Source: Clostridia bacterium
GTDB taxonomy: Bacteria > Bacillota > Clostridia > JAAYHZ01
Assembly: GCA_050950825.1 (NCBI GenBank)
Contig: JBMNIH010000004.1
Coordinates: 416,001-480,000, forward strand
Reading direction: 5' to 3'
Length of the DNA: 64,000 bases
The notes beneath the pieces were generated by a model that was not told the DNA's origin, made no database searches, and worked only from the letters and a program-made list of their open reading frames with translations. The position numbers were made by a program, and so were the translations under genes. Of this stretch, positions 1 through 64,000 are shown piece after piece (the first letter of the stretch is position 1; each line of letters starts with the position of its first letter).

Positions 1-1
1 A

Positions 2-1642
2 GGAATTGACGTACCGAAGAACACGAAAATATTGATTGCAAAGTTGCCCGAGCCTTCGATTAAATATCCTCTCTCTTTAGAGAAATTATCGCCTGTTTTG
101 GCATACTTCATTTGTAAAGATCATGAACAAGGCTTCCGGTATGCGGACGCCATGATTGAATTGGGCGGTTTGGGTCATTCGGCGGTCATCCACTCGGACG
201 ACGAAGCATTGTGTAAGGCTTACGGTTACGCGATGCGTGTCGGACGTATCATAGCAAATTCTCCTTCCTCCCAAGGAGCCATCGGGGATATTTACAACGC
301 TATCAATCCGTCTTTAACGTTAGGATGCGGGTCTTTCGGACGAAATTCGACCACGGCGAACGTTTCGTCGGTTAACTTGATTAACCGTAAAAAGGTTGCA
401 CAGAGGAGGGTTAATATGCAGTGGTTCAAGATTCCGCCGAAAATCTATTTTGAAAGAGGAGCCATTCAATATTTGGCCAATATGCCTAATATCTCCCGTG
501 CATTTATTGTTACCGACAAGACCATGATGAAGCTGGGCTATGTGGATAAAGCGACTTATTACTTAAGAAAAAGAAAAGATATCGTACATTTTGAAATCTA
601 TGACGAAGTGGAACCCGACCCGTCTTTGGATACGATAAACAAAGGCGTGGATGCCATGAACAACTTTCAGCCGGATGTGATTATAGCCATCGGCGGAGGC
701 AGCGCCATCGATGCGGCAAAATGCATGTGGCTCTTCTACGAAAACCCGGATACCTCCTTCGGGGGATTGCGATTAAAGTTTATGGATATAAGGAAAAGGG
801 CGTTTCATTTCCCCAATCTGGGCAAGAAAGCCCAAATGGTAGCGGTTCCCACAACATCCGGTACCGGCAGCGAGGTAACATCCTTCTCGGTTGTTACGGA
901 TAAAAAGAACGGCAATATTAAATATCCCTTGGCCGATTATGAATTGACGCCGGATGTAGCCATCATCGATCCCCAATTTGCGGCTACCATGCCGAAATCC
1001 ATTACGGCGGACACCGGAATGGACGTGCTGACCCATGCCATTGAAGCCTTCGTTTCCGTTATGGCGTCGGACTATACCAACGGATTAGCCATAAAGGCCA
1101 TCGAATTGGTATTTAAGTATTTGGTGCGAAGCTACAACAATCCGGAGGACAAAACGGCTCGAGAAAAGATGCACAATGCTTCTTGCATCGCCGGCATGGC
1201 TTTTTCCAACGCATTCTTGGGAATTAACCACTCCTTGGCGCATAAAGTGGGCGGGGAGTTTCATGTCCCTCACGGTCGAGCCAATGCTATCCTGTTGCCC
1301 CATGTAATACGATACAATTCTCAAATACCTACGAAGTTTACCATATTCCCGAAATACGAAAGCTTCACGGCGGATTATCGTTATGCACAAATCGCTCGTA
1401 GATTGGACCTAGGGGGCGAAACCCAAGAAGAGCAGATCAATGCCTTGGTTGAAGCTATCCGGAATATAATGAAGCAATTAAATATTCCCATGTCCTTTAG
1501 GGAATGCGGAATCGATGAAAAAGAATATTTTGCAAAAATTCCCCAAATTGCCGAAAGAGCCTTCGAGGACCAATGCACCACGACAAACCCGCGCTATCCC
1601 TTAGTATCCGAGCTTGAGGAAATACTGAGGCAAGCTTGGTAA
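2..1642 (+). CDS. adhE: Bifunctional aldehyde/alcohol dehydrogenase, 5' part outside window
   Basis: ALDH C-terminus (EKLSPVL, LTLGCGSFGRNS) followed by Fe-ADH domain (GGGSAIDAAK, PTTSGTGSEVT, HSLAHK, HGRANA). Frame is open from the window edge. Confidence 0.93.
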   Translation, partial: GIDVPKNTKILIAKLPEPSIKYPLSLEKLSPVLAYFICKDHEQGFRYADAMIELGGLGHSAVIHSDDEALCKAYGYAMRVGRIIANSPSSQGAIGDIYNAINPSLTLGCGSFGRNSTTANVSSVNLINRKKVAQRRVNMQWFKIPPKIYFERGAIQYLANMPNISRAFIVTDKTMMKLGYVDKATYYLRKRKDIVHFEIYDEVEPDPSLDTINKGVDAMNNFQPDVIIAIGGGSAIDAAKCMWLFYENPDTSFGGLRLKFMDIRKRAFHFPNLGKKAQMVAVPTTSGTGSEVTSFSVVTDKKNGNIKYPLADYELTPDVAIIDPQFAATMPKSITADTGMDVLTHAIEAFVSVMASDYTNGLAIKAIELVFKYLVRSYNNPEDKTAREKMHNASCIAGMAFSNAFLGINHSLAHKVGGEFHVPHGRANAILLPHVIRYNSQIPTKFTIFPKYESFTADYRYAQIARRLDLGGETQEEQINALVEAIRNIMKQLNIPMSFRECGIDEKEYFAKIPQIAERAFEDQCTTTNPRYPLVSELEEILRQAW

Positions 1643-1643
1643 T

Positions 1644-1727
1644 GAGGGGACGGTTCTCAAGCCATTACTCAAACCTTTTTCACGGAGGGTTCGCTTCTTA
1701 ACCGAAATTAGGTGAGAAGTGTCCCTC
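1644..1727. repeat. REP-like inverted doublet
   Basis: GGGGACGGTTCTCAA at 1646-1660 and a degenerate inverted partner TGAGAAGTGTCCCTC at 1713-1727, just after the adhE stop. Confidence 0.7.
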
Positions 1728-1800
1728 TTTTTTTCTTCATTTGTTGTATAATGAAGAAAATACGTGGTCATCTGTTTCGACCGGAAAGGAAGGTATACTT

Positions 1801-4002
1801 ATGGCTAAGAATATACCATGGGATAGTCGTATTACTTGGTACTTCTATAACGACAAGCATACGTCGGAGGATTTTACGGTAGAAGACTTTGAAAAAGAAG
1901 CCGCGGCCATGCGCGCTCTCGGTATCGATATTATATTATTGAGTAACAAAACCCATTTTCGTTTTAATTTTTATCCTTATTGGGATAAAATTATTAACAC
2001 CTTAAGAAAAATCGTCATAGCCTTTCATAAGTACGATATTAAGGTTGTCGAGCACCATTCTTGCAGCTTGACTCATATTCCTCTTTCTTTGGAAGAATGG
2101 GAAAAGAAAAAGGATCGGATTTTAAGGCTTTCCGACGGAGGCAAGTATGCAAAGGAATGGGAAAAGGTAAAGGATTGGGTAACATCCGATGCGGAAATCG
2201 ACGGGGTTAAGGTCCGTTCCTTTTTGCAAATCCACGGCGGTACCCACGACTTGGCACCGACCCAGTACGATACCCATATCGTTTGCTACAACAACGAAGA
2301 TTATCGACGGATTTATTTTCAACACTTAGAAGATATCTATGCTACCGGTGTTGACGGAATTATGACCGATGACGTGCAGTTTTTTGCACAAGGTAATTCT
2401 TGCGCATGTCCGACTTGTCGAAAATTGTTCAAAGAATGGACAGGTTTTGAAATGCCGGAGACCGTAGAGGAATGGAATGAAAGGTTTATGGGCAACTTCG
2501 ACGATCCGCGCTATGTCGCATTCGACCAATTTCGAAGAGACAGTGCCATTCGTTTTCAGCGGGACGTAGATGCTCATTTCCGCTCTTTAGGCTTGAACCT
2601 GCTGCGACCGAACTATATCTCCAACGAGATCACCACCAATTATTCGGCTTATCCTTTCTCAAATTGTGCCGATCTTTGGGACGTTATGTTCCAAGAAAAC
2701 GTATCCAATTCCATAATCAAATATTCTTGGCCTTACTATGCTTGCGAAGCGGTGCATCGGTATGCTTTCGCCTCGCAAAATGACATACCTTCCATGTCCA
2801 TGTTCTATTGCAATACACCGAGCGATATCTATTTTTCCTTTGCTCTTTGCTTAAGCTGGGGTCAGCTGTTTAACCCGGCATTTACGAGAACAGAGGATAT
2901 GACGGCTATGGAAGGATTGGTTCGAAGCTTTGAAAAGAAGTATCCGGATTTGGTATACGATCAAAAGAAGAAAAGCGATGTGGCCGTCATGTTCTCCATG
3001 AAAACCCGAGACTTTATAGCCAATGCCATTACGGTTATGAACGGGGTCATGGCATGGCTGCAAGGGATCTACTTTACTCAAAAAACACCGGCTTTCGTTT
3101 TGGAAAATCAGACCTTGGAGGATTGGCAAAAGCAAAAAGCTATCGTGTTCCCCCACGTTCATATGATGAGCGATGAAGAAATACTTCAGGCGAGAGATTA
3201 TGTTCAATCCGGAGGAAGAGCGGTATGGGTAGGAACCTGCGGTATCAAGACGCCGAAAGGTTTGAATCGCTCCCTCGAAGATGTGCAGAAATTGTTAGGC
3301 TGCAAAACGTCCATGCGACCGATTCCGGAAATAATTGCTTCCGTCGAGTTTAACGACACAATGCTTCATGAAATGGTATACGACCTTGCTTACGACAATT
3401 GCGAAGAATCCTTGTCCGTTGTAGACGGCCATACCGTAATTGCTCGGGAGCGCATCGGAAAAGGTGAAATTCTGTTCCTCGGGGCGAAGACCAATCTTTT
3501 GCCCTTCCACAGCAATGTATCCATTCACAGGGATTCCCAATCTCCGAACAGTACTGCTGTCGTGAGACAGTACTCGAAAGACACCTTGGTGGCGGCTTTA
3601 GGAAGTATCCTGGATTATATTGTGGAGAAGCCCGGTATTGAAACCGTTGAAGGAGAATATCTGACCGCTTTATACAAAAGTGCGGATAAAAAACACACCA
3701 TCGCTCATTTGGTCAATATTGAGGATACCTTATCCAAAGAAACCGGAGTACGTGTCAGTCAGCTAGATCCCATCGTTCGATTTGACGTAAACCCCGATGT
3801 TCCCGGTAACAAATCAATGCAGCTAACTTTTGCTTGCGAATATCGACCTGAAAAAGTTCGTTTGCTGTCACCGGAGTGGGCTCTGAAGAAAAAACCTTTT
3901 GAGCGGACGGCAGACTTTACTTACGATAACGGCCGGGTTACCGTACAGATCCCCGAAAATACGTTTTACGGCTATTTGATGGTGGATGCCGTACGGAATT
4001 AG
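1801..4002 (+). CDS. Putative glycoside hydrolase-like protein (TIM barrel plus beta-galactosidase trimerisation-like domain)
   Basis: GVDGIMTDD and CACPTC (GH42-like Zn motif), then DVAVMFS..AIVFPH..YVQSGG pattern. ATG 1801 has a GGAAGG RBS. No signal peptide. Confidence 0.5.
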   Translation: MAKNIPWDSRITWYFYNDKHTSEDFTVEDFEKEAAAMRALGIDIILLSNKTHFRFNFYPYWDKIINTLRKIVIAFHKYDIKVVEHHSCSLTHIPLSLEEWEKKKDRILRLSDGGKYAKEWEKVKDWVTSDAEIDGVKVRSFLQIHGGTHDLAPTQYDTHIVCYNNEDYRRIYFQHLEDIYATGVDGIMTDDVQFFAQGNSCACPTCRKLFKEWTGFEMPETVEEWNERFMGNFDDPRYVAFDQFRRDSAIRFQRDVDAHFRSLGLNLLRPNYISNEITTNYSAYPFSNCADLWDVMFQENVSNSIIKYSWPYYACEAVHRYAFASQNDIPSMSMFYCNTPSDIYFSFALCLSWGQLFNPAFTRTEDMTAMEGLVRSFEKKYPDLVYDQKKKSDVAVMFSMKTRDFIANAITVMNGVMAWLQGIYFTQKTPAFVLENQTLEDWQKQKAIVFPHVHMMSDEEILQARDYVQSGGRAVWVGTCGIKTPKGLNRSLEDVQKLLGCKTSMRPIPEIIASVEFNDTMLHEMVYDLAYDNCEESLSVVDGHTVIARERIGKGEILFLGAKTNLLPFHSNVSIHRDSQSPNSTAVVRQYSKDTLVAALGSILDYIVEKPGIETVEGEYLTALYKSADKKHTIAHLVNIEDTLSKETGVRVSQLDPIVRFDVNPDVPGNKSMQLTFACEYRPEKVRLLSPEWALKKKPFERTADFTYDNGRVTVQIPENTFYGYLMVDAVRN

Positions 4003-4042
4003 ATATATATTTAAGAAAAATCATTGAGAGGGAGAATGATAT

Positions 4043-4693
4043 ATGACTGTAAAAGTAAATTTAAAGCGTTTGGAAAAAGACATTATCGCTATCGAACAAA
4101 AACCCGTACAAAAGGGTAAAATTCTGTTTTACGGCGACTCGTGTTTTCGAAGATGGAACGCAGCAAACGGGAATACACCATTGGAAGAGGCGATTCCCGG
4201 GACCTTGAACCACGGATTCGGATCGGCTACGACGGAAGAAATGTTGTATTATTACCCCCGTGCCGTTCGACCTTACGAACCCAAGATAATGGTCATCAAA
4301 TCTTTCGGGAACGATATGATATTCGGCTACACTCCGGAGGAAGTCTTGGATCTGCAGCAGCGTTTAATTGCCTATGCCCGCACGGATTTTCCCGATGTTC
4401 GGTTCTTCATGATGGCGCCGCTATACAATTACGGCAACTATCCGAAATTTCCGAATTTTAATAAGGATCGCTTGGTATACGACCAAATGTTGAAAGAATA
4501 TGTGGACAAGCAGGAAGACATGACCTTTGTCCGGGTGATGGACGATGCGAGGTTTACCGTAGACGGAAAAACCGGACCGGATGCCATTATCAGAAGAGAG
4601 CTTTTTATTGATGACGGTATTCATTTTAATAAAGACGGATATGATTTGTTTGCAGATTTTTGGAAAAAGATACTGGGAGATTTGGTTGAATAG
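4043..4693 (+). CDS. SGNH/GDSL-family hydrolase (esterase)
   Basis: FYGDS block I, NHGFGS, GND block III, DGIH catalytic block V. Confidence 0.85.
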   Translation: MTVKVNLKRLEKDIIAIEQKPVQKGKILFYGDSCFRRWNAANGNTPLEEAIPGTLNHGFGSATTEEMLYYYPRAVRPYEPKIMVIKSFGNDMIFGYTPEEVLDLQQRLIAYARTDFPDVRFFMMAPLYNYGNYPKFPNFNKDRLVYDQMLKEYVDKQEDMTFVRVMDDARFTVDGKTGPDAIIRRELFIDDGIHFNKDGYDLFADFWKKILGDLVE

Positions 4694-4704
4694 GGAGTAA
4701 ACCC

Positions 4705-6144
4705 ATGACGAATTCCGAAAAGAAGAAAATTGTAATAGGTTCGTTGCGGCAGGAAACCAACTCCTTTAGCCCGGTAATTACTTATGAAAAGGATTTTTTA
4801 GTCTGCCGGGGACGGGATGTACTGCAACAAACACCGGTTTCCCGTATATTGGAAGAAGCGGGCTTTGAAGTCGTACCTACCTTATGGGCATACGCCATCC
4901 CTTCGGGGAAGGTAGACAAGAAGGCTTACTGCCGTTTTAAAGAAATTATCATGAATGCTATTCCAAAAGACGGCAGTGTAGCGGGAGTATGGCTGTATTT
5001 ACACGGGGCCATGAATGTCACGGAAATCGGAAGCGGGGAAGGGCCTTTAGTAGAGGAAGTCCGCCGGCTGGTAGGACCAAAGGTTCCCATAGCCGTAGCA
5101 TTGGATTTTCACGCCAACAACACCGAACAGCTGGTAAAAAACGCAAACATTATCTGCGGGTACCGGACTGCTCCTCATACGGATGAAGAAGAAACCCAAG
5201 AAAGAGCAGCCCGGCTCCTCCTTCGTTGTATCCTAGAAAACGTTTTGCCCGAGTGCGTAATGGTGTGTCCTCCTCTGCTGTTTCCCGGTGAAATGATAAC
5301 TACCGAAGTCGATCCTTGCAAATCGTTAATTGCAGAGCTGAAAAAAGCCGAAGAAAAGCAAGGCGTTTGGACGGCGTCCTTGTTTGGCGGTATGCCATGG
5401 TGCGATGCACCGAATGCAGGAGCAAGCGTCGTTGTGTGCGGCCCGAAAGGCTGTAAAGAACCTACGGATGAAGCGAAAAGGATTGCCGACCTGTTCTGGA
5501 AAGAAAGAGAAAAGTTCGGATTTGAGGAAAAGGCCATGAGTCCGGAAGATGCCATCCTTTGGGCACAAGAAAGAGAAGCTTCTCCGATATTTATCAGCGA
5601 TTCGGGAGACAATGTCACCGGAGGTGCACCGGGAGACAGCGCATACCTTTTAAGCTTGTTAATGAAGCATGAATGCAAAAATGTGCTGGTAGCGGGAATT
5701 GTTGATCGACCTGCCGTTGAAGCATTTTATCTTTCTGCGGAAGGAGAAGAAAAGAAGGTAAAGATAGGAAAATCCATTGATTCCAAGAGTACGGAAACGG
5801 AAGTTACAGGAAAGCTAAAACAGAAGGGCTTTATTGAAAGAGGCGGATCGAAGGATATCCGGTTTGCTTTAATAGCCGTAGGAGGTATTGACATCATATT
5901 AACCGACGAAAGATGTTCTTTTACAACGCAAAAAAACATTGAAGAAACGGGAGCCAAAATTCCGGATTATCATGCGATTGTAGTGAAGCTAGGGTATTTG
6001 TTTCCCGATTTAAGAAGAATTGCAAAAGATTCCGTTATGGCTTTGACTCCGGGAAACTGCGGGCTTCGAATCGAAGATTTTGATTTTAAAAACATTCGAC
6101 GTCCCATGTATCCGGTGGATAAGAATTTTGATTGGAAAGGGTAA
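4705..6144 (+). CDS. M81 family metallopeptidase (MlrC-like)
   Basis: QETNSFSP, LHGAM, LDFHAN, YRTAPHTD, DSGDNVTGG, RRPMYP motifs. Confidence 0.9.
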   Translation: MTNSEKKKIVIGSLRQETNSFSPVITYEKDFLVCRGRDVLQQTPVSRILEEAGFEVVPTLWAYAIPSGKVDKKAYCRFKEIIMNAIPKDGSVAGVWLYLHGAMNVTEIGSGEGPLVEEVRRLVGPKVPIAVALDFHANNTEQLVKNANIICGYRTAPHTDEEETQERAARLLLRCILENVLPECVMVCPPLLFPGEMITTEVDPCKSLIAELKKAEEKQGVWTASLFGGMPWCDAPNAGASVVVCGPKGCKEPTDEAKRIADLFWKEREKFGFEEKAMSPEDAILWAQEREASPIFISDSGDNVTGGAPGDSAYLLSLLMKHECKNVLVAGIVDRPAVEAFYLSAEGEEKKVKIGKSIDSKSTETEVTGKLKQKGFIERGGSKDIRFALIAVGGIDIILTDERCSFTTQKNIEETGAKIPDYHAIVVKLGYLFPDLRRIAKDSVMALTPGNCGLRIEDFDFKNIRRPMYPVDKNFDWKG

Positions 6145-6171
6145 TTCTTTGTTTTTAGGAGTGGTCTTTTC

Positions 6172-7422
6172 ATGAGCGATAAAAAGTTTGCATCGGTAAG
6201 CGCCCTGCCTTCCAACCCCAAATGGAACGAATATATTCACAGGGAGACGGAGCTATACACTAGAAAAAACGATATTCGCAGCGAGTTTAACCGTGATTAC
6301 AACCGAATACTGCACTGCAATGCATACCGGCGCTTGAAGCATAAAACCCAAGTTTTCTTTGCGACCTCCAATGACCATATATGCACTCGCTTGGAGCATG
6401 TGAATCACGTATCGTCGGTCAGCTATACCATAGCGGATTACTTGGGTCTGAATACGGAATTAACGGCGGCGATTTCCATCGGTCACGACTTAGGACACGC
6501 ACCCTTTGGCCATGTGGGTGAACGGATTTTAGAGAAAATATTACAAGATGTTATCGGCGATACCTTTTGGCACGAAGGAAACAGTCTGCGATTTGCGGAT
6601 TATTACGAAACCCTGTCGGACCCGGAGGGATACGAACAAAACCTATGCTTAACTTATGCCGTACGAGACGGCATCGTTTGCCATTGCGGTGAAGTCGATG
6701 AAAACGCACTGCGTCCCCGGGATCAAATCATTGATTTGTATGAAATAAAGAAAGCAGGAGAATATCCGCCGTTTTCTTGGGAGGGATGCGTCGTAAAAAT
6801 TGCGGACAAAATATCGTATTTGGGTCGGGATATTGAAGATGCCTATACCTTGGGAATATTAACCGAAGCACAAAAAAACGAGTTGTCAAAGATTATAAAA
6901 TCGACGCTTCATTCCGATTTGAATTATGTTTTGAATAATACGGTAGTAATGCACGAATTTATTATGGATATTTGCAAAGAAAGCTCTCCCGATAAAGGAA
7001 TCAGTCTTTCAAAGCGTTATTTCGAATTTATGAATGCATTAAAAATGTTTAACTATGCCAATATATACGGACACGAACGCTTGCAGATTTATTCCAAGTA
7101 CGCCGAGCTCATTATACGGTCTATCTTCAATATTCTATTGACTCTGTACAATCCCGATGATGTACTTAGGCCATTAGAGGATTATCGTAAGATATATCCG
7201 ACATTAATGAGCTATTTTATAGACTGGATTATAAAATATTCCGATTTGAGAATATGTCGTGATTTGCCTCAAATCCATCGAAAAAAAACGGAGAAATTTA
7301 AAAATAAGGTTGTCTACAGTATCGGCAGCAAGGATGATTACATAAGAGCGGTTGCCGATTACATTTCGGGAATGACCGATTCTTTTGCCATTAAGGTATT
7401 TCAAGAATTGACCGGTTTCTAA
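6172..7422 (+). CDS. dgt: dNTP triphosphohydrolase (dGTPase-like HD protein)
   Basis: RRLKHKTQVF, TRLEH, GHDLGHAPFGH, ADKISY, DYISGMTD. Confidence 0.85.
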   Translation: MSDKKFASVSALPSNPKWNEYIHRETELYTRKNDIRSEFNRDYNRILHCNAYRRLKHKTQVFFATSNDHICTRLEHVNHVSSVSYTIADYLGLNTELTAAISIGHDLGHAPFGHVGERILEKILQDVIGDTFWHEGNSLRFADYYETLSDPEGYEQNLCLTYAVRDGIVCHCGEVDENALRPRDQIIDLYEIKKAGEYPPFSWEGCVVKIADKISYLGRDIEDAYTLGILTEAQKNELSKIIKSTLHSDLNYVLNNTVVMHEFIMDICKESSPDKGISLSKRYFEFMNALKMFNYANIYGHERLQIYSKYAELIIRSIFNILLTLYNPDDVLRPLEDYRKIYPTLMSYFIDWIIKYSDLRICRDLPQIHRKKTEKFKNKVVYSIGSKDDYIRAVADYISGMTDSFAIKVFQELTGF

Positions 7423-7443
7423 TGATAGAAAAACAGTGAAGGT

Positions 7444-7971
7444 ATGAAAATGACGAAAATTACGTACTATGTGAAAAGGTCAAGACGGAAAACCGTGGGA
7501 CTTGAAGTTACAAAGGATTTACAAGTCATTGTGCGCGCTCCTTTGAAAATGAGCAACCGCGAGATCGAAAGGCTTGTAGAAAAACATACCGATTGGATTT
7601 TAAAAAGCCTAAGCAGACTGCAAAACGCATCCATTGCACGATACGAACCTACGGAAGAGGAAATTGAAGACTTGATCAAACGGGCAAAGGAAATGTTGCC
7701 ACAAAAAGTCCAATACTACGGTTTTTTAATGGGATGTATGCCCGGGCGAATTACGATTACATCGGCAAGAACAAGATTCGGCAGCTGCAGCGTGCAAAAT
7801 AACATATGTTTTTCATGGAGGTTGATGCTCTATCCGGAAGAAGCCATTGATTACGTGGTTGTTCATGAACTGGCTCATATCAAGTACAAAAACCACGGCA
7901 TGGAATTCTATAAGCTAATCGAATCGATTCTACCGGATTACAAAAAAAGAAAAGCATTGTTGAAAAAATAG
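7444..7971 (+). CDS. YgjP/DUF45 (M48/SprT-like) zinc metallohydrolase
   Basis: RSRRKT, TRFGSCS, DYVVVHELAHIKYKNH (HExxH). Confidence 0.85.
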   Translation: MKMTKITYYVKRSRRKTVGLEVTKDLQVIVRAPLKMSNREIERLVEKHTDWILKSLSRLQNASIARYEPTEEEIEDLIKRAKEMLPQKVQYYGFLMGCMPGRITITSARTRFGSCSVQNNICFSWRLMLYPEEAIDYVVVHELAHIKYKNHGMEFYKLIESILPDYKKRKALLKK

Positions 7972-8030
7972 AGCTTTTTTGCTTTTCTTTTTAATAATAA
8001 CAAAACATATTATGATAAGAGGCGACGCAT

Positions 8031-8447
8031 TTACTCGCCGATAATTTTTATTAACACTCTTTTTTTCCGTTTCCCGTCAAACTCGTAGTAGAATATTTGC
8101 TCCCATGTTCCAAAATCAAGCAGCCCGTTTGTAACGGCAACCACCACTTCACGTCCCATGATTGTTCTTTTTAAGTGCGCGTCGGCATTGTCTTCAAAAC
8201 CATTGTGGCGGTATCGGCTGTACGGCTTTTCAGGGGCCAGTCCTTCCAACCAGTCTTCAAAATCTTGGTGCAGCCCGGATTCGTCGTCGTTGATAAATAC
8301 CGAAGCGGTTATATTCATCGCATTGACCAAAACAAGCCCTTCTTTTATACCGGATTCCTTTATGGCTTTTTGAACTTCTTCGGTTATGTTTACCAAGCCT
8401 CTTCGAACGGGTAGGTTAAAAGTCAATTCTTTACGATAACTCTTCAT
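8031..8447 (-). CDS. yjbQ: YjbQ family (secondary thiamine-phosphate synthase)
   Basis: [34 protein letters not shown]. Confidence 0.9.
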
Positions 8448-8538
8448 ATGACCTCCTTGTCTTTTCGTAAAACGTTCTCATGCTTCCTATTATATACCGA
8501 GAGCCGGTATAATGAAGAAAAAAGATTGGAGTTTCCGC

Positions 8539-8880
8539 ATGTCCGACACGTTTTTTGTTTCATTGTCACCTTCTCAAGCGGCGAATCGTATTCAAGAAGG
8601 AATTGTTAGGGGAAGCATAACAGGTGAGCTTATTGACAGCTACTCGATATCGACAAAAGAAGGGTATTCGGTATCGGTTTTATTGTTTGAAAAGCATTAT
8701 TACCGTGCAGGTAACCGTTTGACATTAACCGTAACCATCGATGATTTTACGGGAAAAACCCGGGTACACACCGCAAGCGGCGGAGGCGGGGAAGGTTTGT
8801 TTCGATTCGATTGGGGTGCATCGGAAAGCTTTGCACGATCGGCAAAAGATATACTAAAAGCATATATTATATACCCGTAA
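8539..8880 (+). CDS. Conserved hypothetical protein (DUF6054-like)
   Basis: FEKHYYRAGNRLTLTV..SGGGG..GASESF pattern. ATG 8539 follows a GGAG RBS; alternative start 8512. Confidence 0.55.
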   Translation: MSDTFFVSLSPSQAANRIQEGIVRGSITGELIDSYSISTKEGYSVSVLLFEKHYYRAGNRLTLTVTIDDFTGKTRVHTASGGGGEGLFRFDWGASESFARSAKDILKAYIIYP

Positions 8881-9021
8881 AAAACCGTATTTTGATTTAA
8901 CAAACAAATACAATTCTTTTTTGCTAATTTTCGATTCCGTGTTTTTTGTTCCAAAACAGGTAATACTATAAAGAACCTATTTTCGTAATTTTACGTTTCG
9001 TAGGCTAAAGGAGAAAGGATT

Positions 9022-10566
9022 ATGTTTTGGAGCAAAATTAAAAAAGAGCAATCGCAAATTATAAAGCAAGATCATAATCCGGAAGACGATATAATAGATA
9101 AAGCCATTTCGACGGACACCTTGGTTTCTTTGTTGTCCGACAGCGAAGATATCATTTTTAACCATATTATCGTAAATCACGATATGAATGTTAAGCTTAC
9201 CGTTGTCTTTGTAGACGGTATGGTGGACAGCTTGCAATTAGATAATGATATCCTAAAGCCTTTGATACAAGAAAAAGCTTTAAGCTTCGTTCAAGACGAG
9301 AAAGAGCTGATTAATCGGATCCTATTGGGGTCCGTTTATCACAGCCACAGGATGCGCTGCGATACCCTTTCCGAATGCATAGACAGGTTGTTTACAGGGT
9401 CCGTTTTGCTCGTGTTTGACGATACCCACACGGCGATTGCTTTTGAATCGAAAGGCTACGAAAAACGAGCCATAACGGAACCCACCAATGAAAACGTATT
9501 AAAAGGTTCAAAAGAATCCTTTATCGAAGTTTTACACGTAAATACGGCTTTGGTACGCAAAAGACTGCCTACCCATGATTTAAAGGTGAGCCATATCTAC
9601 ATCGGTAAAAGAACAAAAACCGCAGTTTGTATGGTTTATCTGAAAAACATAGCCAATACCGATATCGTTAATGAAATTAAAAATAGATTGGAAAGCATAG
9701 CCGAAAACGATATTTTTTCAAGCGGTCAAATAGAAGCCGTACTGAAAAATAAAAAGTACTCCATTTTCCCCGAGCAAATCTATACAGAAAAAGTTGACAA
9801 GTTTAGCTCCGCCGTGCTGGAAGGAAGGGTAGGAATCCTAATAGACGGAGTGCCGAACGCAATCATTACTCCGGTAGATATCTCGTCACAGCTTCAGGCA
9901 TCGGAAGATTACGCATCACATTTTATAACAAGCTCCTTTTCCCGAATTCTTCGTTTTATTTCAACTTTTATCTCTCTTACCTTACCGGCTGCCTATATCT
10001 CCATAACATCCTATCACCAAGAGATGATACCTACCGAATTGGCCGTTTCGATTATCGAGAGCAAGAAAGGTGTTCCTTTTTCCACTTTTATCGAAGTTAT
10101 TATGATGCTTTTGGCATTCGAGGTACTTCTTGAAGCCGGTTTGCGGCTTCCGAAAGCCGTCGGACAAGCCGTATCTATTGTCGGAGCCCTTGTGGTAGGC
10201 GAGGCGGCAATAACCGCTAAGATTTTATCGCCCGGTGTCGTTATTATCATATCCACTGCCGGTATCACCGGTTTTGTCATACCGTCTCAAGACATGTCAA
10301 ACGCCATTCGTTTATTAAGGTTTGTTCTTGTCGTTTTCTCCGTTTTAGGCGGATTGTTCGGTATCAGCATCGGGTTGATCATTATCTTGTACCATTTGTG
10401 CTCCATTGAAGTTTTCGGTGTCCCATACATGTCACCTTTTGTTTCCATGGAGGGGAAGGGTATTTTTGAAGACACATTATTTCGACAACAGTGGAGCAAA
10501 GCGAAGAAAAGACCTCCGAATATAAGCACGAAAGATTCGATTGCGAAAGGAGAGACGGTTAAATGA
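9022..10566 (+). CDS. gerKA: Spore germination receptor A subunit (GerA/GerKA family)
   Basis: RAITEP, EGRVGILIDG, EAGLRLP, GQAVSIVGALVVG, FGVPY. Confidence 0.9.
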   Translation: MFWSKIKKEQSQIIKQDHNPEDDIIDKAISTDTLVSLLSDSEDIIFNHIIVNHDMNVKLTVVFVDGMVDSLQLDNDILKPLIQEKALSFVQDEKELINRILLGSVYHSHRMRCDTLSECIDRLFTGSVLLVFDDTHTAIAFESKGYEKRAITEPTNENVLKGSKESFIEVLHVNTALVRKRLPTHDLKVSHIYIGKRTKTAVCMVYLKNIANTDIVNEIKNRLESIAENDIFSSGQIEAVLKNKKYSIFPEQIYTEKVDKFSSAVLEGRVGILIDGVPNAIITPVDISSQLQASEDYASHFITSSFSRILRFISTFISLTLPAAYISITSYHQEMIPTELAVSIIESKKGVPFSTFIEVIMMLLAFEVLLEAGLRLPKAVGQAVSIVGALVVGEAAITAKILSPGVVIIISTAGITGFVIPSQDMSNAIRLLRFVLVVFSVLGGLFGISIGLIIILYHLCSIEVFGVPYMSPFVSMEGKGIFEDTLFRQQWSKAKKRPPNISTKDSIAKGETVK

Positions 10567-11792
10567 CAAAACTTCGAACGGTCATAAACGGAATGCGATT
10601 AATCGGAATTCTCTTAATCATAAGTACAATGCTTGGCTGCAGCTCGGACTTTTTTCCGATTAAAAGAGAAATCGATCAAACTGAAATGGTTCAGCTAATG
10701 ACTATCGATAAATGCAATGAAACCGGACTCGTGGAGGTAGCGGTTGTAAACAAGACGGGAATGGAAACCGGGGGAGGTGAAGGTGCAAGTCAAGAAAATG
10801 AAAGGATTAACGTATTATCGGGTATCGGAGAAACCGCATATGAAGCGGTGCGAAATTTAAAAGCACATTCGGATAAGGTTGTGTTTTTCTCTCATCTGGA
10901 ATACTTCATCATCGGTGAAAGTGCGGCTAAAGAAAATTTCGGAAAATATTTCGACATAATTAGTCGAGATCCCGAATTAAGGTTCACATCGAAGATATAT
11001 ATCGCCAAAGAATGTATGGCCAAAGACCTCGTTCATGTCACATTGGCACAGGATAAATACATCGTCGATCGCTTAAAAAATATGGAGGATGACGAAAGAG
11101 TTTTAGGCAGAAACTCCGAGGTGAGCATTATTGAAGTGATACAGATGCTCAACACTCCTAACATCGCTACGGTTATACCGGCTCTTCGTCGAAGCGAAAT
11201 ACAAGAAGAAATATCAACGGAGTATCTGCCTTTTTATGACTTGGCAACAGCCGGGTATGCCATTCTTAAGGATTTTCAGCTTCACGACTACATTGAGGAA
11301 TCGTCAGCTCGGGGATATAACTTTGTAGTAAATAAAGTGAAATCAACACCTATCAGCGTTAAGGACCATACCGGAGAATATGTGGCTTTGGATTTGGTGG
11401 GAGCCGAAACAAAGGTAAAGGGACATTTCAAGGGAAAGAAATTGACAGGCGTTACTTTTGAGACGTATGTACAAAGCAATATCGGGGAACAACATTCAAG
11501 GGTTAACTTAATTACAAAAGAAAGATTAGCGGAGATTAAAGAAAAACAAGAGAAGATTATAACCGAGGAAATGGAAAAAGTCATTAAGTTTAGCCAAGAG
11601 ATCGGCACGGATTGTATTGAACTGGGCAAGAGATTGAGGATGCGTTATCCATTTAAATGGGATCATATCGAAAATGAATGGGAAAAAATATTTCCGGAGA
11701 TTGACATCAAGGTTAAAGTCATAGCCAAAATCAATCGAACTTATGAAATCAATAAACCGAGCGGATATGAATTGGAGCAATACGAAAAATGA
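10563..11792 (+). CDS. gerKC: Ger(x)C family germination lipoprotein
   Basis: Lipobox MLGC, FFSHLEYFIIGE, RDPELR. Coupled to the A subunit. Confidence 0.85.
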   Translation: MTKLRTVINGMRLIGILLIISTMLGCSSDFFPIKREIDQTEMVQLMTIDKCNETGLVEVAVVNKTGMETGGGEGASQENERINVLSGIGETAYEAVRNLKAHSDKVVFFSHLEYFIIGESAAKENFGKYFDIISRDPELRFTSKIYIAKECMAKDLVHVTLAQDKYIVDRLKNMEDDERVLGRNSEVSIIEVIQMLNTPNIATVIPALRRSEIQEEISTEYLPFYDLATAGYAILKDFQLHDYIEESSARGYNFVVNKVKSTPISVKDHTGEYVALDLVGAETKVKGHFKGKKLTGVTFETYVQSNIGEQHSRVNLITKERLAEIKEKQEKIITEEMEKVIKFSQEIGTDCIELGKRLRMRYPFKWDHIENEWEKIFPEIDIKVKVIAKINRTYEINKPSGYELEQYEK

Positions 11793-11995
11793 GTTTTTTA
11801 ATTATGTTTTTAGTAGTAGGCATTGTCGGTTTTTTCGATGTAAAGAATATGGTGAACTCCGGATTGAAGAAGGAATTGATTGTTTACAGCATATTCCTCG
11901 GTGCGACCGTGATTTTTGCTACTCTTTATCTTAAGAATCCTTTACGTCGTACGATCTTAGATATGATATTGGACCTTTTTCAAGTGAGTTGGTGA
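11789..11995 (+). CDS. Small membrane protein, probable germinant-receptor D subunit
   Basis: 68 aa with two hydrophobic segments, overlapping the gerKC stop inside the ger operon. Confidence 0.6.
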   Translation: MSFLIMFLVVGIVGFFDVKNMVNSGLKKELIVYSIFLGATVIFATLYLKNPLRRTILDMILDLFQVSW

Positions 11996-11998
11996 AAT

Positions 11999-13087
11999 AT
12001 GCTGCAAAGTAAAAATCAAATCACCGTTCGACAATTGATGATCATGTTTTGTGTATCCATATTTTCGCCGGCTATAAGACTCATGCCCGGTATCGGATCG
12101 GAGCTAGGCCGCGAAGCGGCGTGGGTTTCTCCGATCCTGTCATCTGCCGTTTTATTCACGCTATTTCTTGTTTTGGAACGGCTCTTTAAAAACAAAAAGT
12201 CAAAAGATATCATAGAAGTGTATGATATGGTTTTAGGAAAGTTTTTTTCTTATCCTCTCCGTATCTTCTACCTCTTTTGGACGTTTATCTTGTACTTTCT
12301 GTATATACGATACTATGCGGAACGACTTTTAACTTCAATTTTTCGAACGACGGATATAAGATTCTTTATCTTGGTCATGATGATTGTTGTCTTTATGGCC
12401 TTGAGAGGGAAATTCGAGACTTTCGCAAGGTTTTGTGAAATATCCTTTTTGCTATTCAATCTGATTACCATTATATTCTTTATTTTATTAATCCCGTCGG
12501 TACGCATTGAAAACATATACCCGCTTACACATAACGATATTGTACCTGCTTTAAAATCCACATACCCGGTGCTGGGGTTGTGGGGTTATGTTACATTTTT
12601 TATGCTCTTAGGAGACAATGTAAAAGATAAAGAGCAAATAAAAAATCACCGAAGATTTTTTACCTTGTTTCTTGCTATCATAACCTCATTGATGCTGATA
12701 TTTATTATCGGAACGCTTGGACACATGACGGCCAGACGTATGCCGCTTCCTTTCTTTAGTGCCACGAAGATGATCGTATTCGCGGAATCTTTGGACCGTT
12801 TGGAATCCATTCTCCTTTCCATATGGGTCGTATCGGACTTTATAATCATAACTTCTTTTGCTTTTATGATAATGAACTCGATGAAAGATATATTCAAAAT
12901 TTCTGCCGACAAATACCTTTCTTTCCCCGTAGTTCTAGCCGGTTATTTCGGCAGTCTCTTTTTTACCGGAAGCCGATTCGAACTGGAAGTGTTTTCGGAA
13001 AAGATCGGATTGCTTGTCAATATTATATTAGGCTTTGCCGTTCCCTTTATTGTCTTCGGTATTGGAAAATTACGAAAAAAAGTTTGA
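11999..13087 (+). CDS. gerKB: Spore germination receptor B subunit (GerAB/GerKB permease)
   Basis: About 10 TM segments, AAWVS, DRLES motif, operon context. Confidence 0.85.
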   Translation: MLQSKNQITVRQLMIMFCVSIFSPAIRLMPGIGSELGREAAWVSPILSSAVLFTLFLVLERLFKNKKSKDIIEVYDMVLGKFFSYPLRIFYLFWTFILYFLYIRYYAERLLTSIFRTTDIRFFILVMMIVVFMALRGKFETFARFCEISFLLFNLITIIFFILLIPSVRIENIYPLTHNDIVPALKSTYPVLGLWGYVTFFMLLGDNVKDKEQIKNHRRFFTLFLAIITSLMLIFIIGTLGHMTARRMPLPFFSATKMIVFAESLDRLESILLSIWVVSDFIIITSFAFMIMNSMKDIFKISADKYLSFPVVLAGYFGSLFFTGSRFELEVFSEKIGLLVNIILGFAVPFIVFGIGKLRKKV

Positions 13088-13093
13088 GATAAT

Positions 13094-13108
13094 GGGGACG
13101 GTTCTCAA
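13094..13108 (+). repeat. REP-like 15-mer copy
   Basis: Exact GGGGACGGTTCTCAA, 6 bp after the gerKB stop. Confidence 0.8.
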
Positions 13109-13220
13109 TTTTATTTGTATTAACCGAATGAATTCTATATAATAAAATGTAACATTACATGAATTTGGAATAACTAGTCCGAAAATTGAAGGGCATGTCA
13201 TGTGCGGAGGAGTTAATCCA

Positions 13221-14336
13221 ATGTCTTTTTCAAAGGAGGAGTCTATGAATATTAATGTTACGATTGTCAGAGAAGGTTTTGATGGGGTTACATGTTACGC
13301 ACAGTCGAGAATCGGAGCGGCCGACCAAGAGGGAAAGCACTTAGTGCTCACAACACAAAAACTCATCTTAGCCGGCAGCGATACATACAAGCCGATTGAA
13401 AGCGCATATTCATTAGACGGCGGAAAAACATGGAGTTCTCTTGTCCGGCAAGAAAAGCTGGAGCCGGAAAACCGAATTTTGTGTGATTTCGTACCTGCTT
13501 ACCATCGAAGGACCGGAAAACTGTTAGGCACCGGAGGTTCGGTAACATACAAATCTATAGACCCTCCGGTATTGGATTTGACTCAGCTTCAAAAACCCTT
13601 TTATTCGGTTTACGACGAGCAAAAAAACGAGTGGGGGAAAGTGAAGACGGCATTGGACTATAACAGGGAAGAGTGCAAGGGATTTACGTTTGCCTGTATC
13701 CGTAGGTTCGAATTGGATAACGGAGACATACTGCAGCCGACTTACGGAAAATACGATACGGGAAGCCAAAAATCCTCCGTCAAGGTTTTTAAGTTCGGTT
13801 TTGACGGTGAGGAACTTGTCATGAAAGACGAGGGGAATTTGTTGTCCTGCGAGGAGGAGAAGAGAGGTTTAGGTGAACCGTCTATTGTATATTATAGCGG
13901 TATGTATTACTTGACCATTCGTGCCGACAGCCAAGGATACGTATCTCGCAGCGAAGACGGTCTTCATTTTGACGAACCTGTCGTATGGAAATGGGATACC
14001 GGATATACGGTACCGACCTACAACACCCAACAAAACTGGGTTGTACGGCATGATGGTTTGTATCTGGTCTATACGAGAAAAGACGGAAAAAACGACCATG
14101 TTTTCCGTAATCGCGCTCCCTTGTACATGTGCAAGGTCGATGCCGATCGTTTATGCCTTTTGAGAGCAACCGAAAGAGCGATTACTCCCGAACGAGGTGC
14201 AAGAATGGGTAATTTCGGTGTTACACACATTTCGGATCATGCGTCCATTGTCGTAACGACCGAATGGATGCAACCGCTCGGATGTGAAAAGTACGGCAGC
14301 AATAATGCCATCTATGCGGTCTATATTACCGACTAG
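13221..14336 (+). CDS. Sialidase-like/BNR Asp-box beta-propeller protein
   Basis: Asp boxes SLDGGKTW and SEDGLHF, GLGEPS, RNRAPL. Alternative start 13245. Confidence 0.7.
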   Translation: MSFSKEESMNINVTIVREGFDGVTCYAQSRIGAADQEGKHLVLTTQKLILAGSDTYKPIESAYSLDGGKTWSSLVRQEKLEPENRILCDFVPAYHRRTGKLLGTGGSVTYKSIDPPVLDLTQLQKPFYSVYDEQKNEWGKVKTALDYNREECKGFTFACIRRFELDNGDILQPTYGKYDTGSQKSSVKVFKFGFDGEELVMKDEGNLLSCEEEKRGLGEPSIVYYSGMYYLTIRADSQGYVSRSEDGLHFDEPVVWKWDTGYTVPTYNTQQNWVVRHDGLYLVYTRKDGKNDHVFRNRAPLYMCKVDADRLCLLRATERAITPERGARMGNFGVTHISDHASIVVTTEWMQPLGCEKYGSNNAIYAVYITD

Positions 14337-14371
14337 GGGTATGCTTTGAGAAATAGGAGGGGGGTTGGAAA

Positions 14372-14890
14372 ATGAGTTTTTTGGATCTGGCATGGAAAAG
14401 AAGAAGTGTGCGAAGCTTTAAAGAAGATGATATCCCTATGGAGATTATCAATGAACTTCTTGAGGCTGCGCGCAGTGCACCAAGTGCAGGCAACTATCAG
14501 CCGTGGCACTTCTATATAATAAAAGACAAGGCGCTAAAAGAAGGTCTATGCACGGCAGCATATCAACAAAACTTTATGCTGTCTGCCCCGGTTCATATCG
14601 TCGTTTGTGCCGATTTAGTCAAAAGCGCAGTAAGATACGGAGTAAGAGGTACCAATCTATATGCGATTCAAGATACGGCGGCAGCCATACAAAATCTGCT
14701 TCTATATGCAACGGAGAAAGGACTTGGTACATGCTGGTGTGGTGCTTTTGACGAGCAAAAAGTATCCAAGCTTTTGAATTTAAAATCGGAAAGACCGGTG
14801 GCCATTATTCCAATCGGTTATCCCAGAAATCTGTCCGCAAAAATGCCGCGAAGATCAATTGAAGAAATAAGCACCTTCATCGGTTTTTAA
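14372..14890 (+). CDS. Nitroreductase family protein
   Basis: RRSVR, APSAGNYQPW, GLGTCW, IPIGYP. Confidence 0.92.
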   Translation: MSFLDLAWKRRSVRSFKEDDIPMEIINELLEAARSAPSAGNYQPWHFYIIKDKALKEGLCTAAYQQNFMLSAPVHIVVCADLVKSAVRYGVRGTNLYAIQDTAAAIQNLLLYATEKGLGTCWCGAFDEQKVSKLLNLKSERPVAIIPIGYPRNLSAKMPRRSIEEISTFIGF

Positions 14891-14928
14891 GGCGACGAGA
14901 AATAACAAAAACATAGAGCATATTAAAA

Positions 14929-14956
14929 AAGGCTGCTTTTTGAATCAAGCAGCCTT
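14929..14956. terminator. Intrinsic terminator between convergent genes
   Basis: AAGGCTGCTT/AAGCAGCCTT stem with an A-tract on the left and pyrimidines on the right. Confidence 0.7.
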
Positions 14957-14978
14957 CCTTTATATATTGATATATTTC

Positions 14979-16052
14979 TTAACGTTTTACTCGAGCGTTT
15001 CCTGCATAGATGCTCCAAACCTGTTCTTCGTCGGCAGGTTGTGCATAGTCGGTTAAGAAGGTGGTAGCCATTGCACCGGTTGCCCATGCAAACTTAATCC
15101 ATTTTTCCGGTTCCCAATCCTTTAAGATGGAATACAGCAATCCGCCGACAAATCCGTCGCCGCCGCCGATGCGGTCAAGAACGTAAATTTCTCTGGGCAT
15201 TTCAACATACCATGTGTCATCAACCAATAAAATGGCACCCCACAGATGGTTGTTTACGCTGATAACTTCTCTTAACGTTGTTGCGAAGACGGATGCATTG
15301 GGGAATGCCTTTTTGACGCGGGTAATCATTTCCTTGAAGTTTTCGATCTTAGCCGCTATATCTTTTCCGCCTGCTTCCGGTCCTTCGATACCAAGGCAGA
15401 GCTGGTAATCTTCTTCATTCCCGATTAATATATCAGAAATGCTTGCAATTTCCGTAAATACTGCACGAAGCTCTTCTTTACGGCCTTCCCAGAACGAAGC
15501 TCTGTAGTTTAGGTCAAAGGAAATACGTGTACCGTACTTTTTCGCAGCGCGAGCTAATTCCAAGCAGAATTGGCTTGTTTCGGGAGACAATGCAGCAATC
15601 AATCCGGACATATGCACGATTTGTGCGCCTTCTTGGCCGAAAATTCTATCAAGATCGAAATCTTTAACGTTCAACGTGCGTCCTACTTCACCGGCACGGT
15701 CGTTATGAACTCTCGGACCTCTTGTGCCGTAGCCGCTGTCTGCAATATTGAATTGATGACGATAACCCCAAGGACCGCCTTGCGGTACTTCCTTGCCTTC
15801 GAAATCCATATTACGGCTTCTGAGATTGCTCTTTATGAACTGAGCGATCGGGCTTCCTTTTACGAATGTGGTGAGAACTTTTACGGGAAGTCCGAGGTAA
15901 GAAGAAATACTTGCTACATTGGTTTCTGCACTGGTTGCCTGCATAATATACGTATCGCTGCAGTGAACAGGTTGTCCATTGATCGGGGTGATACGTACAC
16001 CCATACTTGTGGGAACGATTAATGAATAGGTAAAGTCTTTTCTTAATTCCAT
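14979..16052 (-). CDS. kdgK: PfkB sugar kinase, 2-keto-3-deoxygluconate kinase-like
   Basis: SFDLNYRASFW, GNEED, DRIGGGDGF. Confidence 0.75.
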   Translation of the reverse strand: MELRKDFTYSLIVPTSMGVRITPINGQPVHCSDTYIMQATSAETNVASISSYLGLPVKVLTTFVKGSPIAQFIKSNLRSRNMDFEGKEVPQGGPWGYRHQFNIADSGYGTRGPRVHNDRAGEVGRTLNVKDFDLDRIFGQEGAQIVHMSGLIAALSPETSQFCLELARAAKKYGTRISFDLNYRASFWEGRKEELRAVFTEIASISDILIGNEEDYQLCLGIEGPEAGGKDIAAKIENFKEMITRVKKAFPNASVFATTLREVISVNNHLWGAILLVDDTWYVEMPREIYVLDRIGGGDGFVGGLLYSILKDWEPEKWIKFAWATGAMATTFLTDYAQPADEEQVWSIYAGNARVKR

Positions 16053-16266
16053 AGTTTCAAACCTCTTTTTTTATAATTTTTCTGCTCAGGTCGGCATTAA
16101 ATGCCAACTTCCCTACCTTAATAGTATGATACAAAACCTCTTATGTCAATCATAAAAAGAGTATCTACAAGATTGAGAGCGCTTTAAAGAGCTATTTGTC
16201 TATTTTAAACTTTTATTTATGTATCATACACTCTTGTTCGGTCATATACGAAAAGTCGCCTTATTC

Positions 16267-17643
16267 CTATGCCGTAATAACGGTAGAATTTTCTGCGTCT
16301 TTTTTGTATACTTTTTTTCGCAAGAATAAGAAGGTTATGATATGACCGATGGAGGTTAATCCCCAAGTGACAGGATAGCATAAAAAGAGTACGACTACTG
16401 TCGGATACCAAGCGAATACCGTTGCCAGCCAAACAATTCGCATCAAACAAACGCCTACAAGAGTGACGACCATAGGCAAGAAGGAATAGCCCATGCCTCG
16501 AATTAAGCCCGGATACACGTTCATCAAGCCACCGGTAAAATAAGTAATCATCATGACTTGAAGTCTTTTCATTCCCAAATCGATTACATCCGCTTCGTTG
16601 ACATATATGCTTAAAAGACTTCTTCCGAATAGAAGTGTAGCGCCTCCTACCACAATCCATGTGGCGAAAACAAGCAATGTGCAAATCTTAGCGATACTGT
16701 CGATTCTTTTATATTTTTTTGCACCCATATTTTGACCTGCGAATGTTATGGCTGCGTTATAGTAAGCATTTGAGGTTGTACCGATAAAACCTTCGATATT
16801 GCTGGATGCGGTGCTTGCGGCAACCATGGTAGAGCCGAAGGAATTGACAGCGGATTGAATTAAGATATTGGACACGGAAAACAAGATATTCTGTATCCCT
16901 GCAGGTACACCTATTCTTATAATATCGATAAGTTTATTACGGTCAATACGTAGTTGAGTCGGTATAAATTGAATATGACTATGGTTTTTCATTAAACTGA
17001 GAAGAATCAGAGCCACCGATATATATTGGGAAATGACGGTAGCCCAAGCCACACCGTCCACTGTCATATGGAGTACAAGAACAAAGAAAAGATTCAGTAT
17101 AACATTGATGACTCCGCTGATGGATAGGTAATACATGGGTCTTTTACTGTCCCCTGATGCACGGAGTATGGCTGCACCGAAGTTATATACCATATTGGCC
17201 GGCATACCTAAAAAGTATATTTTCATATATAAAGTAGAAAGGTGTATGATATCGTCCGGTGTTCCCATATACTCTAACAGAGGCTCACAAAAAAGGAGAC
17301 CTATTACCATGACGAAAAAGCCTCCAATGATACTGATTGCTATGGAAGTATGGACCGAATCATGAATGCCTTTGTAGTCTTGGGCTCCGAAATTTTGTGC
17401 AACGACCACACTGGTTCCGACCGATAATCCCATAAAAATGTTGACCAAAAGGTTGATCAATGCCCCGGTTGCACCAACTGCCGCTAAAGGTTGTTTACCT
17501 GCAAACTGACCTACGACGATCATATCGGCGGCATTAAATAAAAGCTGAAGCAAGTTAAGGGCCATAATGGGCAAGGCAAATAGCAGAATCTTTCCGAAAA
17601 GAGGTCCGCTACCCATATCCGTATCACGGTTGCGTGAAAACAT
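16267..17643 (-). CDS. MATE family efflux transporter
   Basis: FALP..QLLFNAAD..VG, LRASGDSKRP, GVAWATVISQ, GQNMGA. Confidence 0.93.
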   Translation of the reverse strand: MFSRNRDTDMGSGPLFGKILLFALPIMALNLLQLLFNAADMIVVGQFAGKQPLAAVGATGALINLLVNIFMGLSVGTSVVVAQNFGAQDYKGIHDSVHTSIAISIIGGFFVMVIGLLFCEPLLEYMGTPDDIIHLSTLYMKIYFLGMPANMVYNFGAAILRASGDSKRPMYYLSISGVINVILNLFFVLVLHMTVDGVAWATVISQYISVALILLSLMKNHSHIQFIPTQLRIDRNKLIDIIRIGVPAGIQNILFSVSNILIQSAVNSFGSTMVAASTASSNIEGFIGTTSNAYYNAAITFAGQNMGAKKYKRIDSIAKICTLLVFATWIVVGGATLLFGRSLLSIYVNEADVIDLGMKRLQVMMITYFTGGLMNVYPGLIRGMGYSFLPMVVTLVGVCLMRIVWLATVFAWYPTVVVLFLCYPVTWGLTSIGHIITFLFLRKKVYKKDAENSTVITA

Positions 17644-17850
17644 AAGAAAATCCCTTCTTTTTTATGTAATCGTTATACGCCTATGAATGCATTTCTTGAT
17701 ATACACTCTCACAACCGCATATCTATAAAAAGACTACCAAGAAGCGTTGTTTCACAGAGCAAAATGTATTGTTTATATTATACCGGATTGCAAGATCGGA
17801 TTACAGGGGGATCGATTAAGGTCTTGAAGATGGTTAAGAAATAATCGATC

Positions 17851-18894
17851 CTATATCCGCCATTCAAACACATTAATGAGCTTTTGCCCTTCTCCGTAAA
17901 GATCATGCCATTCCGGTAAGGGTGCCAATCGGATGAATTTGGCACCAAGGTTTTCACAAGTTTTTTTCGACGCAATATTCGTATGGTTGTTAGTGATAAT
18001 CACCCTATCCATACCGTGAGCACGTATGACCGGAACGATAAGTCGGCATGCTTTCTCCGCATAGCGGTTTCCTCTGTATTTTTTATCTACGGCATACCCA
18101 ATATGACCTGAATAGTAAAGGTTTTCGTTGTAACCTACTCGAAAATTGACTCCGCCGATCCTCTTACCTTGTATACGAATATCAAATTCATATCCGGGAA
18201 CTCTCTTTTTTTCCGGAATTCCTTCCTTTTTTTCTACACAGACCACTTCAATATTACCGTCGGTCATAGCAGGAACATCAACAAAACCGTTGAAGGTGAC
18301 AGGGAGGGAATTGTAGTATCGAATTTCATGCGCGATTTTCCATTCCACATACTCTTTTGCCGTTTTATTAATAAATTTTTCGATAAATTTGGGCGAAAAT
18401 TCTTTGGATCGTTTGGTTTTCGTTTCTTTATGCCATCGGTGGTTTCTTTCAATAAAGTTTTTACACTCTTGGGCTGTGGCTCCCGGAATATTCCCGTATT
18501 TTGAAACGTCGCATGCAGATATGGCTTCCCATATTGAACTTGCCCAATCGGTATGATGGTATGCATAGCTGCTGGCCTTTCCGATTTCTTCCCGATATTT
18601 TTGGACCCATTCGCCTTTGGTTTTACTGATAAAAGCGTCTCTTGCTTTTAGGTCCCATTTCCAATCCAAATAAAGATGCATTAGGATTCCTTCCGCGAAA
18701 GAGTCGGTAGGGTCGATTTTACGGGCAAGGTCGTCTAAAGCGTCGCGTCGATTCTCGAGATTTCGAAAGTGTGTCAAATCTTTTTTCTTCCAATCCGAAA
18801 CGGCGTCCGGGGCAATGTTACCTAAATAATACAGAACATCTCCGTTCGGATTTATTTTATGTGCCATCATCAGATGCATCATTAAGCCGGACAT
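17851..18894 (-). CDS. Fusion: Zn-dependent phospholipase C-like domain plus GNAT acetyltransferase
   Basis: N-term MMHL..YYLGNIAPD..THF..MHLYLD; C-term GHIGYAV..YRGNRYA..NIASKKTCENLG. The ORF-track start at 18969 lies inside the repeat; ATG 18894 is preferred. Confidence 0.65.
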   Translation of the reverse strand: MSGLMMHLMMAHKINPNGDVLYYLGNIAPDAVSDWKKKDLTHFRNLENRRDALDDLARKIDPTDSFAEGILMHLYLDWKWDLKARDAFISKTKGEWVQKYREEIGKASSYAYHHTDWASSIWEAISACDVSKYGNIPGATAQECKNFIERNHRWHKETKTKRSKEFSPKFIEKFINKTAKEYVEWKIAHEIRYYNSLPVTFNGFVDVPAMTDGNIEVVCVEKKEGIPEKKRVPGYEFDIRIQGKRIGGVNFRVGYNENLYYSGHIGYAVDKKYRGNRYAEKACRLIVPVIRAHGMDRVIITNNHTNIASKKTCENLGAKFIRLAPLPEWHDLYGEGQKLINVFEWRI

Positions 18895-18954
18895 AAATTT
18901 AAAGCTTCTCCTTACCTTTCCGATTACGCTGTAATCCTTTGTATTATACCATAG

Positions 18955-18969
18955 GGGGACGGTTCTCAA
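18955..18969 (+). repeat. REP-like 15-mer copy
   Basis: Exact GGGGACGGTTCTCAA. Confidence 0.8.
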
Positions 18970-18988
18970 GCTTTCATTTTTTAATATT

Positions 18989-19022
18989 GAAGGCAGCTTT
19001 TTAAACCTTAAAAGCTGCCTTC
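18989..19022. terminator. Hairpin, likely terminator of the cupin gene
   Basis: GAAGGCAGCTTTT/AAAAGCTGCCTTC 13-bp stem. Confidence 0.6.
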
Positions 19023-19050
19023 GAGATCTTCTTGGTTTTTAATTTTTGAT

Positions 19051-19602
19051 TTACTCCTTATGATTTTCTTCCGGTTTAATGCTTTGTACCGTACCGTAAG
19101 GATGTTGTGGAGGCGCATAAATGGAATACAATTTCATGGGTATGCACCCGGTATTTAATATATTATGCCATTTTCCTGCAGGCACGATTATGATATACCC
19201 TTCTTTAACGTTTTTTCGGTAATACAGGTCATCTTCATGATCTCCCATAAGCACAAGACCTTGGCCTTGCTCGACACGTAAAAATTGGTCCAAATGGGGG
19301 TGGACTTCAAGACCGATGTCATCTCCTATATTGATGCTCATTAATGTTACTTGGAGATGTTTACCTGTCCACAAGGCTAGACGGAAATTTTCGTTTTGCT
19401 TTGCTGCTTGTCGGATGTTTATAACGAACGGGTCCGGTCCGTAATCTTTTAAATCATATTTCGGTATGGGATGGCTATAGAAGCATAAGGGCATAAACAT
19501 CCATAAGGAGGAGGGGTAGCAATACGGGTTATAAATTTGCATTCCCTGAGCACATGGACAATAATAAGAATTTTCATATGGCATCATATTGTTATCAAAC
19601 AT
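19051..19602 (-). CDS. Cupin domain protein with Tyr/Cys/Pro-rich N-terminus (probably sporulation-related)
   Basis: DYGPDPFV, LWTGKHLQVTLMSI, IGLEVH, PAGKWHN, YSIYAPPQH. Confidence 0.85.
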   Translation of the reverse strand: MFDNNMMPYENSYYCPCAQGMQIYNPYCYPSSLWMFMPLCFYSHPIPKYDLKDYGPDPFVINIRQAAKQNENFRLALWTGKHLQVTLMSINIGDDIGLEVHPHLDQFLRVEQGQGLVLMGDHEDDLYYRKNVKEGYIIIVPAGKWHNILNTGCIPMKLYSIYAPPQHPYGTVQSIKPEENHKE

Positions 19603-19643
19603 ACTGCAATATCTTCCCTGAAATAATACATTATTATGTTTAC

Positions 19644-19671
19644 ATAATATGAAGGCCTTATGAGATTGGTG
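19644..19671 (-). promoter_or_regulatory. Possible SigK-type promoter of the cupin gene
   Basis: Minus strand CACC-N16-CATATTAT matches mACm-N16-CATAnnnT. Confidence 0.4.
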
Positions 19672-19738
19672 TTTGTACAAGGGAAGAAAATTAGCAATAG
19701 AGAATGAAAGCAGAATTAGTCAAAGCCGATCTGTGCAT

Positions 19739-20692
19739 CTACAAATGCTCGATAACGGTTTTTATCGATTGCTTTTTCAGTAAGGAAGATAAAATATTTC
19801 TACACTTGGGCATGTTCATCATTTGAAATCCTTTTTTATTTAGCCGTGCTATTTGCGACAAAGTCAGATTACCGATTATTTTACCGATTTCCTTGTATCC
19901 TAAGTTGCATAAGCATCGAATTAAGAAAACGGCAACGGCTTTCATAGGAGTAAGGCTTCGATCGTATTTCACCTTGATTAAATCCGTATCCGGTATGCCG
20001 AATTCTTCGGCAACGGTGTGCAAAACGGTTTCCGGATCCAAATCACGCTTGTATACGGTTCGTTCGCTGCGATACTCGTAGGCAGGTTTATGTATAAATT
20101 CATCAATCCTTTCAAAAAGCTTTTGGTCGATTACAACTCTTCCAAGTCTCGACACGAATTCTACGTACCGCTTTAACGCCTCATCGGGCTTATGATGAAA
20201 CTTTGACAAAATGTATTCTTTATCGACCAGTCCGAATTCGTCTTCCTTTTGTCCGATGTATATGCCGTAAGAGGAAAACGGATAGTCCCGGACACAATCT
20301 CGATATCGTGATATGTCTTTCGGATTGTTATGAATGTACGCAGATACTACCAATTCATAACGCTCGTTCTCAATCACAACATTTTTATATCGGTCTTGAA
20401 ACAAGGGACCTAAGCGTTTGTATTTCCGATTGTAGTACAGAACATAGCTTAAGTTGAGGCCTTGCATAAATTTGGACATGTCACAGCCTTGAGGATCAAA
20501 ATGAATGTGCACGTGAGTGTCCATAAGACAATAAGCCAAAATTTTGCATTGGTATTTTCTTTGGTATTTTGCCATGCGTTTTAAATATTCTCTTTTGTCT
20601 TCATCGTCTCGGAACAATTTTATCTCGCTGATACTCCTGCACATAATGTGATGAGTCGCTTCAGGATTTTTCCTTCGTGCTCTTCTTGCCAT
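19739..20692 (-). CDS. REP-associated tyrosine transposase (HUH/Y1, RAYT-like) with C-terminal HTH
   Basis: MARRAR N-terminus, LAYCLMDTHVH (HUH), GPLFQDRY, AYIHNNP (catalytic Tyr), YPFSSY, C-terminal YKEIGKIIG helix-turn-helix. Confidence 0.88.
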   Translation of the reverse strand: MARRARRKNPEATHHIMCRSISEIKLFRDDEDKREYLKRMAKYQRKYQCKILAYCLMDTHVHIHFDPQGCDMSKFMQGLNLSYVLYYNRKYKRLGPLFQDRYKNVVIENERYELVVSAYIHNNPKDISRYRDCVRDYPFSSYGIYIGQKEDEFGLVDKEYILSKFHHKPDEALKRYVEFVSRLGRVVIDQKLFERIDEFIHKPAYEYRSERTVYKRDLDPETVLHTVAEEFGIPDTDLIKVKYDRSLTPMKAVAVFLIRCLCNLGYKEIGKIIGNLTLSQIARLNKKGFQMMNMPKCRNILSSLLKKQSIKTVIEHL

Positions 20693-20820
20693 TTATTTTC
20701 CTCCTGATTAGGGAAGACTTACAATGAACAATATATCAATAATAAGAACATAAAAATGCTTTTAACATGAAATGAGTTTATTTTTTCGACTTTTGATGAT
20801 TTTTGTCGATATAGAATCTG

Positions 20821-20835
20821 TTGAGATCCGTCCCC
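20821..20835 (-). repeat. REP-like 15-mer variant upstream of the transposase
   Basis: Reverse complement GGGGACGGATCTCAA, one mismatch to consensus. Confidence 0.75.
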
Positions 20836-20849
20836 TCATCCGGTACAAT
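20821..20849 (+). promoter_or_regulatory. Putative sigma-A promoter of mutY
   Basis: TTGAGA-N17-TACAAT with the -35 supplied by the repeat; ATG 6 nt downstream. Confidence 0.55.
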
Positions 20850-20855
20850 TTTGGA

Positions 20856-21893
20856 ATGGACGAAATAAAAGAATTTCAAGAAGCTTTATTAAATTGGTAT
20901 CGAAAATCCGGGAGAGTATTGCCTTGGCGAAGCGATCCGAGTCCGTATAAGGTATGGATATCGGAGATAATGCTGCAACAAACCAGGGTGGATACCGTTA
21001 TACCGTATTTTAATCGTTTCATATCGGAAATTCCCACCATAAAGGATTTGGCGGAGACCGATGACGAGAAGTTATATAAACTTTGGCAAGGACTTGGATA
21101 CTACCGAAGAGCCTCCCACCTAAAGAAAGCGGCACAAATCATGGTTGATCAATATAACGGCCGGTTGCCCGAAAACTTCAACGATTTGTTAACCCTTCCG
21201 GGCATCGGAGCCTATACTGCAGGGGCTATTTTATCTATCGCTTTTAACATATCGATTCCTGCCGTAGACGGAAATGTATTTCGTATCATAGCGCGTATCA
21301 ATGCGGAAACAGGAGATATTCAAAAGGCATCGGTAAAAAAACGATTGGAGGCCTGTGTTAAGGAATTAATTCCTTCAACCGATGCCGGGGATTTTAACCA
21401 AGCGCTTATGGATTTAGGAGCAAACATCTGCATACCAAACGGGATCCCGAAATGTGAAGAATGTCCTGTAAAAAATTTCTGCAAGGCGTACTCGGAAGGT
21501 CTTGCATATACTCTTCCTGTAAAAGGTAACAAGGCGGTACGTAAAACGCAAGAAATAACCGTGTTAAAGATTTTACGTGATAATCGTCTGGCTTTAAGAA
21601 AGAGAGAAGAAAAAGGTTTATTGTCCAACCTTTGGGAGCTTCCGAATTATCAAAGCTTTTTGACGGAAGAACAGTGTATAAAGATACTTCAAAACAACGG
21701 TTTCAAAGTGACCTCCATTATGCCTATGGAAAGGGTGAAACACGCCTTTTCACATATGGATTGGATCATGATAGGTTACTTGATAACGGTCGAAGGTAAC
21801 GAGGATTTATCTTCATGGACATGGGTGACTCGGGAAGAAATTCTAAATGTCTACTCTATACCTTCCGCATTTCTGCCTTTTCTTTCCGTATAA
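20856..21893 (+). CDS. mutY: A/G-specific adenine glycosylase
   Basis: WISEIMLQQT, WQGLGYY, LPGIGAYTA (HhH), VDGNV, CxxxxxxCxxCPxxxxC Fe-S motif, C-terminal NUDIX-like domain. Confidence 0.93.
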   Translation: MDEIKEFQEALLNWYRKSGRVLPWRSDPSPYKVWISEIMLQQTRVDTVIPYFNRFISEIPTIKDLAETDDEKLYKLWQGLGYYRRASHLKKAAQIMVDQYNGRLPENFNDLLTLPGIGAYTAGAILSIAFNISIPAVDGNVFRIIARINAETGDIQKASVKKRLEACVKELIPSTDAGDFNQALMDLGANICIPNGIPKCEECPVKNFCKAYSEGLAYTLPVKGNKAVRKTQEITVLKILRDNRLALRKREEKGLLSNLWELPNYQSFLTEEQCIKILQNNGFKVTSIMPMERVKHAFSHMDWIMIGYLITVEGNEDLSSWTWVTREEILNVYSIPSAFLPFLSV

Positions 21894-21948
21894 GCAAAAG
21901 CTGTGTCCTATATTGAGGAAAACATCCGTTGAATTATAGAATAAATAT

Positions 21949-23091
21949 CTATATTCTTCCGTTCCGGCGGACCATGTCGCAATAGAGACGAACTCTTGAA
22001 ACCGGAGTATCCGGGGTAACGGGACTGCCAATACTCATTATAAATCGCCCTGCATTCTTTTTTGCGGCATTCATTTGTCTTTTTATTTCGAATTCCAACA
22101 TTCCTTCGGAACCCATCTCTAAAACATTGTATGCATCCAAATTACCGAATACGGAGCATCGGCCGGATACATACTCTACGATTTCTTCGATATTAATATC
22201 AAATCCCTTTTTGCCTTCTTCCAAAGATATGGCATCGGCTCCGCATGAAAGTATTAAATCAAGTCTGTCGGCAGGATTACCGCAGTAGTAATAGATGCTT
22301 TTTAATCCTTCCGATCGAATTACGTCCGTTATTTGTGAAATTAACGGTACGTTTATATTCTTGAAATGTTCGGGACTAATCATGTCGGTGAAGCATTCTT
22401 CTATCCAAATTCCCATTGCTCCGAGTGCTTTCGCGGTTTTAATATCGATAATTCTTTGTTCTAAAAATTTGTCGCACGCATATTGAATCAACTCCGGAGC
22501 ATCGACCATGGCAATCATCATGCCTTCAAATCCCCACAATTGGTAGCAGTACCATAAAGGTGAACTAATATGAACAATAGGAAAGAGTCTGTAATCGATT
22601 TCTTTCAACAGACGGAGAGCCAAACGGTTTCTGCCTTCTTTTGAAAGACGCTCCGGGTATGTATAGTCGGGCTGACGCACCAACCGGTCGATGTCTTCTT
22701 TAGATCGTATTTCCTGTTTCGGTTTTAACGATTGAATGCGGCCGTTAGGGTTCCAACCGCTAACTTGAGGTTTACTGAGATTTCTCTCGTAGCTTTCTTT
22801 ATGATTAACCAAATAGACTTCATCTTGACGAATTTCAATTTTCATATTCAATTGCTCTTCCGTCGAATAGAAATGTGGCAGGCATGTCCAATCTTGGCCT
22901 ATAGTCTCGATGACATCACGACGCCACTTAATTTGCTTGTCGATGTCGGTTTCGTATTGATACCACCAAGGGGAGGAGGTCAATTGGTCCCAATGATCTC
23001 GGATAAATATTCCTTCATAGCATATTACTACAGGAATCTCGCAGGTTCCTTCTTTAGAAAATGCCGCTTCGATCTTTTCTTTTCCGTTCAT
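21949..23091 (-). CDS. Uroporphyrinogen decarboxylase/MtaA-like (URO-D) family protein
   Basis: KEKIEAA N-term, GFEGMM, MISPEHF, YYCG, FGNLD, TPVS. Confidence 0.75.
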   Translation of the reverse strand: MNGKEKIEAAFSKEGTCEIPVVICYEGIFIRDHWDQLTSSPWWYQYETDIDKQIKWRRDVIETIGQDWTCLPHFYSTEEQLNMKIEIRQDEVYLVNHKESYERNLSKPQVSGWNPNGRIQSLKPKQEIRSKEDIDRLVRQPDYTYPERLSKEGRNRLALRLLKEIDYRLFPIVHISSPLWYCYQLWGFEGMMIAMVDAPELIQYACDKFLEQRIIDIKTAKALGAMGIWIEECFTDMISPEHFKNINVPLISQITDVIRSEGLKSIYYYCGNPADRLDLILSCGADAISLEEGKKGFDINIEEIVEYVSGRCSVFGNLDAYNVLEMGSEGMLEFEIKRQMNAAKKNAGRFIMSIGSPVTPDTPVSRVRLYCDMVRRNGRI

Positions 23092-23242
23092 TTACATTCC
23101 TCCCTCTGTCGACTGTAAGAATTCGGATTGTTTCGTTTGGATTATGACACAACCTTTGCATAAATTATTAATTATTAATTGTCTACCTTGATTATCTTAA
23201 AATATAACCCGGGACATGTAAAGAAAGTTTTTTAATAAAAAA

Positions 23243-23273
23243 ACAAGACCTACGGTTTTTACCACCGGTCTTG
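23243..23273 (-). terminator. Intrinsic terminator of abrB
   Basis: CAAGACC/GGTCTTG stem with a T-tract on the minus strand. Confidence 0.55.
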
Positions 23274-23371
23274 CTTTTTACCGATTGATCTTATCGGCAG
23301 GTAGTGTCGAAGTTTTTTTACGCGAGAAATCATTCCGTATCTCGCAATTGTTATGTATGAATCAATTTCTA

Positions 23372-23626
23372 TTATTTCTTAGCAGCTTCTGCTAATTTTT
23401 CGATGCACGGTTTGCAAATATTTTTGCCCGAGTGGTTGATTACATCGCTTGCATTGCCGCAGAATATGCATGCAGGTTGGTATTTCTTTAGAATGATTGA
23501 TTCATCATCAACATAGATTTCCATAGCGTCTTTGATTTTAATATCAAATGTTTTTCTTAATTCCATCGGAAGAACAACTCTTCCTAATTCGTCCACTTTT
23601 CTTACTATTCCTGTAGCTTTCATCAT
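23372..23626 (-). CDS. abrB: AbrB-family transition-state regulator
   Basis: MKATGIVRKVDELGRVVLP..LKKY..CIFC..IC. Confidence 0.93.
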   Translation of the reverse strand: MMKATGIVRKVDELGRVVLPMELRKTFDIKIKDAMEIYVDDESIILKKYQPACIFCGNASDVINHSGKNICKPCIEKLAEAAKK

Positions 23627-23732
23627 AACCCTTCCCTTTTTTAAAAAAATTTAATAAATGATAATTCCTTGTACAAGTTTTCTGTGTTTTCCTCTTACGC
23701 AATATTGTTTATATTGCATATTTGTATCTTTT

Positions 23733-23776
23733 TTCGACACCCTTCCTAATTATACAGATTTTAAAACATTTATCAA
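23733..23776 (-). promoter_or_regulatory. abrB promoter with downstream Spo0A box
   Basis: TTGATA-N16-TATAAT (23776-23749) followed by TGTCGAA (23739-23733). Confidence 0.55.
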
Positions 23777-23966
23777 GGTTAAATTATGTTAATTATTGAA
23801 TAAATGAGACGAATAAGCTCGCTTTTATGTCTTTTTGTTTAATTTTCGATGCTTTTAATGCCGAATTCATAAATGTATATGATAAAATAAGGTTTAAATA
23901 CGAAACCGGTTTGGATGTTATATACCGGTTAAAAATCTGCTTTATGTAAGCACAGGAGAGGTTTCT

Positions 23967-24854
23967 ATGATTATACCTAAGATCGATTTACATGCCCACG
24001 CAATTCCTTCAAGGGAGTATCCCAGACTGGACGGTGATCACTTTTTAACCCCGGATGAACTTCGAATAAAGTATGATGAAATAGGGGTTGAAAAAGGCGT
24101 GCAATTGCCGATTGCTTCACCGGAATACGAATGCGATTTGCTAACGAACAAAGAAGCTCGTTTGTTAGTGGAAAATCGACCCGATGTTATCGGCTGGTGG
24201 TTTTGCAACATAGATCCACGATGGGGAACGAATAGGCCGGATGCAAATTTATCGGTTTTTTTGGAATACTTTAAATCCAAAGGAGCCAAAGGAGTAGGTG
24301 AAGTTACAGCCAACCTGTATTTTGACGATCCTTATATGGAAAATTTGTTTTATCACTGTGAAAAAAATAATCTTCCTTTGCTGTTTCATATGGGAAGATT
24401 AGGCGGAGGAGACTACGGTATTGTTGACGATTTTCATTTTCCGCGCCTTGAAAAAGCACTGAACAAGTTTCCGAATTTAATCTTCATCGGTCATTCTCAA
24501 AAATGGTGGGCTGAAATTAGCGGTGATATCAAGGAAGAGCAACGCGGCGGTTATCCGAGCGGTAAAGTGGTCCCCGGAGGACGAACGGTCGAACTTTTGC
24601 GCAATTACCCGAATATGCATGCCGATTTGTCTGCAGGTTCGGGAGGAAACGCAATCATACGGGATCCGGAATTCGGGTATCAATTCTTGGAAGAATTCCA
24701 AGACAAGTTATATTTCGGTATCGATTTTTGTGCTATGCATAATGTTATGGAACTGTCCAAATTCTTGGACGATGCGGTAGAGCGCGGATACATATCCCAA
24801 ACGGCATATAATAAAATATGCCGAGAAAATGCTTTACGCTTATTGGAAGGCTGA
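23967..24854 (+). CDS. Amidohydrolase family protein (Amidohydro_2)
   Basis: IDLHAH, GVGE, LFHM, FIGH, ADLS, FGID. Confidence 0.85.
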   Translation: MIIPKIDLHAHAIPSREYPRLDGDHFLTPDELRIKYDEIGVEKGVQLPIASPEYECDLLTNKEARLLVENRPDVIGWWFCNIDPRWGTNRPDANLSVFLEYFKSKGAKGVGEVTANLYFDDPYMENLFYHCEKNNLPLLFHMGRLGGGDYGIVDDFHFPRLEKALNKFPNLIFIGHSQKWWAEISGDIKEEQRGGYPSGKVVPGGRTVELLRNYPNMHADLSAGSGGNAIIRDPEFGYQFLEEFQDKLYFGIDFCAMHNVMELSKFLDDAVERGYISQTAYNKICRENALRLLEG

Positions 24855-24859
24855 ATATA

Positions 24860-24874
24860 GGGGACGGTTCTCAA
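24860..24874 (+). repeat. REP-like 15-mer copy
   Basis: Exact GGGGACGGTTCTCAA, 5 bp after the stop codon. Confidence 0.8.
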
Positions 24875-24882
24875 CCGATAGC

Positions 24883-24911
24883 AATCGGTCCGGCGATGTG
24901 CCGGACCGATT
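24883..24911. other. GC-rich intergenic hairpin
   Basis: AATCGGTCCGGC/GCCGGACCGATT perfect 12-bp stem, no U-tract. Confidence 0.6.
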
Positions 24912-25018
24912 AATCATAGATATTTAATTTTTAAAAGAAAGGCGGTGAAAGCTCGGTATTAATTAGACTTGTGTTAGCAATCATCATAACAACACAAAAG
25001 TGATACCGAGCGAGAAGT

Positions 25019-26980
25019 ATGAGAAAAACCATACCTTTTCCGGCATATTACGACGATGTGCCGATAGACCTGTCTTTTGTATTCGAAAACGAGAAGCCTG
25101 CAGGAAAACACGGTTTTTTGAAAGCGGATAAAGACCGATTTGTTTTCGAGGATCAAACCGAAGCCCGGTTTTGGGGAACGAATTTTAACGGCGGTTCCAA
25201 CTTCCCGGAATTCGAATATGCGGAAAAAATAGCAAAACGTCTTTCCAAAATAGGTATCAATTTGGTTCGTTTTCACCAATTGGATTCCGAATGGAATACT
25301 CCCAACATCTATCAATTTACAAAGGGTAAAAGACTTAAGAATACACAAACCTTTGATCCTGAAAGTCTAAAAAGATTGGATTATTTGATTTATTGTTTGA
25401 AACGGGAAGGAATATACTGCTATCTTGATATTTTTACATACCGGAAGTTTAAATCCGGTGACGGTGTCGAAAATGCCATTGCATTGAAGGATGCTGCAAA
25501 ACCCTACTCCGGTTATAATAGGCATATGATTGAGCTGCAGAAAAAAAACGCCTATGATTTTTGGACCCATGTCAACCCCTATACGGGGCTTGCCTACAAA
25601 GACGATCCTGTTTTTGTTTTATGCGAAATTGTCAATGAAAGCACGCTGTTTAGCAGAATAGACGTGGAGCCTTATGCCGGAGAATTCAGAAGGCTGTTTC
25701 GCGATTGGCTAAAAGAAAGAGACATTAAATACGATTGGGAACACTGTGATTTGAATGGAAAGGATCCGGTTCTCATCGACTTTAAAGTCGAATTGCAGCA
25801 AAAATATTATACGGAAATGATTTCATATATGAAACAAATCGGTGTAAAGATACCGATTACCGGAACCAATTACACCATTTGCAGCGCAAATTGCAAAGCG
25901 CAAACGGTTACCGATTTTTGCGACAACCATGCGTACATCTATGATTGGCGATGGGGAGAAAATGAAAAACGCTGCAAGAACATTGCAGTTACCCAAATGT
26001 CGGAGAGTGTTTTCGGAACACTTTCTCTGATGCGAGTATTTGATAAACCGTTTTTTGTTTCCGAATGGGATATGCCGTGGCCGAACGAATACCGTGCCGA
26101 AAGTCCCTTGCTATTCGCCGCTGTAGGAGCATTGCAGGACTGGTCGGGGTTTGCCATCCATACATATGCCTACGGGAATCGGCTGCAGTATATGAACATG
26201 TTAGGAAAAGAAGTATCCTCGTCTTCCATTGGCGGAGTACCTTACAGGGAAGGTATATTCAGTACATGGAACGATCCTGCGAAATTCGGGCTTTTCTATC
26301 ATGCCGCACTTATAACAAGGCGTAAAGATGTTTCATCTTCGAAAAGCAAAATCGCCATTCGTATTAAGGATTTGACAACCTCGATGAAACCGGCATTTAG
26401 GGTATCGGCAGAGATGTCGAAGATAGCCGCTTGCTATAATGACGATATGCCCGATGCAGAAATTGTTTCGGAAGATCAAGTTCTTGTAGATGAAAGCAAA
26501 GGAGAGGTTCGATCCGATACGGGAGAATTGTACAGAAACTGGAATAAAAATTACGGAATAATTGATACTCCGAGAACAAAATGTGCTTACGGTTTCTTGC
26601 AGAAGAATTCACCGGTGGAACTAAACGGTTTGACCGTTGAGTCAAAAACGGATTTTGCTGTAATAGCCATGAGTTCTCTGACCGACGATGCTTTGGGTAA
26701 TAGTGACAATATCTTGCTAACTACAGTCGGTAGAGCGATGAACACCGATGCCAAATTTGAAGGAGACTTAATGACTGACTACGGCAGACCTCCTATACTG
26801 ATAGAGGTTATTGAGGCGGATATTAAACTTAAGACCGAGCGGCAAAATTTAAGGGTATGGGCAGTGAATGCCGAAGGGTTCTTTGTCGGCGAGATTCCGA
26901 CTCAATATGAAAACGGTGTGTTGAGTTTTACTTTAGGAGACCGATTCCCGAGCATGTACTATTTGATACAAGAAGAATAA
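25019..26980 (+). CDS. Clan GH-A (GH5-like) glycoside hydrolase, cytoplasmic
   Basis: RFWGTN, GINLVRFH, NPYTGLAYKDDP, EIVNE (acid/base), DNHAY, VSEW (nucleophile). No signal peptide. Confidence 0.75.
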   Translation: MRKTIPFPAYYDDVPIDLSFVFENEKPAGKHGFLKADKDRFVFEDQTEARFWGTNFNGGSNFPEFEYAEKIAKRLSKIGINLVRFHQLDSEWNTPNIYQFTKGKRLKNTQTFDPESLKRLDYLIYCLKREGIYCYLDIFTYRKFKSGDGVENAIALKDAAKPYSGYNRHMIELQKKNAYDFWTHVNPYTGLAYKDDPVFVLCEIVNESTLFSRIDVEPYAGEFRRLFRDWLKERDIKYDWEHCDLNGKDPVLIDFKVELQQKYYTEMISYMKQIGVKIPITGTNYTICSANCKAQTVTDFCDNHAYIYDWRWGENEKRCKNIAVTQMSESVFGTLSLMRVFDKPFFVSEWDMPWPNEYRAESPLLFAAVGALQDWSGFAIHTYAYGNRLQYMNMLGKEVSSSSIGGVPYREGIFSTWNDPAKFGLFYHAALITRRKDVSSSKSKIAIRIKDLTTSMKPAFRVSAEMSKIAACYNDDMPDAEIVSEDQVLVDESKGEVRSDTGELYRNWNKNYGIIDTPRTKCAYGFLQKNSPVELNGLTVESKTDFAVIAMSSLTDDALGNSDNILLTTVGRAMNTDAKFEGDLMTDYGRPPILIEVIEADIKLKTERQNLRVWAVNAEGFFVGEIPTQYENGVLSFTLGDRFPSMYYLIQEE

Positions 26981-26992
26981 TTGGTAACCCAA

Positions 26993-27018
26993 GACCGTTC
27001 GACAAATGTCGAGCGGTC
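26993..27018 (+). terminator. Hairpin after the GH5-like gene
   Basis: GACCGTTCGAC/GTCGAGCGGTC stem with a weak T tail. Confidence 0.45.
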
Positions 27019-27178
27019 GATTTATATCATTCGGGATTCGAAATATACATGTATAACTTGGACCTATAGGACATACACATAGAAAAAGTTTTTGAGAATT
27101 GATATTAAGTCATTCGGCATAGAAATTATAAAAAAATTAATAAAGAAGCTTTTATACTAAAAGCAAAATGGTGGTTAT

Positions 27179-27631
27179 ATGAAAAATCAATGTCGGCAGG
27201 ATGAAATAAAGCGCAGCGTCCGAAACTTGAAGAAGTTGGAATTAAAAATCCGATTCAACCAAGAGCAAATACCGGACGGTTTGCGTACCCGTATTGTATG
27301 GAACGAATTCTTCAACTTGAAAGAGCAGGGGAAGGGGAAATATTCGCTTGATTTTTTGGCTTCGCTAAGCAAAGAGGAGTTTAAAGAAGTAATCAATGAA
27401 TTCTTCTTTAAGGTTTACGAGCAATACTATGCTGAAAATGCATTGAACTACATAAATGTAAAGAACGCCGATAAACTCGCTTTGTTAGGGTTGCCCTATG
27501 ATGCGGACAACGATATGGTAAAAGCAAGATTTCGAGAATTAGCGAAAAAGTATCATCCGGACCACGGAGGCGACCGAGAACAGTTTATATGGTTGATGGA
27601 GATTTATAAAGAATTGACCGGTAAGTTATAG
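27179..27631 (+). CDS. Protein with C-terminal DnaJ domain
   Basis: LLGL..VKARFRELAKKYHPDHGG. Confidence 0.85.
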   Translation: MKNQCRQDEIKRSVRNLKKLELKIRFNQEQIPDGLRTRIVWNEFFNLKEQGKGKYSLDFLASLSKEEFKEVINEFFFKVYEQYYAENALNYINVKNADKLALLGLPYDADNDMVKARFRELAKKYHPDHGGDREQFIWLMEIYKELTGKL

Positions 27632-27639
27632 ACATAAAA

Positions 27640-27676
27640 AACGGCAAATCGTTTTTTGACTTGCCGTTCTTTCTTC
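27640..27676 (+). terminator. Intrinsic terminator
   Basis: AACGGCAA/TTGCCGTT stem plus a pyrimidine tail. Confidence 0.6.
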
Positions 27677-27842
27677 AATTCCAAATTGATTTTAATCAAA
27701 CGTTTTGATCAACTGTCATTATGTTTTATCAAGAGTTTTATCCTAGCCGAAAGTATATTGATCACCGTTTTTGCAAAGAGTGGCGCTTTCCAATGGTAGT
27801 ATTTCATTATCGGCATGATGAGGCCAATAAAATGCATGAAAA

Positions 27843-27876
27843 AAGGGGAGCGGTACTTAGTGAGAACCGTCCCCTT
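27843..27876 (-). repeat. REP-like doublet hairpin, probable thrS terminator
   Basis: TGAGAACCGTCCCC (27861-27874) pairs with degenerate AAGGGGAGCGGTACTTA; T-tract follows on the minus strand. Confidence 0.7.
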
Positions 27877-27889
27877 ATTTGTTATTGCA

Positions 27890-29797
27890 CTAAATTACTT
27901 TGCCTTTAATTTCTTGATCAATTTTGTCCATGAAATCATTCAGGCTCATGGCTCCTAAGTCGCCTTCTTTTCTGGATCTTACGGCAACCATATTATTGTC
28001 CATTTCCTTATCGCCAATGACCAGCATATAAGGTATCTTTTCCAATTGGGCTTCCCTTATTTTATATCCGATCTTTTCGTTTCTTAAATCGATTTCTACT
28101 CGAATACCTTTTGCCTCCAATTCCTTTTGAACCTTTGCCGCATACTCGTGATGTTTGTCAACCAGCGGCAGGATCTTGACTTGGATAGGCGAGAGCCAAA
28201 CAGGGAAAGCACCGGCAAAATGCTCGGTCAAAATGGCAATGAAACGTTCGATGCTTCCGAATACGACTCTGTGGATCATGACCGGTCTGTGTTTTTCACC
28301 GTCAGCTCCTATATAGCTCAAGTCAAAGCGTTCGGGCATTTGGAAATCCAATTGGATGGTACCGCACTGCCAAGTACGACCGATGGAGTCTTCCAGATGG
28401 AAGTCGATTTTCGGACCGTAGAACGCTCCGTCTCCTTCGTTGATCTTGTATTCCATTTTTATAGAGTCTAATGCTTTTTTCAAGGCGTTTGTTGCAATTT
28501 CCCAATCTTCGTCGGAGCCCATGTAGCTTTCCGGCTTTGTGGACAGCTCCACATGATATTTGAATCCAAAGACCTTGTAAAAATCGTCGATTAAACTTAT
28601 AACGCCCAACACCTCGTCGGTAATTTGCTCGGGAGTCATAAATATATGTGCATCGTCTTGGGTAAAGCAACGTACTCTCATAAGTCCGTGAAGAGTTCCG
28701 GACAGCTCATGGCGATGAACCAAACCCAATTCGCAGATTCTTTGCGGCAAGTCTCTGTACGAATGCAGTTTTCTTTTGAAAACCAGCATTCCTCCGGGAC
28801 AGTTCATCGGCTTGATGGCAAAGTTTTGTTCATCAATTTTGGTAAAGTACATGTTGTCTTTATAATGATCCCAATGGCCGGAGCGATGCCACAATTCTTC
28901 GTTTAATATAATCGGTGTTCTGATTTCTTGGTAATTTCTTTTTTTGTGCTCATCACGCCAATAGCTTTCTAAAATGTTGCGAAGCACCATTCCTTTTGGC
29001 ATGAAGAACGGGAAACCCGGGCCTTCTTCATAGATATCGAAAAGATCCAATTCTCTTCCCAGCTTCCGATGATCTCGTTTTCTTGCTTCCTCTAAGCGGA
29101 ACAGATAATCATCCAGATCGCTTTTCTTGGTGAAAGCGGTTCCGTATATTCTTTGAAGCATTTTGTTCTTTTCGCTTCCGCGCCAATAAGCGCCTGCAAC
29201 GGAAAGCAGCTTAAACGCTTTTACTTTTCCCGTGGATTCCGCGTGAGGGCCGGCGCAAAGATCGGTAAAATCTCCTTGCTTGTAGAAGGAAATGGTTTCG
29301 CCTTCAGGAAGATCATTAATCAGTTCCACCTTGTACGGTTCGTTTCTTTCTTCCATGAATTTAATAGCTTCATCTCGAGACAGTGTAAACCTTTCCAGTT
29401 TAATATCTTCCTTGACTATCTTCTGCATCTCCGCTTCGATTTTTTCAAGATCTTCAACGGAGAAAGGTTTCTCTACGTCAAAATCATAATAGAATCCGGT
29501 GTCAATGGCAGGTCCAATGGCAAGCTTGGCATTAGGATACAAATGCTTTACCGCTTGTGCCAAAACGTGGGATGCCGTATGCCTTAAAGCGTGTTTTCCT
29601 CCTTCATCGTCAAAGGTAAGAAGATGCAAAGTACAATCTTGGTGTAGTTCTGCACTCAAATCCATTACTTTTCCGTCAACTTCGCCGGCAAGAACGACTC
29701 GAGCCAAACCTGCACTAATGTCTTGGGCTACTTCTTTGATTGTGATCCCTTTTCTATACTCCTTCTTGCTTCCGTCTTTTAAGGTGACTTGTATCAT
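27890..29797 (-). CDS. thrS: Threonyl-tRNA synthetase
   Basis: TGS domain, RHTASH, DLCAGPH, RDHRKLG, KPMNCP, RHE, GAFYGPKID, GSIERF. Confidence 0.97.
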   Translation of the reverse strand: MIQVTLKDGSKKEYRKGITIKEVAQDISAGLARVVLAGEVDGKVMDLSAELHQDCTLHLLTFDDEGGKHALRHTASHVLAQAVKHLYPNAKLAIGPAIDTGFYYDFDVEKPFSVEDLEKIEAEMQKIVKEDIKLERFTLSRDEAIKFMEERNEPYKVELINDLPEGETISFYKQGDFTDLCAGPHAESTGKVKAFKLLSVAGAYWRGSEKNKMLQRIYGTAFTKKSDLDDYLFRLEEARKRDHRKLGRELDLFDIYEEGPGFPFFMPKGMVLRNILESYWRDEHKKRNYQEIRTPIILNEELWHRSGHWDHYKDNMYFTKIDEQNFAIKPMNCPGGMLVFKRKLHSYRDLPQRICELGLVHRHELSGTLHGLMRVRCFTQDDAHIFMTPEQITDEVLGVISLIDDFYKVFGFKYHVELSTKPESYMGSDEDWEIATNALKKALDSIKMEYKINEGDGAFYGPKIDFHLEDSIGRTWQCGTIQLDFQMPERFDLSYIGADGEKHRPVMIHRVVFGSIERFIAILTEHFAGAFPVWLSPIQVKILPLVDKHHEYAAKVQKELEAKGIRVEIDLRNEKIGYKIREAQLEKIPYMLVIGDKEMDNNMVAVRSRKEGDLGAMSLNDFMDKIDQEIKGKVI

Positions 29798-29843
29798 TTT
29801 AATCATTCCTTTCTTTTCATATTTTGCTGCCAAACGAATATAT

Positions 29844-30042
29844 AAAAAAACTCTCAATCCCTGTAAAGGGACGAGAGTCTATTCCCGTGGTTCCACCCTA
29901 ATTGCTTCTCATTATGATGATAACGGTATCATACCGATTGGCTCGGAGGTGGTTTTCGACCGTTTCCCCCAAAAAGTACTTTCAGCCGGGGTACTTTCTC
30001 TCTGATGGGTTGCCGCAGTTTACTCGTCTCGTCACTGCCATT
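29844..30042 (-). promoter_or_regulatory. T-box riboswitch (Thr specifier)
   Basis: AGTA box, AGAGA and GCTGA stem-I motifs, GAAAACC specifier loop (ACC = Thr), AGGGTGGAACCACG T-box, terminator CTCTCGTCCCT/AGGGATTGAGAG plus T7. Confidence 0.9.
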
Positions 30043-30069
30043 GTCATAATCTTGTTCAATTATTAAGAC

Positions 30070-30098
30070 ATTATACATAGAAATTTCATTCAGGTCAA
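30070..30098 (-). promoter_or_regulatory. Sigma-A promoter of the thrS leader
   Basis: TTGACC-N17-TATAAT. Confidence 0.7.
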
Positions 30099-30320
30099 CA
30101 AGTCTTTGTTGAATTTTTGCATACGTCCATTTGTCCATTTGCCGATTATATCATAGGGCCGGTTTGTTGATAAATTTTGAATCTTTCTATTAAGATAAAA
30201 GAATTTTTTGTCGAAAACCCGAGCAATCGTGATATAATTACGGCAATAAAGCGATAAATACGATTTAATCCGCATTTTTGAACAAAGCGGTTGTATTTTA
30301 AGCTTGTTGAGGTTTTCGAT

Positions 30321-31493
30321 ATGGGATATGTAAATGAGATGACACATAAAGAACGGATTTTGGCGGCTATGGGCAAACAAGAAACGGATTATTCTCCATG
30401 TCTTATCTTCTTTAATCCCCTGCATAAGGTAACCCGAGAAAATCGGAAATTTAATTTCCCATGGGGAGAGCATGCAACCACCCATGATGTCGTAAAATAT
30501 TGCCTGGAAACATGGAACATACCGCAGCTCGTTCATTTTCATATTCCCTCAAGAAGAATGCATAAGGATGTAACGGTTAAAACGTGGAAGGAAGGCAGTC
30601 TTTTATACAAACAGTACGATACGCCTGCAGGTCCTTTAAGAGCCGTAGTGGAATGCAATGCATATTGGACCCACGGAGACGATATTCCTTTAGGAACGGA
30701 TTGGACGGCGAACTTTAAAAAAGCATGGATTGAAGATGAAAAAGATTTGGAATGCATGAAGTATTTGTTTATACCGTGGGAACCGAGCCCGGATGAATTC
30801 AAATCCTTAAAAGAAAATTTCACGAGGATAAAGAATTTCGCCGATCAATACCGATTGCCCGTTTCCACCCCGGGAGGTATGGGACTGACGTTAGGCTTGC
30901 AATTATTCCTCCCGGAAAAGCTGTGCTTAAAGGTCATAGAGAATCCTGCTATCGTTCACGAATTCTTGGAAATGGAACATCAATGCAATCGAAAGGTCAT
31001 AGAGCTTGCCGGCAATTTCGGTGTGGATATAATACAAAGAAATGGTTTTTATGAAACCTGCGATTTCTACAGTCCGAAAATGCTCGAAGAATTCTTGGAA
31101 AAGCGTATTTCCGATGAAGTTGCTTTGACCCACCAAGCCGGTATGAAGATGATGTATACCGCCCACACCGGTATCATGCCCATGCTGGATTACTTGAATC
31201 GACTGAATATCGACTGCATATTCGGTATTGACATCGCTTTTCCCGGCGTGGATTTGAATAAGATAAAAGTTAAACTGTTTGATAAAAAGTCTTTGTTTAT
31301 AGGTCCCAGCAGCACCCATCACTTGTGGAATCCCGACCCCCAAGTTACAAGAAACGCCGTTAGGACGGTATACGAGACTTTCGGAAAAAGAGGTATCATT
31401 TTAGGACCTTGTGTATCCATGCACAGTATTATGCCTTGGGAGAACCTTCTGGCTATGATTGACGAATGGAAGATAATAAACGGATTGAGCTAA
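30321..31493 (+). CDS. URO-D/MtaA-like family protein
   Basis: MTHKERILAA, YDTPAGPL, FYSPKMLEEF, MPWENLLAM. Confidence 0.7.
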   Translation: MGYVNEMTHKERILAAMGKQETDYSPCLIFFNPLHKVTRENRKFNFPWGEHATTHDVVKYCLETWNIPQLVHFHIPSRRMHKDVTVKTWKEGSLLYKQYDTPAGPLRAVVECNAYWTHGDDIPLGTDWTANFKKAWIEDEKDLECMKYLFIPWEPSPDEFKSLKENFTRIKNFADQYRLPVSTPGGMGLTLGLQLFLPEKLCLKVIENPAIVHEFLEMEHQCNRKVIELAGNFGVDIIQRNGFYETCDFYSPKMLEEFLEKRISDEVALTHQAGMKMMYTAHTGIMPMLDYLNRLNIDCIFGIDIAFPGVDLNKIKVKLFDKKSLFIGPSSTHHLWNPDPQVTRNAVRTVYETFGKRGIILGPCVSMHSIMPWENLLAMIDEWKIINGLS

Positions 31494-31619
31494 TACCTCG
31501 TATTTTACTTTCAATTTTTATACGTACTTTTTAGTTGTTTTAAAAAGTTCATCTTTTTGTGTATGCATTTAGACACCTCCCATTCTTTTATTATAATCTC
31601 AAATCAATTTTTATGAAGG

Positions 31620-31645
31620 TGTAGCTTTTTTCATTTCCATTCGTC
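31620..31645 (+). promoter_or_regulatory. Putative ECF-sigma autoregulatory promoter
   Basis: TGTAGC-N16-CGTC resembles the TGAAAC-N16-CGTC class. Confidence 0.5.
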
Positions 31646-31695
31646 TAACGGGTGAGCAGCAAATTCGAATACCGGTATTTCGAGGAGGTGTATTT

Positions 31696-32235
31696 GTGAG
31701 TGACAATGAGAAGAAATTAGTGAAAAGAATTCTCTCGGGAGATGAAAAAGCTTTCGAGGAGTTGTTTGACGCCCTACACTCTCAAGTCTATAACATTTGT
31801 CTTGGATTCATGAAAAATCCGCAAGATGCAAAAGATATGGCACAAGAAACCTTCATCAAAATCTATCAAAAATTACATACCTTCCGTTTCCAATGCAGTC
31901 TGACCACTTGGATTTACTCCATATGCGCAAGTACTTGTTTGGACGCACTGCGAAGACAACAAAGATTGATAACGGGGGAGCTAAAGGAATCGGACGCAAC
32001 AAGCACCCATGTGCCGGAAGACGCTCTTTTGCTGGACGAATTGTTGGAGCACATTGTTCATGAAATCGATAAAAACAATGAAAAAACGGCAAATGTATTG
32101 AAAAGAAGGTTGTTTGCCCAAGAGTCTTACGAAAAAATCTCCTCTGCAGAAAAAATCCCCGTCTCCTCGGCACGTACCTATTTTACACGTGGAAGAAGAA
32201 GGCTCATGCGTTCCATACAGGAATTCTTTAAGTAA
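31696..32235 (+). CDS. ECF RNA polymerase sigma factor
   Basis: GDEKAFEEL, DAKDMAQETF, TWIYSI, region 4 SYEKIS..ARTYFTRGR. Confidence 0.9.
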   Translation: MSDNEKKLVKRILSGDEKAFEELFDALHSQVYNICLGFMKNPQDAKDMAQETFIKIYQKLHTFRFQCSLTTWIYSICASTCLDALRRQQRLITGELKESDATSTHVPEDALLLDELLEHIVHEIDKNNEKTANVLKRRLFAQESYEKISSAEKIPVSSARTYFTRGRRRLMRSIQEFFK

Positions 32236-32255
32236 AAGAAGATAGGAGGATGTTT

Positions 32256-33956
32256 ATGAAGTGCATGGATATTGTAAGGAACACATTGGATTATGTTGAC
32301 CATAAAATGCCGAAAAAGATGAAGAAAAAATACGAGGATCATGTGAAAAAGTGCGATCAATGCCGTTACGTAAGTGATCTGATTCGAGCCAACTACGACA
32401 GCAGCTTGAAAGCCGAGACGATTCCGGATTACAAAGATACGGTGATGGCGTGCGTGCATATATCAAAAGAACAAAGACAAATTTCAAGACCTTTGGTTTC
32501 ATGGAAAAGAAAAGCCGTCCTATTAACCTTGCTCGCGATATTGGCCCTTGGAATCCACGGCAGTGCAAAGGGAGTTTTGCAAGGCATAGAGATTCTTATG
32601 GGTCGTATAAGGCCTTCTGCGGAATATATACCGCTTCTTGAGAAAGCAGCGGGAGAATCCTTTGAGTCTTTGTTCCCTACGGTAGACCGTTCGAAATACG
32701 AAAAAATAGACGGATTGTTTGCCCAAGTACAAGACAAAGTATGGAAGGATTTAAAAAGACTAAAAGCCGGCCAATATATCGAAACCGCATACAATGAAGT
32801 ACAAGAAGGCTTTTTTGTAAAAGCGGCTAAACTCAGTACGGGACAGCCCGTCATTTTATACGGCCTGGAAGACGGAGCCGTAACCGGATTGGGCGAATTT
32901 AAGAATACGTACAACCATGACGAAAACACCGTCAACCGGGTTATTGCCGCCGGAAATTTTATCGCCGTTCCGAATTACTTGCCTCAAGGATATCAATTCT
33001 CCGCCATTTCGACTTATGACGGACGAGTAGATACAATCTTCTATAAAGATGATAACGGGAACATATTGGCTATAGAACAAAAATCCCATGCCGATGTATC
33101 TTTAGACGGGAAACGTGCGGATGTATCCTTTGTCGGCGGATACGAAGCCTTGTGGATAGAGGATCAATCCGAAGAAACAAGAGAGCTTCTTATTTACTTA
33201 GGCGAAAATGTCGATAAGAAGGTGTTGCGCATCTCTGCAAACCGTTTGGACAGAGATGAAATAATAAAAGTAGCATCCGGTCTCGAATGGCATAACCTTG
33301 ACTCCAACGTAATGACGAAAGAAAACTTCTTCAAAGAGGTCAAGGAGCCCCTCGTCTTGGATTTATATGAAGAAATTGCGGCAAAAGAAAAAGAAGGTGT
33401 AAGAATATACGAATTGGATGTTGTGAACACTAAATTCGATTCGGCAAATATTCGATTCGGCAGAAACGACGCCGGACCCGGGGGATGGTATATGATTGAT
33501 TACAGGGGACTCTCCTATGATCAAGTAAAACACCGGATCAATTATCCTATGTTAGCCGACCCGACATGGCAGGATCAATACGAGCTCAAATATATTCATA
33601 TTGCCGGAAGACCCTACGAAGAAGCCAAGGAAGTAACCTTTGTTTTTAAGCAAAAGGATCAAGTATATACGGAATTTTTAATTACGGCAAAAGGACTGCC
33701 CAAGGAATACGAAAAATACACTTTATGGGATTTGGTTTTACTGACTTATATGGAAAGCCCGAAGGCCAAAATCGTTTACGATCAAAATAACCGACCGTAT
33801 ATCGTACGTTCAAAGGAAACCGACGATATACAAGTGCTTCTTTCGGTTATAGAGCTGGAAGACCGATATGTTATGTATGAAATGATGTTAGCAAGCGAAT
33901 ATTTTAAAGGGTCGACCATAGAAGATGCGGTAAACCGCTTCGAAATCATTCAATAA
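32256..33956 (+). CDS. Zinc-binding anti-sigma factor with large extracytoplasmic region (DUF4367-like)
   Basis: HVKKCDQC ZAS motif, one TM segment, VPNYLPQGY motif, directly downstream of the sigma gene. Confidence 0.75.
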   Translation: MKCMDIVRNTLDYVDHKMPKKMKKKYEDHVKKCDQCRYVSDLIRANYDSSLKAETIPDYKDTVMACVHISKEQRQISRPLVSWKRKAVLLTLLAILALGIHGSAKGVLQGIEILMGRIRPSAEYIPLLEKAAGESFESLFPTVDRSKYEKIDGLFAQVQDKVWKDLKRLKAGQYIETAYNEVQEGFFVKAAKLSTGQPVILYGLEDGAVTGLGEFKNTYNHDENTVNRVIAAGNFIAVPNYLPQGYQFSAISTYDGRVDTIFYKDDNGNILAIEQKSHADVSLDGKRADVSFVGGYEALWIEDQSEETRELLIYLGENVDKKVLRISANRLDRDEIIKVASGLEWHNLDSNVMTKENFFKEVKEPLVLDLYEEIAAKEKEGVRIYELDVVNTKFDSANIRFGRNDAGPGGWYMIDYRGLSYDQVKHRINYPMLADPTWQDQYELKYIHIAGRPYEEAKEVTFVFKQKDQVYTEFLITAKGLPKEYEKYTLWDLVLLTYMESPKAKIVYDQNNRPYIVRSKETDDIQVLLSVIELEDRYVMYEMMLASEYFKGSTIEDAVNRFEIIQ

Positions 33957-33969
33957 CGGCAGTAAGAAT

Positions 33970-34002
33970 AAGGCCTTTCCGGTTACGGAGGGGTCTTTTT
34001 TT
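33970..34002 (+). terminator. Intrinsic terminator
   Basis: AAGGCCTTTCCG/CGGAGGGGTCTT plus T-tract. Confidence 0.7.
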
Positions 34003-34108
34003 ACCCAATTTTCGAAAATGAAAAATGCGGTATTTATTGTCGTCGAAAGAAAACACTTTTTTTGCACATAATAAACCTAAGAACGTTTTGGAGGCGAGAA
34101 AGTGTAGA

Positions 34109-34819
34109 ATGAAATGGAAACGATACTTACCGATTATTCTTTTGCCCGTTTTTCTCGTATCTTGTACTGGAATCGAAATTGAAAAATCGGTTGAGGAGGA
34201 TAAGGAAGACGTCGATTTTGATATTGCAATCGAAGAATACGGCAATCCATCGATTACAATTGAAATAACAGGAGGTATAGCGGCTAAGGAAGAGGTGGAA
34301 ATCGGTTCCTTTGAAACCCCGCTACTGGATAAAAGCGAATCTCGAGTGAATAATATAAAGCTTGCGGCGAGAAAATTGGACGGTTACAAAATTAAACCGG
34401 GGAAAGAATTTTCCTTTAACAGGGTTGTAGGGAAGAGAACAATGGAAAAAGGATATAAAGTAGCTCCGATTATCATTCTGTCACCCGAAGGACCGAAAGG
34501 CTCCGAAGATATCGGGGGAGGCGTATGCCAGCTGTCCAGTACGTTATACAGTGCCGTAAATAAAGCCGGTTTAAAAGTAACCGAAAGGCACCCCCATTCC
34601 AAAAAGGTTCCGTATATTGACGAAGGTTATGATGCTACCGTTGATTTTGGCCGCTATGATCTAAAGTTTGTCAATACAAGGAGCAATCCGATAAAACTAA
34701 ATGTAATAATAAATAACGATTCGGTATCGGTAAAGATATTGGAGGACAAGACAAAAGAAAATCGAAAAACAAAAAATGCTCCTCTTTTTCAAAGAGGAGC
34801 ATCGTCTGATATTTACTGA
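34109..34819 (+). CDS. VanW family lipoprotein
   Basis: Lipobox LVSC, RVNNIKLA, FSFN, GGGVCQLSSTLY, ERHPHS, DATV, DLKFVN. Confidence 0.88.
   Translation: MKWKRYLPIILLPVFLVSCTGIEIEKSVEEDKEDVDFDIAIEEYGNPSITIEITGGIAAKEEVEIGSFETPLLDKSESRVNNIKLAARKLDGYKIKPGKEFSFNRVVGKRTMEKGYKVAPIIILSPEGPKGSEDIGGGVCQLSSTLYSAVNKAGLKVTERHPHSKKVPYIDEGYDATVDFGRYDLKFVNTRSNPIKLNVIINNDSVSVKILEDKTKENRKTKNAPLFQRGASSDIY
34771..34802 (-). terminator. Terminator of the trigger-factor-like gene, overlapping the vanW-like 3' end
   Basis: ATGCTCCTCTTT/AAAGAGGAGCAT stem with a T-tract on the minus strand. Confidence 0.7.
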
Positions 34820-35973
34820 AGATTCGCATTTTGTACCAAGAAATTGATTACTTCTTGGTTCAGAACCAAAAGCTTTAAATAAGGTAAGCCGTATGCCTCT
34901 TCGTATGGCGAATAGTCTCTTTCTCCTTCGTATTCGTAAAAGTAATCGGCCACATCTTCTTCCGTTACCGAAATGTTAGCGTCTTCCGCTATCGCTTGAA
35001 AAATAAGGAACATTTTAACCGCTTGCTCGTTATCCTCGCGATATTCGGCTAATAATTCTTCGCTTGAAGATACCTCCAAATAGGTTTTTAAGAAATCTTC
35101 GTATTCCATTCCGTAATAATCTGCATAGTCTTTAAAATAGCTTACCACCGAATTTTCTTGGTATTTCATCATGGATTCGGGGATAGAGCGTATCGTCGAG
35201 TTTTCAAAAACGTAGTTTTGTATATATTCCTCTAAGGCTACTTTTTGTAAATCGCTTCGAATGGCTTCTTTCATGCTGTTAACGTCCTGCCAGCCGAATT
35301 CGTTCGAAAAATTTTCTTGAACAAAGCTGTCCGTCAGCTCGGGCATAATGGTTTCGATAATGTAATTGATGGTGACCTTAAATAACGCATCCTTGCCGTT
35401 TAATTCTTCGTGACCGTAGTCTTCGGGAAACGTTACTAAAACATCGACTTGCTCTCCCGGCTTATGACCGATCAGCTGCTCCAAAAAATCGTCTATATAT
35501 CGTGTAACACCGATGACTACCGTAGTACCGGCACCGCCCGTACTGCCGCCTTCGAATTCTTTTCCGTCTATGGAGCCCACATAATCGATGTTTACCGTAT
35601 CGCCGTCGGCAACGGCTCTGTCGGTTATTTCATTATAATCCGAATAATAATACAATATATTCTCCAATTCGTACATGATGTCGCTGTCCGTGATTTGATG
35701 AACTTCGGCAGGGACGGGTATTTTCATATATTCGCAAAGCTCCACGTAGTCAAGAGCCCGTATATCTTTCCAAAAACCGCTATCGGTAATGCCTTCGCTG
35801 TAGTTGAAGCCTTCGGTATCCTTTCCTTCGGAAGAAGTACCGGTGGTTACTTGGGTTGTTCCTTCAGTCTCTGTGCCCTCAATTTTTTTGTCCGAACTTT
35901 TACATGCCGTAAACATAAAGAAGACGGCTGTTATCAACAACATTACGACTGATAACTTGATTTGCTTTTTCAT
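34813..35973 (-). CDS. Trigger-factor-like FKBP peptidyl-prolyl isomerase lipoprotein
   Basis: Lipobox FTAC, GDTVNIDYVG..FEGGS..QLIG..VTFPEDY..LNGK, trigger-factor C-domain. GGAGG RBS. Confidence 0.85.
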   Translation of the reverse strand: MKKQIKLSVVMLLITAVFFMFTACKSSDKKIEGTETEGTTQVTTGTSSEGKDTEGFNYSEGITDSGFWKDIRALDYVELCEYMKIPVPAEVHQITDSDIMYELENILYYYSDYNEITDRAVADGDTVNIDYVGSIDGKEFEGGSTGGAGTTVVIGVTRYIDDFLEQLIGHKPGEQVDVLVTFPEDYGHEELNGKDALFKVTINYIIETIMPELTDSFVQENFSNEFGWQDVNSMKEAIRSDLQKVALEEYIQNYVFENSTIRSIPESMMKYQENSVVSYFKDYADYYGMEYEDFLKTYLEVSSSEELLAEYREDNEQAVKMFLIFQAIAEDANISVTEEDVADYFYEYEGERDYSPYEEAYGLPYLKLLVLNQEVINFLVQNANLQ

Positions 35974-36235
35974 TAAAGCCTCCTTTTGATATCCATAAAT
36001 AATTTTCCCCTTACACGGGCAGATCATCCGGTGAAAGGCATGAAATCATAGGGTATATTATACACTAAATTTATGACCTTTTTGTGAATGGTTTATATCT
36101 TTTTTAAAATTAAGTTTTCTGTCAAGATTTTATCTCGATTTTCCTCGTTAGCAAAAAGAAAAAGCAAATCTATAGAAAAACCGGGCAAAGACTGAACTTC
36201 TTTCAAGGAAGGAGCAGGGAGGGCCGCCGGAGTTG

Positions 36236-36995
36236 CTAGAGAGAGTTTCCAAACCTTCGTCCCAAAAAATCAAAGAAGTGTCCCGCCCATTTTTTTATCG
36301 GGCCTAAGCGGGTTTCATAATAGTAATCGGATTGAAACCATCCTTTTTCCGGATAATAGGTATAGTCAAAACTCTTTTTATCTCTATATTGCAGCCCGCT
36401 TCTTGTGGTTCGAAACAGCATCAGTCTGAAAAAAGAGGGAACCGGCCGAACATCACGAAGAAGATTTCGATAAAACCTCTCCGAGCATTTTTCAATCTTT
36501 TGAACCGCCTTTTTTTTCCGGCTTTCGGACATCGGATCCATCGTCCATATGCTGCAACCCTTTATCACTTCAAATCCCAAATTGGCACCCGAATCTTCAA
36601 GATATTTGCGTACCTGATCGCCGACAGGGACGCCTTGGGTAACAATGGCCGTGAATGTCTTTCCGAAGAAACGCGGCCTATGGAATATAAAGGCTGACCT
36701 ATCCAAAAGGTTTTTCATTCGTCCCGAAACCTGAAAAGCATAGCAGGGTGAAGCGAAAATTACGCCGTCCGATTGTTTTCAGCAATTCATCCCGGTCATC
36801 TTTAAGGGGACAAAAGACTTCTCCTTTATCGAAGCATAGGCAGCAGCCAAGGCAAAAGCCTAAGTTATAATCGCTTAAAAAGACATACTCAAAGTCAATA
36901 TCCTCATATTGCTTCAAGTTATTCTCGAATTGTTGCACGGCAAAGTAGGTAGATTTCTTCCGCGCACTTCCGATGAATGCGGTTACTTTTTTCAT
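36236..36995 (-). pseudogene. Flavodoxin/NADPH-dependent FMN reductase family gene, frameshifted
   Basis: GSARK and CLGCCLC in frame 1; SDGVIFASP..MKNLLDR continues in another frame after about 36776. Confidence 0.8.
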
Positions 36996-37045
36996 TTTTT
37001 ATTCCTCCTAAAAAATCGATTCGTCCGATGCGGATTTTTTAAGGA

Positions 37046-37261
37046 TTAATCGATACTTTCCAACTTTAATAGGCGATCGCATCTTGCATCTACCGTGGCT
37101 TGGATTTCTTCGAGCAATGCCGCATTACGGGATTCAAAAAGGTGCTTGAATCTGCCCTGCTTTAACAAATACTCTTGAACAGGAAGCTTTTGTTTCGGCT
37201 TGTAATTGATTCTATATTGCCCGTTGATAATTTCATACAATGGCCAAAAACATGTTTCTAC
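37046..37261 (-). pseudogene. porB: C-terminal fragment of a pyruvate/2-oxoacid:ferredoxin oxidoreductase beta subunit
   Basis: VETCFWPLYE..NYKPK..QGRFKHLF. The 5' part is replaced by a hairpin and tRNA fragment. Confidence 0.75.
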
Positions 37262-37293
37262 AACCCTTGCGTTGCAAGGGCTTTCATAAAAAT

Positions 37294-37350
37294 TGACGGA
37301 AGAGGTGGGATTCGAACCCACGGTACGTTTCCGTACACCTGATTTCGAGT
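37294..37350 (-). pseudogene. 3' half of a tRNA-Ser(CGA), att-site-like remnant
   Basis: CTCGAAA loop, TCAGG, long variable arm, GTGGGTTCGAATCCCAC T-arm, CTCTTCCGTCA. No 5' half. Confidence 0.8.
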
Positions 37351-37368
37351 GCTCCGATAAACTTAGAA

Positions 37369-38414
37369 TAAAGTGTACCCTTTTGTCAAGGACAAAATGA
37401 GTTTTTGATTTCAATTCATAAATGAGTATTCAGTGGCTGTTGATTCACCTGTCCCGGACTTTGAGTACTACCATACCGGTGTTTCGGAGTCAGGTTTCCG
37501 CATTTATTCCACGATCCTCTTGACAACGAGCCTCTGCCGGCATGTTTGCTGGCATCAGAGGCATCCCCCATGCTGAACAAGGCAGAAGGGCTCTGGAGGT
37601 GGTTGATGCCCGGTCAGATAGCCTAACATGCCGGGCTCTCATTGTCAAGAGGCTTTCGCGGCATATAAACGCTGCCTTCCCATCAGCTCTCCTTGAATCC
37701 ATTTGGCTTGGGTATATTTAGTGGATACTCGCCAGTTGTTAAATATTTGTAATACTCTGCAGGAGATAGCTTTGCTAAATCCCATTGATATCTTTCGTAG
37801 TTATAATACTCTGTCCAGTCAGTTATTGCTGATAGGATTTCTTCATAAGTGTTACACTCTTCGATATGAATTTCATCCTTCATATGTCCGAAGAAGGACT
37901 CTTGCGGAGCGTTTATCCCAGCAGTTTGCCCTTCTGGACATTGACTGCCTTAATTCGCTGTTTTTAATCAGCTGTATAAAACTAAGACTAGTGTAATGTG
38001 ACCCTTGATCACTGTGGATTAGGGTTTCTGCCGTTAAGGAAATCCCATGTTTTTTCAATGAGCTGATTCACTGTCTCAAGTACAAAATCAACTTCCAAAG
38101 ATGGACTCACTACCCATGCTAGGAGTTCTTTTGTACAGGCATCTATAATAGTAGACATATAGCATCTAGGTGCTCTACCGTTAATAATATATGTGATATC
38201 TGTAAGCAGAACTTTCCGTGGTCCATGTTCCTCAAACTCGCGATTCAGGAGATTTGGAGCGACATAGGAAGTACCTATCGCTTTTGCTATACGTCTGTAT
38301 GGATTTGCTTTGCGAATTGGGCATTTTAATCCATACTTCTTCATAAGACGCCGAATCTTTTTTATGTTCATGACAACCGGTGGAGTCTGATGCAGTAATC
38401 TCATATAAATCCCA
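37369..38414 (-). mobile_element. Truncated IS3-family (IS150-like) element with frameshifted transposase
   Basis: NLLNREF, TDITY, IHSDQG, MSRRANCWD, ESFFGHMK split over three frames (37683-38404). End resembles an IS150-type IR (AAGTGTACCCTTTTGTCAAGGAC). Confidence 0.85.
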
Positions 38415-39806
38415 GTTATAGTCTTAAGTAGTGGTGTAAATTTCGTGGAGTATGCTTGACAAGAGTAACCACGATATGATTTTTACTTTATTAGATTCAA
38501 ACAAAAAAGATAAAGTAAAGGAGGTCATACCGTGGCTACTAAAAATAGAATGTCACTTTTAGAGCAACTTAGCAAGTATGTTGTTGAAAAAGATAAGGAT
38601 TTTTTAAAGGAAGCGCTTACGCTGTTAATCAATGCTCTGATGGATGCGGAAGTTACGTCGATGATCGGTGCGGAAAAGTATGAACGAAGTGAGAATCGGA
38701 ACAATCATCGTAATGGATACCGACAAAGAGAATGGGATACTCGCCTTGGTACGTTACAGTTAAGCATACCCAAATTGAGGCATGGAAGCTATTTCCCAAG
38801 TTTATTAGAGCCTCGGAAGATGTCAGAAAAAGCTTTATTAAATGTGGTGCAGGAAGCTTATGTGCACGGTGTCAGCACTAGAAAAGTAGATGAGTTGGTA
38901 GAATCTCTCGGAATTAAAGGGATGGATAAAAGCGAAGTTTCCAGGATCAGCAAGCAATTGGATGGCTTTGTCACCGAGTTCAAGAACCGCATACTCGAAG
39001 GAGAATACCCTTATCTTTGGCTTGATGCTACTTTTCCTAAGGTTCGTGAAGGTGGAAGAGTATGCAGTATGGCACTTGTAATAGCCGTAGGTGTAAATCA
39101 GTCCGGTGAACGAGAGATACTAGGTTTTGATGTCGGCATGAGTGAAGACGGAGCTTTTTGGGAAGAGTTTCTGAGAAAGCTTGTAGCAAGGGGACTTAAA
39201 GGGGTGAAGTTAGTTGTAAGTGATGCCCATGAGGGGTTAAAATCCGCCATAAAGAAGGTTTTAACCGGGAGCACATGGCAAAGATGCCGAGTACATTTTA
39301 TGCGGAACGTATTAAGCCAAGTGCCGAAGAAGTGCCAAGGAATGGTCTCCTCAATCATACGCACCATTTTTGCACAAAATGATCAGGAATCCGCAAGGGA
39401 ACAGCTAAGACATGTGGTAGATGAACTGAGGGGGCGTTTTCCGAAAGCAATGGAAATCCTTGAAGCAGCCGAAGAGGATATATTGGCGTATATGGCCTTT
39501 CCCCGTGAGCATTGGATACAGATTCATTCTACGAATCCATTGGAACGGCTTAATCGTGAGATACGCCGTCGGACTGATGTTGTATGCATATTTCCTAATC
39601 GTGATGCCGTTATTCGCCTTGTAGGTACTATGCTTATGGAGCAGAACGATGAATGGCAGGTAGGGCGGCGATACTTCAGTTTAGAATCTATGGAAAAGCT
39701 TACACAGGCTAATGGGTTTTCATTAGCTCCGATTGCTATCTTACATAAATGAAACGAAGGGAAGATAAAGTAGAAATCATTTTACACCACTTGACAAGAC
39801 ACTATC
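38415..39806 (+). mobile_element. IS256-family insertion sequence
   Basis: Imperfect terminal IRs sharing GTCTT..AGTGGTGTAAA. No target duplication visible. Confidence 0.85.
38532..39752 (+). CDS. IS256-family (Mutator) transposase
   Basis: RNGY, GVSTRKV, WLDA, SDAHEGL, WQRCRVHF, STNPLERLNREIRRR. Confidence 0.95.
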   Translation: MATKNRMSLLEQLSKYVVEKDKDFLKEALTLLINALMDAEVTSMIGAEKYERSENRNNHRNGYRQREWDTRLGTLQLSIPKLRHGSYFPSLLEPRKMSEKALLNVVQEAYVHGVSTRKVDELVESLGIKGMDKSEVSRISKQLDGFVTEFKNRILEGEYPYLWLDATFPKVREGGRVCSMALVIAVGVNQSGEREILGFDVGMSEDGAFWEEFLRKLVARGLKGVKLVVSDAHEGLKSAIKKVLTGSTWQRCRVHFMRNVLSQVPKKCQGMVSSIIRTIFAQNDQESAREQLRHVVDELRGRFPKAMEILEAAEEDILAYMAFPREHWIQIHSTNPLERLNREIRRRTDVVCIFPNRDAVIRLVGTMLMEQNDEWQVGRRYFSLESMEKLTQANGFSLAPIAILHK

Positions 39807-40045
39807 AGGCCGTTTTTTTATGCCCTTTTTGGTAGTGTCAAAAAAGTTATGAAAACAACGAATTGAGATTACAGAAATGTAAGTAATTAGAAGATTGAAC
39901 CTTGACAGCAGAATAGAGTGGAGAAAAAGGGCAAAAATTAAGGGCTTAGTGCGAAAAAGATACGGAAAAACCTACGTAAAAGGATATTATTGCATGATTA
40001 AAAAGCCTTGCTGGCTTAATATATGTTTACCTATTAACTTTCCTG

Positions 40046-41485
40046 TTAAGCTGCTTGGTGCTCCAAAATATAGTACTGTGCCATGTCAAGCAACTCCAAC
40101 CATTTGGCTGGCATATTAGGGAGCTTCGTAACTCCCGGGATATTGACAGGAACTCTATAACCCAGAGATTTATGTGGTCTTAAGAAATTATGCCAAGTCG
40201 TAAATAGCGTTAAATAGTTTTGGCAGTTATCAAAGGCTCCAAAGCCATTGGTTGACTTGTAATAACGCTTTAAAGTACGGTTGAGTCGTTCAATAACCTG
40301 TTTAAGTGGTCTGTACTCTTCGGAAACGGGATCGTCATTGGTTAGCCCAATAACTTGTGTTACATCGAAGTGAATGCCGTGGCTCGCAAAGAAGTGCTGA
40401 GCCAGCAGATAGATGGGGTTTCCATCAAAGACCATGTTCAGTTTCTCAGGAATCTCCTTGTATTTTGATAAAGTATCATCAATAGCCTTGATAGCGGCAA
40501 CGGTGTCTCTGTTGGGAGAGACATGATGAGAGGTGATAATTTTCTTAATGGTATCAAAGATGAAGAAGACATAATGCCATTTACCATTGACTTTGACGTA
40601 GGTTTCATCGCCACAGATAGAGCTGGTCAATGGATAGTCATAGTTATCCACAAAAGGTTTGAGTAGCATTGCTGCAGCGTTGCCATAGTTGATGACAGTC
40701 TGATGGGAGATGTTAACTCCATGGATATCCCGCATGATGGATGCAACCATTCTTGAGCTCATGCCATAGTTTACGTAGTAAGAGAGAATTAACCCTAAGG
40801 TATAGGGTGAGGAATGGATTTTGGAAAGATCCACATCAGGCATTACAGGTGATTCTTTTGATAATGGTTTAAGCTTGATTGTAAATTCCCTGTGTATGTA
40901 GTGGAGTTTGAACGCCTGTGGATCTGCTATATAGCGATTACGTTCCTCGGAACTAAGTCTTTTGAGGTTGGATAAATAGAAGGAGCATTTGGGATTTTTG
41001 CATTTAAAAACATTAAAATCCTTACGCTTTTTGATTCTCTCCAGAACCCTGTTACAGTGAGGACAACGGAGGGCTACACTCTTTAAGTAGTCAGTACTGT
41101 TACCGAAGGTGAAGTCACACACTTTGCAAAGATATTGAGTATTTTTGGCTTTACCATTATTCCTGTAAATATAGGAATGAGGAGCACCACACTTGGGGCA
41201 AAGAATATCTTCTGAAACTGGAAGACAGCCTTTACGGCGTGAGACAGGCTTCAATGGCTTTCCATGCTCGGCAAAATATTCTTTAAGAAGTTGGAGGTAA
41301 TCAAGCCGTTCAAAAGATTCAACAACAGGCATAGAATCCACCTGAAGCTTCCGGTATTCCTTGCGTACAGGCTCGTCATAGAGTTTCTTCAGGGAATATT
41401 TGCCCAAGTTAATCCACATGAGATAAATAATAATTTTTAATTGTATTTGAATTGTTAAGCACAATGATAGTATAATATTACTCAA
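40046..41485 (-). CDS. DDE transposase (IS6-like) with N-terminal zinc ribbons
   Basis: CPKC/CKVC/CPHC/CKNPKC, DETYVKVNGKWHY, VFDG, IERLNRTLK, RPH. TTG start with AGGAG RBS. Confidence 0.85.
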   Translation of the reverse strand: MSNIILSLCLTIQIQLKIIIYLMWINLGKYSLKKLYDEPVRKEYRKLQVDSMPVVESFERLDYLQLLKEYFAEHGKPLKPVSRRKGCLPVSEDILCPKCGAPHSYIYRNNGKAKNTQYLCKVCDFTFGNSTDYLKSVALRCPHCNRVLERIKKRKDFNVFKCKNPKCSFYLSNLKRLSSEERNRYIADPQAFKLHYIHREFTIKLKPLSKESPVMPDVDLSKIHSSPYTLGLILSYYVNYGMSSRMVASIMRDIHGVNISHQTVINYGNAAAMLLKPFVDNYDYPLTSSICGDETYVKVNGKWHYVFFIFDTIKKIITSHHVSPNRDTVAAIKAIDDTLSKYKEIPEKLNMVFDGNPIYLLAQHFFASHGIHFDVTQVIGLTNDDPVSEEYRPLKQVIERLNRTLKRYYKSTNGFGAFDNCQNYLTLFTTWHNFLRPHKSLGYRVPVNIPGVTKLPNMPAKWLELLDMAQYYILEHQAA

Positions 41486-41599
41486 GGTGATAATCTCCTT
41501 TCGGGTGATATTTGATTGGTGCTACTTGAGAATATTATACCAAAGGGTTATCACCTTTTCTAATGCAAATCAATTCAGATGCTATTCAAAGAAATTATC

Positions 41600-41782
41600 T
41601 TGTTGTGGATTTGTGGAAAAGTTCATTCCGGCAAGAATCGCTAAGCAAAAGGCCGTGGACAAAATCATGGATAAACCATGGAAAACCCTGAAGGGTTTCC
41701 CACACCTTACCCACAATTTTGCCCACAACCTTCAGCAAGCAATTCTAAGCCACAATAAACTTTACCACAAGCTCCACAACAA
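41600..41782 (-). ncRNA. Candidate structured RNA/ssDNA hairpin in the IS upstream region
   Basis: Nested inverted repeats. Inner 34-bp stem has 25 Watson-Crick pairs, 8 minus-strand G-U pairs and 1 mismatch. Confidence 0.55.
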
Positions 41783-41924
41783 CTACTGCTGCTATAAAAT
41801 AACAATAAAAACATAAATAAACTCTGGATATTTTCCAATTTTCAGGGGGGATACAAGAATAACTGGTGAAAGCCAGTGAAATAGATGGTTTAGGTCAAAA
41901 TTCGTTCAGAATTTTTGACACTAC

Positions 41925-44708
41925 GAGCTTCCCGCAAAGAGGCAGTTTTATGAATGGATGGGAGTGAGCGAAAACGATTTTTCCGACCTTATCGTAAAGG
42001 GCACCTATGAAAACGGCAAGGTGGTCAACCCCATGCCGCTTACGGCAAGCAATTTTACAATCGACAGGCGCCCCGGGGAAGACCGCAAGGTTACCATAGC
42101 GGTGGACAATGAAAAGGTTTCGTTCACGATTGATATAGAACCTCGAAAGGTGGTAGCACTGGAACTCCTTTCACCGCCTGATGTAATCAATTATTATGTG
42201 GGAGAATCCTTCAACAAAATAGGCATGGCAGTAAGATACCGTTTCAACTCAGGGGAAACGGTAGATATGATGGACCTCTACCTGGATGACAGCTGTTTTA
42301 GCGGCTTTGACAGCAGGACGCCGGTAATGTGCCAGATAGTTACCTACAGGGTGGATGACGCATCCGTAAGCTTTACTGTCAATGTCCAGGAGTATAAGCT
42401 GATGGGCTTGAGGATCGACAGATTACCCTACAGGGAATGGTTTTACCAGTATGAAGAGCTCAGTTTGGAGGGTATGAAGATTACCGGCCTCATGCCCTAT
42501 GGCGAGGAAAGAGATATGGAGTATGTCCTTTGGGAAATTTCCGGCTTTGACAGCCGCAAGCCGGTACAGGACCAGGAGGTGACCATTCGGATAGAGGACC
42601 GGACCGTCTCCTTCACAGTGGATATTCTGCCCCCGGTGGAAGTCAAAAGCCTGACGTTCAGGGATACGATTAAAGAAGAGTATCTGCTGGGCGAGTCTTT
42701 GGATATGATGTATCATGACTTGGGCGCCACATATACCGGATATGCTTACAACCCTGTCACTAATAATGTGGAACTGAGGGAATTTGGCGTCAATATTTGG
42801 CCTACGGCGGAAGAAATCAGCGGCTTTGACAGCAGCCAGCCTCAAGACAACCAGGTATTGTCCTTTACCTTCGGAGGATTGACAGCGACCCAAACAATAG
42901 ATATCGTGGAGCCGGAGCTTTTAAGCCTCCGTGTCATACCCTCCAAGCCCACCTATTATACGGGGGATGTGCTGAAACCCGAGGAGCTGACGGTACTTTG
43001 TACCTATGAAAACGGATATATACGCACCATGCCGGCCGGTTCCTATCTCATCAGCGGATTTGACAGCACAAAGCCTGTTCAGGATCAGAGGGTTACGGTA
43101 TCTTACAAGGGTCAATCGGATTCCTTCTTCATACAGGTACTGCCCCTTGAGTTGAAGAGCATCAGCGTCAATCCGGGGCTGACGAATTATTACCTTGGGG
43201 AACAGTTTAATCGATCGATGCTGAGGGTAAGCGCCCACTACAACAGTGGTGCAATAAAAGCAGTGTCTCCCGAACTGGTGCAAATCAGCGGCTTTGACAG
43301 CAGCAGGGAAGCGACGGGGCAGGAGGTTGTCGTAAGCTATCAGGGCAAGCAGGACAGTTTCCTGGTGAATATTTTAAGCGGTACTCGCCCTGACGAGCCC
43401 GGGGAAGAGCCCGGCAACGATCCTGGAGAAGAACCCGGTGGAGAGCCCGGCGAAGAACCCGGTGACAAACCTGGCGATGAAACGGGTGATGAACCTGGTG
43501 ACGCCGAGGACACAACAACTACAACGCCTTCCGGTAGTGAAAACACCCTGTCCGTCACGCCCAGCCTGGATAAAGACACCGGAAAGGCAATCGCAGCGGT
43601 TGAAGAGACGAAACTTCAGGAAGCTTTCGACAAGCTGGATGAAGATGAAGAGGGTGTCAGGAAGATATCTATAGAAATATCCACGGTGGAAGAGGCAAAG
43701 GCTTATGTGGCGGAACTGCCATCCGGCTTCTTAACCGAAAAGGGAGCGGAAATACAGCTGGAGATAAAGACCGGTGTAGGAACGGTTACTGTTCCGGGCA
43801 ACATGCTGGCCAATATTCCGGAGACTTTTGGGAAAACAGCCGGTATCACCATCGGCCGGGGCGACAAGTCAGCCTTACCGGAGGAAGTACAGGAAGCTAT
43901 TGGCGACAGGCCTATTATCCGGCTCGCCCTGACCCTGGATGGAGAGCAAGTCAACTGGAACAACCCGGGCGCGCCGGTGACGGTGAGTATTCCTTATACA
44001 CCGACGGAGGAAGAACTTAAGAACCCCGAAAGCATTGTCATCCGGTACATTGACGGCAGCGGCAATGTAATTTCGGTGCCCAACGGGCGCTACGACCCCG
44101 AATCCGGAACCGTCACCTTCACCACCACTCATTTCAGCTATTACGCCGTAAGCTTCAAGCCGGTCAGCTTTAAGGACGTGCCGGGGGATGCGTGGTATGC
44201 GAAGGCGGTTTCCTTCATCGCTGCAAGGGAGATTACCCTCGGCACGGGAGGCGGCAATTTCAGCCCGGAAGATAAGCTCACCAGGGGACAATTCATCGTC
44301 ATGATGATGAGAGCCTATGGTATAGCCCCCGATGAAGACCCTAAGGACAACTTCAAAGATGCGGGCAACACCTGGTATACCGGGTATCTGGCTGCGGCCA
44401 AGAGGCTTGGCATATCGGCGGGCGTGGGCAACAACTTATTCGCACCGGAAAATGCCATCACCCGCCAGGAGATGTTTACCCTTTTATACAACGGGTTGAA
44501 AGTCATAGAGAAGCTACCGCGGGGCAATTCCGGTAAAACCCTTTCCGACTTCAGCGATGCCGATGAGATTGCTCCCTGGGCGATGGATGCCATGAAGCTC
44601 CTGGTGGAAACCGGCATGGTGAGTGGCAGCGGAAACAAGCTTTCACCGAAGGATACCACGACCAGGGCGCAGATGGCTCAGGTATTTTACAACCTGCTTT
44701 CAAGATAA
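41925..44708 (+). pseudogene. 5'-truncated surface protein: bacterial Ig-like repeats plus three SLH domains
   Basis: Five SGFDS repeats, EPG linker, TTHFSYY, SLH motifs (TRGQF, TRQEM, TRAQMA). The frame is open to the IS end, with no signal peptide or RBS. Confidence 0.8.
43392..43499 (+). repeat. Nine degenerate 12-bp coding tandem repeats (xEPG linker)
   Basis: GAAGAACCCGGT-like units encoding DEPG EEPG NDPG etc. Confidence 0.8.
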
Positions 44709-44725
44709 ACAGGTCTTTATCCACA

Positions 44726-44761
44726 TGAAACAGCGTCAACGAATCCGTTGACGCTGTTTCA
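44726..44761. terminator. Hairpin between convergent genes
   Basis: TGAAACAGCGTCAACG/CGTTGACGCTGTTTCA perfect 16-bp stem. Confidence 0.7.
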
Positions 44762-44770
44762 ATGAAATTT

Positions 44771-44872
44771 TCATTGTATATCGATTCTTCTCCCTTTAGT
44801 TTTTTTGGGTTCTACTTTGGGAACGGTTATGGACAGAATACCGTCTTTATATTCCGCTTTTGCCTGTTCAGA
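44771..44872 (-). pseudogene. C-terminal fragment of an Hsp20 small heat-shock protein
   Basis: Manual translation AKAEYKDGILSITVPK..GRRIDIQ*, preceded by an in-frame stop. Confidence 0.75.
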
Positions 44873-45116
44873 CTATAGGCTCCTTCCAATAAACCTTTTA
44901 AGGACAGGAAAATAGAATTAACCTTCCACCGGTACACATTACTAACAGTTGTGATTTTATCTATAACTGCTATTGCCTTGGGGTCTAATAGCTTGCCTGC
45001 CCGGGTTATATCACTTGCACTGCTTTGGCAAGCTTTTACATTGACACCTGTGGGACATAGATTTATTGGCTTATGCGATTTCCTGCTTACTTTAAATAAG
45101 AAGAGAGGCGAATTAG

Positions 45117-45389
45117 ATTGATCCGGATTATATAACCAATAGGCACCGTAATCTGCTAAAAAAAGCCGGGTTACCCCCTATCAGATTCCACGACCTGAGA
45201 CATTCCTGCGTAGGTTTGATAATGGCAAATGAAGTACCTATGGAGCGTATCAGAGATTGGGTTGGTCATAGCGACATCCGGACAACGGTTAACATCTATG
45301 GGCATCCGGAATACCAATCAAAGAAAATGACAGCAAAGATTATCGAAAAGTCTTTACCTCTTAAAAAGGTAGGAGCTGCTAATCTTTAG
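45117..45389 (+). pseudogene. C-terminal fragment of a tyrosine integrase
   Basis: Manual translation IRFHDLRHS..WVGHSDIRTTVNIYGH, with no start, ending 19 bp from the tRNA 3' end. Confidence 0.88.
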
Positions 45390-45408
45390 AATTAACAGCT
45401 CCATGATA

Positions 45409-45496
45409 TGGCGGAGGGTTAGGGATTTGAACCCTAGATACCTTGCGGTACACTGGTTTTCGAGACCAGCTCCTTCAGCCTCTCGGACAACCCTCC
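45409..45496 (-). tRNA. tRNA-Ser (anticodon CGA)
   Basis: GGAGGGT/ACCCTCC acceptor stem, CTGGT-CTCGAAA-ACCAG anticodon arm, long variable arm, GTTCAAATC T-loop, GCCA end. Confidence 0.95.
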
Positions 45497-45548
45497 AAGT
45501 TAAATTATACTCTTCCTTATTCTATTCATGCGACTTGGTCGCTTGTAT

Positions 45549-45577
45549 ATTGTACTAGAAAGAAAGCGGCTTGTAAA
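45549..45577 (-). promoter_or_regulatory. Putative sigma-A promoter of tRNA-Ser
   Basis: TTTACA-N17-TACAAT. Confidence 0.55.
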
Positions 45578-45668
45578 GCGGAAAAATGAAGAATAAATCT
45601 AAAACTCTTCGTGTATTTTCCGCTTATCGTTCGTCAATCCTTTCCTTCCTCGCTCGTAATACCCGTCG

Positions 45669-46766
45669 TTACTTTTTCGATACATATTCATTCCCTCGAA
45701 TATAAAAACGCCAAGGATAGTCCGCCGCCTCTTCCGCATAATCGATATTGATTCTTTTCGTGGTAACAATGTCCGGGGGCTTGAATTTATGGGGACGAGC
45801 AATGTAAATCTCGTCTTTCGTAAGATCCGTCCCGTTGTGTTCCTTCGTAAGCCCCAAAGCCATACACAATTTTCCGGGACCGTTGGTCAAACCGATCCTT
45901 TTTTTCTTGTCCAGTTTTTCGTAAGGCTCGCCGTAGCGGAGCAAGGACATGGTATTCAACCCCTCAACGGGTTCTACCGCACGTATCAACACGGCGGAAG
46001 GGATTCCTTCCGGACGAGTGACAATATTCAAGCAATAATACATCCCGTAAATGAGGTAAATGTAAGCACGGCCGGGAGGTCCGTACATGACCTCGGTACG
46101 GGGTGTACGCGTATCGTTGTACGTGTGGGAGCCCTTGTCCTCAATTCCGCAGTACGCCTCCGTTTCTACAATCCTTACCGTGAGACGCTCTCCGTTGTAA
46201 TTTCGAATAATGTAAGCACCTAGAAGCGCTTTTGAAAGGTGAACCGTATCGTTGTCAAAGTACAGCTCTGAAAGCTTATACACATTCGTACCGTCGCTTA
46301 AAGAAAATTTCGTTCGGACTTCTTGAAAGAACCCGGTTAAAAGCTTTCGTGATTCTTCTTCCAAAAGAGGAAAGAAGTATTGCGTTTTTCGGTTCCCGAA
46401 ATGCCGGTCCAGTAAATCCGCTTTCGTCGTAACGGCACCGGCGGTTTCGTCCGGAGCACCGAAATAAAGCTTTCCTATACGGGACTGCATGATGGCGCCG
46501 GCACACATGGGGCAAGGCTCCAATGTGACATACATCTCGCATTCATGCAAAGATCGATAGCCTAAAGCGGCGCAAGCCGCTTCAATGGCATTGATCTCTG
46601 CATGACGCACCGGATTGCCGGATTGCTCCGTTGTGTTATGGGCTCTTGCAATAATGGTGTCGTTACGGACAATAACTGCTCCTACCGGAATTTCGCCAAT
46701 GCTGTATGCTTTTTTGGCTTCCAATAGCGCTTCCGCCATATATTTTATTTCTTTGGTCATGATCAC
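45669..46766 (-). CDS. tadA: Fusion: TadA tRNA adenosine deaminase plus AAG/MPG-family 3-methyladenine/hypoxanthine DNA glycosylase
   Basis: EIPVGAV, HAE, TLEPCPMC (aa 1-152), then IVETEAY, YGMYYCLN, AVLIRA, GPGKLC, PWRF, in one frame. Confidence 0.85.
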   Translation of the reverse strand: MIMTKEIKYMAEALLEAKKAYSIGEIPVGAVIVRNDTIIARAHNTTEQSGNPVRHAEINAIEAACAALGYRSLHECEMYVTLEPCPMCAGAIMQSRIGKLYFGAPDETAGAVTTKADLLDRHFGNRKTQYFFPLLEEESRKLLTGFFQEVRTKFSLSDGTNVYKLSELYFDNDTVHLSKALLGAYIIRNYNGERLTVRIVETEAYCGIEDKGSHTYNDTRTPRTEVMYGPPGRAYIYLIYGMYYCLNIVTRPEGIPSAVLIRAVEPVEGLNTMSLLRYGEPYEKLDKKKRIGLTNGPGKLCMALGLTKEHNGTDLTKDEIYIARPHKFKPPDIVTTKRINIDYAEEAADYPWRFYIRGNEYVSKK

Positions 46767-46799
46767 ACGAATGTCGTTCCTTCTATCCTCACGGAATTT

Positions 46800-47786
46800 T
46801 TATCGTAAACTCGGTATGTATTTTTTCTCTCCGTCTTTTGCCGATTCGGCGGCCAAAAGCGTGGCAATAGCCGACATTCCGCCGTCCCAAGCGGGAACGG
46901 CACATTCGATTCCCTTCGTAATACAGTCTAAGAAATGGTCGACCTCCGGCCCGTAGGGATGAGAAGGTATAAACAGCTCGCTCGGCAAATCGATCCACAT
47001 GCTGCCTAAAGCATCGATGCAGATTTTTCTTTGCACCAAGGAAGCCTTTGTTCCGTAAATTTTCAGGTTATACATATCCGGACAAGGTCCGGGAGACCCG
47101 TAAAGGCAGGTCACTTTTCCTATGGCTCCGCTTTTGAATTTGTAGGTGGCGACGATGGATGTTTCTTCACGCATTTCCTTGTATGTGATGTGGTTGGAAA
47201 TGGCATTGACCTCCGTAACTTCTCCCGCATACCATCTCATAAGATCCAAAGGATGGCAGCCGCCGCCTACCATGGGAATTTCGTCGGTAACCTTCCACTT
47301 TTCCATAAAGTATTGGTATCTTAAGTCGTGAATATAGTCGGCTTCCAAATATGCGATTTCACCGAAGAACCCGGAGTCCACCAACCGTTTAATGGCGGCG
47401 TATTGTCTGACAAATCGCAAGACTTGCCCTACTTGGCTGACGAGATTCGGATGCTTTTCCGCTTCCTGAACCATCTCCAAAACGTCTTCGATCCTGTTGG
47501 CCATGGGTTTTTCCACGAAAACATGCTTGCCTTTCTTCAAAGATAAAAGAAACGGTTCTTTGTGGGCCGAATCCCCCGTGTGAATCGATACGGCATCCAG
47601 CTCCGGTATATCCAAAACGGAATAATCCGTGTAAACGGCCGCATGGAATTTTTCACCGGCGTATTTCGCTCTTTCTTGGTCAATATCGCATACGGCAATC
47701 AGTCGGCTTTTCGGATTTTTAGCATACTCCTCGCAAAAAGCCAAACCGTTATGCCCCAATCCGATTACGGCAACATTAACAGTCAT
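46800..47786 (-). CDS. Gfo/Idh/MocA family oxidoreductase
   Basis: VIGLG, GKHVFVEKPMA, GCHPLD. Confidence 0.9.
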   Translation of the reverse strand: MTVNVAVIGLGHNGLAFCEEYAKNPKSRLIAVCDIDQERAKYAGEKFHAAVYTDYSVLDIPELDAVSIHTGDSAHKEPFLLSLKKGKHVFVEKPMANRIEDVLEMVQEAEKHPNLVSQVGQVLRFVRQYAAIKRLVDSGFFGEIAYLEADYIHDLRYQYFMEKWKVTDEIPMVGGGCHPLDLMRWYAGEVTEVNAISNHITYKEMREETSIVATYKFKSGAIGKVTCLYGSPGPCPDMYNLKIYGTKASLVQRKICIDALGSMWIDLPSELFIPSHPYGPEVDHFLDCITKGIECAVPAWDGGMSAIATLLAAESAKDGEKKYIPSLR

Positions 47787-47820
47787 ATTTCACCTCATCA
47801 TACTATTTCATTTTCTTTTT

Positions 47821-48852
47821 TTAATAAGCTCCGAAATCCCGGCCCGCTTTGACCATGGCCTTAATATTCTCTTCGGGTACATCTCTCGGTATCATTTCAC
47901 CGGAATTGTAAATATATCCGCCTCCCGGTTTCCCCTTCAGCATGACTTGCTTGGCGTCTTCGTATACTTCTTCCGCCGTTTTTTCCAGCAACGTTTCAAT
48001 GGGGTTCACGTTACCGATAATGCAGACTTGATCCCCGATGGCAGCCTTTACTTCGCCGATATCCACTCCCGGTCCTGCGCTGACGGCGCTGACACCGGTT
48101 TTAGCCATGGCCTTCAAATGGGGTATGGAGTGCTCGCTTGCGTGGTAGAAGGACCAACCACCTGCGGATTTGAAATTCTCTGCGCAGACTTTAACGCCTT
48201 CGAATGCAAATTCCATAAAGGTATCAACGCTGATTAAATGTCCGGATGCATTGCAGTCTCCTACCCATAATGCATCGGCTCCGGCCTTAATTTGTTCGAT
48301 ACCCCAAAGGGTTTGCATTTCGGTAAAGAACTTCACCGTATCCTTCACCAGCTGAGGATTATCGTATATTCCCAAATAAGTAGGCATCATTCCATACAAC
48401 AGCGTTACGGATGACAAGGGGGCGGCCACTCTTCCGGTGACGCAAACGGTATCTCCGAACTCGTCTTTTATTCTCTTAATGGCGTCAAGCAATACCGGCA
48501 TACGGCCTTCCTTTTTGAAATCGGGAATTCTTAAATTATGATACGTTTCATAAGAAAAAGGAAGATAATCGCATGTTGCCGGCAAAATGTTTCCGCCGCC
48601 TTTTACGCCTACACCCAAGACCTCGAACTCGATGCAGTCGTCCACTTGAAGCCATGCCCAATCGTAATCGTACTTTTTAATGGCATTGATTTGGCTTTCC
48701 GCCATCAGCTTCGAGTTGCTGTTGTAGTCACAGTACATGATACCCGACATACGAACGTCAAATTCTTCGCTTAACGCAAAAACGGGAACTCTGCTCGGGA
48801 CCTCGAGTCGAATGCATTTTTCAATATCTTTTATCAAACCTTTATAAGCCAT
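47821..48852 (-). CDS. URO-D/MtaA-like family protein
   Basis: RVPVF, GRMPVLLDAI, AAPLS, GADAL, IGNVNP, GGYIY, VPEENI. Confidence 0.85.
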   Translation of the reverse strand: MAYKGLIKDIEKCIRLEVPSRVPVFALSEEFDVRMSGIMYCDYNSNSKLMAESQINAIKKYDYDWAWLQVDDCIEFEVLGVGVKGGGNILPATCDYLPFSYETYHNLRIPDFKKEGRMPVLLDAIKRIKDEFGDTVCVTGRVAAPLSSVTLLYGMMPTYLGIYDNPQLVKDTVKFFTEMQTLWGIEQIKAGADALWVGDCNASGHLISVDTFMEFAFEGVKVCAENFKSAGGWSFYHASEHSIPHLKAMAKTGVSAVSAGPGVDIGEVKAAIGDQVCIIGNVNPIETLLEKTAEEVYEDAKQVMLKGKPGGGYIYNSGEMIPRDVPEENIKAMVKAGRDFGAY

Positions 48853-49027
48853 TCGGATATTCCTCCTTACACTTTTACAGCATTATAGCATATATTTGCT
48901 TTTCCTTAAAATCGTTTCTCGTAATTTCATGTTAATTATGAATTCTTACGGTTGTTTTCACAATTGAAGTTAGTATATGGTATAATATACATAAATCAAA
49001 ATCCCAAACGAAAAGAGACTAACCCGC

Positions 49028-51190
49028 ATGGATATTATTTTGACATTAAGCAACGAGCTGAACATTAAGAAAGAGCAAGTTATTCAAACGGTTAAGCTGA
49101 TTGACCAAGGGAATACGGTGCCCTTTATCGCACGTTACAGGAAAGAGGTCACCGGGGGTCTGGACGATGTAGTGTTGAGGAAGTTGTTTGACCGACTGTC
49201 CTATCTGAGGAGTCTGGAAGAGCGGCGGGAAACGGTGAAGCGGTTAATCACGGAGCAGGGCAAGATGACCGCCGAAATTTCGGAGAAGCTGGACAAGGCG
49301 ACGATGCTTCGAGATATCGAAGACATATACCGTCCTTTTAAACCGAAAAAGAAGACTCGCGCTACCGAGGCCAAACGCAAAGGGTTGGAACCGTTAGCGG
49401 ATATCCTTTTGAAAAAGGATTTTTCGGGAAGAAGCTTCGAAGAAATCGCCCGGGATTATGTGGATCCGGAAAAAGAAGTGGCAAGCACGGAAGAAGCCAT
49501 ACAAGGTGCTTTGGACATTATAGCCGAAAACTTTTCCGACTCGCCATCCATTCGCAAATACATTCGTACAAGAATGATCAACACCGCCGTTATCAAATGT
49601 ACGAAAAAGAAGGACGAAGATTCGGTTTACGCCATGTACTACGATTACGAGGAACCGGTGAAAACCATCGCCAACCATCGCGTACTGGCGATTAACAGAG
49701 GAGAGAAGGAAGGCTACTTAACTGTAGATATTGAAGCCGACGACTCTCGTATCCTCAGCGGTCTTAAATTAAGACTCTTGTCCGGAGAAGAGGGCGAATG
49801 GAGCGAATACATGGAAAGAGCCCTTACGGATGCCTATTATCGGCTGATTGTTCCGGCTTTGAAAAATGAGATTCGCACCGACCTGCTGAACAAAGCCCAA
49901 GATAAGGCTATGGAAGTGTTCTCGGCGAATCTGAAGAATTTGTTAATGCAGGCTCCGGTAAAGGGGAAGGTGATTATGGGAATCGACCCCGCCTATCGAA
50001 CGGGTTGTAAGATAGCCGTCATTGACAGTACCGGCAAAGTATTGGATACGGCGGTTATGTATCCTACGCCTCCTTTGAAAAAGACCGAAGAAGCGAAAAA
50101 AATAATGTCCGACCTGATAGAAAAACACCATCCGGATATGATCGCCATCGGAAACGGAACGGCTTCCGGAGAAACGGAGATATTTGTTTCGGAATATATT
50201 CGGGAAACGAACTCCGATTTGGTGTATGTCATTGTGAACGAAGCGGGAGCTTCCGTGTACTCGGCTTCCGAGTTGGGTACAAAAGAATTCCCCGATTTCG
50301 ATGTGGCTCTGCGCAGTGCCGTTTCCATTGCACGAAGATTGCAAGATCCTATGGCCGAGCTTGTAAAAATTCCGCCGGAATCCATCGGTGTCGGCCAATA
50401 CCAACATGATATGAACAAAACGAAGCTGGCCCAAACCTTAAAAGGCGTGGTAGAGGATTGCGTAAATCGGGTAGGGGTGGACTTGAATACGGCATCCGCT
50501 TCTTTGCTTTCGTATGTCGCCGGTATCAACAAAAACACGGCCGATAACATCGTGGAATACCGGGAGAAAAACGGACGGTTTACCGAACGCCGGCAGCTTT
50601 TGGACGTACCTCAATTCGGTGAAAAAACATTTGAACAGTGTGCAGGCTTTTTAAGAATATCCGACGGCGAAAACATATTCGATAATACCGGAATTCATCC
50701 GGAGTCTTACGAGGCGGCTAACAAGCTGATCCTGCGCTTGGGGTATACCTTGGACGATGTGAAGAATCACCATATGGAGGATATCGATAAAAAAGTAGAA
50801 GAGATCGGAATTGCCGCTTTAGCGAAGGAAATCAACTGCGGTGTTCCTACCTTAAAGGATATTATTGAGGAGCTGAAGAATCCCGGAAGAGATGTTCGTG
50901 AAGATTTCCCGAGGCCGGTATTCAAAAGAAGGGTCATGGACATCAAAGATTTGGTACCGGGACAAATCATGGAAGGAACCGTCCGCAACATTACGAATTT
51001 CGGTGTGTTTGTGGATATCGGTGTTCATCAAGACGGGTTGGTGCATATTTCCCAGATAAGCGACGCTTTTGTGAAAAATCCCATGAATGTATTGTCCGTC
51101 GGTGAAATTGTAAAGGTCAAAATTTTGGATGTGGACCATGATAAAAAGCGGATCAGTTTGACAATGAAGGATGTTCAACCTGAAGAATAG
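49028..51190 (+). CDS. tex: Tex (transcription accessory) RNA-binding protein
   Basis: TVPFIARYRKE, GIDPAYRTGCK, EAGASVYSAS, IGVGQYQHD, C-terminal S1 domain. Confidence 0.95.
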   Translation: MDIILTLSNELNIKKEQVIQTVKLIDQGNTVPFIARYRKEVTGGLDDVVLRKLFDRLSYLRSLEERRETVKRLITEQGKMTAEISEKLDKATMLRDIEDIYRPFKPKKKTRATEAKRKGLEPLADILLKKDFSGRSFEEIARDYVDPEKEVASTEEAIQGALDIIAENFSDSPSIRKYIRTRMINTAVIKCTKKKDEDSVYAMYYDYEEPVKTIANHRVLAINRGEKEGYLTVDIEADDSRILSGLKLRLLSGEEGEWSEYMERALTDAYYRLIVPALKNEIRTDLLNKAQDKAMEVFSANLKNLLMQAPVKGKVIMGIDPAYRTGCKIAVIDSTGKVLDTAVMYPTPPLKKTEEAKKIMSDLIEKHHPDMIAIGNGTASGETEIFVSEYIRETNSDLVYVIVNEAGASVYSASELGTKEFPDFDVALRSAVSIARRLQDPMAELVKIPPESIGVGQYQHDMNKTKLAQTLKGVVEDCVNRVGVDLNTASASLLSYVAGINKNTADNIVEYREKNGRFTERRQLLDVPQFGEKTFEQCAGFLRISDGENIFDNTGIHPESYEAANKLILRLGYTLDDVKNHHMEDIDKKVEEIGIAALAKEINCGVPTLKDIIEELKNPGRDVREDFPRPVFKRRVMDIKDLVPGQIMEGTVRNITNFGVFVDIGVHQDGLVHISQISDAFVKNPMNVLSVGEIVKVKILDVDHDKKRISLTMKDVQPEE

Positions 51191-51208
51191 ACGAAAGGAA
51201 TTTGGGGT

Positions 51209-52516
51209 TTGCAGTACGCTTTCGTTCGCAAAAAAACGTCTTACCAAAAAGGGACGGATGTTTGGAAAGAATTCGATGAGATTATAGATTTTGATTTCGG
51301 ATTCGGCTGTTTTGAGCCGGAATCCGACCATGAAGTCGATTTGTGCATAAAAGAGGCGGCGGATAAGGGAATAAAAGGTCTTAGTATCGCCGCTCCTTTG
51401 CAATATCGAGCTTTTCAGAGTACGGACCTTTTGTCCGAAGAAGCGATGAAAACCGGCTTGGCGGACACCGTCCGAATCGAAAACGGTGTGTCCGTCGGCT
51501 ACAACACCGAATACTTCGGGTTTTTGAAAGCGTTATCGAGAACCGGTCTGGACCTTACCGGAAAGAAGGTGTTGGTTACAGGATACTCCTGCTCCTTGAA
51601 TACGGTCGTTGCGGCTTTAAAGGATCTAAATGTGTCCGAAACGGTCATTGCCTCCATCGATAAAAAAAGATACTCGGCAAAGTTTCCCGATTGTACGGTT
51701 ATTCATGAGGAGGAACCGGTCAAAGGCAAGGATTTCGCATTGTTTGTAAACTGCGGGCCGGTGGGCATGTTTCCGGATACCGGGTCCGTTCCTGCCGCTT
51801 ATGACTTATCCGCGGATTCTATAGATTGCGTTATCGACTTGGTCTATCATCCGTGGGATACCGCATTGGTGAAAAAAGCAAGAAAAAAGGGAAAAAACGT
51901 TCAAAACGGTATGTGGACCGCCGTATACCAAACGTTAAAAGCATTTGAAATATGGACCGGAACGAGACAAACGGAGGAGTTAGCCGAAGAGCTTTTTTAT
52001 CGTATGAAGAAAAAAGCGGGAGACTGCATCGTGTTAATCGGAATGCCCGGAAGCGGTAAATCCACGGTGGGAAGAACGCTGGCAAAAACCTTGGACATGG
52101 AATTTGTTGATACCGATGAGTACATCGAATCTTTTTACGGCCAAATAGCGGACCTGTTCGACATAGGGGAAGAATTTTTCCGTCAAATCGAGACACGTAC
52201 ATTAAAGCAGTTGTCTTACGGTAATTCCATGGTGATATCCACGGGAGGGGGCATCGTTACCCGGGAAGAAAACATCCCCTTATTGAAAAATGCCGGTAAG
52301 GTATTTTTCTTGGATCGATCGCCGGAATTGATCATACAAAACGAGGAGCTAAAAAACCGTCCTTTACTGGCGGGAGAAGATCGATACGAGAAGTTAATGA
52401 GGCTGTATCGCCAAAGGATCGATCTTTACCGTAAGGCCGCCGATTATATAATCAACAACGACCGGGGAATCTTTCAGACGGTGCAAGCCATAAAGGAACA
52501 CTTGCAAGAAAGGTAA
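51209..52516 (+). CDS. aroK: Shikimate dehydrogenase-like plus shikimate kinase fusion
   Basis: AroE-like GYNTEYFGF, PVGMFP, DLVYHP, then AroK GMPGSGKST, FVDTD, GEEFFR, STGGG, RPLL. Start uncertain. Confidence 0.85.
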   Translation: MQYAFVRKKTSYQKGTDVWKEFDEIIDFDFGFGCFEPESDHEVDLCIKEAADKGIKGLSIAAPLQYRAFQSTDLLSEEAMKTGLADTVRIENGVSVGYNTEYFGFLKALSRTGLDLTGKKVLVTGYSCSLNTVVAALKDLNVSETVIASIDKKRYSAKFPDCTVIHEEEPVKGKDFALFVNCGPVGMFPDTGSVPAAYDLSADSIDCVIDLVYHPWDTALVKKARKKGKNVQNGMWTAVYQTLKAFEIWTGTRQTEELAEELFYRMKKKAGDCIVLIGMPGSGKSTVGRTLAKTLDMEFVDTDEYIESFYGQIADLFDIGEEFFRQIETRTLKQLSYGNSMVISTGGGIVTREENIPLLKNAGKVFFLDRSPELIIQNEELKNRPLLAGEDRYEKLMRLYRQRIDLYRKAADYIINNDRGIFQTVQAIKEHLQER

Positions 52517-52693
52517 TGGGAGCTTCTCTTAAAAGCCTTGATTTTTACGAAATGTTCTATGTTTATGATATTTACAATCCAAATTTCCTGTGGTAGAATT
52601 GCTAAATATTAAAGAAACTTCGTTACGATACCAAACATCTAAGCTTAGTGTTTGATATCTTCTTTTTTAAATAACACAATAGGAAGGGTTACC

Positions 52694-54382
52694 ATGAATT
52701 TATTAGACAAATATGTAAGCAGAATAGAGTACGAAAGTTACGAGGATTTTGCCGAAAATTTCTCAATAAAGGTTCCGGACCGGTTCAACTTTGCTTATGA
52801 TGTCGTGGACGAATATGCGTTAAAATGCCCGGAAAAAAGAGCCATGGTTTGGTGTGACGACTACGGCTTGGAGAAAACCTTTCATTTCGGCGAATTAAAG
52901 GAACTCAGCGACAAGGCTGCCGCCTATTTTCAAAGCTTAGGGATTAAAAAAGGCGATAAGGTTATGCTCATACTGAAGCGCCGATATGAGTTTTGGTATA
53001 TTATCATTGCCTTACATAAAATCGGAGCCATCGGTATTCCTGCAACCCACCTGTTAAGAAAAAAAGATATCATTTATCGTATTGAAGCCGCAGGTATTAA
53101 AACCATTGTATGTATTAATGAAAATGAGATCGTACATGAAGTGGAATTGGCGGTGAAAGAATCCGAAGGGGTAGAAAACCTGGTCATGGTGGCCGGAGAA
53201 AAAGAAGGGTGGATGTCCTTTGAAAAGGAAATGTCCCTTACGGATAAAGAATTCCTTCGACCGACAGGTGACGATTATCCGGGCGGAGAAGATATCATGC
53301 TGCTGTATTTCACCTCCGGTACAACGGGAATGCCGAAAATGGTATTGCACGATTTTAATTATCCTTTGGCTCATATTGTAACGGCGAAGTATTGGCACTG
53401 CTGTATCGATGACGGACTCCACTTTACCATATCCGATACCGGCTGGATGAAGTCCATGTGGGGAAAGCTCTACGGACAATGGATCGCAGGGTCCGCGGTT
53501 TTAGTCTACGATATGGAAAAGTTCATCGCCGACAAGGTCCTTCGGATCATGGAGAAATACAAGGTGACGACTTTTTGCGCGCCGCCTACCATGTATCGAT
53601 TCTTTATTAAAGAAGATTTGTCCGCTTATGATTTTTCGAACGTAAAGCACTGTACCATTGCAGGAGAGCCCCTGAATCCTGAAGTATACTACCAATGGTT
53701 AAAAGGTACGGGATTAAAATGCTATGAAGGATACGGCCAAACCGAATTAACCCTTGCTATTGCCAATTTCCCTTGGATGGAACCGAAGCCGGGATCCATG
53801 GGACTTGCAAGCCCCATTTACGATGTGGATTTGGTAGATGAAAACGGCGAATCTTGTATTCCCGGCCAAGAAGGGCAAGTCGTTCTAAGAACAAAGACCA
53901 AAAGATTGGGAGTTTATAAAGGGTATTATAAAGACGAAGAATTGACCAAAAGCGTATGGCACGACGATGTATACCATACCGGTGACATGGCTTACCGCGA
54001 TGAAGACGGATACTATTGGTTTGTAGGCCGTGCCGACGATGTTATAAAAAGCTCCGGATACCGAATCGGTCCCTTTGAAGTGGAAAGCGCTTTGATTCAA
54101 CACAAGGCCGTTTTGGAATGCGCCATAACCGCCGCTCCGGACGAAATCCGCGGACAGGTGGTCAAAGCCACCGTTGTTTTGACGAAGGGTTATACCCCCT
54201 CTGAAGCGCTGGTTAAAGAGCTGCAGGAGCATGTAAAAAATATTACGGCACCCTACAAATATCCGAGAATCATCGAGTTTGTCGATGAGTTGCCGAAGAC
54301 CATCAGCGGTAAAATTCAAAGAAACATAATCAAGAAAAAAACCTACGAAGAAAAAGGAATCAACCTGAATCATAAGGAGTAA
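52694..54382 (+). CDS. Acyl-CoA synthetase (AMP-binding enzyme)
   Basis: [36 protein letters not shown]. Confidence 0.92.
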
Positions 54383-54392
54383 AGCGACGACC

Positions 54393-54426
54393 AACGGGCG
54401 GGTGAATACCGCCCGTTTGCAGTTTT
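54393..54426 (+). terminator. Intrinsic terminator
   Basis: AACGGGCGG/CCGCCCGTT stem plus a T-rich tail. Confidence 0.65.
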
Positions 54427-54733
54427 AAATGACAAAGACGAGCAATCGTCTTTCATTTTTTTATCTGCTGTTTTAAAATAGGAAATCATGCTATAATGAT
54501 GATACAAGAAATTTTTGCTAATATTGATATTGCAAAGCGATAAGCCTTTGAATAAAAAGGATTTCGAATAAACGGTCCGCAAAGGATACGAAAAAAGGTC
54601 AAAGGACCATTCAAAAAGCATCCGAAAAAAAGAGTTATGATTTAAAAAGAGATTGTGCTAACCGTGGACGCTTTCAAAGCATCTTAGGTATTGCAATTTA
54701 TTCGATAAATTTTTGTTTAGAAAGGGTTATGCG

Positions 54734-57700
54734 ATGGAAAAAGTTAAAAGGGTTTATGTGAAAAAAAGAGAAGGGTTTGATACGGATTCTCAAACTCTTC
54801 TTCGGGAATTGAAGTTTTTATTCGGCTTGCCGGGTTTAAAGGAATTGGCTATCGTCAACCGATATGATGTGGAAAACACGGATGAGGCGACGTTCCGAGA
54901 AGCCGTAAAAACGATCTTTTCCGATCCCGGAACGGATCTTGTATTTTTCGATATCGAGGATGAATTGAAAAAAGCGAAAAGATATCTTCCCGTTGAATAT
55001 TTGGACGGTCAATACGACCAAAGAGAAGACTACGCCGTTCAATGCTTGCGGCTACTGAGCGGACAAGACGGGCCTTGCGTGGAAGCCGCTAAGATTTATC
55101 TTTTCTACGGAGACATTTCGGAAGACGAGTTTGATAAGATAAAGTCCCACATTGTGAATCCTTTGGATGCAAGAATTGCTTCCATGGACCTGCCCGACAC
55201 CTTAAAGAACCGTTATCTTGTGCCGGATAAGGTGGAAAAAGTGGAAGGCTTCTTATCGATGACAAAGGAACAATTGGAAGAATATCTGACAAAGAACGTC
55301 TTGGTCATGACGCTTGAGGATCTATTGTTTGTACAAGCCTATTTTCGCGATACGGAGAAAAGAGATCCGTCAATTACGGAAATCAAAGTGCTGGATACAT
55401 ACTGGTCGGACCATTGCCGTCATACAACCTTCAACACCGTCATCGAATCCGTTACTTTTGACGACGGAGTCGTTTCGGAACGAATCAAGGAATCGTATGA
55501 AAAGTATCTGAATATACGAAATGTCGTTTATAAAGAAAAGAAGAAGGACCTATGCCTGATGGATCTTGCCGTCATCGGCATGAAATACCTCAGACAAAAC
55601 GGTTTGCTAGAGGATTTAGAGGTATCCGAAGAGGTTAATGCCTGCAGTATTCGAGTCGAAGCCGATGTAAACGGCCAAAAAGAAGAATGGCTTGTGATGT
55701 TTAAAAACGAAACCCACAACCATCCCACCGAGTTCGAGCCTTTCGGCGGGGCATCCACCTGTTTAGGCGGAGCCATTCGAGATCCCTTGTCCGGAAGATC
55801 TTACGTATACCAAGCCATGAGGATAACGGGAGCATCGGATCCTTTCCAAAAGTTTGATGATACGCTGCCCGGAAAACTGCCTCAGTACAAAATCACCACA
55901 ACGGCGGCCAAGGGATACAGCTCTTACGGCAATCAAATCGGAATATCCTCCGGATATTTAAACGAATGGTATCATCCCGGTTTTACGGCCAAGAGGATGG
56001 AGCTAGGTGCCGTCATCAGTGCGGCGCCGGCGAAGAATGTGGTAAGAAGAAGGCCGGAAAAAGGGGATGTGGTGATTTACTTAGGAGGGCGTACGGGACG
56101 TGACGGTATCGGCGGAGCCACCGGTTCTTCCAAAGAACACGATGAAGAAAGCTTTGCCTCGGCGGGAGCCGAAGTTCAAAAAGGAAATCCTCTCATTGAG
56201 CGCAATATCCTGCGGCTGTTTCGCGACGAAAAAATCTCCCGCATGATTATCAAATGCAATGATTTCGGTGCGGGAGGGGTGTCCGTTGCCATCGGTGAAT
56301 TGGCCGACGGCTTGGATATATTCTTAGACAAGGTTCCTCCCAAGTACGAAGGAATGGACGGAACCGAGCTTGCTTTGTCCGAATCCCAAGAGCGGATGGC
56401 CGTGGTTGTCAGCGAAAAGGACGCGGAAGCCTTTATTCAAGCGGCGTACGCTGAAAATCTGGAAGCGGTAGTCGTGGCACATGTTACGGATCTTAACCGC
56501 ATGAGAATGTTCTGGAAGGGTCAAACCATTGTGGATCTTTCTCGCGATTTTATTGCCACCAACGGTACGGGGCAAAAAACAACGGTCCATGTTGCGGAAC
56601 CCGTTAAAGACAGCTATTTCAAAGAAAAGAAAGCGAGTTTCAATGATCTGAAGGATGTATTGGCATCTTTGAATACCTGTTCTCGTAAAGGCTTGATCGA
56701 AATGTTCGATTCTACCGTAGGAGCGGCTACCGTATTGGCGCCGTTAGGAGGCAAATACGGCTTGACGCCTCAAGAAGGAATGGCTGCCAAATTGCCGGTT
56801 CTCGATGGAGACACGAATACCTGCACGGTGATGACCTACGGATACGACCCCTTTATCGGCGAATGGAGTCCGTACCACGGTGCGGCTTATGCGGTGGTCG
56901 AATCTTTGGCCAAAATGGTTGCGTTAGGATGCGACTGGAGAAAAACCCGATTGAGCTTCCAAGAATATTTTGAAAAGCTGATGAAAGACCCTATAAAGTG
57001 GGGCAAGCCCTTCTCCGCCTTGTTGGGCGCTTTTGAAGCCCAAATCGCATTGGGGATACCCTCCGTCGGCGGTAAAGACAGTATGTCCGGATCCTTTATG
57101 GACCGAAACGTACCTCCTACATTAGTGTCCTTTGCCGTTTGCACGGCCGATTGCAATCGTATTCGTTCAAGCGAATTGAAGAAGGCCGGCAGCATTTTAT
57201 ATTGGGTAAGAACAAAGAAGGACCATACCGGGGTACCGGATTACGAAGCTTTGGCAAAAACTTGGGATGCCATCGCTTCCGTTAAGGAAGGCATTATCTC
57301 TGCTGCGGTGGTCAAAGGAGCGGGTGTTCTTGAAACCGTTGCAAGAACGGCTTTCGGCAACCGCTTAGGTGTCCGTATTGAAGACACGACAGAAGAAAGG
57401 CTGCTGTTTGCTCCGGATATCGGGTCGCTGTTGCTCGAAGCGGAATCCGACATGGTCTTCCCGTCGGATACGGAAGTCGTCAAGATCGGTACCGTCGTTG
57501 ATGAGCCTTGTATTTATTATAAAGACAAAAAGTTATCCTTGGAAGAAGCATTGAAGGCTTGGGAAAGCACATTAGAGCCCGTATTCCCCACAAGGAAAGA
57601 AACTTTCAAAAAGACGGATTCGGAATATTCCAAACTGTCATTAAAAGGGTATAATGAAAGAAAAGGCACGGCTTCGAAGATCAAAGCGTCAAAGCCGAAG

Positions 57701-58489
57701 GTTTTTCTGCCCGTACTTCCCGGAACCAACGGCGAATACGACGTAAGAAAAGCATTTGAAAAAGCGGGAGCATCGGTGTTCGAGCTTGTGTTCCGCTCTT
57801 TAACCGCCGATGACATAAAGAACAGTATCGAAGATACGGTTCAAGCCATTAAACGGTGCCAAATCCTGACGCTGCCGGGCGGCGCAACCGCCGGGGACGA
57901 ACCGGACGGAGCGGGTAAATTCATGGCGATCCTTTTAAGGAACCCGTATATCGAAGAAGCCGTGAAGGACTTGTTGGAAAACAGAGACGGATTGGTTTTA
58001 GGGATCGGAAACGGATTCCAAGGTCTCTTAAAATCGGGACTTTTGCCGTACGGGGAAATAAGGGAGATGAAAGAGGATTCTCCTGTTCTGGCTAAGAATT
58101 CTTGCGGAAGACATGCATCCTGCATCGTACAAACGAAGGTGATATCCGTCATGTCTCCCTGGTTCTTAAAATGCAGCATAGGAGATATTTATACTTCCGT
58201 TTACTCGGCTTCGGAAGGACGTTTTGTCGCTTCGGAAAAGGATCTTTCGGAAATGATGAAAAACGGCCAAATTGCAACGGCATATGCGGATTTGTCCGGT
58301 CAAGTTTCCGACGATCCGGAATACAACCCCGGAGGGGCTGTAGGAGGAATCGAAGGCATAACTTCACCGAACGGCAGGATTTTAGGTATCATGACGCATC
58401 CGGAGAGAATCGGTAAGGATTTGTGTATCAATGTACCGGGCAACAAGGATGTACCGATATTTGAATCCGGTGTTGCGTATTTTAAATAA
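54734..58489 (+). CDS. purL: Phosphoribosylformylglycinamidine synthase (large single-chain type)
   Basis: YWSDHCRH, KNETHNHPT, DFGAGG, SESQERM, GGKDSMS, C-terminal glutaminase-like domain with HPER. Confidence 0.93.
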   Translation: MEKVKRVYVKKREGFDTDSQTLLRELKFLFGLPGLKELAIVNRYDVENTDEATFREAVKTIFSDPGTDLVFFDIEDELKKAKRYLPVEYLDGQYDQREDYAVQCLRLLSGQDGPCVEAAKIYLFYGDISEDEFDKIKSHIVNPLDARIASMDLPDTLKNRYLVPDKVEKVEGFLSMTKEQLEEYLTKNVLVMTLEDLLFVQAYFRDTEKRDPSITEIKVLDTYWSDHCRHTTFNTVIESVTFDDGVVSERIKESYEKYLNIRNVVYKEKKKDLCLMDLAVIGMKYLRQNGLLEDLEVSEEVNACSIRVEADVNGQKEEWLVMFKNETHNHPTEFEPFGGASTCLGGAIRDPLSGRSYVYQAMRITGASDPFQKFDDTLPGKLPQYKITTTAAKGYSSYGNQIGISSGYLNEWYHPGFTAKRMELGAVISAAPAKNVVRRRPEKGDVVIYLGGRTGRDGIGGATGSSKEHDEESFASAGAEVQKGNPLIERNILRLFRDEKISRMIIKCNDFGAGGVSVAIGELADGLDIFLDKVPPKYEGMDGTELALSESQERMAVVVSEKDAEAFIQAAYAENLEAVVVAHVTDLNRMRMFWKGQTIVDLSRDFIATNGTGQKTTVHVAEPVKDSYFKEKKASFNDLKDVLASLNTCSRKGLIEMFDSTVGAATVLAPLGGKYGLTPQEGMAAKLPVLDGDTNTCTVMTYGYDPFIGEWSPYHGAAYAVVESLAKMVALGCDWRKTRLSFQEYFEKLMKDPIKWGKPFSALLGAFEAQIALGIPSVGGKDSMSGSFMDRNVPPTLVSFAVCTADCNRIRSSELKKAGSILYWVRTKKDHTGVPDYEALAKTWDAIASVKEGIISAAVVKGAGVLETVARTAFGNRLGVRIEDTTEERLLFAPDIGSLLLEAESDMVFPSDTEVVKIGTVVDEPCIYYKDKKLSLEEALKAWESTLEPVFPTRKETFKKTDSEYSKLSLKGYNERKGTASKIKASKPKVFLPVLPGTNGEYDVRKAFEKAGASVFELVFRSLTADDIKNSIEDTVQAIKRCQILTLPGGATAGDEPDGAGKFMAILLRNPYIEEAVKDLLENRDGLVLGIGNGFQGLLKSGLLPYGEIREMKEDSPVLAKNSCGRHASCIVQTKVISVMSPWFLKCSIGDIYTSVYSASEGRFVASEKDLSEMMKNGQIATAYADLSGQVSDDPEYNPGGAVGGIEGITSPNGRILGIMTHPERIGKDLCINVPGNKDVPIFESGVAYFK

Positions 58490-58520
58490 ATAAATATATT
58501 AAAAAATGGAGTGAGGGATT

Positions 58521-58991
58521 ATGGCGAAGGAGATTATGCGAAGAACGGCTTCCGACAACGAGTATCTGCACAAGGACTTTCATGCATCCATGAATATCGG
58601 ATTGGAATTTTTGCGGAAGAACTACGGTAAAGAAGGCGTAATCGATTATTTAAAAACTTTCACAAAAAAATATCATGCTCCTTTGACGGAAGGGTTAAAA
58701 AAAGAGGGGTTAAAGGTTTTGAAGGATTACTTTCAAAAAATCTATGAAGCGGAAAAAGCCCCTTGTACCATCGAGTACGAGGAAGATTGCATGATCGTTA
58801 AGATCGATGAATGTCCCGCTTTAAAGCATTTAAGGGAGATGAACGTAGCTCCTTCGCCGTATTACGAATACACGACGCTTACCGTGTATGAAACCGTTTG
58901 CGAAGGAACGCCCTTTGCTTTCGAATGTGTTGAGTACGATCGTATAACCGGAAAAAGCATATTAAAATTTTACAGGAGGGATAAGATATGA
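58521..58991 (+). CDS. Hypothetical protein, possible V4R/ATC-hydrolase-like fold
   Basis: NEYLHKDFH, IDECPA motif, RBS GAGGG. Confidence 0.55.
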   Translation: MAKEIMRRTASDNEYLHKDFHASMNIGLEFLRKNYGKEGVIDYLKTFTKKYHAPLTEGLKKEGLKVLKDYFQKIYEAEKAPCTIEYEEDCMIVKIDECPALKHLREMNVAPSPYYEYTTLTVYETVCEGTPFAFECVEYDRITGKSILKFYRRDKI

Positions 58992-59425
58992 TATCCTGTA
59001 CGGAATTCATACCGGCTTACAGCGAACTGTTTAAGTATTTGGAACAAAGAGACGGCAAGAAAAAGGTGCTTGAATTTTGGGAAACCATATCCGATGAATA
59101 TTTGAAGGACAGCCTGAAAAAGTGCGTGGAAGAAGCCGGCATTCGAGGATGCTGGAATTATTGGTCCCGTTCCCTGAATGAAGAAGCTGCCGATTTTACC
59201 ATGACATTGGACGAAGAAAACGGAGAATTTACCATTGTCATGCATGCATGTCCTTCGAAAGGAATGCTATTGAATCTCGGCTACATGGAACCCTATCGTG
59301 ACTACTGCGAGCATTGCGATGTGCTGTACAGAAGAGTGTTGGAGCCTTTAGGCTATGAGTATATATTCGACGACAGCGAATGCGACCAAGCCAAGTGCAA
59401 TATAAAGATACGTAAAATCAAGTGA
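58988..59425 (+). CDS. Hypothetical Cys-rich protein, possible V4R/ATC-hydrolase-like fold
   Basis: HACPSKG, YCEHC, AKC. Overlaps the previous stop; GGAGG RBS. Confidence 0.6.
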   Translation: MISCTEFIPAYSELFKYLEQRDGKKKVLEFWETISDEYLKDSLKKCVEEAGIRGCWNYWSRSLNEEAADFTMTLDEENGEFTIVMHACPSKGMLLNLGYMEPYRDYCEHCDVLYRRVLEPLGYEYIFDDSECDQAKCNIKIRKIK

Positions 59426-59451
59426 AAAATAATTCGATGGAGAGTGATACT

Positions 59452-60951
59452 ATGTATTTAATGGGCATTGACGTAGGCAGCACCGGATGCAAAGCCACCA
59501 TTGTGGATGCGTACGGAAATGTGGTAGGAAGCTCGTACAGGGAATACGCAACCGTCATTACCAAAGAAGGGTACGGCGAAATACCCGTCGAAAGCATAAG
59601 AAACGAAGTGAAAAACGCAATCCGATTTGCAGCGGAAGGAATCCAAAAAGGCGGTATCAAAGCGATATGCACTTCTTCCTTCGGAGAAGGGTTTGTTGCC
59701 GTCGATGAAAAAGGAGAGCCTTTAAACAACCCTATTCTGTACATCGATCCGAGAGGAAAAGAATATTTGGATCGCTTTTCCCGAGATTCGTTGGGATTTG
59801 ATATGTATAAAACGGCGGGAACAAGCCCGCAATCCATCTATTCGCTGCCGAAATTAATGTGGATCAAGGATCACCGGCCGGATTTGTATAACAAAATCCG
59901 TAAAATCTTGTTTGTCGGCGACTATATACTGTATATGTTAGGTGCCGAACCTTTCTGTACCTACTCTTTAGCGGCAAGAAGCATGGCTTTCGATGTCATC
60001 AATAAAAAATGGAGCGACGAAATAATCGAATGTGCCGGACTTGACCGCAGCTTCTTCCCTCAGCCCGTAAAATCGGGAACGGTATTAGGGAAAATATGCC
60101 CGAAGGTTGCTGCGGAGCTCGGGTTATCCGATGATATCCTTTTGGTAGCCGGAGGTCACGACCAACCTTGCGTTGCTTTGGGTGCCGGTGTCAACAAGGC
60201 CGGGCTGGCGGTGGACGGGCTGGGAACCGTAGAATGTATTACTCCCGCCTTTGATTCTCCCATCATAACGCCCGGAATGGTAAAGAATAATTTCGTGTTG
60301 GTTCCCCACGTATTGGATAACCTTTATGTGACGTACGCTTTCACGCTGACAAGCGGAAGCGTGGTTCGCTGGTACCGCGATACGTTCGGACAACAGGAGA
60401 AAGAATACGCGGAAAGCATCGGTATAAACGCCTACGACTACATTATGGATAACGCCAATCCGGAGCCTTCCGGTATGTTTGTACTGCCTCATTTTTCGGG
60501 ATCCGCTACTCCCTACATGGACAGCGAATCGAAGGGTGCCATTTTGGGAGTTACCTTGGATACCACCAAGGATAAATTCGTGAAAGCCTTATTGGAAGGT
60601 ATCACCTATGAGATTATGGTAAATGCGGAGATTTTGAACCAAGAAGGAATAAAGACCGATCACTTGAGAGCGGTAGGAGGGCTGGCCAAGTCCGACAGCT
60701 ATTTACATCTTAAGGCAAGCATGATGAATTCCATTATCGAAACCTTAAACGTAACCGAAGCCGGTACCGCCGGTGTAGCGATTTTGGCCGGGGTTGCTTG
60801 CGGAATTTACGACAGTATCGAAGACGGTATTGACAAGGTCGTCAAGGTTAAGAAGGTTTATTACCCGGATCCGAAGGTCAGCGAATATTATCAAGAACAA
60901 TTCGTGAAATACAAAAGAATTTACCGGGCCATGAAGGAAATCTATAAATAA
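59452..60951 (+). CDS. FGGY-family carbohydrate kinase
   Basis: GIDVGSTGCK, PKLMWIK, GGHDQ, LLEGI, VGGLAKS. Confidence 0.92.
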   Translation: MYLMGIDVGSTGCKATIVDAYGNVVGSSYREYATVITKEGYGEIPVESIRNEVKNAIRFAAEGIQKGGIKAICTSSFGEGFVAVDEKGEPLNNPILYIDPRGKEYLDRFSRDSLGFDMYKTAGTSPQSIYSLPKLMWIKDHRPDLYNKIRKILFVGDYILYMLGAEPFCTYSLAARSMAFDVINKKWSDEIIECAGLDRSFFPQPVKSGTVLGKICPKVAAELGLSDDILLVAGGHDQPCVALGAGVNKAGLAVDGLGTVECITPAFDSPIITPGMVKNNFVLVPHVLDNLYVTYAFTLTSGSVVRWYRDTFGQQEKEYAESIGINAYDYIMDNANPEPSGMFVLPHFSGSATPYMDSESKGAILGVTLDTTKDKFVKALLEGITYEIMVNAEILNQEGIKTDHLRAVGGLAKSDSYLHLKASMMNSIIETLNVTEAGTAGVAILAGVACGIYDSIEDGIDKVVKVKKVYYPDPKVSEYYQEQFVKYKRIYRAMKEIYK

Positions 60952-60962
60952 GGAGACAGCGT

Positions 60963-61838
60963 ATGGCTTTAGTAAGCATGAAGGAAATACTGGAGGACGC
61001 CCGAAAACGTAATTACGCCGTAGGGTGTTTTAATGCGGTGAACCTGGACATGACAAGAGGGGTTTTGGAAGCGGCGGAAGAACTGCAAGCGCCGGTAATC
61101 CTGTGCCATGCGGAAGTGCATTTTAAATATACCCCCCTCGAGAAAATTGCTCCGATTCTGGTTAACGAGGCTCGTATGGCGAAGGTGCCCGTTGCTTTGC
61201 TTTTGGACCACGGAAAAAGCTTTTCGGCTATCGTGAAAGCCATGCATTTGGGATTTAACGCCGTCATGTATGACGGATCGGATCTTCCTTTTGAACAAAA
61301 TGCGGAGAACACGAAAGAGGTGGTTCGAATTGCCCGAGCATTGGATGTTTCCGTAGAAGCGGAATTGGGGCATGTGGTTCGTCCGAAAAGCGCCGGTGCC
61401 GACGGTGACGAAGACGATTCCACGGCGGGAGACGAATCTTTTTATACCCGTCCCGACCAAGCATACGAATTCGTGAATCGAACCGATGTGGACGCCTTGG
61501 CGGTGGCATTCGGAACCGCACACGGCGTGTATTTGAAAAAGCCGGTTTTGGATTTGCAGCGTTTGGCGCAAATCCGGGATGCCGTCCCCGTTCCTTTGGT
61601 GATGCACGGGGGGTCCGGATTGGAAGAAGCGGACTTTAAGAATTCCATTTCCGCCGGGATAACGAAAATCAATTACTATACGGGAATGGCGAAATATGCC
61701 GCAGAGAAAATAAAGGAAAAGCTCAATTCGGAAGACGGCATCCTTTTATATCACAACGTCATGATGGATGCGATTCGTGCAATAAAGGAAGATGTAATTA
61801 AAGCTATGGAGCTGTTCGGATGCGAAGGCAAGGCGTAA
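60963..61838 (+). CDS. Class II ketose-bisphosphate aldolase
   Basis: LDHG, VMYDGS, VEAELGHV, GTAHG, LVMHGGSG, KINY. Confidence 0.92.
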   Translation: MALVSMKEILEDARKRNYAVGCFNAVNLDMTRGVLEAAEELQAPVILCHAEVHFKYTPLEKIAPILVNEARMAKVPVALLLDHGKSFSAIVKAMHLGFNAVMYDGSDLPFEQNAENTKEVVRIARALDVSVEAELGHVVRPKSAGADGDEDDSTAGDESFYTRPDQAYEFVNRTDVDALAVAFGTAHGVYLKKPVLDLQRLAQIRDAVPVPLVMHGGSGLEEADFKNSISAGITKINYYTGMAKYAAEKIKEKLNSEDGILLYHNVMMDAIRAIKEDVIKAMELFGCEGKA

Positions 61839-61875
61839 TGCCCGAACGATTAACCGAAAAAAGGAGTGATTCGTA

Positions 61876-62931
61876 ATGTCCGACCCGAAATTAATATGCG
61901 GTATGAACTATATTCCTTATACGGAATTAAGAGTTCCGTCAACAAGGATCGCAAAAGCGAAGTTTCCCGTTTTTGAATCCCATGCCCATCTGGGCAAACT
62001 GGTTATCGGTGACAACTACGACACCTTATACGATATGGATACCTTGGTGGAAACCTTAAAGACCTTTGGCATTTACAAAGTGATCAATTTGGACGGCTTT
62101 TGGGGCGAAGAGCTAGACCGGATGCTCAAAAAAACCGAAAAATACAACGACGATTTTGTAGTTACCTTCGGGTCTGTCGATGTTTCCCGGTTGGACGAGC
62201 CTGCCTTCGAAAAAGAGGTGTACCGAACGCTGAAGGAATCGAAGGAAAAGGGAATCAAAGGAATCAAGCTTTGGAAGAATATCAGCTTGTATATGAGGGA
62301 TAAGAAGGGTAAAAAGATTCCTTTTGACGATCCGAGGTTGGATTGTATTTTCAAAGCTGCGGGCGAGCTGGGATTAATCGTATTGGCACATGTGGCCGAT
62401 CCGATCGCCTTTTTCAAGCCTATTGATATGTATAACGAACGGTATGACGAATTGCATGTTCGCCCCGATTGGAGCTTCTACGGGGAAGAATTCTTTGAGT
62501 TCAACGAGCTGATGATTATGCAAGAAAACGTATTAAAGAACAACCCGAATACGACGTTTATCATTGCCCACGGAGGATCCTGCTCCGAGGATTTAGGATA
62601 TGTAGGACGCTGCTTGGACAAGTATCCGAATATGTATATCGACTTTGCCGAAAGGGTGTCGGAAATCGGAAGACAGCCCTATACTTCAAGGAAGTTTTTC
62701 ATGAAGTACCAAGATCGAATCGTGTTCGGAACCGATATGAATCCCTTTAATATCGACTACGAAGCCAATTTCAGATGCTTGGAGACTTTCGACGAATATT
62801 TTGACTATTCCAATAAACCGAAAGCTCCTCACGGAAACTGGAAGATCTACGGAATTGGCTTGGATGACGATGTTTTGGAAAAAGTTTATTGTAAAAACAT
62901 GGAAAGATTGTTGAAGGAGGTAGTAAAATGA
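61876..62931 (+). CDS. Amidohydrolase family protein
   Basis: ESHAH, GIKLWK, AHVADP, IIAH, FGTD. Confidence 0.85.
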   Translation: MSDPKLICGMNYIPYTELRVPSTRIAKAKFPVFESHAHLGKLVIGDNYDTLYDMDTLVETLKTFGIYKVINLDGFWGEELDRMLKKTEKYNDDFVVTFGSVDVSRLDEPAFEKEVYRTLKESKEKGIKGIKLWKNISLYMRDKKGKKIPFDDPRLDCIFKAAGELGLIVLAHVADPIAFFKPIDMYNERYDELHVRPDWSFYGEEFFEFNELMIMQENVLKNNPNTTFIIAHGGSCSEDLGYVGRCLDKYPNMYIDFAERVSEIGRQPYTSRKFFMKYQDRIVFGTDMNPFNIDYEANFRCLETFDEYFDYSNKPKAPHGNWKIYGIGLDDDVLEKVYCKNMERLLKEVVK

Positions 62932-64000
62932 GGAAACCGGTAGCCGGATTTATTGTTTACGGGGTGCACAAGGACGGACTGAAGGATCCTATGGGAACAC
63001 CCTTTATCGACGATAAAATCATCGCCGATTCCAAAAAAGCGTTGATCGACAGCGGTATCGTACTTAAGGAGCATGACGTGATTGTTGCTACCAAGGAAGA
63101 AGCAAAAGCGGCATTTTCCGTCATGAAGAAAGACGATGACATTGACCTGGTGATCCTTTTCTCCGGTACTTGGGTTTGGGCGGCCCACATGATTGCCGCA
63201 ATCCGTGACTTCGCGGGAACGGGTAAAGGCATCCTGATTTGGACTCATCCGGGCTCCCAAGGCTGGCGTCCCGTAGGAGGACTGGTATTACACGGTGCCC
63301 TGATGGAAATCGGGTTGGTGCATAAATTTGTATACGGATCCGCCCAAGATCCGAAAGAGGTTGCCAAGATCACATCCTTTGCCAAGGCGTGCATGCTGAA
63401 AAACAAGCTGAACATGTCCACCATCGGTGCTTTTGGCGGCCGCGGAATGGGGCAGACTTGCGGTGTAGCGGATCCTTCCCAGTGGATGAAGACGTTCGGT
63501 GTGGACATCGATTCCCGAGATACCACCGCTTTGCTCAAAACCGCACAGGCGGTAACGGAGGAAGAAATCAAAGAAGTGGAAGAAAGGTTAAAGACCTTGT
63601 TCCGGACGGTTCCCGAGAGAAATGCTGCTGCCGAACGCTCTATCCGATTGTATATCGCAATCAAGAAAATGTTAAAGAAAGAAAAATGGGATTTCTATAC
63701 CATACAATCCTTCCCGGGATTGGGAGACGATTATTCGGCTACTTGCTTTGCCCAAAGCATGATGTTGGAAGATCGCGTTCCCACATCCACGTTGTCCGAC
63801 TTTAATACCGCCATGACGGTTTATCTTTTGTCCAACCTAAGCAATGAACCTGTGTACTACGGCGATTTGCAGCACATTGACAAATCCAATAACGAGATTA
63901 AGATTATCGGCGACGGAGCGATTCCTCCTTCACTGGCTTGTGAGGTGGGACCTGCCGGTTTTGCCGAGCACGGTATCCCTACCGAAGGAGAAGCCGGCGG
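62928..64000 (+). CDS. L-fucose/L-arabinose isomerase-like protein, runs off the window
   Basis: Manual translation MRKPVAGF..GTWVW..IGAFGGRGMG..FGVDI..QSFP..LSNEPVYYGD. GGAGG RBS. Absent from the ORF track because no stop lies inside the window. Confidence 0.65.
   Translation, partial: MRKPVAGFIVYGVHKDGLKDPMGTPFIDDKIIADSKKALIDSGIVLKEHDVIVATKEEAKAAFSVMKKDDDIDLVILFSGTWVWAAHMIAAIRDFAGTGKGILIWTHPGSQGWRPVGGLVLHGALMEIGLVHKFVYGSAQDPKEVAKITSFAKACMLKNKLNMSTIGAFGGRGMGQTCGVADPSQWMKTFGVDIDSRDTTALLKTAQAVTEEEIKEVEERLKTLFRTVPERNAAAERSIRLYIAIKKMLKKEKWDFYTIQSFPGLGDDYSATCFAQSMMLEDRVPTSTLSDFNTAMTVYLLSNLSNEPVYYGDLQHIDKSNNEIKIIGDGAIPPSLACEVGPAGFAEHGIPTEGEAG

What the first reader, a model, noticed from the sequence alone, without database searches (positions are those of the whole stretch)
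45669..46766. Natural fusion of TadA adenosine deaminase to an AAG/MPG DNA glycosylase
Seen: an intact-looking TadA domain (HAE, PCxxC) joined in frame through a ~10-aa linker to an intact-looking AAG/MPG domain (ETEAY, YGMY, GPGKL). Known: TadA makes inosine (A34 of tRNA-Arg); AAG-family enzymes excise hypoxanthine from DNA; engineered adenine transversion base editors combine evolved TadA with MPG/AAG. Inference: a maker and a remover of deaminated adenine in one chain, either self-policing of off-target DNA deamination or a coupled deaminate-and-excise activity. Position next to tRNA-Ser suggests the housekeeping tadA. Caveat: deleting one base in the short run at 46300-46302 would put TAA in frame and leave a GTG at 46283 (weak RBS) for a separate glycosylase.
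Basis: partly seen in the sequence, partly recalled or inferred. Interest (0 to 1): 0.85.

Follow-up and report, generated by a model that had tools for sequence, protein, structure and literature searches.

The report
Natural TadA–AAG fusion enzyme gene
One intact gene in an uncultured anaerobic-digester Clostridia bacterium joins the essential tRNA adenosine deaminase TadA to an AAG-type DNA repair glycosylase; the fusion is real, conserved and apparently unstudied, but most likely just carries two ordinary housekeeping activities.

Summary
Window 45669-46766 (-) is one 365-aa ORF with a complete TadA domain (res 3-151), a ~12-aa linker and a complete AAG/Mpg glycosylase domain (res 164-365).

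It is not a frameshift artefact. Contigs of 4 runs from 4 studies cover the junction with no difference. All 3 genomes of the family carry the fusion at 73-100% identity. Both halves and the linker are under purifying selection.

It is the genome's only good TadA match and only AAG match, and the genome has tRNA-Arg(ACG). It is therefore the housekeeping tadA.

A second, larger clade of at least 68 fusions exists in uncultured Clostridia. One has the JGI automatic name "TadA/3-methyladenine DNA glycosylase Mpg". Its AAG half has a separate origin (AU test p 1e-29), so AAG joined TadA's C-terminus twice.

All catalytic residues are kept in 73 of 73 fusions. Five literature searches found no paper on it.

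The coupled "deaminate and repair" idea is untested. The DNA-activating D108N state is not present here. Verdict: a new domain architecture of known families, of moderate interest.

The parts
45669..46766 (-). Whole fusion CDS, 365 aa plus stop. GTG start at 46766; an alternative ATG at 46760 matches where the relatives start.
46314..46760 (-). TadA (tRNA adenosine-34 deaminase) domain, res 3-151. Contains HAE (55-57), PCPMC (84-88) and the complete C-terminal helix (136-150). The predicted homodimer interface lies in res 46-125.
   Evidence: Pfam and NCBIfam. End-to-end alignment to TadA structures 7cph, 2b3j and 1z3a. Fold TM 0.96-0.97 to 2b3j. Dimer prediction.
46278..46313 (-). Linker, res 152-163 (TKFSLSDGTNVY). 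Conserved in the family, and modelled with pLDDT about 96.
   Evidence: Identical in contigs of 4 runs.
45672..46277 (-). AAG/Mpg (alkyladenine / 3-methyladenine / hypoxanthine DNA glycosylase) domain, res 164-365. Carries the equivalents of human E125, Y127, H136, Y159, Y162, N169 and R182 at E203, Y205, H214, Y237, Y240, N247 and R262.
   Evidence: Fold TM 0.86-0.89 to human AAG.
45409..45496 (-). tRNA-Ser(CGA) downstream on the same strand. This neighbour is conserved in the two related genomes.
46800..47786 (-). Upstream GFO/IDH/MocA-family oxidoreductase gene, 33 nt from the fusion's start. This neighbour is conserved in G001 and G002. Co-transcription is likely but was not tested.

Best explanation
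This is a genuine bifunctional housekeeping protein.

The N-terminal half is the organism's only TadA. It forms the usual TadA homodimer and converts A34 to inosine in tRNA-Arg(ACG). The genome needs this because it has no other tRNA for CGU, CGC or CGA.

The C-terminal half is a complete AAG-family monofunctional glycosylase. It flips out and excises hypoxanthine and alkylated purines from DNA, which starts base excision repair.

The two active sites most likely work independently, one on tRNA and one on DNA. The fusion mainly ties a repair enzyme to the constitutive expression of an essential gene and yields a dimer with two glycosylase lobes.

Shown by computation: single frame, domain identity, catalytic residues, sole-copy status, purifying selection, and conservation in the lineage.

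Inferred: both enzyme activities, their independence, and the reason for the fusion.
For: One ORF with two full-length domains.

TadA half:
- It aligns end to end with B. subtilis, S. aureus (RNA complex) and E. coli TadA.
- The model fits with TM 0.92-0.97.
- The Zn and catalytic residues H55, E57, C85 and C88 are kept in 73 of 73 fusions.

AAG half:
- It scores 144 bits to human AAG, with the equivalents of E125, Y127, H136, Y159, Y162, N169 and R182 kept in 73 of 73 fusions.
- Fold TM is 0.86-0.89.
- NF002001 scores above its cut-off.

Genome context:
- This gene is the best of 3 TadA-model matches. The others are a 47-bit deaminase of unknown type and a ComEB-like dCMP deaminase.
- It is the only Pur_DNA_glyco match.
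- Among 53 tRNAs there is one tRNA-Arg(ACG) and no GCG or TCG Arg tRNA.
- In G001 and G002 the fusion is likewise the only good TadA match.

Conservation:
- The fusion is present in 3 of 3 genomes of the family.
- pN is 0.12-0.23 in both halves and 0.06-0.19 in the linker, while pS is 0.64-0.88 in both halves and 0.42-0.92 over the 16 linker codons.
- The best stand-alone TadA is only 57% identical, so no split form turned up.

Structure:
- The homodimer model scores 0.64 against a best control of 0.00. Runs agree in at least 98% of contacts and the partner's pLDDT is at least 89. That mark was reached by 20 of 30 proteins solved as pairs and 1 of 23 solved as single chains.
- The interface is res 46-125 only, that is, the TadA domain. 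This pass may simply reflect likeness to solved TadA dimers.
- The monomer model has pLDDT 95.8 and pTM 0.90.

Literature: B. subtilis Aag is described as a hypoxanthine-DNA glycosylase (PMC6364969, passages, citing its ref. 20).
Against: - No activity was measured.
- The TadA equivalog model scores below its cut-off (111 against 150 bits). In the control genomes, however, only 6 of the 12 that match reach the cut-off.
- AAG domains of two separate origins are attached to TadA's C-terminus. The linker is conserved and the two domains are modelled as one confident body (pTM 0.90). These points hint at more than co-expression.
- One ENA contig (P0007) carries the gene with several frame changes. 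I read it as a noisy assembly, but it is a discordant record.
Confidence: 0.62

Rival explanations
1. Functional coupling through the shared base (self-policing). The TadA half occasionally deaminates adenines in single-stranded or hairpin DNA, and the tethered AAG half removes the resulting hypoxanthine on the spot. This would explain why selection joined AAG to TadA.
For: - AAG domains of two different origins are fused to TadA's C-terminus. Holding the two clades together costs 273.9 lnL, p-AU 1e-29.
- Among the best 150 of 1.84 billion cluster representatives, only these two clusters combine the domains.
- The linker is conserved and confidently modelled, and the whole model has pTM 0.90.
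- Endonuclease V, the usual bacterial deoxyinosine repair enzyme, was not found in G000, G001 or G002. The AAG half is therefore the only recognised hypoxanthine-removal enzyme found.
Against: - The TadA half keeps A and D at the E. coli A106/D108-equivalent positions in 6 of 6 clade-1 proteins.
- Wild-type TadA is reported to have no detectable DNA activity (recalled, not read here).
- EndoV was also not found in 40 of 41 genomes of the class sample, so its absence is not specific to fusion carriers.
- tadA is not adjacent to aag in 22 of 22 stand-alone aag loci.
- AAG also fuses to GNAT and ThiS.
- The TadA-domain tree does not reject a single origin (p 0.398). The second event may therefore be a domain swap rather than an independent fusion.
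Confidence: 0.22
2. The AAG domain has been recruited to RNA work. It would bind or check inosine-bearing tRNA, for example by holding the product or monitoring I34, rather than repairing DNA.
For: Both active sites recognise the same base, hypoxanthine. The modelled architecture is compact.
Against: - Every DNA-repair residue of AAG is kept in 73 of 73 fusions, including the equivalent of the DNA-intercalating tyrosine Y162 (role of Y162 from PMC4227769, passages).
- The AAG half nests among ordinary stand-alone AAGs on a branch of ordinary length.
- It is the genome's only AAG.
Confidence: 0.05
3. A programmed DNA 'deaminate-and-excise' enzyme, acting as a mutator or an anti-phage effector. 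This would be a natural counterpart of engineered adenine transversion base editors.
For: It has the same two catalytic modules as the engineered TadA plus MPG/AAG editors (search listing and abstracts only).
Against: - It is the sole TadA, in a conserved housekeeping context beside tRNA-Ser.
- There is no targeting domain in its 365 aa.
- The D108-equivalent residue is in the wild-type state.
- No defence-gene neighbourhood was seen in the flanking genes scanned.
Confidence: 0.04
4. An assembly or sequencing artefact: two adjacent genes (tadA, aag) joined by a one-base error in the homopolymer run at 46296-46305.
For: - One deleted base there would create an in-frame TAA, with a GTG at 46283.
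- One ENA contig (P0007) shows frame changes in this gene.
Against: - Contigs of 4 of 4 laid runs cross the junction with 0 differences. Two of these runs may be the source of the window, and two are 2017 RNA libraries.
- Relatives at 80%, 73% and 72-82% identity keep the frame.
- The linker has low pN.
- No stand-alone TadA above 57% identity was found.
- P0007 has several frame changes along the gene, not a single clean split.
Confidence: 0.01

Closest known systems
Bacterial TadA (tRNA adenosine(34) deaminase; structures 2B3J from S. aureus with RNA, 7CPH from B. subtilis, 1Z3A from E. coli)
   Same: - Full-length alignment including the C-terminal helix.
- HAE and PCxxC motifs.
- 44-48% identity, TM 0.92-0.97.
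- Predicted homodimer through the same domain.
- Genomic place beside tRNA-Ser.

   Different: It carries a 214-residue C-terminal extension (linker plus AAG), where stand-alone TadAs end about 6 residues after the last helix. It scores below the NCBIfam equivalog cut-off.
AAG/MPG family (human AAG structures 1BNK, 1EWN, 3QI5; B. subtilis Aag, a hypoxanthine-DNA glycosylase)
   Same: - 40% identity to the human catalytic domain, TM 0.86-0.89.
- All active-site and intercalating residues are kept.
- 52-59% identity to stand-alone AAGs of about 203 aa from Clostridia, among which it nests in the tree.

   Different: It has no start of its own. Its first strand follows directly on the TadA linker.
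Second natural TadA-AAG clade (P0018, P0130, P0318 and others; 305-361 aa; MAGs labelled Clostridia or Eubacteriales bacterium; one JGI name 'tRNA(Arg) A34 adenosine deaminase TadA/3-methyladenine DNA glycosylase Mpg')
   Same: Same domain order, a short linker of 4-20 aa in most members, and all catalytic residues kept.
   Different: - Only 31-40% identity in the AAG half and 38-53% in the TadA half.
- Its AAG is of the short type (about 185 aa), lacks res 266-291 of the window protein, and has a separate origin.
- 10 of its 68 members carry N at the D108-equivalent position.
Engineered adenine transversion base editors (AYBE/AXBE-type: Cas9 nickase + evolved TadA-8e + engineered MPG/AAG)
   Same: A TadA-family deaminase and an AAG-family glycosylase in one polypeptide (search listing and abstracts only).
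   Different: - The natural protein has no Cas or other targeting module.
- It keeps the wild-type A106/D108-equivalent residues rather than the DNA-activating substitutions listed for TadA*8.20 (PMC10188367, passage).
- It serves as the cell's housekeeping TadA.

Membership tests
TadA (tRNA adenosine(34) deaminase) | CDA-fold zinc site and catalytic glutamate: H(A)E ... PCxxC | tested here: met
   HAE at 55-57 and PCPMC at 84-88. These residues are invariant in 73 of 73 fusions.
TadA (tRNA adenosine(34) deaminase) | Full TadA architecture, including the C-terminal helix used for anticodon-loop binding | tested here: met
   Aligned over res 3-153 to 7cph and 2b3j. TM 0.96-0.97 and rmsd 0.8-0.9 to the 2b3j RNA complex.
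TadA (tRNA adenosine(34) deaminase) | Score over the NCBIfam equivalog cut-off (NF008113, 150 bits) | tested here: not met
   111 bits. The same model passes its cut-off in only 6 of the 12 control genomes that it matches, so the cut-off is strict for non-proteobacterial TadAs.
TadA (tRNA adenosine(34) deaminase) | Substrate present and no alternative enzyme: tRNA-Arg(ACG) in the genome, and no second TadA | tested here: met
   One tRNA-Arg(ACG) and no GCG or TCG anticodon among 53 tRNAs. The other deaminase matches score 47 and 24 bits. The genome is 97% complete.
TadA (tRNA adenosine(34) deaminase) | Homodimer | tested here: inconclusive
   The model supports a dimer: score 0.64 against a best control of 0.00, with the interface at res 46-125. 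This is a prediction only and may reflect solved TadA dimers.
TadA (tRNA adenosine(34) deaminase) | A34-to-I34 activity on tRNA-Arg | not testable with these tools
   Needs an enzyme assay or tRNA sequencing.
AAG/MPG (Pur_DNA_glyco, PF02245) | Family model over its curated cut-off along the full length | tested here: met
   PF02245 scores 223 bits (cut-off 27) over profile positions 3-180 of 181. NF002001 scores 279.5 bits against 272.
AAG/MPG (Pur_DNA_glyco, PF02245) | Catalytic and base-flipping residues, in human numbering: E125, Y127, H136, Y159, Y162, N169, R182. Their roles are recalled, except Y162, which was read in PMC4227769. | tested here: met
   E203, Y205, H214, Y237, Y240, N247 and R262 align to them. 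They are invariant in 73 of 73 fusions.
AAG/MPG (Pur_DNA_glyco, PF02245) | AAG fold | tested here: met
   TM 0.86-0.89 to 3qi5, 1ewn and 3uby, using a model with pLDDT 95.8.
AAG/MPG (Pur_DNA_glyco, PF02245) | Excision of hypoxanthine, 3-methyladenine or ethenoadenine from DNA | not testable with these tools
   Needs a glycosylase assay.
Adenine transversion base-editor-like DNA deaminase plus glycosylase | TadA substitutions that confer DNA activity, for example D108N and A106V | tested here: not met
   A104 and D106 are in the wild-type state in 6 of 6 clade-1 proteins. The list of substitutions comes from a PMC10188367 passage.
Adenine transversion base-editor-like DNA deaminase plus glycosylase | A DNA-targeting module | tested here: not met
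   Only the two catalytic domains are found in the 365 aa.

The most novel reading that the evidence does not exclude
The fusion is adaptive because the two halves act on the same base. The tethered AAG lobe removes hypoxanthine that the essential tRNA deaminase makes by accident in single-stranded or hairpin DNA, in a lineage where no endonuclease V was found. It would then be a natural 'deaminase with built-in repair', reached by recruiting AAG twice. It would also offer a compact natural TadA-AAG scaffold comparable to engineered adenine transversion editors.
Probability: 0.2. Interest if true: 0.8.

Novelty: new variant of a known kind. Interest (0 to 1): 0.5.

Why it matters
Both halves belong to well-known families. 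Their natural union has only automatic database names, and five full-text searches found no paper on it.

It shows that an essential tRNA-editing enzyme can carry a DNA repair glycosylase for the very base it produces, and that AAG was attached to TadA twice. If the link is functional, two things follow. Wild-type TadA would pose a measurable hypoxanthine burden on DNA. And nature would have built the same deaminase-plus-glycosylase pairing that base-editor engineers designed. A compact protein with a confidently modelled fixed domain arrangement could be a useful scaffold or comparison.

If the link is only co-expression, it is a tidy example of a repair gene riding on an essential gene.

Tried and rejected
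1. Clade-2 genomic context. I wanted to know whether clade-2 fusions are the sole TadA of their genomes and whether tRNA-Ser is a neighbour. I could not obtain this.
- The metagenome-contig scan with P0018 kept 80 loci, all single-domain matches at 57% identity or less. L088, which looked longer, is a stand-alone TadA followed by a stop.
- A class-wide sample of 399 scored genomes held no clade-2 fusion.
- Neither did 151 genomes of the order of G331.
- These are samples. The fusion was not found in those searched; it is not shown to be absent.

2. TadA-domain tree. The AU test for clade 1 and clade 2 as one clade was not rejected (dlnL 2.98, p 0.398). Whether the TadA halves share an origin is therefore open. 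That set also lacked stand-alone TadAs chosen for nearness to clade 2.

3. D108-equivalent position. I considered N at this position as a sign of DNA activity. It occurs in 10 of 68 clade-2 fusions. However, 48 of 126 stand-alone TadAs in my sample carry Q there, 3 carry E and 1 carries N. The position varies naturally, so I draw no inference from it.

4. Endonuclease V absence as a rationale. It was not found in G000-G002, but it was also not found in 40 of 41 class genomes. It is not specific to fusion carriers.

5. Odd proteins from the searches.
- P0008 (M56 peptidase N-terminus plus AAG C-terminus, 100% identical) is a join of two places 375 kb apart on contig C4. I treat it as a chimeric assembly, not a second architecture.
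- P0007 is a version of the gene with several frame changes, from one ENA contig.
- Short AAG-only or TadA-only proteins 83-99% identical to P0018 (P0297, P0299, P0313, P0320, P0324, P0333, P0344) come from contigs of 728-2185 bases and start or stop inside a domain. I take them as cut ORFs but could not check the contigs.

6. Transcription. RNA-library contigs hold the gene, but contigs cannot show that it is transcribed.

7. Tree caveats. The AAG tree used 90 rows sampled from 327 eligible rows (5 clade 1, 21 of 68 clade 2, 22 of 110, 22 of 114 and 20 of 30 stand-alone). The groups were named before the tree was built, but I had seen the tree before running the AU test. Five 'rep' rows have long branches.

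8. Supplementary files of papers were not consulted.
Full report
**What is there.**
- Window 45669-46766 on the minus strand is a single 365-aa open frame.
- Pfam finds a deaminase domain (MafB19-deam 1.1e-34, dCMP_cyt_deam_1 2.2e-30) on residues 3-151. It finds Pur_DNA_glyco (1.9e-66, profile positions 3-180 of 181) on residues 170-359.
- NCBIfam's DNA-3-methyladenine glycosylase equivalog NF002001 scores 279.5 bits, above its cut-off of 272. The TadA equivalog NF008113 scores 111 bits, below its cut-off of 150. In the tool's control genomes that model reaches its cut-off in only 6 of the 12 it matches.
- tRNA-Ser(CGA) lies 172 nt downstream on the same strand.
- A GFO/IDH/MocA oxidoreductase gene ends 33 nt upstream.

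**Is the fusion real?**
- The stretch is held by 20 listed runs from 17 studies of biogas fermenters, sludge and anaerobic digesters. Six of them are RNA libraries.
- I laid four runs from four studies. Contigs of all four cross 46280-46310 with 0 other letters and 0 gaps (records 1, 18, 9 and 3). Two of these runs may be the window's own source. The two 2017 RNA-library runs are not marked as a possible source.
- The window lies in a 3.55-Mb, 97%-complete genome (G000). All 3 genomes of its family carry the same fused frame at 100%, 80% and 73% identity. No genome labelled 'same order' appeared among the 40 relatives drawn.
- Four further metagenomic clusters at 72-82% identity are fused too.
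- Between the three genomes, synonymous sites are saturated in both domains (pS 0.64-0.88; 0.42-0.92 over the 16 linker codons). pN is 0.13-0.23 in the TadA half, 0.12-0.16 in the AAG half and 0.06-0.19 in the linker.
- A search restricted to short proteins found no stand-alone TadA more than 57% identical. No split form of this lineage's gene turned up.
- One discordant record exists. P0007, from one ENA contig, has several frame changes along the gene. I read it as a noisy assembly.

**Is it the housekeeping tadA?**
- In G000 the TadA model matches three places. The fusion scores 113 bits. A 216-aa deaminase of unknown type scores 47 bits. A ComEB-like dCMP deaminase scores 24 bits.
- Pur_DNA_glyco matches only the fusion.
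- ARAGORN finds 53 tRNAs, with one tRNA-Arg(ACG) and no GCG or TCG arginine anticodon. Inosine-34 is therefore needed for decoding.
- In G001 and G002 the fusion is again the only good TadA match.
- The upstream oxidoreductase and a downstream tRNA-Ser(CGA) are conserved in those genomes.

**Are both halves intact?**
- The TadA half aligns from residue 3 to 153 with B. subtilis (7cph), S. aureus (2b3j, the RNA complex), A. aeolicus and E. coli TadA.
- The AAG half aligns with human AAG at 144 bits. E203, Y205, H214, Y237, Y240, N247 and R262 sit opposite human E125, Y127, H136, Y159, Y162, N169 and R182. The numbering was counted from the full-length chain 7xfh_K. The roles of these residues are recalled, except the intercalating Y162, which I read in passages of PMC4227769.
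- In an alignment of 73 fusions these seven residues, and H55, E57, C85 and C88 of the deaminase, are invariant.
- An AlphaFold2 model built on 143 sequences has pLDDT 95.8 and pTM 0.90, with the linker at about 96.
- Foldseek gives TM 0.86-0.89 to human AAG and 0.92-0.97 to TadA structures. No PDB chain covers both halves.
- A two-copy model supports a homodimer. The score is 0.64 against a best control of 0.00. Runs agree in at least 98% of contacts and the partner's pLDDT is at least 89. The mark was reached by 20 of 30 proteins solved as pairs and 1 of 23 solved as single chains. The interface is confined to residues 46-125 of the TadA domain. This may merely recall solved TadA dimers.

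**How common is the architecture?**
- In a full HMMER pass over 1.84 billion cluster representatives, the best 150 hits contain only two TadA-AAG clusters: the window's own and P0130. Ten of the longer hits were checked with Pfam. The other long proteins are AAG with unannotated extensions, ThiS-AAG, or tandem AAG.
- Searching with P0018 shows that this second cluster stands for a broad clade. At least 68 fused proteins of 305-361 aa, 44-100% identical to P0018, are among the proteins I fetched.
- Their automatic names include 'tRNA adenosine(34) deaminase TadA [Clostridia bacterium]' and '[Eubacteriales bacterium]'. One JGI name is 'tRNA(Arg) A34 adenosine deaminase TadA/3-methyladenine DNA glycosylase Mpg'.
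- The architecture is therefore already in public databases.
- Five full-text searches found no paper on a natural fusion.

**One origin or two?**
- The window's AAG half is 52-59% identical to stand-alone Clostridia AAGs of about 203 aa, but only 31-40% identical to the clade-2 AAG half. The clade-2 half lacks residues 266-291.
- In a 90-row tree, clade 1 is a supported group (SH-aLRT 100) nested among the 203-aa stand-alone AAGs. Clade 2 sits in a separate supported group (99) with short stand-alone AAGs of about 185 aa.
- Forcing all fused AAGs together costs 273.9 log-likelihood units, p-AU 1e-29. I had seen the tree before running the test.
- For the TadA halves the same test is inconclusive (dlnL 2.98, p 0.398).
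- So AAG was attached to TadA's C-terminus at least twice, either by two fusions or by one fusion followed by a swap of the AAG domain.

**What does it do?**
- The best-supported reading is a bifunctional housekeeping enzyme. One half is a dimeric TadA that makes I34 in tRNA-Arg(ACG). The other is an AAG-type glycosylase that excises hypoxanthine and alkylpurines from DNA.
- Bacterial Aag is described as a hypoxanthine-DNA glycosylase in B. subtilis (PMC6364969, passages, citing Ayala-Garcia 2016).
- I put 0.62 on the two activities being catalytically independent, with the fusion serving co-expression.
- The attractive alternative, at 0.22, is that the AAG lobe polices hypoxanthine made by TadA in DNA.
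- For the alternative: the double recruitment of AAG, the conserved linker, the compact model, and the absence of a detectable endonuclease V in G000-G002.
- Against the alternative:
  - Endonuclease V was not found in 40 of 41 genomes of the class sample either.
  - tadA and aag are not neighbours in 22 of 22 stand-alone aag loci, and are 4.4 kb apart in one more.
  - AAG also fuses to GNAT and ThiS.
  - The window's TadA keeps A104 and D106, the wild-type states of E. coli A106 and D108. These are among the sites substituted in DNA-active TadA*8.20 (PMC10188367, passage).
  - N at that site does occur in 10 of 68 clade-2 fusions. But Q, E or N occur in 52 of 126 stand-alone TadAs sampled, so the position is naturally variable.

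**Comparison and verdict.**
- The protein passes the defining tests for both the TadA and AAG families that can be run in silico, apart from the strict TadA equivalog cut-off.
- It resembles engineered adenine transversion base editors only in pairing the two modules (listing and abstracts only). It lacks a targeting module and the DNA-activating substitutions.
- It is a new, unstudied domain architecture of two known families. It is conserved in one lineage of uncultured anaerobic-digester Clostridia; the related MAG L020 is titled 'uncultured Clostridiaceae bacterium'. A second, broader clade parallels it.
- Interest is moderate. It would be high only if the coupling proves real.

Noticed in passing
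window 45216-45389 (+), between the SLH protein gene and tRNA-Ser: A 57-aa ORF whose sequence (…VGHSDIRTTVNIYGH…) looks like the C-terminal end of a tyrosine recombinase or integrase. It lies next to tRNA-Ser(CGA), and a DDE transposase gene lies at 40046-41485 (-). This may be a remnant of an element integrated at the tRNA. Pfam gave no hit for the 57-aa piece at E <= 0.001. The resemblance is recalled.
   Followed up: partly
L002:1216-1866 (-) (G000 contig C5): A 216-aa deaminase paralogue with HAE and PCxxC-like motifs. It matches TadA at 47 bits and an anti-phage dCTP deaminase model at 44 bits, and fits no family over its cut-off. No counterpart was seen in G001 or G002 with the TadA model.
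   Followed up: partly
proteins P0353, P0357, P0359, P0360, P0362, P0375; P0135, P0126: Other natural AAG fusions exist. GNAT acetyltransferase plus AAG occurs in several clusters, one of them named Oscillospiraceae bacterium. There is also ThiS plus AAG (P0135) and a tandem double AAG of 475 aa (P0126).
   Followed up: no
protein P0008; G000 C4:86808-87392 and C4:461672-462208 (window 45672-46208): A 372-aa protein in the database joins the first 195 residues of a BlaR1-like M56 peptidase to the last 179 residues of this gene, both at 100% identity. The two sources are 375 kb apart on the contig. It is probably a chimeric contig from another assembly of the same organism.
   Followed up: partly
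G000-G040 (class sample): Endonuclease V (PF04493) was found in only 1 of 41 genomes of this class sample. An AAG match to the query protein was seen in only a handful: the family's 3 genomes plus G005, G009, G022 and G031, with a partial match in G011. How most of these genomes remove deoxyinosine is not obvious.
   Followed up: no
clade-2 fusions P0329, P0332, P0334, P0336-P0342: Ten clade-2 fusions carry N at the position equivalent to E. coli TadA D108, often with T, S or C at the A106 position. Many stand-alone TadAs carry Q there. This natural variation at a site important for engineered DNA activity may deserve a look.
   Followed up: partly
window 46491-46545: In all four laid runs, short high-depth pieces (up to 529x) from other contigs match only this stretch of 30-45 nt. 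It encodes the conserved LEPCPMCAGA motif, so the pieces are TadA genes of other community members and not variants of this gene.
   Followed up: yes
window 41958-44708 (+): A 916-aa surface protein with three Big_3 domains, a Pro/Glu/Gly-rich spacer and three C-terminal SLH domains.
   Followed up: no
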